From positions 1 to 35,735 of the IMG/VR virus record IMGVR_UViG_3300044695_003817: a stretch of DNA of 35,735 bases; one strand, given 5' to 3'. Each line of letters starts with the position of its first letter. The first letter of the stretch is position 1. The notes under the pieces were generated by a model. It was given only the letters and a program-made list of their open reading frames with translations. It had not been told where the DNA came from and searched no databases. This document shows, piece by piece, positions 1 to 35,735 of the stretch. A program made the position numbers and the translations under genes. This DNA comes from a virus (Duplodnaviria > Caudoviricetes).

Positions 1-127
1 GTAGCATGACGATCCCTTCAATGGGGGGTGAACCTAACTCGTCCTTCCTCACACTTTGTGGGGTAGGGGGGTCTTTTGGGTGAACCATATGAATTATGGT
101 GTTTATGAATCATGTTAAAGACATTTA
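1..127. repeat. Terminal direct repeat identical to 35609-35735 (assembly circularisation overlap)
   Basis: Positions 1-127 match 35609-35735 exactly; 127 is a common assembler k-mer length. Confidence 0.95.
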
Positions 128-128
128 G

Positions 129-812
129 ATGATCCACTATCACGGCACACCGATAACACCAAAACACGCTCTTATGAGCATGGCAGGGCAGCACTTCTGC
201 ATTTCTTATTTTAGGCCAGACAACTTGAAAACCTGTTTGCAAATCGGCCAGTCTCTGATGCTAGACAACGGCGCTTTCAGCTGCTTCACCCGCAAGGTTG
301 ACTTTGACTTGCACGGCTTTTATGAGTGGCTAGAGCCTATTCTTGGACACCCTCATTGGGCCGTCGTGCCTGATGTGATAGGAGGCGATGTAGAGACGCA
401 GCGCAAGATGGTCAAGACTTGGCCCTATGGAAAAGCGCTAGGCATCCCTGTCTGGCATTTGGGTCTGCCCATTGACTACCTGTTTGAGCTGTGCGACGAG
501 TGGGGTAGGGTTTGTCTGGGATCTTCTGGAGAGTACTGGCAAGTAGGATCACCCAAGTGGTCTGCAAAGATGGACGAGACTTTTAATGCCTTGTCGAAGA
601 GATCGTCTCAATTGCCCTGGACTCATGGTCTGCGGATGCTAGGCATGGGACACGAACGCTGGCCACTATCGAGCGCAGACAGCACCAACGTAGCACTTAA
701 CCACGGTTATCAAACGGAATGCGCCGGTTGCATGGCAAAGCGCATCAATGCAGCAAACCCACCCACCAAATGGAAAAACATCCCAACACAGGAGACTTTA
801 TGCTTTACCTAG
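129..812 (+). CDS. TGT-fold (DpdA/queuine tRNA-ribosyltransferase-like) base-exchange transglycosylase
   Basis: Ordered TGT-like motifs LDNGAFS, PDVIG, PVWH, HGLR, SADST; adjacent to a VUT transporter. Confidence 0.7.
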   Translation: MIHYHGTPITPKHALMSMAGQHFCISYFRPDNLKTCLQIGQSLMLDNGAFSCFTRKVDFDLHGFYEWLEPILGHPHWAVVPDVIGGDVETQRKMVKTWPYGKALGIPVWHLGLPIDYLFELCDEWGRVCLGSSGEYWQVGSPKWSAKMDETFNALSKRSSQLPWTHGLRMLGMGHERWPLSSADSTNVALNHGYQTECAGCMAKRINAANPPTKWKNIPTQETLCFT

Positions 813-1288
813 CAATCGCAATTTATGCAGTTGCAATGACTGTGGCCAATCTTTTGGTTGCCCAGTTCGGGCCTGCCATAACGCCCATAAACGCTTTTTT
901 CCTGATCGGCCTAGACTTAGCACTTCGAGACTGGCTGCATGTCAGGCTCAAGATGTGGCAGATGGGATCACTGATTGGTGCAACTGGTCTGTTGACCTTT
1001 ATGCTCAACCCTGCCGCCGGGATGATTGCGGTGGCATCTGCTGCTGCGTTTACTGCCGCTGCAATCGTAGACTGGACTGTATTCGCAAAGATTCCGGGTA
1101 CTTGGCTAAAGAGAGCGAACGTCAGCAATGTGGCGGGAGCGGCTGTGGACTCTTTGGTGTTTCCGACAATCGCATTCGGCGTCTTGATGCCGCACATTGT
1201 TGCGATGCAGTTTCTGGCAAAGGTGGTAGGCGGTGCTGCCTGGGCTTATGTCATCAACAGAGTTACATGGAGGAAAAGCAATGTTTGA
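800..1288 (+). CDS. VUT/YhhQ-family (queuosine precursor preQ0/preQ1) transporter-like membrane protein
   Basis: GGAG RBS at 791-794, ATG 800; multiple TM helices; motifs ANL, DLALRD, ASAAAF..VDW.VF, R..SN..GAAVDSLVF..IAFG, QFLAK. Confidence 0.8.
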   Translation: MLYLAIAIYAVAMTVANLLVAQFGPAITPINAFFLIGLDLALRDWLHVRLKMWQMGSLIGATGLLTFMLNPAAGMIAVASAAAFTAAAIVDWTVFAKIPGTWLKRANVSNVAGAAVDSLVFPTIAFGVLMPHIVAMQFLAKVVGGAAWAYVINRVTWRKSNV

Positions 1289-1634
1289 AAGTGGATTCGA
1301 CAGATTCTGGGCAGCATGGCCCAAAAGCCCTAGGAAGGGCGCAAAGGCAGCTTGTTTAGCACGGTGGAAAAAAGGTCTTTACGAACACTGCTCCGACCAG
1401 ATCATCAAGCATGTGGAGTGGCAAAAAACCACAGACCAATGGCGCAAAGACAACGGGGCTTTTATTCCTGCTCCGTTGGTCTACCTGAACCAACAGAGGT
1501 GGGACGGGGCCGAAATCCCCGAGGTCAAAAAACCCGTCTCAATGGCCGAGCAGTACAAAGAACGGGTTGCAGGGACTGTGGCGATGCCTGACCACATCCG
1601 CGAGCGTTTGGCTCAACTCAGGAGGGGATCATGA
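1281..1634 (+). CDS. Replication initiator C-terminal-domain-like protein
   Basis: FDRFWAAWPK..K and IPAP..YLNQQRWD motifs typical of phage replisome-organiser C-termini; GGAGG RBS. Confidence 0.6.
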   Translation: MFESGFDRFWAAWPKSPRKGAKAACLARWKKGLYEHCSDQIIKHVEWQKTTDQWRKDNGAFIPAPLVYLNQQRWDGAEIPEVKKPVSMAEQYKERVAGTVAMPDHIRERLAQLRRGS

Positions 1635-1849
1635 CATATGACCAAGCTCAAAAAATCCTCGACAGGGTGCGAGAGGGTGTTGCCTACCCCTCCGGTGTTG
1701 TGGACTTCGCCCTACAGCTCACCGGAGATCTTGATGCACATGAGACGCACCGAAGCGAGGGAATGGCTACAGAGATACAGACGCAAGGCCAGCCAGGACG
1801 GGGCAGCAGCAGCGCAAGTGTGGTGGGCCGGTATTATTTCGGCAATTGA
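1631..1849 (+). CDS. Hypothetical protein
   Basis: ATGA coupling to the upstream stop; GGAGG RBS. Confidence 0.55.
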   Translation: MTYDQAQKILDRVREGVAYPSGVVDFALQLTGDLDAHETHRSEGMATEIQTQGQPGRGSSSASVVGRYYFGN

Positions 1850-1934
1850 GAGAAAACGCGGGCTTGATGCTGCAACCGAGTTGCGGCGATTGATGAACAA
1901 GGCGAGAGATGAGATACGCAGCACGGGTGGATGA
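1734..1934 (+). CDS. Hypothetical phage protein
   Basis: GGAG RBS at 1724-1727; EAREWL...IERKRG pattern. Confidence 0.55.
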   Translation: MHMRRTEAREWLQRYRRKASQDGAAAAQVWWAGIISAIERKRGLDAATELRRLMNKARDEIRSTGG

Positions 1935-2172
1935 GAACCAGGCCGCCATAGTCAAAGCCCTTCGGGATGCTGGGGCTTATGTCTGGATCATTGGCCTGCC
2001 TGTAGACCTTTTGGTGGGCTACAAGGACAGGACATTGCTGATGGAGGTCAAAACCACCTCTAAAAAGCGTTTAACGGGCCTACAAGCCGACTTTTTTGAG
2101 AAGTGGACCGGAGGTACGCTGTGCAGGGTTGACAGCCCTGAAGCGGCTTTAAGAATGATTGGGGTGATATGA
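1909..2172 (+). CDS. PD-(D/E)XK nuclease, VRR-NUC/Holliday junction resolvase-like
   Basis: RVDENQ..IV.ALR, PVDLLVG, EVK, LT..Q..F motifs. Confidence 0.75.
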   Translation: MRYAARVDENQAAIVKALRDAGAYVWIIGLPVDLLVGYKDRTLLMEVKTTSKKRLTGLQADFFEKWTGGTLCRVDSPEAALRMIGVI

Positions 2173-2498
2173 AACCCGAAGAAGCAGCCCAGACCATCAG
2201 GGATAAAGCCCCAGCTTACGGAGAGGCCAAAGCGCAGCGTGTCTACCTTGAAGAATTCCGCAAGTCAAAAAAAGCACTTCTGATGAAAGACGCACTCAAG
2301 CTAGGCGTAGAAGCAGCAAACGCACAGGAGCGCGAAGCCTACGCAGACCCTGCTTATCACCAACTTCTAAAAGGCCTGGCCCTGGCCATTGAGCAAGAGG
2401 AAACCCTTAAATGGGAGCTGGAGGCAGCAAGGCTTGATATCGAGATTTGGCGTACAAGGGAAGCGACGAACCGGATGCAAGACAGGTCACATCAATGA
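2169..2498 (+). CDS. Conserved helical phage protein
   Basis: Coupled ORF; EREAYADPAY...IEIWRT pattern. Confidence 0.65.
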   Translation: MKPEEAAQTIRDKAPAYGEAKAQRVYLEEFRKSKKALLMKDALKLGVEAANAQEREAYADPAYHQLLKGLALAIEQEETLKWELEAARLDIEIWRTREATNRMQDRSHQ

Positions 2499-3151
2499 AA
2501 GTAGAAATCGGAAACGCCACGCTGTATCTTGGCGACTGCATGGACATTCTGCCAACGCTAAACAAGGTGGATGCGGTGATTACTGATCCGCCTTATGGCA
2601 TTGAGGGGACTTGGAGTGGGGGCAATAGCTCCGGATGGGGAAAATTTAGAGGAGAGGCAGAAAAATGGGACATCAGGCCTGAATGGTTTGCTGATTGGTG
2701 TTTAACTACAGATAGTAAATTAGTTATTTGGGGTGGAAATTATTTCAAGTTGCCGATTTCTGGTTCTTGGTTTGTTTGGGATAAAGTGGTACGGGAATTT
2801 ACGTCAGGACATTGTGAGCTTGCATGGACTAACTTAAAAAAACCAGTCAAAGCATTTAATTGTTCGCATGGTGAGGTGGCAACAGAAGGAAAAATTCATC
2901 CTACACAAAAACCACTAGCTTTAATGAAGTGGTGCATTGAACAAGCTGGAAAGCCAGAAAATATCCTTGATCCATTTATGGGCAGCGGGACAACGGGCGT
3001 AGCTGCCATTCAGATGGGTTGCAAATTTATAGGCATTGAGCGCGAACCAAAGTACTTTGAGGCCGCTTGCCAACGCATGGAGCAAGCTGTAGCGCAAGGC
3101 CAGTTGTTTACGCCGGAGCCAGCAAAACAAAAGCAAGAGGCTATGTTTTGA
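2495..3151 (+). CDS. DNA N6-adenine/N4-cytosine methyltransferase (beta class)
   Basis: GDC, TDPPYG, HPTQKP, DPFMGSGTTG, GIE motifs. Confidence 0.92.
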   Translation: MKVEIGNATLYLGDCMDILPTLNKVDAVITDPPYGIEGTWSGGNSSGWGKFRGEAEKWDIRPEWFADWCLTTDSKLVIWGGNYFKLPISGSWFVWDKVVREFTSGHCELAWTNLKKPVKAFNCSHGEVATEGKIHPTQKPLALMKWCIEQAGKPENILDPFMGSGTTGVAAIQMGCKFIGIEREPKYFEAACQRMEQAVAQGQLFTPEPAKQKQEAMF

Positions 3152-3182
3152 CAGCACTTCAAATTGTGGTCCTACAGTAGGC

Positions 3183-3207
3183 AAAAAAATGCCCGCATTG
3201 CGCGGGC
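3183..3207 (-). terminator. Rho-independent terminator (minus strand)
   Basis: GCCCGC-GCAAT-GCGGGC followed by ATTTTTTT on the minus strand. Confidence 0.8.
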
Positions 3208-3251
3208 TAAGGAGGGTGCAACTACAGATCAAGGAGGATTGACAGTAGTGC
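3183..3251 (-). ncRNA. Putative double-hairpin sRNA with two CCUCCUU anti-SD motifs
   Basis: Minus-strand TATAAT at 3256-3261; hairpin with UCCUCC loop; second CCUCCUU; terminator at the 3' end. Confidence 0.6.
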
Positions 3252-3280
3252 CACGATTATAACCGCTGATAGTGCAAGAA

Positions 3281-3463
3281 TCATAGAAAATTTTTAAATA
3301 AATCTGGCCCGAAATTCCAGCCAAGCATAAAAAATTGGGCGTACATTTTTGCTATAAACCCCAAAAAAACAAGCGCCGCAAAAAATGCCAAGCAAAAACC
3401 CAAACACCATCCAACCATTAAAATAAATTTCCAAATTGATTTGATTAAATTGCTGATTGACAT
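3281..3463 (-). CDS. Small membrane protein
   Basis: GAGG RBS; 60 aa with a long hydrophobic segment; AT-rich. Confidence 0.55.
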   Translation of the reverse strand: MSISNLIKSIWKFILMVGWCLGFCLAFFAALVFLGFIAKMYAQFFMLGWNFGPDLFKNFL

Positions 3464-3681
3464 GCTGCCACCTCGATTAGTTCGATGATTGTTTGATCTA
3501 AAACCGGCATGATGTCTACGTTGCCGATTTTTGCTGTGATTAGCCACGCCGCGGGAGCGCAGCCTGGGCCGCAGGTGGGCGACTCTGGGTCAGTGTTTGC
3601 ATCCTCGCCAGGGTCATATTCAAGCTCGCAATCAAGCGTTATGCCTGACCCGGCATCGTAGAGATAGCTAATTGTTCTCAT
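3445..3681 (-). CDS. Hypothetical acidic protein
   Basis: GGAGG RBS upstream of ATG 3681. Confidence 0.65.
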   Translation of the reverse strand: MRTISYLYDAGSGITLDCELEYDPGEDANTDPESPTCGPGCAPAAWLITAKIGNVDIMPVLDQTIIELIEVAACQSAI

Positions 3682-3683
3682 GT

Positions 3684-3767
3684 TCAAGCCCTCCAGATAA
3701 AAAGATCAGCAAACAAAATAACGATGGCCAGCAGATAGACCAGCCCTAAAACGAGACGATGCGACAT
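3684..3767 (-). CDS. 27-aa single-TM peptide MSHRLVLGLVYLLAIVILFADLFIWRA
   Basis: GGAG RBS; TAATG coupling to the upstream ORF; below the ORF-track cutoff. Confidence 0.55.
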   Translation of the reverse strand: MSHRLVLGLVYLLAIVILFADLFIWRA

Positions 3768-4009
3768 TATTCTCCCCCTAACTGAAAACGGTTTTCCGCT
3801 TCTTGCATTGCTTCCTCAAGGGTTGTGAACCCTTCATCACTTATTTTTTTATTGTTAACTGCCCAAGGCATCTGTCCTGATTTTGGTTTTTTGAGTGCAC
3901 GATAAGCCTGAAAAAATGGACGATTGACAAGATCGTAATGGCGAATCCAAATAAGGCCGCTGTCGTGCATCCAGACTGGCCCCGTGTTGGATTCTTGTTT
4001 TGTAAACAT
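3767..4009 (-). CDS. Hypothetical protein
   Basis: Strong TAAGGAG RBS. Confidence 0.7.
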   Translation of the reverse strand: MFTKQESNTGPVWMHDSGLIWIRHYDLVNRPFFQAYRALKKPKSGQMPWAVNNKKISDEGFTTLEEAMQEAENRFQLGGE

Positions 4010-4066
4010 AATAATTACTCCTTAAAAGACCCTTGCGGGATTGATGGGGCCGAAGCCCCGGTGGTT

Positions 4067-4297
4067 TTATTTGCTAATCATGTAACCATATCTTGCGTGT
4101 CGTTTAAGTTTCAAACCAAGGATTTGGGTAGATTGCTCAACGAACGACCACTCAATGCCAACCTGTTTGGCTTGTTTTTTTGTGATCCAAGTGCAGCCCC
4201 TAATGCTGCCATTTGCCATGCCGTTTTTTACTTCGAGCATCAGGCCGTAAAGATCAGATGGGCCGAGGACTTGGTTGTTGTTTCCGTTTGCTGCCAT
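4067..4297 (-). CDS. Hypothetical protein
   Basis: TAGGAG RBS; ATG 4297 downstream of a promoter cassette. Confidence 0.65.
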   Translation of the reverse strand: MAANGNNNQVLGPSDLYGLMLEVKNGMANGSIRGCTWITKKQAKQVGIEWSFVEQSTQILGLKLKRHARYGYMISK

Positions 4298-4305
4298 GTT
4301 GCTAG

Positions 4306-4388
4306 CTCCTAAAAAGACCCCTTGCGAATTGCTAGGGCATGACTGTATTGTATAGCCATCTAGACGATGTACACTAGGACAAACCCTA
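4306..4388 (-). promoter_or_regulatory. Early promoter cassette copy 1 (TAGGG box, GTNTAG-N4-CTANAC operator, TACAAT, hairpin leader, RBS)
   Basis: Homologous to 31988-32070 and 34415-34492. Confidence 0.65.
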
Positions 4389-4390
4389 AC

Positions 4391-4726
4391 ATGATCCCCA
4401 AACACACCTACGTCAGAAGCAAAAAACTATTAAAGCTGGTGGCAAGCTTGGACTGCCAGCACTGCGGAAGCGGGCACATGGTGCAGGCAGCGCACTCAAA
4501 CATGGCGCAACACGGCAAAGGAAGGGGAATCAAGGCCAGTGACGAATACACAGCCGCCTTGTGCCTGAAGTGCCACTATGAAATCGATCAGGGGGCAAAG
4601 TTTTCCAGAGAAGCCAGACAGACCGCATGGATGGCAGCGCACATCGCAACGGTTAGAAAACTGGTGGACAGCGGGCAATGGCCTGTTGACATACCTATAC
4701 CAAACCAAGCACAATTCATGCGCTGA
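4391..4726 (+). CDS. Zn-binding HNH-like protein (DUF968/Ref-like)
   Basis: CQHCG, QAAH, GRGIKASD, LCLKCH motifs; located before terS. Confidence 0.7.
   Translation: MIPKHTYVRSKKLLKLVASLDCQHCGSGHMVQAAHSNMAQHGKGRGIKASDEYTAALCLKCHYEIDQGAKFSREARQTAWMAAHIATVRKLVDSGQWPVDIPIPNQAQFMR
4686..4715 (+). promoter_or_regulatory. Putative late promoter TTGACA-18-CACAAT
   Basis: Perfect -35 upstream of the packaging operon. Confidence 0.45.
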
Positions 4727-4741
4727 CAGTTGTTAGCTTTT

Positions 4742-4760
4742 GGGGCTTCGGCCCTTTTTT
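4742..4760 (+). terminator. Terminator GGGGC-TTCG-GCCCT-T5
   Basis: UUCG tetraloop hairpin followed by a U-run. Confidence 0.65.
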
Positions 4761-4771
4761 AAGGAGTAACC

Positions 4772-4900
4772 GTGAAAACCCTATTCACAATCGCAGCCCT
4801 GCTGTTTTCTTTTGCAGCCCAAGCCCAGACCACTACCCGGTGCGTTAAGAACTTGGATAACAGCTACACCTGCACCACGACCAGAAATAGTGGCTTCTGA
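4772..4900 (+). CDS. 42-aa secreted peptide (signal peptide plus two Cys)
   Basis: AAGGAG RBS, GTG start; MKTLFTIAALLFSFAAQA-QTTTRC...C; stop overlaps the terS ATG. Confidence 0.7.
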   Translation: MKTLFTIAALLFSFAAQAQTTTRCVKNLDNSYTCTTTRNSGF

Positions 4901-5376
4901 TGACGGCAAAGCGCACTAAACCGGGAAGCGAGGACCGCGCAATCATCAGCCAGGCAGTGCTGGATGGGATGCGAAGCGGCCTAAGCGCGTTTAAGGCGTG
5001 CCAAGCTGCTGGTGTTCCGCAGAGTACTTTTTCAAGGTGGGTTGATGAAGATGCTATCCTTGCGGAAAATTACACGCGCGCGCGCGAGGACTTAATCGAA
5101 CTCATGGCAAATGAGGTACTAGAGTTAAGTGACAAAGATGTCGGACTGCAACCGGACGGTAAAAAAGATTGGGCGGCAGTTCAAAAGCACAAACTTCAGG
5201 TTGATACTCGCAAATGGCTTTTGTCCAAACTTGCCCCGAAAAAATACGGAGACCGGCTGGAGTTGGCTGGCGACAAAGAAAATCCGTTGCAAGTGCAGAC
5301 AATCGACGCATCGAAGTTATCCACAGACACGCTGGCGCAGATCATGGCCGCAAAAGATGCAACTAACGCAAGCTGA
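4900..5376 (+). CDS. terS: Terminase small subunit
   Basis: N-terminal HTH; Y..ARE and KLQVDTRKWLLSKLAPKKYGD (Sf6 gp1-like); precedes terL. Confidence 0.88.
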   Translation: MTAKRTKPGSEDRAIISQAVLDGMRSGLSAFKACQAAGVPQSTFSRWVDEDAILAENYTRAREDLIELMANEVLELSDKDVGLQPDGKKDWAAVQKHKLQVDTRKWLLSKLAPKKYGDRLELAGDKENPLQVQTIDASKLSTDTLAQIMAAKDATNAS

Positions 5377-6823
5377 CTTATTGGCCGTTGAGCGCGAGCT
5401 GTGCAGGCGAAGCCTGGCAGAGTTTGCCAAACGCGCTTGGCGAGTACTTGAACCGGCTGCGGAACTAAAGTGGGGTTGGGCGTTAGATGCCATCTGCCTG
5501 CACCTTGAGGCCGTAACAAACGGCAATATCATTCGGCTCTTGATGAACGTCCCGCCCGGTTCCATGAAATCCCTGCTGTCAGGCGTTATCTGGCCAGCCT
5601 GGGAATGGGGGCCACGAAATCTTCCTGAGATGCGCTTTGTCGGCACTGCCCACGAAGAACAATTGGCCATTCGAGATAGCCGTCGCTGTCGAGACCTAAT
5701 CAAGTCTGACTGGTATCAACAACTCTGGCCCATCGAACTGCTGGCCGATCTGGACGGGAAGCGCGAGTTTGGAAACACAAAGAAGGGCATCCGTCAGGCC
5801 AGAGCCTTCACCAGCATGACTGGCGTTCGCGGAGACCGTGTAATTCTAGACGACCCGATCAGCGCAGACAACGCCAACAGCCAGGCCAAACTGGAAGCCG
5901 CACGCATTGCCTTCACTGAGACGCTGCCGACCCGGATCAACTCGGACAAGTCGGCCATCGTGGTCATCATGCAGCGTTTGAATGAGAAAGACATTTCCGG
6001 CGTCATCAAAGATATGGATTTGCCATACGTCCATTTGTGCATTCCGATGCGATTCGAGCCTGAGCACCGCTGCACCACCAGCATCGGATGGACAGACCCG
6101 CGCACAAAAGAAGGCGAACTGATGTTCCCTGAGCGCTTTGATGAGGCTCAAGTGGCCGAACTGGAGAAAACCCTTGGAACCTACGGCACAGCCGGACAGT
6201 TGCAACAGCGGCCCGCGCCACGAGGCGGCGGTATCATCAATACCGATTGGTTTAAGTTTTGGTCGGCCATGCCTGCCCTTGATTTCCGATTTTTGACGGC
6301 AGATACGGCCCAAAAGACCGCAACGCATAATGACTGGTCAGTGATTCAGTGCTGGGCACGATCCAGCATCGGCCAAGCCATTTTGATTGACCAGATCAGG
6401 GGGAAATGGGAAGCGCCCGAGCTACTGATGCAAGTCCGGGCGTTTTGGTCAAAGCACGTTAACGACCAGCGACCGGCGTACCAAGCGGCCACAGTCCGAG
6501 GTTTGTACATTGAGGACAAGGTGTCCGGCACCGGCCTGATTCAGACCATGCGGCGCGAAGGTATACCTGTGGTTGCCGTACAACGAAACAAAGACAAGAT
6601 CAGCCGCGCCTACGATGCAGCACCATTCATCGAGTCCGGCAACGTGCTTTTCCCCCATGACGTGCCTTGGCTTTCAGACATGCTAGCCGAGGTTTCGGCA
6701 TTCCCGGCTGGTGCGCATGATGACCAACTTGATCCGATGTTTGACGCAATTGCACTGGTTCAGCGTCTGCCAGCACAAAAGCCCGTCGCTTTTACCCCCA
6801 TCGCCAACATGAAAAAGTGGTGA
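5357..6823 (+). CDS. terL: Terminase large subunit
   Basis: NVPPGSMKS Walker A, ILDDP Walker B, IMQR, DTA and HDDQLD nuclease motifs. Confidence 0.95.
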   Translation: MQLTQADLLAVERELCRRSLAEFAKRAWRVLEPAAELKWGWALDAICLHLEAVTNGNIIRLLMNVPPGSMKSLLSGVIWPAWEWGPRNLPEMRFVGTAHEEQLAIRDSRRCRDLIKSDWYQQLWPIELLADLDGKREFGNTKKGIRQARAFTSMTGVRGDRVILDDPISADNANSQAKLEAARIAFTETLPTRINSDKSAIVVIMQRLNEKDISGVIKDMDLPYVHLCIPMRFEPEHRCTTSIGWTDPRTKEGELMFPERFDEAQVAELEKTLGTYGTAGQLQQRPAPRGGGIINTDWFKFWSAMPALDFRFLTADTAQKTATHNDWSVIQCWARSSIGQAILIDQIRGKWEAPELLMQVRAFWSKHVNDQRPAYQAATVRGLYIEDKVSGTGLIQTMRREGIPVVAVQRNKDKISRAYDAAPFIESGNVLFPHDVPWLSDMLAEVSAFPAGAHDDQLDPMFDAIALVQRLPAQKPVAFTPIANMKKW

Positions 6824-6829
6824 GACAAT
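6801..6829 (+). promoter_or_regulatory. Putative promoter TCGCCA-17-GACAAT
   Basis: Same pattern as 8897-8925, 17055-17082 and 22164-22192. Confidence 0.4.
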
Positions 6830-6846
6830 CGGGGAAAGGAACTAAT

Positions 6847-8907
6847 ATGGCCAGAATCTCAAACGATCAGCGGCTCTCGAATCTTCACGCGGAAGCCCTG
6901 CGCCAGTTCAATGACATTCAGACTGCGCTGCGGGATGAGCGCCTTCAGTGTCTGCAAGATAGGCGTTTCTATTCCCTGTGCGGGAGCCAGTGGGAAGGCC
7001 CGCTGTGGGATCAGTATGAGAACAAGCCCAAGTTTGAGGTCAACAAGATCATGCTGGCGGTTATTCGTATCGTCAACGAATACCGCAACAACCGCATTAC
7101 TGTGGACTATGTGTCCAAAGACGGCACAGATAACGAGAAGCTGGCCGAGGTATGTGACGGGTTGTACCGTGCTGACGAGCAGGCATCGGTAGCCGACGAG
7201 GCCTACGATAACGCCTTTGAGGAAGCAGTCGGCGGCGGCATTGGTGCATGGAGGCTGCGCACCGTCTACGAAGATGAGGAAAACGGCGACGATGACCGCC
7301 AGCGCATCCGCATGGAGCCTATATTCGATGCCGACAGCTCCGTATTCTTTGACCTAAACTCAAAGCGCCAGGACAAGTCGGACGCCAAATATGCTTTTGT
7401 GGTCACTAGCATGACCCGCGAGAGCTACAAAGAAACCTACAACGATGATCCGACTGATTGGCCCAAGATCATCCACCAGTATGAGTTTGATTGGGCAACG
7501 CCTGATGTCGTGTTTGTGGCTGAATACTTTAAAGTAGAGGAAAAGACCGAAACCATCCGCATCTTCCAAGCCATCGACGGCACTGAAGAGCGTTACAGTT
7601 CTGCCGACTTTGAGGCCGACGAAACCCTAGAAGAAACCCTGGCAGCAGTCGGAACCCTTGAGGTTCGGCAGAAAAAGATCAAGCGCAAGCGGGTGCGTAA
7701 GTACATCATGTCTGGCGGCAAAGTGCTGGAGGACGCAGGATATATTGCTGGAAACTGCATCCCCATCGTCGTCGTCTACGGGAAAAGATGGTTTGTAGAC
7801 AACATCGAGCGCTGTATGGGGGCTGTCAGGCTGGCCAAAGATGCCCAGCGCCTGAAGAACATGCAGCTCTCTAAGCTGGGCGAGATCAGCGCACTGTCCA
7901 GTGTAGAAAAGCCAATATTGGTTCCAGAGCAGGTCGCAGGCCACCAGGTCATGTGGGCCGAGGACAACCTCAAGGACTACCCGTATCTTCTGGTCAACCC
8001 AATCACGGGGCCAAACGGCGAGCAGCAAATCAGTGGGCCAATTGCCTACACGAAAAGCCCACAGATTCCACCGGCAATGGCTGCGCTTTTGCAGATCACA
8101 GAGACGGATATGCAAGACATTCTGGGCAATCCCCAGGGCGCTGACAAAATGGTGTCGGGCATTTCTGGCAAAGCGGTGGAGATGATTCAGACCCGCGTAG
8201 ATATGCAGACGTTTATTTACATGAGCAATTTTGCCAAGGGCATGAAGCGATGCGGCGAGATTTGGCTATCAATGGCGCGTGACATTTACGTCGAGGAAAA
8301 GCGCAAGATGAAGGCTATTGCACCAACTGGTGAGTCAAGCGTGGTCGAGCTGATGAAGCCTGCGATTGACACAGAAACAGGCGCAATGGTCATGGAAAAC
8401 GACCTTAGCTCTGCCACCTTTGATGTGGTTGCCGAGGTTGGCCCGTCCAGCAGCAGTAAACGTGCCGCAACTGTCCGGGCGCTGACAGGAATGCTCCAGC
8501 TTACACAAGACCCAGAGACTCAGCAGGTCATTACAGCAATGGCGATGATGAATATGGAAGGTGAGGGGTTATCCGACACAAACGCCTATTTCCGCAAAAA
8601 ACTGCTCCGCATGGGTGTGGTAAAACCGACAGAAGAAGAAGCCCAGGAACTCATGGCTGAGATGCAGGGCAAGCCCCAAGACCCGAATGCAATGTATCTC
8701 CAGGCAGCGGCAGAAGAGGCTACCGCAAAGGCAGCCCAGGCCCGTGCGAATACCGTCAAAACCGTGGCCGATGCTGAACTCAGTAGGGCTAAAACGCTGG
8801 AAACCTTGGGTAAAGTTGATGAAACCGCCCAGAATATGGCGCTTACAAATGCAGAGGCCGTGCAAGAAATATTGCAAGGACAGATTATTCAGCCTGTTGT
8901 CAGATAA
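6847..8907 (+). CDS. P22-like portal protein
   Basis: GSQW, NRI.V, GGIGAWR, SGKAV motifs; long helical C-terminal barrel; synteny. Confidence 0.92.
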   Translation: MARISNDQRLSNLHAEALRQFNDIQTALRDERLQCLQDRRFYSLCGSQWEGPLWDQYENKPKFEVNKIMLAVIRIVNEYRNNRITVDYVSKDGTDNEKLAEVCDGLYRADEQASVADEAYDNAFEEAVGGGIGAWRLRTVYEDEENGDDDRQRIRMEPIFDADSSVFFDLNSKRQDKSDAKYAFVVTSMTRESYKETYNDDPTDWPKIIHQYEFDWATPDVVFVAEYFKVEEKTETIRIFQAIDGTEERYSSADFEADETLEETLAAVGTLEVRQKKIKRKRVRKYIMSGGKVLEDAGYIAGNCIPIVVVYGKRWFVDNIERCMGAVRLAKDAQRLKNMQLSKLGEISALSSVEKPILVPEQVAGHQVMWAEDNLKDYPYLLVNPITGPNGEQQISGPIAYTKSPQIPPAMAALLQITETDMQDILGNPQGADKMVSGISGKAVEMIQTRVDMQTFIYMSNFAKGMKRCGEIWLSMARDIYVEEKRKMKAIAPTGESSVVELMKPAIDTETGAMVMENDLSSATFDVVAEVGPSSSSKRAATVRALTGMLQLTQDPETQQVITAMAMMNMEGEGLSDTNAYFRKKLLRMGVVKPTEEEAQELMAEMQGKPQDPNAMYLQAAAEEATAKAAQARANTVKTVADAELSRAKTLETLGKVDETAQNMALTNAEAVQEILQGQIIQPVVR

Positions 8908-8925
8908 CTGAAAACAGGTGAAAAT
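8897..8925 (+). promoter_or_regulatory. Putative promoter TTGTCA-17-GAAAAT
   Basis: Predicted start ~8932 coincides with the 5' end of the pseudoknot. Confidence 0.45.
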
Positions 8926-8931
8926 GTAATT

Positions 8932-8963
8932 AACGGTATCCACCCAGCCGTTTTTAATGGGTG
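8932..8963 (+). promoter_or_regulatory. H-type pseudoknot in the scaffold mRNA leader
   Basis: AACGGT/GCCGTT stem 1; CACCCA/TGGGTG stem 2. Confidence 0.6.
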
Positions 8964-8981
8964 AGTTGAATGGGGTTAGAG

Positions 8982-9824
8982 ATGAATCAAACGGCAGAAT
9001 TGGACAACAACGACGAAACCGAAGTTATTGAAGAAACCGAGCAGCCAGAGGCGCAAGCCGAAGTTGAGCAGGACCAAAATGACGATCCGGATGAAGTTGT
9101 TGTATCCATTGGTGAGGAAGCGCCACCTCCAGAGGAACAGACTCAAGCACCTGAATGGGTACGCGAGCTGCGTAAGACGAACCGAGAATTGCAACGTCAG
9201 AACCGCGAGCTACAGAATAAGCTGCAAACCACACAGACTGAGACCAAGCCGGTCGTGTTGGGAGTAAAGCCAAAGCTGGAAGATCACGATTACGACGCTG
9301 ATAAATTCGAGGCAGCACTGGCAGATTGGTTTGAGCGCAAGCGAAAATCCGACGAGATGCAGGCCGCGCAGGAAGCTGAAGTTATGAATCAGCAGAAGGC
9401 GTGGAAGGCAAAGCTGGATGACTACGGCAAGGCGAAAGCCGAGTTGCGAGTCAAAGATTTTGAGGATGCTGAGGCTGTGGCCCAGCAAATTTTCAACATC
9501 ACCCAGCAGGGAATCGTGGTTCAAGGCGCTAACAACTCAGCTCTGGTTATTTACGCACTCGGCAAGAACCCAAAGAAGGCTAAAGAGCTGTCCGATATCA
9601 AAGACCCCGTAAAGTTTGCATTTGCGGTAGCGAATCTGGAGAGAGAATTGAAAGTGACCAATCGCAGAGCAGCACCCGCACCAGAACGTATCGTTTCAGG
9701 AACTGGACGATCATCCGGTGCGGTGGACTCAACCCTAGAACGGCTGAGAGAAGAAGCGGCCCGTACTGGTGATATGACGAAAGTTTATCGGTACAAGCAG
9801 CAGAAACGATCAGCACCTAAGTAA
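8982..9824 (+). CDS. Scaffolding protein
   Basis: Acidic N-terminus, coiled coil, basic C-terminus; between portal and coat. Confidence 0.85.
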   Translation: MNQTAELDNNDETEVIEETEQPEAQAEVEQDQNDDPDEVVVSIGEEAPPPEEQTQAPEWVRELRKTNRELQRQNRELQNKLQTTQTETKPVVLGVKPKLEDHDYDADKFEAALADWFERKRKSDEMQAAQEAEVMNQQKAWKAKLDDYGKAKAELRVKDFEDAEAVAQQIFNITQQGIVVQGANNSALVIYALGKNPKKAKELSDIKDPVKFAFAVANLERELKVTNRRAAPAPERIVSGTGRSSGAVDSTLERLREEAARTGDMTKVYRYKQQKRSAPK

Positions 9825-9844
9825 TTTTCTGAAAGGAAATCAAA

Positions 9845-11131
9845 ATGGCTAATAGTTTTTCAAAAGAAGAGCGCGTTGCGTTCGAGGACATCCTCGAAGG
9901 CTTTAACGATGCTCTGGTGTTGTCCCGCAATGTCTCGGTCTACAACACCGACGGCACGATGATGGAGCGCACCAATAACGTGATTTATCGTCCCCAGCCC
10001 TACATCGCCCAAAGCTATGACGGCATGGACCAGACCGGCAACTTTACTGCCTACACTCAGCTCACCGTCCCTGCCACGCTCGGCTTCCAAAAGTCTGTGC
10101 CGTGGATTCTGGACGCACTTGAGTTGCGTGATGCGCTGCAAGAGGGTCGTCTGGGTGATGCTGCAAAGCAAAAGCTGGCCTCCGACATCAACATTGCCAT
10201 CATGAACGTGGCCGCAGCACAAGGCTCGCTGGTCGTGACCGTGAACACCGCGGCTGGTGACTATGATGATGTGGCCCTGTGCGACAGCATCATGAACGAG
10301 CAGGGCGTGCAAGCCTTCGATCGTTACCTGGCCCTGTCGTCGCGCGACTACAACGGCATTGCTGGCAATATTGCCGGTGGCGCTACTGGTGGCGGTGCAT
10401 CGCGCAGTTTCTCTGGAAACAAGTCGAATACCGCTTTCGAGCGTTCTTTCGTTGGTATGGTTGCAGGATTCGAGACCTACAAGCTGGACTATGCAAACCG
10501 CATCGCGGCTCGCACCGGTTCAGACCCGACGATGAGCACCTTGGCTGCTGCCGGCAACTACTATGTTCCGCAAGCAACCCAGACTGCCGCTACGGGTGAA
10601 ACTCAGAACGTGGACAATCGCTTCCAGACCATCACGGTCTCTAGCACCACTGACCTGCCTGCCGGTACGCCGATCCAGATTCAAGGCGTTGAGGCTGTGC
10701 ATCACATCACCAAACAAGGCACGGGTTTCAACAAAACCTTCCGCGTTGTTCAGGTGATTAATGCTACGACCTGCGTCATTACTCCCCCGATTATCTCGGC
10801 CCAGGGTGGAAGTGACGCTGAGTTGCAATATCAAAACGTCATCGTTACCCCAGCCGCTGGCCGCACCATCACGCGCCTGAACGTGGCTGCTGCGCCTATT
10901 AACTGCTTCTGGCAGAAAGATGCGCTGGAGATTCTGCCTGGCCGTTACGCTGTCCCGTCTGATGCTGGTGTCGCAGTGATGCGTGCATCTACAGATCAGG
11001 GCATCGAGCTTGTCATGCAGAAGCAATACGATGTCGACACCATGAAAACCAAGTATCGTCTTGATACCTTGTTTGGTGTTGTCAATAAGCAGCCAGAAAT
11101 GTCTGGTATCTTGCTGTTCGGTCAGGCATAA
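9845..11131 (+). CDS. Major capsid protein (P22 gp5-like)
   Basis: KLASDIN, I-domain TFRV, RLDTLFGV..PE..G C-terminus. Confidence 0.93.
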   Translation: MANSFSKEERVAFEDILEGFNDALVLSRNVSVYNTDGTMMERTNNVIYRPQPYIAQSYDGMDQTGNFTAYTQLTVPATLGFQKSVPWILDALELRDALQEGRLGDAAKQKLASDINIAIMNVAAAQGSLVVTVNTAAGDYDDVALCDSIMNEQGVQAFDRYLALSSRDYNGIAGNIAGGATGGGASRSFSGNKSNTAFERSFVGMVAGFETYKLDYANRIAARTGSDPTMSTLAAAGNYYVPQATQTAATGETQNVDNRFQTITVSSTTDLPAGTPIQIQGVEAVHHITKQGTGFNKTFRVVQVINATTCVITPPIISAQGGSDAELQYQNVIVTPAAGRTITRLNVAAAPINCFWQKDALEILPGRYAVPSDAGVAVMRASTDQGIELVMQKQYDVDTMKTKYRLDTLFGVVNKQPEMSGILLFGQA

Positions 11132-11142
11132 GGAGTTAAATC

Positions 11143-11757
11143 ATGAGCTATCAAGTAATCTTTACCCAAGGCACGGCCGTTGTCACTGTGCCCGCTGGCG
11201 AAAAAATCGCCGTTCAGGCCTTCTCACCAGCAAGCGTGTTTCAGGAAGTTGGTTTCCCCAATTTCCCTGATTCGCAAGACCTGCTGACTGTTGTCGAGAA
11301 CACCACCTATGTGTCAGGCGCATTCACCAATGCCACTATCGTGACCATCCAGGCCGGTGCATCGGGCGCTTACTACTCGGTGGGCGTTGCTCCTGACATC
11401 AGCAACAACGGCAACTGGCAGCCCCAGGGCGCGCCAGCCAACATTGCTGATGGTGGTTCGATGATCGCCACAGCCGCTGAATTGTTGACCGGCATCATCA
11501 CCGCAACGCCTACGGCAAGCCGTAACATTCAACTGCCAACTGGTGCAAACCTTGACCTGGCAACTGAGTGGGCAACCGGCGATTCGTTTGACTTCACCGT
11601 CATTACTTTGGCTGCATTTGCTCTGACCCTGACGGTCAATACAAACGTGACCATCGTTGGCTCTGCTGCAACGGCGGCCACGTCTGGTGCGGCTGCACGC
11701 TTCCGTGTTCGCAAGACTGCGGCAGATACCTTCATCGTCTACCGCATCGGCGGCTAA
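11143..11757 (+). CDS. Putative capsid decoration/virion protein
   Basis: Ala/Thr/Gly-rich beta protein directly after coat; AAGGAG RBS. Confidence 0.6.
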   Translation: MSYQVIFTQGTAVVTVPAGEKIAVQAFSPASVFQEVGFPNFPDSQDLLTVVENTTYVSGAFTNATIVTIQAGASGAYYSVGVAPDISNNGNWQPQGAPANIADGGSMIATAAELLTGIITATPTASRNIQLPTGANLDLATEWATGDSFDFTVITLAAFALTLTVNTNVTIVGSAATAATSGAAARFRVRKTAADTFIVYRIGG

Positions 11758-11764
11758 AACTAAG

Positions 11765-11793
11765 ACAGGCCGGCAGAGATGTCGGCCTGTTTT
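11765..11793 (+). terminator. Rho-independent terminator after the capsid genes
   Basis: ACAGGCCGGCA-GAGA-TGTCGGCCTGT-TTT. Confidence 0.75.
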
Positions 11794-11807
11794 CCATGGA
11801 GATTGAT

Positions 11808-11978
11808 ATGCCACTGACCAAAGGTTACTCGCAGAAATCCATCAGCAAAAACATTTCCAAGGAAATGAAATCTGGTATGCCGCAGAAACAAGCCGTAGCC
11901 GTGGCACTGTCCACTGCACGCAAGGCCGCAATGAAAGCTGGCAAGCCAAGCAAAGCACCTAAAAAGGCCATGAAATGA
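11808..11978 (+). CDS. Small Lys-rich protein
   Basis: MPL.KG.S.K.IS.NI...KQAVAVAL pattern; GGAG RBS. Confidence 0.7.
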   Translation: MPLTKGYSQKSISKNISKEMKSGMPQKQAVAVALSTARKAAMKAGKPSKAPKKAMK

Positions 11979-12127
11979 AACCTGGACTTTATGCCAATAT
12001 TGCAGCTAAACGTGCTCGTATTGAAGCCGGTAGCAAAGAGAAAATGCGTAAGCCTGGCACCAAAGGCGCACCTACAAAGGCTGACTTTGTGGCGTCTGCC
12101 AAAACAGCGAAGAAAGCTAAGAAATGA
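11975..12127 (+). CDS. Small basic protein (MKPGLYANIAAKR...)
   Basis: 50 aa, ATGA-coupled at both ends; below the ORF-track cutoff. Confidence 0.7.
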   Translation: MKPGLYANIAAKRARIEAGSKEKMRKPGTKGAPTKADFVASAKTAKKAKK

Positions 12128-12411
12128 TTAGGTCAGCCGCAATCATCAAAGACAAAACTCTCCCCGCTTGGAAAGAGTTGCGCCTGCAAAAGCGCAAGTC
12201 TAAAAAGACTGCGGCACTTGAGCGCAAAGCGATCAAGCAATACTACCCATCGCCCATTGATGCCATTGAGGCACAAGCTGAACCGCAAGACGATGCACCC
12301 CCAACTCGCGAAGAACTAGAGGCCAAGGCCACAGAGCTTGGAATCAAATTTGATGGTCGCACAAAGGACAAAAAGCTGGGACAATTGATCCAAGACAAAC
12401 TAGGAGAATGA
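12124..12411 (+). CDS. Hypothetical protein with a C-terminal HeH/LEM-like motif
   Basis: TREELEAKATELGIKFDGRT..KKL. Confidence 0.6.
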   Translation: MIRSAAIIKDKTLPAWKELRLQKRKSKKTAALERKAIKQYYPSPIDAIEAQAEPQDDAPPTREELEAKATELGIKFDGRTKDKKLGQLIQDKLGE

Positions 12412-12412
12412 C

Positions 12413-12895
12413 ATGGGATGGACCAAGCGCCAATTCATCGAGCAGGCTTTCGACGAGATCGGCTTGGCCTCCTATGCATTCGATCTTGGCCCAGAGCAAA
12501 TGCAATCAGCTCTGCGCAGGCTTGATACCATGATGGCTGCCTGGAATGCTCTGGGCATCCGGCTGGCTTACCCGCTGCCATCCAGCCCCCAAGATAGCGA
12601 TCTGGACGAGCAGACTAACGTGCCAGACAGCTCAAACGAGGCCATCTACACCAACCTGGCCATCAAACTAGCCCCGAGTTACGGCAAACAGGTGATGCCT
12701 GACACCAAAGCCACGGCTAAAGAGTCCTATAACACGCTCCTATCAATCGCAGCTATGCCGATGGAGCAGCAACTGCCCAGCACCATGCCAGCGGGCGCAG
12801 GTAATAAGCCCTGGCGCGTCTATGACAATCCATTTATCCGCCCCCCAGCTAACCCAGTCTTGGCAGGTGGCGATGGCCCCATCGAATACTACTGA
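12413..12895 (+). CDS. P22 gp4-like head-tail adaptor
   Basis: L..LD.MMA.W, NLAI.LAP.YG, MPAGAGN motifs. Confidence 0.82.
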   Translation: MGWTKRQFIEQAFDEIGLASYAFDLGPEQMQSALRRLDTMMAAWNALGIRLAYPLPSSPQDSDLDEQTNVPDSSNEAIYTNLAIKLAPSYGKQVMPDTKATAKESYNTLLSIAAMPMEQQLPSTMPAGAGNKPWRVYDNPFIRPPANPVLAGGDGPIEYY

Positions 12896-12903
12896 GGAAC
12901 AGC

Positions 12904-13359
12904 ATGCCTACGATCAATCAACTCTCACCACTTTCTCAGCTTTCGGGCGGCGATCAGATCCCAGTTTACGTGCCCAACAATGGTGATGCACGCAGGGTAT
13001 CGGTCACGCAACTGCTGCAATATTTCCAGCAGACGTTTGCAGCCCCAACGGTGGCTACGAATCTGTATACGCCTGGAACTGGATTTAACATCACGGTGCC
13101 GACGCCAACCACCGAGCAGCAATGGATGCTGATCCAGCCTGCCGGCACTTTGGCTACGGGAACGATCACGCTTCCCTTGAACACTGGCGTGCCCGATGGC
13201 ACCCAAGTGCTGGTTACTACCACTCAGATCATCACCAGCTTCACGCTGGCCCTAAACGGCGCAGCAGCAGCCTTCGGCGCACCGACTACTTTGGCGGCAA
13301 ACGCTTTTTTTACCGTTCGATATTACCAAGCAACAAATAGCTGGTATCGGGTCGCCTAA
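12904..13359 (+). CDS. Putative virion protein
   Basis: Thr-rich ORF in the morphogenesis operon; GAGG RBS. Confidence 0.65.
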   Translation: MPTINQLSPLSQLSGGDQIPVYVPNNGDARRVSVTQLLQYFQQTFAAPTVATNLYTPGTGFNITVPTPTTEQQWMLIQPAGTLATGTITLPLNTGVPDGTQVLVTTTQIITSFTLALNGAAAAFGAPTTLAANAFFTVRYYQATNSWYRVA

Positions 13360-13622
13360 TGGCAACTAAAGACACCCGCTTGGCTCGCGTCGGCGTCGAG
13401 GGCTACAACAAGCCCAAGCGCACGCCATCGCATCCAACCAAAAGCCACGTTGTGGTGGCGAAGTCTGGGGATCAGGTTAAGACCATTCGCTTCGGCCAGC
13501 AAGGTGTTTCAGGTTCCCCAGATGGCAGCAAGCGCAATGAAGCATTCAAGGCTAGGCACGCGAGCAACATCGCCAAGGGCAAAATGAGCGCAGCGTATTG
13601 GGCAAACAAGGTCAAGTGGTAA
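13359..13622 (+). CDS. Conserved small basic phage protein
   Basis: KSH.V...KTIRFGQQG...FKARH...SAAYWA..VKW. Confidence 0.7.
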   Translation: MATKDTRLARVGVEGYNKPKRTPSHPTKSHVVVAKSGDQVKTIRFGQQGVSGSPDGSKRNEAFKARHASNIAKGKMSAAYWANKVKW

Positions 13623-13625
13623 GCC

Positions 13626-15071
13626 ATGCAAATCCCCATACTTAGCGGCATCTACACTGACAGCACACCAGAGCTTCGCACCGCCTACCCTGTGAACATG
13701 GTGCCGGTGCCAAAGGCGTCAGGCATCAGCAATGGCTTTCTGCGGCCTGGAGACGGCATTGTGGCTAACGGCACAGGCCCAGGCGTAGACCGAGGCGGCA
13801 TCAATTGGAACGGCGTCTGTTACCGTGTGATGGGCACTAAGCTGGTCTCTGTGGCCAGCGATGGCGCTGTGACCGTGCTAGGTGATGTTGGCGGGCCTGT
13901 CACCGAGCTGGTGACGATGGACTACAGCTTCGATGTGTTGGCCATTGCATCCGGTGGGCGACTGTATTATTGGATTCCAGTAAACACACCAGGCACCATA
14001 GGTTGGAACCCAACTGCCCCAATCCTCAGACAAGTCACCGACCCAGACCTTGGCGTCGTGTTGGATTTCTGTTGGGTGGATGGATATTTCATGACCACAG
14101 ACGGTGCCAATTTGGTTGTCACCGAGTTGTCAGACCCGACCCAGGTTAACCCCCTGAAATACGGCAGTTCCGAGGTAGACCCTGATCCTGTTGTTGCACT
14201 CATCAAGCTGCGTAATGAAGTCTATGCGCTCAACAGCAACACGATGGAAGTCTTCGACAACGTAGGCGGCGATCTGTTCCCATTCGCACGCATTGATGGC
14301 GCACAAGTCCAAAAGGGCGCTATTGGCACGCACGCCTGCTGCATCTACTTGGAGCGCATTGCCTTCTTGGGCGGCGGCAGGAACGAGGCACCCGGCATCT
14401 ACCTTGGCGCAGCGGCTACTACCCAGAAAATCAGCACCCAGGAAATCGACAATCTGCTCCTGACGTACACCGAGGCGCAACTGGTCAAGGTTCAACTGGA
14501 AGCACGCAACGACAAGAACCACCAGCACCTCTACGTTCATTTGCCAGACCGCACAGTGGTCTATGACGCCTCTGCATCTGAGGCTTTGCAGCAGCCCGTC
14601 TGGTTTACTCTCACAAGCGCCGTGGTCGGCTTTAGCCAGTACCGCGCACGCAACATGGTCTGGATATACGACAAGTGGCTTGTTGGCGATCCGCAGTCCA
14701 GCTCAATCGGCTATCTCGTTCAGGACACCGGCCATCACTGGGGACAGCAGGTGCGCTGGGAGTTTGGCACGGTCATCGTCTACAACGAAGGCAATGGCGC
14801 GGTCTTCAACCGCCTTGAGCTGGTTGCACTGACCGGCAGCGTGGCGCTGGGCAAGAACCCGCAGATCAGCACCAGTTACAGTGTCAACGGCATAGCGTGG
14901 AGTCAAGACCGCAGCATTGCAGTCGGCACGATTGGCAGCACTGCAAAACGACTTGCTTGGTTCCAGCAGGGCCATATGCGTAACTGGCGCATACAGCGTT
15001 TCCGTGGCGACAGCGATGCCCATGTGTCGTTTGCTAGGCTCGAGGCTCAGATCGAGGCGCTGGCATACTGA
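13626..15071 (+). CDS. P22 gp10-like DNA stabilisation/tail nozzle protein
   Basis: PVNM, DGYF, SEVDPD beta-propeller-type motifs; size and synteny. Confidence 0.87.
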   Translation: MQIPILSGIYTDSTPELRTAYPVNMVPVPKASGISNGFLRPGDGIVANGTGPGVDRGGINWNGVCYRVMGTKLVSVASDGAVTVLGDVGGPVTELVTMDYSFDVLAIASGGRLYYWIPVNTPGTIGWNPTAPILRQVTDPDLGVVLDFCWVDGYFMTTDGANLVVTELSDPTQVNPLKYGSSEVDPDPVVALIKLRNEVYALNSNTMEVFDNVGGDLFPFARIDGAQVQKGAIGTHACCIYLERIAFLGGGRNEAPGIYLGAAATTQKISTQEIDNLLLTYTEAQLVKVQLEARNDKNHQHLYVHLPDRTVVYDASASEALQQPVWFTLTSAVVGFSQYRARNMVWIYDKWLVGDPQSSSIGYLVQDTGHHWGQQVRWEFGTVIVYNEGNGAVFNRLELVALTGSVALGKNPQISTSYSVNGIAWSQDRSIAVGTIGSTAKRLAWFQQGHMRNWRIQRFRGDSDAHVSFARLEAQIEALAY

Positions 15072-16303
15072 TGGCAACCGCACCCGTCTCCCGCAAGTTG
15101 AACCTGACCCGTGACCAGCTCGCGGAGTTTCTGACCGACCAGCAACAGATCAGGCAGTTTGAGCTGCTGTTCTCTACGGTCGATCAAATTCAGACAATCA
15201 CAGGCACTGACTTTGAATACCAGGCAAGCAATGCAGCAGCCGCTGCAACTAAAGCGCTGGCTCAAATCTCAAAACTGGCCCAAGCAGTGGAATTGCTGGC
15301 TACAGCGCCAGTCATTAAACACAGTAATTCGGTAGTCACTGATTACATCGACTTTGATGCATTTGCGCCGCATGTGGACAAAGTTCGTAGGATGGCCTGG
15401 AATAACGAAGACCAGACCATTGAAATAGGCATGGAGTACGGCGTCATCCAACAGATCGGGATGGAGACTTACGCCAGGGTCGAGAACACTACAGGTGCCA
15501 CCATCCCCAATGGAACAGTGGTCGGCTTTGCCGGTGTAGGCGCAAATAACACGCTGTCAGTTGTCCCATATTTGGCAGACGGCTCAACCCCCACGCTCTA
15601 CATCTTGGGAGTGATGACGCACGATCTACCAGACAGCGGAGAGGTGGGCTATTGCACAGTCTGGGGGCATGTCCGTGATATGGACACCAGCGCTTTTAGC
15701 GTTGGTGATATTCTTTACGCATCCCCCACAGTCGCAGGCGCATTTACGGCCACCAAACCAACGGCGCCCGATAACGTGGTGCCAGTGGCTGCGGTGCTCA
15801 AAGTCGGCACAACTGACGGGGAGATTTTTGTTCGTCCGACCATCGAGCAACAGAAATACTACGGTCAGTTTCTTAAGACTACAGATCAAAACCCAACGGC
15901 TATTAACACGGCCAACGCCATCACATTCGACAGCACACCGATTGCCAATGGCATCAGCATTGGATCGCCTGCATCGCGCATCGTCGTGTCTGAGTCTGGT
16001 CTATATAACTTTGCTGCAACATATCAATTAACATCAACCAGCAGCAGCACCAAAAACATCTGGTTGTGGTTTCGGGTCAACGGAACTGACGTTGCAAACT
16101 CGTCAATCTTGGTCACACTTAGTAACAACAACGAATACAAAGCAGTCTGCCGAAGCGATTTCTTCACACTCGATAAAAATCAGTACGTTGAACTGATGTG
16201 GGCGGCAGATTCGACCGCCGTCACACTAGACGCAGTTGCGCCAACAGCATTTGCGCCAGGATCACCAGCCCTGATCTTAGCTGTCACACAGGTACAACAG
16301 TAA
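15071..16303 (+). CDS. Tail-associated protein at the gp26 position with extra beta-rich domains
   Basis: Follows gp10; N-terminal helical segment then beta-rich modules. Confidence 0.55.
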   Translation: MATAPVSRKLNLTRDQLAEFLTDQQQIRQFELLFSTVDQIQTITGTDFEYQASNAAAAATKALAQISKLAQAVELLATAPVIKHSNSVVTDYIDFDAFAPHVDKVRRMAWNNEDQTIEIGMEYGVIQQIGMETYARVENTTGATIPNGTVVGFAGVGANNTLSVVPYLADGSTPTLYILGVMTHDLPDSGEVGYCTVWGHVRDMDTSAFSVGDILYASPTVAGAFTATKPTAPDNVVPVAAVLKVGTTDGEIFVRPTIEQQKYYGQFLKTTDQNPTAINTANAITFDSTPIANGISIGSPASRIVVSESGLYNFAATYQLTSTSSSTKNIWLWFRVNGTDVANSSILVTLSNNNEYKAVCRSDFFTLDKNQYVELMWAADSTAVTLDAVAPTAFAPGSPALILAVTQVQQ

Positions 16304-16312
16304 GGCCCTACC

Positions 16313-16648
16313 ATGAACGTCACCGTCAAAGTTCTGATTCCTGCCAAGCAGGCCGAAAACACCCAGACCACGCAATACACGGCTGTAAATTGCAAGGCCA
16401 TTATTGATAGCTTCACGGCCACCAACACGAGCGCGGCAAACGTTACTATTAACGTAAATATTGTGACCAGTGGCGGCACTGCTAATGTGGCAAATAGAAT
16501 TACTAGCGTCCGCGCCATTGCGCCAAATGAAACATATGAATTCCCAGAACTAATCCAGCAAGTTTTGGAAAGTGGCGGGTTCATTTCAACCATCGCTAGC
16601 GCAGCCACATCGCTGACCATCCGCGCATCTGGCCGAGAAATCACTTAA
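16313..16648 (+). CDS. Putative virion protein
   Basis: Small beta-rich ORF in the tail region. Confidence 0.65.
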   Translation: MNVTVKVLIPAKQAENTQTTQYTAVNCKAIIDSFTATNTSAANVTINVNIVTSGGTANVANRITSVRAIAPNETYEFPELIQQVLESGGFISTIASAATSLTIRASGREIT

Positions 16649-16659
16649 AGGAGAACAGC

Positions 16660-17058
16660 ATGGACAAATTTATGATGATGCCCAAGGGCTTTATGGGTCT
16701 GCCGATGGGCGAAGAATTTATTACCACAGCAGAAAACAAGAAAAACTACGCCGTTGCGGTGCAAGACTGGAACTACGGTCCAGAGATGCCAACCAACGAG
16801 CCAGGCGCAAACAAGGAGTTCTACGCAGGGCTGGCCGAGGCTATGCAATGCACCGAAAAGGACGCGCGGCGCAAGCATTGCTCAAATTGTGGTTATTACG
16901 AAAACAGTTTTATGGCCCAAGTCAAGATCGAGCGCATTCCGATGGCAGCCTACGACAAAGGCGCAGGCTTTCGTGGCCACTGTGAAAAGCTGAATTTCAT
17001 CTGTAACGATATGCGCGTTTGCCAGGCCTGGGAAGACCGGGAAGAAGAAGAATATTGA
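16660..17058 (+). CDS. Cys-rich hypothetical protein
   Basis: CSNC...C...C...CQAW; AAGGAG RBS. Confidence 0.7.
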   Translation: MDKFMMMPKGFMGLPMGEEFITTAENKKNYAVAVQDWNYGPEMPTNEPGANKEFYAGLAEAMQCTEKDARRKHCSNCGYYENSFMAQVKIERIPMAAYDKGAGFRGHCEKLNFICNDMRVCQAWEDREEEEY

Positions 17059-17136
17059 CGGGATGCGGAAATGTGGGAAAATGCAGCCGCTGAGCCTATC
17101 GAGCCGCCAGCAGCTCACCCTAAACAGGAGCTGCGC
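17055..17136 (+). promoter_or_regulatory. Promoter TTGACG-16-GAAAAT and RBS-occluding leader hairpin
   Basis: GCAGCTC (17110-17116) pairs with GAGCTGC (17128-17134), which overlaps the GGAG RBS. Confidence 0.45.
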
Positions 17137-17580
17137 ATGTCTGATTGGTTGAGAGTGAACCTACAACGGGTTTTTGCTCTCCCAGCGCCAGCCGTGGAAT
17201 GGCTGCTTATGCTCTATGGGGCAATCCAGGTCTTTGATGATGTCGCAGACGGCGATCCAGTCGAGCGAGAAGACCTTAATGCGGCAATCTGGAATACCCT
17301 CGTCGGGATGAATCAGAACACATTTTGGATTGCCAACTCCCAAAATCTCGCCCCACTCGTCGCCACAATGATTTTGAAGTGGCAGGCCTCCGACCAGGCC
17401 GAGCGAGCAGGTAAAGCCGATGCTAAGTCCTTTGGCTGGCGTGCTGGCTACTATGACGTTGTTCTGATGACAGTTGCACTGTGCCACGGCACACAACAGG
17501 CTACAGAAAAAGCGCAACAGGTCATGGAGTTGTATGGCGAGAAATTTGAAGACTATATGAAGGAGTTTAGCCATGCCTGA
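17137..17580 (+). CDS. Helical protein with a DDxxD motif (isoprenoid-synthase-like)
   Basis: QVFDDVADGD; AGGAG RBS. Confidence 0.6.
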   Translation: MSDWLRVNLQRVFALPAPAVEWLLMLYGAIQVFDDVADGDPVEREDLNAAIWNTLVGMNQNTFWIANSQNLAPLVATMILKWQASDQAERAGKADAKSFGWRAGYYDVVLMTVALCHGTQQATEKAQQVMELYGEKFEDYMKEFSHA

Positions 17581-18262
17581 TCCAGTCACTGGTTTAATCG
17601 TGGGCGGATCTCAACTGCTTGGCGGCATGATGCAGGCCGATGCAGCAAGCGAGGCCGCAGGCATTCAAGCAGGCGCAGCAGAGGCTGGCGTAGCAGAGCA
17701 GCGCAGGCAGTTTGACGCACTGCAAGCCCTACTCAAGCCTTACACTGAGGCGGGCCTTCCTGCTCTCCAACAACAGCAAGCATTGCTCGGCCTACAAGGC
17801 CCAGAAGCAGAGCAAGCCGCAATTGAGCGCATTCGAGGTGGAGAAACCTTCCAGGCATTGGCACAACAGGGCGAAGAGGCTCTGCTTCAGCGTGCATCTG
17901 CTACTGGTGGCCTGCGAGGCGGCAACATCCAAGGCGCATTGGCACAATTTAGGCCGGCTTTGCTAAATCAAGCCATCGAGCAGCAATATGGTCGGCTGGG
18001 AGGAATGACTCAGTTGGGCCAGCGTTCGGCTGCCGGTGTTGGCGCTGCTGGCATGGAGACAGGATCAAATGTGTCTAACTTGCTGGCCCAGCAAGGGGCT
18101 GCTAGAGCCGGTGGGGAACTTGGACAGGCTAAGGCCTATGGCCAGCTACTCAATATTCCAGCCCAGGCGGCGGGGATGAGTTTTGGTGGTGGATTTGGAG
18201 GACGAGGAACTGCGGGTGGTGGCGGTCTAATGAGCGAGTTGGCAGGCTACGGAGTCTTCTGA
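17573..18262 (+). CDS. Ejection/DNA transfer protein (P22 gp7-like)
   Basis: Gly/Ala/Gln-rich; L.PY..AG and ASATGGLRGGN motifs. Confidence 0.78.
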   Translation: MPDPVTGLIVGGSQLLGGMMQADAASEAAGIQAGAAEAGVAEQRRQFDALQALLKPYTEAGLPALQQQQALLGLQGPEAEQAAIERIRGGETFQALAQQGEEALLQRASATGGLRGGNIQGALAQFRPALLNQAIEQQYGRLGGMTQLGQRSAAGVGAAGMETGSNVSNLLAQQGAARAGGELGQAKAYGQLLNIPAQAAGMSFGGGFGGRGTAGGGGLMSELAGYGVF

Positions 18263-18271
18263 GGATCAAAC

Positions 18272-20230
18272 ATGGCAATCAACCCACTACAACAACCAAT
18301 TAACTACGCAGTTGAAGTTCAAAGCCCTTTTGAGGCGGCACTTGGTGGCGTAAAAATTGGCGCTGGTCTAGAAGAAATTGAGGCCGCGAGGCAGAAGCGT
18401 GCATTTGATATGCAGCAGTTACAAGCTGCCAGAGCGCAGCAGCAACAGTATCAAACTAGCCTGAATGCTTTTTTCGCAAAGCCTCCTGCTGATCGCAGGA
18501 TTGAGGAATTGCAGCCCCTATTGATTGGGGCAAACAAGCAGCAGTTTGACGCACTGAAACTTGTCGGCGAGCAAATGGGCACAGAAAAGCTCAATAGCGC
18601 AAAAAAGTTCACATCTCAGGTGCTGCTGGCTTTTGAGGCAAACCCGGAAACAGCAAAGACGATCCTTCAAGAACGTATTGACGCGGAGACAGACCCAAAC
18701 CAAAAACGCGCTTTTCAGGACATTCTGACCATTGCAAACCAAGACCCGAATCAAGCTGCTAGGCTTGTGGAGTCGCTTGGGGCTGGCACGTTTGGCGAAG
18801 ACTGGTACAAGGGTATTACGGCTGTAAGAAACGAGCGCAGAACTGCTGCTCTGCAGCCTGCGGCACTTAAGAAAGCTGTGGCTGATGCGGATGCCGCGGT
18901 GGCCGAGGCACAAAGAAAAATCGCTGAGGCTGCAGACACACCCACTCGGCTGGCGGCTGAACAAGACTTGCGCAAAGCTCAAACCGCACAACAGCAAGCC
19001 CTTACTGCTGCAAGCGTAGGCGGCGAAGCTAGGGCCGCAGCACAAGCCCCTGCGGCACTTCTAGAAGCAACTGCTAGAGCTGATGCTGCCGTGGCTGATG
19101 CAGAAAGAAAAGTTGCAGAGGCTGCCGATACGCCTTCTAGACTTGAGGCAGAGGCAGAACTAAGACAAGCCCAAATTGCACAGCAACAAGCCTTGACTGC
19201 AGCAAGCATTGGTGGTGAGGCCAGGGCCGCAGCGCAAGCCCCAGAAGCACTTAGGCGACTGGTTGCCGATGCCGACAAAGCCATTGCCGATGCAAAGACA
19301 GCACAGGCCACAGCGGCTAACGCGGCAGAAACAGCAAAAGCAAATGCCGATCTTGCAAGGGCACAGGCTGAAAGGGCCAAGGTGCAAGCAAAGTATGCAG
19401 AACGTGTTGAAATTGCAGGACTGGATAAAACCAACTGGGATATTAAAAATCTTCGTGACCAGATCAGAGACCGTTCTGCACGTCTGAATCTTGATACTCA
19501 AAAAACAGCGGCAGATGTGGCCGACAAAATGTCGAGCATTAAATCTCGACTGACTGAAATTCCAGCAGAGTCGCGAAAGCTAATCAATGAATCTGCTGCC
19601 TTGGCATCCACTTCCAAACAGGCTGCGGTCCAGTTTAACGATCTGGCCAAGCGAATTGAGGCTGCAGAAGGCGGCAAGGGCGCACTCACATCTGCAACCG
19701 AGTGGCTTGCCAAGGCCACTGGTAGGCAAGATGAGTGGACCCAGATCAGGAACGAATACACCCGAGTTCGAAACACGGTTGCAATTAAAGCGCTGCCACC
19801 TGGCGTTGCAACAGACAAAGACATTGAGCTGGCTCTGAAAGGCATTCCTCCTGAAAATGCCAACGCGGCTACGCTTGCGTCTTTCCTGCGCGGCATGGCC
19901 AAAATGCAGGACATTGATTCGTCCATCAACAACGCCAAGACCGACTGGCTATCGCAAAACAATGGCCTGTTGACCCGTGCTAAAGGAACCTTCATTGCTG
20001 GTGACTACGCAGTAAATGCTGGTGAAACATTTAACGACTTTGCCCAGCGCATCGTCGGTGATGTGTCGCAAAAATATCGTTCACCAGCACAGATTGCAGA
20101 AGAAAGGCGTCAGCAGGCGATTAGCCAAATACCAACCAACAGAACGCCTACACCACCAGCGGCGGCACCGGCGGCCACGGCAGCAAGCGTCATGTCTCAA
20201 GCAGATGCAATTCTTCGCGGAGGTCGCTAA
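18272..20230 (+). CDS. Ejection protein (gp20-like position)
   Basis: Ala/Gln-rich helical; LPPGVATDKDI motif; synteny. Confidence 0.7.
   Translation: MAINPLQQPINYAVEVQSPFEAALGGVKIGAGLEEIEAARQKRAFDMQQLQAARAQQQQYQTSLNAFFAKPPADRRIEELQPLLIGANKQQFDALKLVGEQMGTEKLNSAKKFTSQVLLAFEANPETAKTILQERIDAETDPNQKRAFQDILTIANQDPNQAARLVESLGAGTFGEDWYKGITAVRNERRTAALQPAALKKAVADADAAVAEAQRKIAEAADTPTRLAAEQDLRKAQTAQQQALTAASVGGEARAAAQAPAALLEATARADAAVADAERKVAEAADTPSRLEAEAELRQAQIAQQQALTAASIGGEARAAAQAPEALRRLVADADKAIADAKTAQATAANAAETAKANADLARAQAERAKVQAKYAERVEIAGLDKTNWDIKNLRDQIRDRSARLNLDTQKTAADVADKMSSIKSRLTEIPAESRKLINESAALASTSKQAAVQFNDLAKRIEAAEGGKGALTSATEWLAKATGRQDEWTQIRNEYTRVRNTVAIKALPPGVATDKDIELALKGIPPENANAATLASFLRGMAKMQDIDSSINNAKTDWLSQNNGLLTRAKGTFIAGDYAVNAGETFNDFAQRIVGDVSQKYRSPAQIAEERRQQAISQIPTNRTPTPPAAAPAATAASVMSQADAILRGGR
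18857..19295 (+). repeat. 192-bp (64-aa) tandem repeat, about 2.3 copies
   Basis: Units start at 18857, 19049 and 19241. Confidence 0.85.
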
Positions 20231-22150
20231 ATGGCTACCGCACAAGAGTATGCAGCCTGGATCGTCAAAAATGCTGATAAACGTGGAACCCCTGAGTTTG
20301 ACACTGTTGCCCAGGCATATCAGTTTGCAAAGGCTCAAGAAACTACAGCAGTCACACAGGCTCAGATTGCACCTCCACCAACTACACCAACGCTAGGCCA
20401 ACGGCTCGTCGGTGCCGGTGAGACTGCGTTGACCCTTGGAACAGCGGCCACTGGTGGCACGCTTGGCACGATTGCTGGAGCATTGCAAGGCCTGTCGCAA
20501 CAGATACTGTCTGGTCAATTTGGCACGGCAGAAGCCATGCGTGCCGTTGAGAAAGCGGCAGCAGAGGGCGGCCAGGCTCTGACCTATCAGCCACGCACAG
20601 AAACCGGCCAAGAAATGGCGCAGTCTACTGGGCAATTCTTGGCAACAGCCTTGCCTCCTGTTTTGCCGGTGATTGCAGCGCCAGGTCAGTTGGTGCAAAC
20701 TGCAAGAACGTCTGTACCTGTTGTGCAAGCTACAGCTCGGCGTGGCGCTACTGCAGCGCAACAGGCAGCCAGGGCAACTGGGCAAGTTTTGTCTAGGCCT
20801 GTTCAGACGGCCACCACTGCCGTGCGCGAGACACTTGGAATTGAACCGTCTGCTCCTGCTCCAATACCCGGACGTGTGTCTGTTGGTGCAGCAGCGACTC
20901 CAGTTGAATTGCAGCGAGTAGCTACTGCTGAGCAATTGGGCTTCGTTGGCCCAGCCGGTCTGACAGCAGGGCAAAGAACACGCAATTTTGATGACCTGAA
21001 GTTTGAAAAAGAAACCGCAAAGCTAGGCGATGTTGGTGCGCCGTTGCGAGAGCGAGTCAGCAATCAAACGGCAAATTTACTACAGCAATTTGACGCAATG
21101 GTTGACCGCACAGAGCCGCTGCTTGTGGATGTTAGAGATATTGGCAAAGCTGTAGATAAAGCCGTAGTCAACAAGGCTGAAGTGCAAAGAAGAAGGGTAA
21201 ACAACGCTTATACAAAAGCTAGAGAAGATGGTTCTATGCTTGAGCCAGTTACATTGGATGCTCTGGCTACAGCGGCGGCTGATGTGCAGCGTTTTGAAGG
21301 CGTTGCGGCAAACGTAGCACCTATTCGCAGAGAAGCTCTCAGACTTGGTGTTTTAGCAGAAGATGCTGATGGCAATTTGATTGCCCAGGCACGCTCTATT
21401 GACGATACAGAGCTTCTCCGACAGTTTGTCAATCAGTCCACAGACTGGACGGACAAGCGTCAGTCTTTGATGGCCAAAAAGATAAACTCTGCTATTGATG
21501 CCGGCACTGAGGGCAAAGGCGGTGAAAGTTACAAGGCTGCTCGGAAATTACGCGAAAATTTTGCGAATGAGTTCCAAAACGTCGGTTTAACGGCAAAACT
21601 GTTATCAACCAAACGAAACACCGACGAGCGCACCATTGCCTTTGATGACGTTTTTGACAAAATCATTATTAATGCGCCATTGGAAGAAATGAACAAGGTC
21701 CGAAAGACTTTGCTTACAGCAGGGCCAGAGGGCAAACAGGCATGGAACGAACTAAAGTCCAACACGATTCGATTCATTATCAACAAAGCCTTGTCAACAG
21801 CGCAACGCGATGAGCGTGGGCAGCCACTTGTATCTCCAGACAAACTTAACAGTGCTATCAGATCATTAGATAGAGAAGGCAAGCTAGATGGTTTGTTTGG
21901 CAAGCAGCAAGCACAGCAAATTCGAGACCTTGGCAATATAGCCATTGACATCTACACAGCACCACCTGGCGCAATTAACTTCTCAAACACGGCATCTGCC
22001 TTGCAAGTTGCATTGGACTCTGTTGCGACATTTGGTCTGACTGGCATTCCAGCGCCAGCAGTTACAGCTTTGCGTGAGGCATCAAAGTATGTGAAAAACC
22101 GAGAGGTAAGGAATCGAGTGCAGCAATCCCTCAAGCCTTTAAAGCCATGA
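20231..22150 (+). CDS. Ejection protein (gp16-like position)
   Basis: Large helical protein; hydrophobic Gly/Ala N-terminal segment; LTAGQ and NFSNTA motifs. Confidence 0.7.
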   Translation: MATAQEYAAWIVKNADKRGTPEFDTVAQAYQFAKAQETTAVTQAQIAPPPTTPTLGQRLVGAGETALTLGTAATGGTLGTIAGALQGLSQQILSGQFGTAEAMRAVEKAAAEGGQALTYQPRTETGQEMAQSTGQFLATALPPVLPVIAAPGQLVQTARTSVPVVQATARRGATAAQQAARATGQVLSRPVQTATTAVRETLGIEPSAPAPIPGRVSVGAAATPVELQRVATAEQLGFVGPAGLTAGQRTRNFDDLKFEKETAKLGDVGAPLRERVSNQTANLLQQFDAMVDRTEPLLVDVRDIGKAVDKAVVNKAEVQRRRVNNAYTKAREDGSMLEPVTLDALATAAADVQRFEGVAANVAPIRREALRLGVLAEDADGNLIAQARSIDDTELLRQFVNQSTDWTDKRQSLMAKKINSAIDAGTEGKGGESYKAARKLRENFANEFQNVGLTAKLLSTKRNTDERTIAFDDVFDKIIINAPLEEMNKVRKTLLTAGPEGKQAWNELKSNTIRFIINKALSTAQRDERGQPLVSPDKLNSAIRSLDREGKLDGLFGKQQAQQIRDLGNIAIDIYTAPPGAINFSNTASALQVALDSVATFGLTGIPAPAVTALREASKYVKNREVRNRVQQSLKPLKP

Positions 22151-22163
22151 AGCCTTTAACGCA

Positions 22164-22192
22164 TTGCCACCAGTGCAGCCTTAATAGACAAT
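22164..22192 (+). promoter_or_regulatory. Putative promoter TTGCCA-17-GACAAT
   Basis: Intergenic, upstream of the tailspike. Confidence 0.5.
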
Positions 22193-22211
22193 TCGACCAG
22201 GAGAACCAACA

Positions 22212-24482
22212 ATGAGCGCACTCTCGATTCAAGTCCCATTCCCGGTCTTTCAAGACCGTGATGGCCAGCCATTGGAGAATGGTTATATCTGGATTGGCCA
22301 GGCAAATCTGAACCCACAGACGAACCCTGTCGTGGTGTACTTCGATGAGGCTCTGACCATCGTTGCTGCACAGCCACTGCGCACGCTCAACGGATACGTT
22401 TCCCGCGCAGGCACACCAGCCCAGATTTACGTTAATGGCGTGAACTACAGCATCTTGGTGCAGGACAGCAAAGGCTCGATGGTCTACAACTTCCCAGACG
22501 GGACTGGAATTGAAGCAGTCATTGACTCTTGCGATGTTGAGTATGACCCCACATTCACAGGTGGCGTGGCATATCCACTTTGCCAAAAGCTGGCCCAGAG
22601 CGTCAGCGCAAAAGACTTCGGCGCTGTTGGAGATGGCGTGGCAGACGACACGCTGGCCATGCAAGCAGCAGTCGATGCCGCGCAATATGAGATCGATCTT
22701 GTCGGTGGTACTTACCGCATCACCTCAGTCGTCACATTCTCTGAAAGCAACATGACCATCAAAAACGGCACTCTGCTGTTTGATGGCGTTAACACAGCGC
22801 GCCTTGCCAAAATCACTGGCGACAACGTGACGTTTCAGAACGTAGTCTTTGACGCAAACAACCTCCAGCCAAAGGCAAGTTTGGTTTATATCGAAGCAAA
22901 CACAGACCGACCAGTGTTTAACGGATGCACATTCAAGAGCATCACGGCTCGGTCTTGGGGCACTACACCACTCAACCAGTGCTACGCTCTGTTGATAAGT
23001 CCATATGCCGTCACAAACTATGAAGTTGTAAACTGCCTGTTTAAAGACCTCATCAAGTACAACGATGGCAGCGGCACAGTTCCTCCGGTTGCTGCAACGG
23101 TTGGCATTGGATTCATTGGTGGTATTTGCTTTATGCCAGATGACTTGGCAGTGCCTACCGCACCGCAACCAATCCCAACAGCGGGCCTTGTGACGGGATG
23201 CACGTTTGAAAACATCCAAACAATCTTGGCTGCTGGTTTAAGCATTGGCGATCAGGCTAACTTTAGCGATGCGGATGCTATTCGTACATACGGCGAACCG
23301 GGCGGCGCTGAGATTTTGTCTGTCCATGTGGCCGATTGCATTTTCCGTCAGTGCTCCAAACGTGCACTTAAGTTCCGCGCTGCTGAGTCAATTGCACACG
23401 ATTGCGAAATTTATGCAGAGGGTATGCAGTACGGTATGATCGTGCCGATTGACATAACCGACAACATCAAAATTCAAAACATCAAGGTTTTTGCATCTAC
23501 TGCTAAGCCTGTTCAATCTGGTGTTCAGTGGGCGCCTGGCCCTCTTGTTTCTAACCGTGAAACATTGGTTCAAGGTTTGTTTGTGTCGCACTGCATCGTT
23601 GGTGTTGGTTTCTTTTCAGACGCAGCCAACAAACCATTGCGAAACTTTATTTTAAAAGACATTTTTATCAATCAGGCTTCTGGTGGCGGTATTCGTCAGG
23701 GCACGCCTTTACCATCTACGCAAGAAAACATTGTCATTGAAAACTTCCAAGTTTTTGGCAGTGGCAACAATTGCACGGGCATTACCATTACTGGCGCAAG
23801 TGACGGTACTGGCAGCGTTCAAATGGATAATATGTTAGTTGTCAATGGGTCGTTTTCTGTTGCAGGCATCAACAACAGCATTTCCAATGTTGAGGTTGAA
23901 ATATCGTCATCTTCTTTTGCTGGTGAAACTACATCGCAGCCGTTGTTTAGGGTAGGCACTACTGGTTCTGGTGGCTATCAAAACGTCAACAATGTATTCA
24001 TCAACGCTTTCAATTTGGACACAGCATTTTCAAACGCAACACGACAAGTTCTGAACGAGTTTATTGGCGACAATGGCGTGTTTAACAACATCCGAATCAA
24101 AGTTCCACAGGGACTAGCTGTGACATACGCCCATGCAGACATCTATGGTCGTGAGATGAATTTCGACGGGTTTCAATACGATGGTGCTGGCCGCGTCCAC
24201 TTTGGTACAGTTGCACCATTGATTCGTGGAACCATCCTTAACGCAACAAGGATGAGCAACAACGGCAGCGCTTGCGCTGAGTCTTTTCTTTACACCAGCA
24301 ATGCAAGCACCACTCAAGTGGCGCTCATGAACATTACTGATCTTCGCGCCACAACTGCATCGTCAATTGTCATCAATGCTGGCACCGAGTTTATTGTTTA
24401 CAACGTGGCGTCCAAGACCAGCAACGGCACGATTGTGCAAAACGGTGGTTTGGCAAAAACTGCCAACATCAATACTTTCTAA
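22212..24482 (+). CDS. Tailspike (P22-like head-binding domain plus beta-helix)
   Basis: F.D.DG.PL.NG.I.IG N-terminus; SAKDFGAVGDGVADDT.A.QAA; Asn/Ile/Gly-rich beta-helix. Confidence 0.87.
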   Translation: MSALSIQVPFPVFQDRDGQPLENGYIWIGQANLNPQTNPVVVYFDEALTIVAAQPLRTLNGYVSRAGTPAQIYVNGVNYSILVQDSKGSMVYNFPDGTGIEAVIDSCDVEYDPTFTGGVAYPLCQKLAQSVSAKDFGAVGDGVADDTLAMQAAVDAAQYEIDLVGGTYRITSVVTFSESNMTIKNGTLLFDGVNTARLAKITGDNVTFQNVVFDANNLQPKASLVYIEANTDRPVFNGCTFKSITARSWGTTPLNQCYALLISPYAVTNYEVVNCLFKDLIKYNDGSGTVPPVAATVGIGFIGGICFMPDDLAVPTAPQPIPTAGLVTGCTFENIQTILAAGLSIGDQANFSDADAIRTYGEPGGAEILSVHVADCIFRQCSKRALKFRAAESIAHDCEIYAEGMQYGMIVPIDITDNIKIQNIKVFASTAKPVQSGVQWAPGPLVSNRETLVQGLFVSHCIVGVGFFSDAANKPLRNFILKDIFINQASGGGIRQGTPLPSTQENIVIENFQVFGSGNNCTGITITGASDGTGSVQMDNMLVVNGSFSVAGINNSISNVEVEISSSSFAGETTSQPLFRVGTTGSGGYQNVNNVFINAFNLDTAFSNATRQVLNEFIGDNGVFNNIRIKVPQGLAVTYAHADIYGREMNFDGFQYDGAGRVHFGTVAPLIRGTILNATRMSNNGSACAESFLYTSNASTTQVALMNITDLRATTASSIVINAGTEFIVYNVASKTSNGTIVQNGGLAKTANINTF

Positions 24483-24490
24483 GGAAAAAT

Positions 24491-25138
24491 ATGGCCGACA
24501 CCAAAATTTCTGCGCTTCCAGCAGCAACCACTCCGCTTGCTGGTACGGAGGTATTGCCGATTGTTCAAAGTGGAGCAACAGATAAGGTATCTGTTGCCAA
24601 TTTAACTGCGGGTCGCGATGTTTCTGCGTCTAGTTACACACCTACTGGTGCAACTATTCCCGCCAACGGAATTTACTCTCCAGCAGCAAATGCTACTGGT
24701 TTTGCAAATGCAAGTATTGAAACTTTTAGAACAACCGCAATTAACTCAGTTCAGATTGGTTCTGCTAGTGGGTCTCTTGCAAAGATTTTTGTATACGACA
24801 ACAACTCTGCTGGTGATGCTGTGGGAAATGCATCTTTATTTATTCGTCAAGATGGTACTAACCACATTCAAACTTGGGCAGGTTCGGGCGGTAATGTCAG
24901 AGGTTATTGGACATCCGCAGGCAACTTGGTTATTGATGATGAAAACCTAGTCATCGGCACATCTGGTAAAGGCATTACATTACCGGGAAATATCACTTGG
25001 ACAAGTGGTTCTGGCAGTCCAGAAGGTGTTGTAACTGCACCTGTTGGATCATTGTATTCACGAACTGATGGTGGTGTACTTACGTCACTGTACGTTAAAC
25101 AATCCGGAACCGGAAATACTGGCTGGGCAGGAAAATAA
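24491..25138 (+). CDS. Tail fibre/accessory virion protein
   Basis: KISALPAATT N-terminus; GSGSPEGVVTAPVGSLY.RTDG...GNTGW C-terminus. Confidence 0.7.
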   Translation: MADTKISALPAATTPLAGTEVLPIVQSGATDKVSVANLTAGRDVSASSYTPTGATIPANGIYSPAANATGFANASIETFRTTAINSVQIGSASGSLAKIFVYDNNSAGDAVGNASLFIRQDGTNHIQTWAGSGGNVRGYWTSAGNLVIDDENLVIGTSGKGITLPGNITWTSGSGSPEGVVTAPVGSLYSRTDGGVLTSLYVKQSGTGNTGWAGK

Positions 25139-25139
25139 A

Positions 25140-25304
25140 ATGTTAAAAGCTGTTCGCGCATCACTCACAACCGGCCTTTTAAGCTGGATAACATCACGAC
25201 CAAAAGTCGTTCCATTGCAAAGTCAAACTCAACTTTATGGCGTTTTGCTAAAAGAAGATGGCTTTGCTTTGCTTCAAGAAGATGGTTCAGAAATCATTTT
25301 GTAA
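25140..25304 (+). CDS. Small protein with LL.EDG repeats
   Basis: LLKEDGFALLQEDG, seen near tail genes. Confidence 0.55.
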   Translation: MLKAVRASLTTGLLSWITSRPKVVPLQSQTQLYGVLLKEDGFALLQEDGSEIIL

Positions 25305-25315
25305 TTGGAAAAATC

Positions 25316-25672
25316 ATGGCATCAAATAGTCAAATTGCATTCGCACCCCTTGGCAACACAGTCGTAATCCCTGCCACGACTTCTGCCTCTACTGGCGTCC
25401 AGGCTCTGGTGTTCTCAAGGCTTGATGCCCAAAGCACAGGCCAATACCGCATCATCAACATTAGCGCCAATACGGTGTTTTTGGGCGTTGGCCCAACGGC
25501 AGCTATTGCAGAGGCTAATGCAGTAGCTCCTGTCGCTGGCACGCCTTCAGCGGCGATTGTGCTGGTTCCCGGTGCTGTTGAAGTGCTGCGCTTTAATCGT
25601 GAGTCCTATTTCTCGGGCCTGGCCCCTGCTGGTGCGTCTACTGTCTACATCGTGCCAGGCGAAGGCCTGTAA
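25316..25672 (+). CDS. Putative virion protein
   Basis: Beta-rich; C-terminal YIVPGEG. Confidence 0.65.
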   Translation: MASNSQIAFAPLGNTVVIPATTSASTGVQALVFSRLDAQSTGQYRIINISANTVFLGVGPTAAIAEANAVAPVAGTPSAAIVLVPGAVEVLRFNRESYFSGLAPAGASTVYIVPGEGL

Positions 25673-25860
25673 TGCGCGAGCAGATTATGAAGATGGTTCA
25701 AGAGAACCCACGGACGGTTAAAGAGCTGGCCGATGCTCTTGGCTTGTCCAAAGATGAAGTTCTAGCCCATCTGTCTGATCTGCCTGTGCGTCAGGTTCGA
25801 ACCGTCTTGCACAACGGGCGCAGTAGGCCCACTGTGATGTTTCAGATTGCCCCAGAATGA
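25672..25860 (+). CDS. Small winged-HTH-like protein
   Basis: TVKELADALGLSKDEVLAHL. Confidence 0.55.
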   Translation: MREQIMKMVQENPRTVKELADALGLSKDEVLAHLSDLPVRQVRTVLHNGRSRPTVMFQIAPE

Positions 25861-26276
25861 CTGTCTATCTAGCACTGCGCCACACAGACAGCCCTGGCTT
25901 GCCGGGGTTGTTTTCCAAGTACACCCGTTGGCGGTTACACACACGCTATCCACATGCCGGGATTGCCATTGATGACTTGATGTACCACGCAACTTTTAAA
26001 GATGGCTTACACGTTTCTTTCTACAAGCCTGAAGAATGGGACTTGATCCCCATTAAACTATCTGCTGAAGACGTTACTTCACAATTCAAAGAAACCAAGT
26101 ACGATTGGTTTTCATTGTTATGGTTTATATTACCGTTCAGGGCAAGTAAGCGGAGTTGGCTGTACTGCTATGAATGGTGCTGGTTGTGTATGACCCGTCA
26201 ACTCCCCACGCAACGTGTTACGCCAGAAAATTTATTGGCACTTACGCTAGGGGTTGATTCATGGAGAAAACCGTGA
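25857..26276 (+). CDS. Permuted papain-like (NlpC/P60) amidase-like protein
   Basis: HAGI ... KYDW ... YCYE ... VTPENL order (His before Cys). Confidence 0.65.
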   Translation: MTVYLALRHTDSPGLPGLFSKYTRWRLHTRYPHAGIAIDDLMYHATFKDGLHVSFYKPEEWDLIPIKLSAEDVTSQFKETKYDWFSLLWFILPFRASKRSWLYCYEWCWLCMTRQLPTQRVTPENLLALTLGVDSWRKP

Positions 26277-26539
26277 GCTGGAGATGGTTTACCGAAAAGG
26301 TCTTGCCAAGCCTGTTTGTTACCATGACTTTAACGGTTATTGGCGGTGCGTGGGCTATATACCGCACAATTGACGACTTGTCTGATGCGGTGCAAAGCCA
26401 CCAAAAAGACATTACGTTGCTGCAAATTTCGGTCAAGGAGCTGCAAGCAAATTCAGTCACTAGGTCTGAACTTCTTGAAACGATGAAGCGCGTAGAGCAG
26501 CAACTAGAGATCATGATGCTGCGGGCCAAGATCAAATGA
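26261..26539 (+). CDS. Single-TM coiled-coil protein (holin/antiholin candidate)
   Basis: One TM then a coiled coil; directly before the endolysin. Confidence 0.5.
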   Translation: MEKTVSWRWFTEKVLPSLFVTMTLTVIGGAWAIYRTIDDLSDAVQSHQKDITLLQISVKELQANSVTRSELLETMKRVEQQLEIMMLRAKIK

Positions 26540-26991
26540 CTTTTAAACTTAGCGCACGATCCATAGACCGTCTTGTTGGGGTAAACCCTAATTTGATTTG
26601 TGTTGTGCAGCGTGCGATTGAGTTGACAAAAGTAGATTTTGCAGTAACCGAAGGGCTACGCACACCAGAGCGCCAGCGCGAGCTGTACGCCAAAGGAGCA
26701 AGCCAAATTAAAGAGGGCGGCACACATATCGAGGGGCGGGCCATTGACCTAGTAGCCTACATCGGTAACCGCATCTCTTGGGAATTGAACCTGTACGACG
26801 ACATTGCAGACGCGATGCGTTTAGCAGCAATTGAGGCGAATGTAGGACTGCGCTGGGGTGCGGCATGGAACATTCCTGACATCCGAAAATGGAATGGCTC
26901 TATGGAGTCGGCAATGATGCACTACATTGATACCCGCCGTAAGCAAGGCCAGAGGCCGTTTATAGACGGCCCACACTTTGAGCTGGTGTGA
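26536..26991 (+). CDS. Endolysin, M15 L-Ala-D-Glu peptidase
   Basis: EGLRT.ERQ..L, H..GRAID, WG..W, DGPHFEL. Confidence 0.92.
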   Translation: MTFKLSARSIDRLVGVNPNLICVVQRAIELTKVDFAVTEGLRTPERQRELYAKGASQIKEGGTHIEGRAIDLVAYIGNRISWELNLYDDIADAMRLAAIEANVGLRWGAAWNIPDIRKWNGSMESAMMHYIDTRRKQGQRPFIDGPHFELV

Positions 26992-27227
26992 TAGATAAGC
27001 TGCAACATATCGCTATGGGCGCTGGCGCGTGCTTGGCGTTGTGGATTTTGCACAGTCTGCCATTAGGGCAGGCGTTGTTTCTTGGCTGCGCCGCCTTCGG
27101 CGTGTTTTACGAGTGGCAACAGTGGTATCGCAAAGAGGGTACGCCTGACCCGTTGGACGCGCTGGCTACCACGCTGCCAGGACTAATCGCATACGCCGCT
27201 CTGGAGGTGCATAAATGGACCCGCTAA
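26988..27227 (+). CDS. Small membrane protein
   Basis: DKLQH...E..Q...D.LAT with TM segments. Confidence 0.6.
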   Translation: MIDKLQHIAMGAGACLALWILHSLPLGQALFLGCAAFGVFYEWQQWYRKEGTPDPLDALATTLPGLIAYAALEVHKWTR

Positions 27228-27583
27228 CCATCCTTGCTGCCCTTGGCCCTCTGGCCGTCGACCTGGGCAAGTCGCTTATTGGTCGCTTCATTCAGACCGA
27301 TCAATACAAGCCCGTTAACGTTGACGAGTACGTCAAGATGCGTCAGCTTGATCTAGACATGTTTAAGGCCATGAACGAGGCCGGTGGGGCCAACCCCTCA
27401 TACCCGTGGGTTGAAGCCGCTGTGAGGCTTATGCGGCCCGCTGTGGCCCTTGTTGTGCTGAGCACTTGGGCATCGCTCAAACTGTCGGGCCAGCCGAGCG
27501 ACGCTGTAGACAACTTTGCTGCGGCTGTGGGCTTCTACCTTTTTGGGGATCGGACGCTGTTCTACAGCCGCAAGGCGAAGTAA
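27215..27583 (+). CDS. Holin-like protein (3TM-holin type)
   Basis: LMRP ... GFYLFGDRT pattern; after the endolysin. Confidence 0.6.
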   Translation: MDPLTILAALGPLAVDLGKSLIGRFIQTDQYKPVNVDEYVKMRQLDLDMFKAMNEAGGANPSYPWVEAAVRLMRPAVALVVLSTWASLKLSGQPSDAVDNFAAAVGFYLFGDRTLFYSRKAK

Positions 27584-27584
27584 G

Positions 27585-27764
27585 CTACTTCCCAAAGTTG
27601 ATACCGGCTATCAACGCAACCAACAGGCAGATAAGCCCAACCAGCACCATTGCTAACTGGTCGCTAAATTTGTCGTCACGGCAAGCGCAAGGTTTGCCAT
27701 CAATGGTGAAGCCGGTGTTGTTGCACAGACGGCAACGGGATTCCCAATTGTGTGGATCGCTCAT
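27585..27764 (-). CDS. Small Cys-containing membrane protein (59 aa)
   Basis: GAGG RBS; CLC...CAC then a TM; just under the ORF cutoff. Confidence 0.5.
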   Translation of the reverse strand: MSDPHNWESRCRLCNNTGFTIDGKPCACRDDKFSDQLAMVLVGLICLLVALIAGINFGK

Positions 27765-27967
27765 TTTGTCAGTACCTCTCTGTAAGCGTTAATTGCAGTC
27801 TTCAGGTCTTGGCGCAGGGTCTGGATTTCGTATTCGTGTTCCTTGATTTGTAGGAACATCTCTGTCGCCACTTGTGCTAGGTTTTTGTGGTGCCAGCTTG
27901 CGAAGTCTGGAACCTCCGTGAGTGTTTTTGGGGATGGGTCGTTCTTCAGTGTGGAAAGCATGCTCAT
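27761..27967 (-). CDS. Hypothetical coiled-coil protein
   Basis: PDFASW...DLKTAINAYR; start uncertain. Confidence 0.55.
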   Translation of the reverse strand: MSMLSTLKNDPSPKTLTEVPDFASWHHKNLAQVATEMFLQIKEHEYEIQTLRQDLKTAINAYREVLTK

Positions 27968-28055
27968 TGGCGCACATCCTGTATCGTTTGATTATTCCGT
28001 TTGTTGTTCTTGTCGCTTTCACTGTTGACCACTTTCCGCATATTGGGCAGTTCAT
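27789..28055 (-). CDS. Zn-ribbon protein (NrdR-N/Ogr-Delta-like)
   Basis: MNCPICG...V..TR...R.R.CANEH.F.T.E. Confidence 0.65.
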   Translation of the reverse strand: MNCPICGKWSTVKATRTTNGIIKRYRMCANEHAFHTEERPIPKNTHGGSRLRKLAPQKPSTSGDRDVPTNQGTRIRNPDPAPRPEDCN

Positions 28056-28149
28056 TAGTTGGTTTCCATCCAAATTTTCTCCATGTTGCTTTGATGTCTG
28101 TAGCCGCTGCGGGCACATACTTAAAACTTGCGTCTAGTAAAGATTTCAT
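27964..28149 (-). CDS. Hypothetical protein
   Basis: FKYVPAAATDI..TWRKFGW.P pattern. Confidence 0.55.
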   Translation of the reverse strand: MKSLLDASFKYVPAAATDIKATWRKFGWKPTNELPNMRKVVNSESDKNNKRNNQTIQDVRQ

Positions 28150-28254
28150 TTTTTAACCTGTAAAGCATTTACATTCTTAACCATGTGACCAGCACCTCCG
28201 AAAAAAGCCAGCACCAAACAACGAAAGCAATGGAAGCAGCGATGATTTCGCTAT

Positions 28255-28533
28255 TCATTCCTCCCCCCTTGCTTGGATAGCGGCGTCGTAGTCAGCCTGC
28301 GTCTTGAACCATGTTGCCGCGCTCATTTGCAGGATTGCCTCGCGCTCGGCTGCGATCTGCTGGCGCATATGGCCGACAGTCACCATGCCTTCGGCGTGCA
28401 TTCTTTTGGCTTGCGCGTCTTCGACAAGGGCGGCAAAGCGTTCAAGTTGAGTCATAACCCCTGGATGCGGTTCAGCAAGAAAAGCATCCGCAATTCCAGC
28501 TTCCCGCGCCATGCGGATAATGTCTTCTTTCAT
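28255..28533 (-). CDS. Hypothetical early protein
   Basis: AAGGAG RBS; DIIRMAREAG...LERFAALV. Confidence 0.7.
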   Translation of the reverse strand: MKEDIIRMAREAGIADAFLAEPHPGVMTQLERFAALVEDAQAKRMHAEGMVTVGHMRQQIAAEREAILQMSAATWFKTQADYDAAIQARGEE

Positions 28534-28709
28534 GCTTGCTCCTTTAAACATCTAATCTCGTCTCGCAGCTCCTTCACGATCTGGATGAGGCCAATAATCA
28601 TGGCTCCTTTAATGTCATCAGTGATGCCAATAACTTTGATCCCGCGATCTCTGGCTTCTATTGCAAGTTCTTTGCCGGGAAAATACGGAAGGTCGGATGG
28701 TTTTGTCAT
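28530..28709 (-). CDS. Hypothetical protein (59 aa)
   Basis: ATGA-coupled at both ends. Confidence 0.55.
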   Translation of the reverse strand: MTKPSDLPYFPGKELAIEARDRGIKVIGITDDIKGAMIIGLIQIVKELRDEIRCLKEQA

Positions 28710-28912
28710 GCTTCCCCTTTTGCCGCAGCGATGGCGGCTTTGGTTTTGACGATCGCATCTGCCAAATCATAAATTTGCTGCACTTGCTGTAAATTTTCAA
28801 AATGCCCGCCGCATGACTGGCACGTTAGATTGACAAATCGGCCACCGCAAATAGGGCAGTTTCCAGCTGCTACAAGTTGGCCTTGCGCGTATACGGCACT
28901 AGTCTTGCTCAT
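28706..28912 (-). CDS. Small Zn-finger protein
   Basis: CPICG..CQSCG; GGAG RBS. Confidence 0.6.
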   Translation of the reverse strand: MSKTSAVYAQGQLVAAGNCPICGGRFVNLTCQSCGGHFENLQQVQQIYDLADAIVKTKAAIAAAKGEA

Positions 28913-29145
28913 GTGTTCTTCTCCTTGAGTTTGTCGGCGCGAGATTGGCTGTAAATTCTTGGGATCAAGTCAAACCACTGTTGTCCGATTTTTTGGTACA
29001 AAACGTCGGCACGCTTTAGAACGTCGCTGAGATCATCGGCAGGCTGACGGCGCAGTTCGGCTACGGCAGGCTCAATAACGTATGCGTTTAACGCTACGTC
29101 TTCTAACTTATCAGCCAGTCTCATAGCGTCGGTTTGTTTGCTCAT
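28909..29145 (-). CDS. Hypothetical early protein
   Basis: RLAD.L...AELRR; coupled; GGAGG RBS. Confidence 0.6.
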   Translation of the reverse strand: MSKQTDAMRLADKLEDVALNAYVIEPAVAELRRQPADDLSDVLKRADVLYQKIGQQWFDLIPRIYSQSRADKLKEKNT

Positions 29146-29345
29146 TGCGTCCTCCAACATCTGATGGTGCCATCAGGCATTTGACGTGTAATGAACCGCA
29201 TTCCGTGCTTGTCACCGTAGCGCCTCGCGGCAACAGATGCGGTATGGCGCTTGGTCGTTATGACAAAGCTGTCGCCAACTTCCATTTTTGAAAAAGGGAA
29301 GCGGTTAGGGATAGGTACTCCCTTGTCAATAGGGGGCTGGTTCAT
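29142..29345 (-). CDS. Small DNA-binding-like protein
   Basis: IDKGVPIP..FPF..MEVGDSF...IRCWR. Confidence 0.7.
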   Translation of the reverse strand: MNQPPIDKGVPIPNRFPFSKMEVGDSFVITTKRHTASVAARRYGDKHGMRFITRQMPDGTIRCWRTQ

Positions 29346-29407
29346 AGTCGTCCTTGCTAGGGTCAAACTTATCAGGCCCAGGCAATTGCCCAGGCCTGTC
29401 CAAAGGA

Positions 29408-29596
29408 TTAGGAAACTTCGGAAACGGCCACATAAGACTGCAAAGCCTCGATGAGTTCCTGCATCTGCTTTTGGTTAAGCTGAGCATTCATAGAACCGCA
29501 AATTGCGTTGATAGACAGCCACACGCCTCCGGCGGAGGGCATTGGCGAGACAAATACTGATTGCTCGCCTGCTCTTACTTGCTTATACGCATTCAT
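29408..29596 (-). CDS. Hypothetical protein
   Basis: GGAG RBS before ATG 29596. Confidence 0.55.
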   Translation of the reverse strand: MNAYKQVRAGEQSVFVSPMPSAGGVWLSINAICGSMNAQLNQKQMQELIEALQSYVAVSEVS

Positions 29597-29597
29597 G

Positions 29598-29804
29598 TCA
29601 ATTCTCCAGTTTGTAAAACCAATTGTTGCCCCTGCGTTTGCAGGAAATGCTGAACCCGTTTTGCCGCAGCTCCGAGATGATTGCACTCACAGCGCAGACA
29701 CGGGCTTTTTGTATGATCTCCAGAGTTGTTAGCTCCGTGTTTTTTCTCAGAACCTTAAGCGTTCTGAGCAGTCTGGGGCTGTTGTTGATGTTCGCGTACC
29801 GCAT
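29598..29804 (-). CDS. Winged HTH protein
   Basis: LTTLEI...ISELRQNGF.I...Y.L. Confidence 0.7.
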   Translation of the reverse strand: MRYANINNSPRLLRTLKVLRKNTELTTLEIIQKARVCAVSAIISELRQNGFSISCKRRGNNWFYKLEN

Positions 29805-29806
29805 GA

Positions 29807-30058
29807 CTAAAAGGGAAGGTCTTCATCAAAATCGGGCTTTGATTGACGCATTGGCCGGGCTTCTTCTTTCTTCGGCTCGTTGATGTACGCCCAGCCATCC
29901 CAGCCGCCCTCTTCTAGCGGAATGCTGTCGATCTTGAGCATCGGGCCGTTCTTCGTGTCAATAATCGAACCGATGCGGGCGTACCGCTTCTTGACCTCGC
30001 CCTGGGCGTTTTTGTACTCGCCAGTAACGCACGAGATTTCTTTAAGAATTTTGCTCAT
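29807..30058 (-). CDS. SSB-like protein
   Basis: GEY...K.Y..IG...KID.IP; acidic tail DFDEDLPF. Confidence 0.7.
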   Translation of the reverse strand: MSKILKEISCVTGEYKNAQGEVKKRYARIGSIIDTKNGPMLKIDSIPLEEGGWDGWAYINEPKKEEARPMRQSKPDFDEDLPF

Positions 30059-30672
30059 ACATCCATCCTTTGTTTAAGAGCTTGCACTTTTTCATCTACC
30101 TCTGCCAAGAACTTTATGACTTCAGTTTCCGCATTTTTTAACCACTCGTCATCAGCATTTACCCTAATAATGACAAGTTGTAACTTTTGCGGGAAGCGCG
30201 AGTCATACACAACGTAATCGCACCACTGCCGGCCAGCACAGCGCATCTGCCACTGCATCTGAGCGTAGTACTTGCCAGCAACCGTTTGCGATAGCAATGC
30301 CTCCAAAAAGGTTGCAGACTCTGGGCACTTGATCTCTACCATGCCATCAGCCCCGACAAGGCCATCAGGAGAGGCGCCAGCCATCTCAATCGTCGGGTGC
30401 AACAGAAACCCCACTTCCTCAACCAGAACGCCCCTGTAAGCCTCGTATGCGGCCCTAGCAAACGGCTCCTGCTCAATGCCCCACTGCATCGCAGCGTTTG
30501 TGTAGCCATCGGCCCTAGTGCCGGTGATACGCTCCAAGACTAGCTGGGTCATGTAGTGACCGCGATCAGCCCCATAGCCCGTTTTTGTCTTGGCAAGAAC
30601 CTTGTGCAAGTTGCTGGCCGTTACTTTGCCCAGGCGCTGCTTGTCCCATTCTTCTGTTCCTTGCTTAATCAT
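30055..30672 (-). CDS. YqaJ/lambda-type exonuclease
   Basis: QGTEEW..R.G.VTAS, ASPDGL, EIKCP, QMQWQM. Confidence 0.92.
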   Translation of the reverse strand: MIKQGTEEWDKQRLGKVTASNLHKVLAKTKTGYGADRGHYMTQLVLERITGTRADGYTNAAMQWGIEQEPFARAAYEAYRGVLVEEVGFLLHPTIEMAGASPDGLVGADGMVEIKCPESATFLEALLSQTVAGKYYAQMQWQMRCAGRQWCDYVVYDSRFPQKLQLVIIRVNADDEWLKNAETEVIKFLAEVDEKVQALKQRMDV

Positions 30673-30890
30673 TCTTGCCCCCTTGCTCTGTCGTACTCGC
30701 TGCCAGATTTTGTAAAAGCAACCGTGCAATACCCGAGTCCAACGGTTGCCAGAAACTCGGACCAACACTTCGGGCAAACCGGATGGTCTCCTTTAGGCGT
30801 TACTGGCGCGGTATGTCCGTCATCGCTGGAATATAGAAACTCGTGCCCACATTTGATGCACTTGTGTGGCTGCGGAAAAGCGTAGCTCAT
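30669..30890 (-). CDS. Small Zn-finger protein
   Basis: CIKCG...CPKC. Confidence 0.6.
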   Translation of the reverse strand: MSYAFPQPHKCIKCGHEFLYSSDDGHTAPVTPKGDHPVCPKCWSEFLATVGLGYCTVAFTKSGSEYDRARGQE

Positions 30891-31165
30891 GCTTGCCCCC
30901 TTGCTCTGATGGCGGCGGCACCCTTGCGCTTCGCTGCTCCGGCTTGCGGCCATGCCGTCCAAGTGTCAGCCTCTGCCTCAAAGGCCTTCGCAGACGCCTC
31001 GCGCTCCATTGCAATAGCCGTGTCGATCATGTTGCGGGAGTTGCGGTACGCTTGCGAATACGGACTGCCATCTCCAGCAATAAACGTATGACAGGGGAGG
31101 CACAACAAACCGACAAAATGGCCTTGATGTGCGTGGTTTTCGCAGTCCTTGACGGCGCACTTCAT
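30887..31165 (-). CDS. Small Cys/His protein
   Basis: CAVKDC..CLPCH; EREA...AAIRARG tail. Confidence 0.6.
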   Translation of the reverse strand: MKCAVKDCENHAHQGHFVGLLCLPCHTFIAGDGSPYSQAYRNSRNMIDTAIAMEREASAKAFEAEADTWTAWPQAGAAKRKGAAAIRARGQA

Positions 31166-31428
31166 GATTCCCTCGCTTTCAGCATGGCGTCGGCGTACTC
31201 GTATGCGCGTTTTGCAGCGTGCTCTGGCGGGATGCTCAGCCAATGCCCCTGCATCGCCTTGGCCGCCACCTCATCGCGCAAGGACTGGGCAATCATCTCG
31301 TCCAGCCAAACGGTGCCGCTGTCCGGAACCTTGAGCTTGATCGCGGCGTATTCGCGCAGGGTCATGCCGTCATTTTGCAAATTGTGCGCTGGCGTTGGAA
31401 ACGCTGGCCCGCCTGTGGTATCGCTCAT
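31162..31428 (-). CDS. Conserved small phage protein
   Basis: GGPAFP..GMTLR..AAKAMQG..AY.YADAML.AR. Confidence 0.75.
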   Translation of the reverse strand: MSDTTGGPAFPTPAHNLQNDGMTLREYAAIKLKVPDSGTVWLDEMIAQSLRDEVAAKAMQGHWLSIPPEHAAKRAYEYADAMLKARES

Positions 31429-31982
31429 GCTTGCTTCTCCTGTTTGGCGCGCGCAACCCTTGCGGCCTTGGCATCAATGACCCGTTTAATCAGGTCTTGA
31501 TGGCCCTGGCAAGCCTCGTATGCCTGTTTGTAGACCGCTTGCAATTCTTCGCCCGTGGTTGTTGCCTCAATAGCTGCCAGGTGGTCTGTAATGTCAGGCT
31601 TTGGCCCCTTGCGAGCCGCTGCATAGCCATCGTCGTCCTCTGGAGCGATGCCGCAAGCCGCCATCAGGCTGTAGCGCCTGGCGTAAGTCAGAGCAGACCC
31701 AAAGCCCTGGGCATCATGCTTTGTGGCTGGGACATGAATTTGCCCGCAAGAAAAAGTCTCGCCGCTTTCGTGAATAAACACCGTTTCGACCAAGACACCA
31801 GTGTCAGACGGGCTAACCCGCTGCGTGAAGAAAATACCGTTTGCTGAAAGCCCATCCATAACCGCCTCAACGCAGGCCGACAGATCGGCGTAGCGTGAGC
31901 GGAAGTGCGGGTTTGTGCTTGTTTTCAGAGCTGGGCCGAAGGCTTTTTGTGCCTTGACCAGTGCGCTTGCTATCTTGTCCAT
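31425..31982 (-). CDS. erf: ERF-family single-strand annealing recombinase
   Basis: NPHF.S.YADL, HESGE, GSALTYARRYSL...GI..EDDDG. Confidence 0.92.
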   Translation of the reverse strand: MDKIASALVKAQKAFGPALKTSTNPHFRSRYADLSACVEAVMDGLSANGIFFTQRVSPSDTGVLVETVFIHESGETFSCGQIHVPATKHDAQGFGSALTYARRYSLMAACGIAPEDDDGYAAARKGPKPDITDHLAAIEATTTGEELQAVYKQAYEACQGHQDLIKRVIDAKAARVARAKQEKQA

Positions 31983-31987
31983 TTTTT

Positions 31988-32070
31988 CTCCTAAAAAGAC
32001 CCCAGCGGGATGCCAGGGCATGCGATGATTGTATAGACCACTAGACAGTGTGGAATAGGGACTTACCCTA
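31988..32070 (-). promoter_or_regulatory. Early promoter cassette copy 2
   Basis: Homologous to 4306-4388; TACAAT at 32028-32033. Confidence 0.65.
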
Positions 32071-32299
32071 TGTTTTTCTGCTTAAGTTTGTCTTCTACGG
32101 CATACATAAGTGGGAGTGTTTGTGCGTAATGTTTTCGCCCAATTTCTGAGCGCTCTTCATGCGTCAGACCAACCCACTCACGCTTGGATGGATACAAATA
32201 AGGCTGCCCCTCGATGCCCCGCAATATTTGCTTGCCAAGGTTGCTATTTTTCTCCACCTCGTTAAAGGCTTCATCTTCTTCAGGTGTCCAATCTGTCAT
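32063..32299 (-). CDS. Hypothetical protein
   Basis: WTPEEDEAF; REWVGLT..E motif. Confidence 0.65.
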   Translation of the reverse strand: MTDWTPEEDEAFNEVEKNSNLGKQILRGIEGQPYLYPSKREWVGLTHEERSEIGRKHYAQTLPLMYAVEDKLKQKNIG

Positions 32300-32874
32300 G
32301 TCTTCTCTCCTGTGATGCCGTGGGTGGCTTCAACTTCAAATGAAAAATACCAAGCAAACAGACGCCCATCATCTTTTCCGCTCAACCACTTATTCCAAGC
32401 CTTGCTCATAAGTTCTTGGCGCTGCTCATCCGTCAGCGGCGCTTGCTGTGCTGCGGGTGGGGTGGTGTAGAGTGGCTTAACTTCAGCGTGATCGCCTTTG
32501 TATCCCGCCATCTTCAGAGCCTCGTCGTACTCTTGAGGTAGGTACAGGTCATGCGCGTTTCGCCCCTCAAACACGGCCCACGCTACCGGCTCCTGCTGTG
32601 CTGGCTGTGCTGGCTGTGCTGCGGGTGGGGTGGTGTACAAAACGTCTGCATATTGCTTTGCCTGCCACCAGTGACCTCTCGGTATGCCGAAATCACCAGG
32701 GTGCGGTTTGCTGCGGTATTCGTGTATGTATCTCTCTGCCGCCTCCTGCTTCTCAGCCGCCTCGATGGCGGCGCTGAGGTCGGCAATGGCCTCATCGGCC
32801 CACGCATGGTCGCAGTGTCCGTGGCGCGCCGCTTTCAGCCCCTCACGGGCCTTTTTCATTGCGGTGATGCTCAT
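32296..32874 (-). CDS. Mosaic Ea22/Eaa-like early protein
   Basis: QEPVAW and a duplicated LYTTPPAAQ motif. Confidence 0.65.
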   Translation of the reverse strand: MSITAMKKAREGLKAARHGHCDHAWADEAIADLSAAIEAAEKQEAAERYIHEYRSKPHPGDFGIPRGHWWQAKQYADVLYTTPPAAQPAQPAQQEPVAWAVFEGRNAHDLYLPQEYDEALKMAGYKGDHAEVKPLYTTPPAAQQAPLTDEQRQELMSKAWNKWLSGKDDGRLFAWYFSFEVEATHGITGEKT

Positions 32875-33218
32875 GTCTTGCTCCTTCCAATTTCAGCCGC
32901 AGCTTTGACGATGGCGCGGCGGGTGGCTGCGTAGGGATCACCGTTAGTAATTTCCTCCGCTAATTGCTCCATGCCTTCTGAAAATGGGTGCTGACCTTCG
33001 GGCACCCAGGAACAGCAGGCGTCTGACGAATCAACCCAAACACTAATGCGCAACTTCACTGCCAGCCGCAGCGCATCGCCGTCGTCAATGAGGGGGTTCC
33101 ACGCTCGCCGCCAAACTGATTTTTCTGCATCCCATACATTGCCATTTTGGGTGTTCAAAAGCCATTCCTCAATCCCAGCCGCCTTCGCAGCGTCTTTCAG
33201 TAATTGCTTGTCGCTCAT
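32871..33218 (-). CDS. Conserved phage protein
   Basis: AAKAAG..WNPL.DDGDALRLAV.L..ATRRAIV.AAAEIG. Confidence 0.75.
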   Translation of the reverse strand: MSDKQLLKDAAKAAGIEEWLLNTQNGNVWDAEKSVWRRAWNPLIDDGDALRLAVKLRISVWVDSSDACCSWVPEGQHPFSEGMEQLAEEITNGDPYAATRRAIVKAAAEIGRSKT

Positions 33219-33448
33219 GTCTTGCTCCTTGCTGGCCACCACTCGGGCCGGTCTGTCCATTCAATATCTGTCTGTCTACTAAATGCCCGTGTAGTTGCGG
33301 CGAGATACACGCCCCACGCGGAAGATTTTTCCTCTGCCGCATTACTCCAACACTCCCCATTCCACCAACGTAGTGAGCCGGCATCTTTTTGTACACTCGC
33401 AGGCCACCAGCCAATTGACGGCGGCGGGCCTTTATGCCACTTGGTCAT
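33215..33448 (-). CDS. Trp-rich hypothetical protein
   Basis: WHKGPPPSIGWW..RWWNG..WS. Confidence 0.65.
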   Translation of the reverse strand: MTKWHKGPPPSIGWWPASVQKDAGSLRWWNGECWSNAAEEKSSAWGVYLAATTRAFSRQTDIEWTDRPEWWPARSKT

Positions 33449-33573
33449 TTTTGTCCCCCCGCTGCCCGCAGTGCAGCGGCCCAGGTTTGAAGAAACCGCG
33501 TCAGGTCTTCTTCTGTCGGCTCTTCAATCGTTGCGCTGATTTCAAGCCACGCACGTTTCATTGCTTCGTTCAT
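33445..33573 (-). CDS. Small hypothetical protein (42 aa)
   Basis: ATGA-coupled at both ends; GGAG RBS. Confidence 0.45.
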   Translation of the reverse strand: MNEAMKRAWLEISATIEEPTEEDLTRFLQTWAAALRAAGGQK

Positions 33574-33800
33574 TTCGCTTCTCCTGTTGCTTTAACGATG
33601 GCAGCGCGAACAACTGCTCGGGTTTCGGCGGTGGCGCGGGGGAGAAGGCCATCGTCTTCCAGCACATATTTCAGCGCCTCCAGCAGTTGCGCGTTCATTG
33701 ATTCCAGGCGGCGCAGTTCGGCTGCCGCTTGTTTGTCCCAAGGGTTGCTGAACGTATCCAACGCATCAGCCAGCCGCTGGGCTTCGGTTTGTTGGCTCAT
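33570..33800 (-). CDS. Hypothetical early protein
   Basis: RLADAL..AAAELRRL..LLEAL..AAIVKATG. Confidence 0.65.
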   Translation of the reverse strand: MSQQTEAQRLADALDTFSNPWDKQAAAELRRLESMNAQLLEALKYVLEDDGLLPRATAETRAVVRAAIVKATGEAK

Positions 33801-34099
33801 TTGGTTTTTCCTGTTGCTTTAACGATGGCGGCAACTGCTTGTTGCAGAGCGAACGGGTCGATGCTGTTACGGTTGGCGCGTTCAAACAAAATTTGCAGCG
33901 CCTCCAGCAACTCAGGCGCGGCGGCGATCAAGCGGGCATTTGCTAGTGCTTCTGCAAGCTGCTGCGGGTCGCTGCGTTCAAAACCGCCGATAGCGGCGTA
34001 ACGACTTGCGCCGTACCTTGTTTTTTTTGGCGACTCGGTGCGAACTACTATGCCGTGGTCTGACTGCACGATCTCCCAAGGCCCAGGTGTGTGTTTCAT
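33797..34099 (-). CDS. Conserved phage protein (KHTPGPW family)
   Basis: MKHTPGPW...ANARLIAAAPELLEAL. Confidence 0.75.
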   Translation of the reverse strand: MKHTPGPWEIVQSDHGIVVRTESPKKTRYGASRYAAIGGFERSDPQQLAEALANARLIAAAPELLEALQILFERANRNSIDPFALQQAVAAIVKATGKTK

Positions 34100-34193
34100 T
34101 TGCTGTCCCCTTCTGGATACGGGTAAGCCAGCTCAAAAAGCCTGGCAACGGTCAGCAATTGCTTAAACTGCGCTTCGGTTACTAAATATCTAT

Positions 34194-34412
34194 TCATTTC
34201 TTTTTTCCTTTCCCTTTTTTAGTGTCTTGCCGAACCAGCGGTTCATGAGGGTCGCTGTAGTCAATCAAGTATTCGCACCCGTTGTACGTTATGCCGCCGT
34301 AATGGCGTGCGATGGAAAGTTGGCTGTCGAGCCAGCCATAGATGCGCTCTGGTGCATCATTGGGCCGCAGACTGGGCGGGTCTGTCAGACTGAAACCTGT
34401 GTAAGACATCAT
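34194..34412 (-). CDS. Hypothetical protein, first gene of the leftward operon
   Basis: AGGAG RBS; SQLSIARHYGGI. Confidence 0.65.
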   Translation of the reverse strand: MMSYTGFSLTDPPSLRPNDAPERIYGWLDSQLSIARHYGGITYNGCEYLIDYSDPHEPLVRQDTKKGKGKKK

Positions 34413-34414
34413 TA

Positions 34415-34492
34415 CTCCTGGTTAGACCGCAACATTGCGGCATGGGTAGACTGTACAGCCACCTAAACACTTGCACACTAGGGAAAACCCCA
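34415..34492 (-). promoter_or_regulatory. Early promoter cassette copy 3 (pL-like)
   Basis: TACAGT -10, GTACAG-N4-CTAAAC, TAGGGAAAACCCCA. Confidence 0.55.
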
Positions 34493-34495
34493 ATG

Positions 34496-34523
34496 TTCAC
34501 TAAACTTGACTTTGATCTAGAAT
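34496..34523 (+). promoter_or_regulatory. pR-like promoter TTCACT-16-TAGAAT
   Basis: -10 ends 7 nt before the cro ATG; no SD sequence. Confidence 0.5.
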
Positions 34524-34529
34524 GCACCC

Positions 34530-34700
34530 ATGACGAAATACGAGGCGATCATTCTTGCAGGCTCCCAGGCTCGGTTAGCCCGGCTACTGGGCATCAGCAG
34601 GGGTGCGGTGCATCAGTGGCAGACCATCCCACAGGGCAGGCTGTGGCAGTTGCGGTGCATCAAGCCAGAGTGGTTTGCTAACCTCGAAAAAGAGGACTAA
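34530..34700 (+). CDS. cro: Cro-like HTH regulator (56 aa)
   Basis: MTKYEAIILAGSQARLARLLGISRGAVHQW..IP..R.WQL; divergent position; below the ORF cutoff. Confidence 0.85.
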   Translation: MTKYEAIILAGSQARLARLLGISRGAVHQWQTIPQGRLWQLRCIKPEWFANLEKED

Positions 34701-35296
34701 CAAGCCTGGGGCCAGTCGAAGCTCTGAAAGCGCAAGCGCGAGTAGGGTAGTACGTTGGCCTCAGACTTGTTGGGAAAGCGAATTCTGTGGACGAAGCCGG
34801 GCGCAAGCCCGCGTGAGCCGGACCAGACGCTGCAAGTACCAACAACCTACACGCATGGGGGCTGGCTAGTCAGGGAAGTCCAAGCGGGTACATACCACTG
34901 GCCCGCCCATACAGGAATGCCCACCAGTCCCCAGCCGTGTTGGTGTCAGCAATCATGAACGGCACCGTAGGCATACGGTGACTTAGGGAAATTCGAGCGG
35001 TTGGCCCGCCCCAAGTAGTGACCAAGTGACGTACCCCTAACCCTGACGTATTCGGGGCGAAATGTGACCAAATGAGAGGGGTGGTCTGCCGACAACCAAC
35101 ACGCATGGGGATGTGGCCGGTGTCGCCACGAATCGAAGGACGCACGACGAGTCCCCAGCCGTGTTGGTGAATGCGCAGGCTGATGCGCACAAATGGTCCT
35201 CTTAGGAGGTGGGCACTCTTATTGCGCATCGTGGCCCTTAAATCCAGACCCGGAAATGAGCAGCGCAAAGCAGGAGATCAGCGCCTGCCACCAACA
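34697..35296 (+). ncRNA. Chain of six structured RNA modules
   Basis: Consecutive long stems with shared GTTGG/CCAAC ends; no credible ORF; followed by a U-run. Confidence 0.7.
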
Positions 35297-35313
35297 ATTT
35301 TTTTCGTAGGGGC

Positions 35314-35342
35314 TTGACAAGACCCAAAATTTGATAGAAACT
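35314..35342 (+). promoter_or_regulatory. Putative promoter TTGACA-17-GAAACT
   Basis: Perfect -35 upstream of the C4-like RNA. Confidence 0.45.
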
Positions 35343-35349
35343 TCATCCC

Positions 35350-35449
35350 GTTGCCGTGGAAAGCGACAGTGAAGGCCGGTTACTCATGCTCTCGCCCTTG
35401 GTTCAAATCCAAAGGGTTTCCACCGAGGGCAGCAGTAACCGGCTTTTTT
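35350..35449 (+). ncRNA. C4/CI-like antisense RNA/attenuator with a T-loop
   Basis: Stem 35372-35384/35434-35446 plus U-run; GGTTCAAATCC T-arm; unpaired TTTCCAC complementary to upstream GTGGAAA. Confidence 0.6.
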
Positions 35450-35608
35450 GTTTTCTACGCGACCGTACTCCGCACGAAAGCAGGGGCCGCAAGTGGGGCT
35501 GCTCGGAAGGAAACCGCGACACGGTATGCCGTAAGGCTAGGGGGCAGTTCCCGAACAATCCGTGCGGCTGGTCGAATCGTCAAGCCGGGGGCGTACTGTA
35601 TCCAATCA

Positions 35609-35735
35609 GTAGCATGACGATCCCTTCAATGGGGGGTGAACCTAACTCGTCCTTCCTCACACTTTGTGGGGTAGGGGGGTCTTTTGGGTGAACCATATGA
35701 ATTATGGTGTTTATGAATCATGTTAAAGACATTTA
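35609..35735. repeat. Terminal direct repeat identical to 1-127
   Basis: Exact match. Confidence 0.95.

What the first reader, a model, noticed from the sequence alone, without database searches (positions are those of the whole stretch)
34697..35296. Chain of six RNA modules with interlocking GTTGG/CCAAC closing stems after cro
Seen: 600 nt with no credible ORF, fully tiled by long stem-closed domains: M0 34697-34773, A 34767-34845, B1 34846-34943, C 34939-35100, B2 35095-35168 and D 35162-35296, then a U-run. At four of the five junctions the 3' strand of one module (GTTGG or CCAAC) is also the 5' strand of the next, so neighbours compete for the same bases; A and B1 simply abut. Module interiors differ but their ends are stereotyped. 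Inference: a polycistronic array of exchangeable small RNAs, processed or shuffled at the shared junction and expressed first from the pR-like promoter, e.g. decoys or sponges against host defence. I cannot assign it to a named family.
Basis: partly seen in the sequence, partly recalled or inferred. Interest (0 to 1): 0.85.

Follow-up and report, generated by a model that had tools for sequence, protein, structure and literature searches.

The report
Swappable phage small-RNA cassette array
Right after its cro gene this phage carries three pairs of folded RNA units that close relatives swap, add and drop like cassettes; each pair is likely cut apart by the host enzyme RNase III into small stable RNAs, some tRNA-shaped, which would most likely act as decoys against host defences.

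Summary
Real, and part of a widespread uncatalogued phage RNA family; the scan found it before on other DNA. The six units are three pairs: an 18-bp stalk round a variable insert (M0, B1, B2), then a module closed by an acceptor-like GUUGG/CCAAC stem (A, C, D). Only the three stalk-to-module overlaps are conserved; C/B2 is optional.

Stalks covary on both strands, with 68 G·U against 5 A·C pairs, so they are + strand RNA. D is tRNA-shaped, with a covarying kissing loop and 71 insert types in 82 copies. Six alleles with cro at least 94% identical carry six different module sets.

E. coli RNase III pair preferences pick one cut register in 50 of 57 stalks and all three here. Two K-12 Qin prophage stalks of like build are cut there in vivo. 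The cut would free each insert and let the next module's stem form, which explains the interlock.

No Rfam match and no describing paper found. Transcription of this copy and function are not shown; decoys against host defence is my best guess (about 45%).

The parts
34496..34523 (+). sigma-70-like promoter in front of cro (probable driver of the array; untested)
   Evidence: 9 of 12 matches; 0.7 such sites expected in shuffles, so weak alone
34530..34700 (+). cro-like HTH gene; its stop codon lies in the 5' arm of the first stalk
   Evidence: phrog_409, E 8.5e-9
34697..34773 (+). Stalk M0: 18-bp stem with C.A mismatch at position 8; predicted RNase III products start at 34705 and 34768; its insert also occurs in a canonical stalk in L108
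34768..34844 (+). Module A: short closing stem, GAA/AGUA internal loop (loop-E-like, label recalled), variable arm; diverged member of a subtype with 15 other examples
34846..34943 (+). Stalk B1: canonical 7 bp + C.C/A.G + 9 bp; predicted products start at 34854 and 34938; insert 96.6% identical in L017 and L090 in other contexts
34938..35094 (+). Module C: multibranch RNA, also found in another closing stem ahead of the tRNA cluster of Klebsiella N4-like phages; alternative closure at 35101 possible in this copy
   Evidence: (21 of 40 pairs with a two-sided change, 5 sequences)
35096..35167 (+). Stalk B2: canonical; predicted products start at 35104 and 35162
35162..35296 (+). Module D: tRNA-shaped scaffold. 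Acceptor-like stem 35162-35169/35289-35296, D-like hairpin 35173-35188, variable arm 35189-35268, T-like hairpin 35270-35288, kissing pairs 35179-35183 with 35278-35282
35298..35304 (+). U7 run: possible 3' end or A/T tract of the next promoter
35314..35447 (+). Separate downstream unit: TTGACA promoter-like site and a two-hairpin C4-like RNA (label recalled); fixed right border of the array in relatives, not part of it
30055..32021 (-). Exonuclease (30055-30777) and Erf-like ssDNA-annealing protein (31425-32021): candidate shuffling machinery (inferred)

Best explanation
The stretch is an array of three stalk-plus-module RNA pairs that related phages exchange as cassettes; it is likely co-transcribed with cro and likely cut by host RNase III into six small structured RNAs that would most likely serve as decoys against host defences. 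Shown: the pair architecture, RNA-type covariation, the tRNA-like fold of D, and exchange of units among near-identical phages. Inferred (about 85%): RNase III cuts each stalk before position 8 of the 5' arm and two pairs lower on the 3' arm. That would release the insert in a 9-11 bp clamp with a 2-nt overhang and create the UGUUGG 5' end of the next module, whose own 3' strand then displaces the 5-bp remnant. Inferred (about 70%): exchange is by homologous recombination between the short constant arms, plausibly via the phage's Erf/exonuclease pair. Inferred (about 45%): the products are shape decoys for host RNA-attacking or RNA-sensing proteins such as tRNA nucleases, with diversity driven by host defences.
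For: Covariation: of 65 distinct loci chosen only by D's 5' 26-mer, 52 have a stalk directly upstream with at least 15 of 18 pairs (74 of 1300 shuffles); positions 5-7 and 10-16 are paired in 50-52 of 52 with many pair types; G.U 68 vs A.C 5. D in 82 copies: D-loop G/A tracks T-loop C/U (G-C 43, A-U 23, G-U 14, A-C 1, other 1; A-U on 12 hairpin backgrounds); 71 insert clusters. Stalk inserts: 142 clusters in 217. Exchange: window, L380, L381, L382, L385 and L386 (cro 94-100%) carry six different sets between the same borders; L380 is an M0-arm/B2 fusion. RNase III: Altuvia 2018 Table S4 scores peak at register 8 in 50 of 57 stalks, in 12 of 18 non-canonical ones and in all three here, but show no clear peak in A, C, D stems. 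K-12 Qin stalks at essQ-cspB (1641215/1641171) and ydfC-dicF (1649182/1649251) are cut in vivo so that the downstream cut creates the 5' end of the next closing stem. Folding: stalk Watson-Crick/wobble pairs P at least 0.82 and module stems at most 0.02 in the precursor; A and D stems at least 0.81 after in-silico cutting. tRNA link: in L381 the slot of D holds an Rfam tRNA match (43.4 bits); likewise L017, L016, L145, L156. Phage tRNAs are known to counter retron-Eco7 and PrrC (PMC11555353, abstract).
Against: No RNA evidence for this phage. The cut is inferred from E. coli rules for a phage of unknown, probably betaproteobacterial, host; the Qin controls are among the 85 duplexes that built the matrix, and four GUUG pairs are fixed by my selection. 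The Qin stalks resemble the enteric variant of the frame; homology is by inspection, not by a model. Most inserts are not tRNA-like by motif: T-loop motif in 6 of 142 stalk-insert clusters (null 0.3) and 1 of 71 D-insert clusters (null 0.2); insert folding is modest (median z -0.87 and -0.6). The array is optional: the more distant cro relatives shown lack it. Tails are mostly AACCU/AACUA, not CCA. Counts are of sequences, not independent events.
Confidence: 0.6

Rival explanations
1. Same processing, but the products are base-pairing or Hfq/ProQ-type regulatory sRNAs that tune host genes, like DicF.
For: DicF comes from the Qin operon that has like-built stalks and is made with RNase III and RNase E (PMC9438474 passages).
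Against: Products are end-clamped with no U-tailed terminator; conserved features are tertiary (kissing loop, internal loops). No antisense match above chance in this genome (best 13 nt, E 0.26). Host targets not tested. DicF itself lies outside the clamped units.
Confidence: 0.17
2. The stalks are cis-acting RNase III processing or stability signals, like T7 early-RNA sites, and the inserts are passengers.
For: The array begins at the cro stop codon; arrays sit in many operon contexts; stalk inserts are weakly structured on average.
Against: One site would suffice; D, C and A cores keep intricate structure across distant phages; identical inserts recur in different frames.
Confidence: 0.1
3. 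RNase P and 3' trimming, not RNase III, make the RNAs, as recalled for phage P4 CI, P1 C4 and phi80 M3 RNAs.
For: Modules end in an acceptor-like stem plus A-C-C/U (97 of 180 stalks are followed by such a closure, null 2.7%); some are tRNA folds; some modules have no stalk (L423).
Against: Module stems are predicted not to form until the stalk is cut; the 18-bp stalk length and register fit RNase III; Qin cuts are rnc-dependent. RNase P may still act second.
Confidence: 0.06
4. Selfish MITE-like repeats (Correia-type; RNase III sensitivity recalled).
For: Constant inverted ends, insertion in many places, two alternative slots in this phage group.
Against: Single orientation in all 206 loci with two or more motif hits; arms covary freely rather than keeping a fixed end sequence; interiors unrelated; target-site duplications not looked for.
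Confidence: 0.04
5. DNA-level cassette system (integron attC- or shufflon-like) using GTT/AAC ends.
For: Ends superficially recall attC cores (recalled); cassettes are exchanged.
Against: G.U bias 68:5 on the + strand; no inversions in 206 loci; no PF00589 integrase in this record (record estimated 69% complete though with terminal repeats); no shared partner protein, largest real neighbour cluster 18 of 148 loci; crossover in L380 lies within the arm.
Confidence: 0.03

Closest known systems
dicBF operon leader and essQ-cspB spacer of E. coli K-12 prophage Qin (RNase III sites; PMC6212723 Tables S3/S5; DicF, PMC9438474)
   Same: Stalks cut in vivo by RNase III whose 3' arm overlaps the next stem-closed unit; a D-like core lies between the dicF-dicB cuts
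   Different: Known only as cleavage sites and the source of DicF; enclosed units not annotated as RNAs; no cassette exchange described in what I read
Phage tRNA clusters with co-transcribed stable RNAs (T4, T5; recalled) and phage tRNAs as anti-defence (PMC11555353, abstract)
   Same: Polycistronic RNAs matured by host nucleases; modules often lie beside or are tRNA folds
   Different: No canonical tRNA here; standard frame with swappable interiors
T7 early-RNA RNase III sites (recalled)
   Same: Stem with central mismatch cut by RNase III
   Different: T7 sites separate mRNAs; here they clamp diverse RNA inserts and set the 5' end of the next RNA
PeSL cassettes of T4-type phages (PMC2839356, abstract)
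   Same: Short repeated elements drive modular shuffling by recombination
   Different: PeSLs are promoter-terminator DNA elements that shuffle protein genes
STnc100 / Pas prophage sRNAs (RF02076; bioRxiv 10.64898/2026.05.13.724894)
   Same: Prophage sRNAs; a sub-threshold STnc100 match lies upstream of an array in Aeromonas phage ST4
   Different: Terminator-ended Hfq sRNAs; no match in the window; not a module

Membership tests
RNase III stem substrate | About two helical turns of near-continuous duplex | tested here: met
   18-bp covarying stalks, 11 positions above the predicted cut
RNase III stem substrate | Pair preferences define one register with 2-nt 3' overhang | tested here: met
   register 8 in 50 of 57 and 3 of 3 here; score like Qin essQ control
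RNase III stem substrate | Cleavage depends on rnc | not testable with these tools
   shown only for like-built Qin stalks
tRNA (RF00005) | Cloverleaf with anticodon arm and canonical D/T loops | tested here: not met
   no ARAGORN or Rfam hit in the window; D has a kissing loop and variable arm
tRNA (RF00005) | 7-bp acceptor-type stem stacked on 5-bp T-type stem | tested here: met
   module D; works like, not member
tRNA (RF00005) | NCCA 3' end | tested here: not met
   window D ends A-AUUU; tails mostly AACCU/AACUA
Any Rfam 15 family | Score at gathering threshold | tested here: not met
   in 36 related loci only tRNA models passed
Hfq-dependent prophage sRNA (DicF, Pas) | 3' terminator hairpin with U tail on each RNA | tested here: not met
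   five of six units have no U tail
Hfq-dependent prophage sRNA (DicF, Pas) | Seed pairing to host mRNA | not tested
   host unknown
Integron cassette array / shufflon | Cognate site-specific recombinase nearby | tested here: not met
Integron cassette array / shufflon | Inversions (shufflon) | tested here: not met
   0 of 206 loci mixed
CRISPR/TIGR-type guide array | Fixed-length spacers and a linked effector gene | tested here: not met
   inserts 20-196 and 29-221 nt; no shared neighbour
RNase P-matured phage RNA (C4, CI, M3) | RNase P-dependent 5' end | not testable with these tools
   stem plus ACC tail is compatible

The most novel reading that the evidence does not exclude
Proteobacterial phages maintain a shared, recombining library of hundreds of structured RNAs in a standard RNase III-released frame, an RNA counterpart of integron cassettes, including a natural tRNA-shaped display scaffold with a hypervariable arm, and use it as an RNA counter-defence arsenal.
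Probability: 0.4. Interest if true: 0.93.

Novelty: categorically new. Interest (0 to 1): 0.8.

Why it matters
It points to a large unannotated class of phage RNA genes: about 440 stored IMG/VR stretches are estimated for one 16-nt stalk motif alone, pieces occur in 1,232 of 5,426 E. coli genomes (mostly 30-40 nt matches), and full D scaffolds in 40 of 51 genome hits, mainly Burkholderiales and Enterobacterales. Cut sites are predicted to the base and like-built units exist in lab E. coli, so it is directly testable. It gives a handle on what the non-tRNA RNAs in phage tRNA regions do. The parts (RNase III stalks, tRNA-like folds) are known; a standard frame with exchanged RNA contents is what I found no description of. 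The scaffold could also be useful for expressing stable RNAs.

Tried and rejected
Rfam: only chance hits. ARAGORN: none. Expression: six runs held 4-5% of words; four were laid and gave only short contigs of relatives' stalks or D ends with other interiors, so no evidence for or against transcription. C-pattern scan: 8 of 11 hits were unrelated sequence. Antisense to own genome: chance level. Dedicated partner protein: none; the top ORF cluster (24 loci) is read-through of the array itself. Integrase: none. First stalk detector also fires on the reverse strand (227 vs 102, shuffled 18) and was replaced by the D-anchored test. Two script errors were fixed: D parsing and junction classes. output was cut in the middle (about L401-L413 not seen). 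Rows dropped: 13 of 65 loci below 15 pairs; loci below 14 pairs, where L054 and L065 are probably false stalks but were kept; 18 parses rejected. Literature: ten searches found no description of the family. Fremin 2023 (PMC10690425): passages read; supplementary files 1, 2 and 4 could not be searched, so pieces may be among its 10,006 candidates. bioRxiv 10.64898/2026.10.21.760802: passages only, supplement not seen. PMC5371410 passages were uninformative.

Full report
Context. The window is a whole virus record with terminal repeats. The stretch starts at the stop codon of a cro-like gene and ends before a promoter-like TTGACA and a separate two-hairpin RNA. No integrase was found and the ORF opposite cro has no PHROG hit. 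Rfam and ARAGORN find nothing.

Observation. The six stems are real. Homologues regroup them into two classes. Stalks (M0, B1, B2) are 18-bp stems, usually 7 bp + C.C/A.G + 9 bp, round a variable insert. Modules (A, C, D) close with a short UGUUGG/CCAACA-type stem followed by ACC or ACU. Each stalk's 3' arm overlaps the next module's 5' strand. Module-to-stalk junctions mostly carry two copies: 40 of 58, with a 3-nt spacer in 36. So three overlaps are conserved and one is optional.

Family. D's 5' 26-mer matches exactly in 68 IMG/VR stretches; parts of the array hit 97 GenBank phage records, mostly through that end. In 65 distinct loci picked on D alone, 52 have a stalk of at least 15 of 18 pairs directly upstream (74 of 1300 shuffles). 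Pairs 5-18 covary, including fully paired variants; pairs 2-4, which overlap the module, tolerate mismatches; G.U outnumbers A.C 68 to 5. All motifs face one way in 206 loci. In 82 D copies both hairpins pair and mostly covary, and one kissing pair switches G-C to A-U on 12 hairpin backgrounds while four others are near-invariant; the arm at the anticodon position is 29-221 nt in 71 clusters. Other modules in the same slot are tRNA folds, some with expanded arms. C has 21 of 40 pairs with two-sided changes in five sequences, about three lineages, and sits in a different closing stem before a Klebsiella phage tRNA cluster.

Exchange. Among cro relatives (51 viral and 12 metagenome loci), the six distinct alleles at 94-100% identity that extend past the stop carry six different sets: window, three pairs; L380, one pair whose stalk joins M0's 5' arm to B2's insert; L381, M0-new module-B2-tRNA-like module; L382, extra hairpin-M0-small module; L385, M0-D with another arm; L386, B2-D with another arm plus a second pair. 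L379 is identical to the window and not independent. More distant relatives that were displayed lack the array or have a lone module. Inserts also move: M0's into L108, B1's into L017 and L090, D's arm into L009, where the array sits at another slot that is empty here. Recombination between the short constant arms explains this; a role for the Erf/exonuclease genes is inference. PeSL cassettes are an analogy (PMC2839356, abstract).

Processing. An earlier scan note (e1-10027281) pointed to Qin, and I checked it. In PMC6212723 (sections 26-27 and supplementary Tables S3, S4, S5a read in part) RNase III cuts at essQ-cspB and ydfC-dicF fall on stalks whose downstream cut creates the 5' end of the next closing stem; these resemble the enteric form of the frame that carries D (by inspection). 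Scoring with Table S4 picks register 8 in 50 of 57 stalks and all three here; pair-order permutation gave p below 0.05 in 13 of 19 tested. The control is circular (essQ best at the true register, dicB second best) and GUUG is fixed by selection. In the precursor stalks dominate and module stems are absent; after the predicted cuts they form. The interlock therefore looks like a one-way switch in which one cut frees an insert and defines the next RNA's 5' end. RNase P or exonuclease trimming may follow (papers seen in listing only).

Function. Not shown. Conserved tertiary features, tRNA-shaped members, closeness to tRNA clusters, high turnover and no partner gene fit decoys aimed at variable host proteins; phage tRNAs do counter tRNA-cutting defences (PMC11555353, abstract). 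Against: most inserts lack tRNA motifs and fold modestly, and RNA runs were uninformative. I put decoy at about 45%, base-pairing sRNA next (DicF precedent, PMC9438474 passages), then cis processing signals.

Novelty. No Rfam family and no description in ten searches; candidate models in PMC10690425 could not be fully checked. Pas/STnc100 sRNAs are a different type (10.64898/2026.05.13.724894, opening part and passages). The scan has reported this kind of array on other genomes; those notes are leads, not support. This locus adds six near-isogenic alleles showing exchange and a base-level explanation of the interlock. Interest 0.8.

Noticed in passing
window 35314-35447: Promoter-like site and a two-hairpin RNA (z -5.5) resembling C4-type antisense RNAs (recalled); no Rfam or GenBank phage hit; conserved with variants in cro relatives.
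   Followed up: partly
window 35455-35690: Second conserved non-coding block, abundant in aquatic metagenome contigs and present in L407 and L106; could be an origin or another RNA.
   Followed up: no
window 4726-4775: Empty version of the slot in which related phages L009 and L016 carry their arrays.
   Followed up: partly
L194 10100-10216 (-) and 18183-18585 (K-12 Qin): Unannotated stalk-plus-module units with mapped RNase III cuts; a D-like core between dicF and dicB.
   Followed up: partly
L001 2170-3620 (Klebsiella phage MY01): Ten tRNA and one tRNA-Sec model matches with no tRNA annotated in the record.
   Followed up: no
L005 (Escherichia phage nithesis): Several short 'hypothetical proteins' are annotated across what is an RNA array.
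   Followed up: no
window 34872-34908 and 34985-35011: B1's insert and C share two short motifs, suggesting a common sub-fold with a T-loop-like bulge.
   Followed up: no
L017, L061, L064, L106: A recurrent small hairpin with a GGAAAGAC loop precedes many stalks; its stem covaries.
   Followed up: no
L011, L022: D arm holds tRNA-like D and T hairpins without an anticodon arm.
   Followed up: no
window 34526-34530: cro start lies about 6 nt after the predicted -10 box, suggesting a leaderless mRNA.
   Followed up: no
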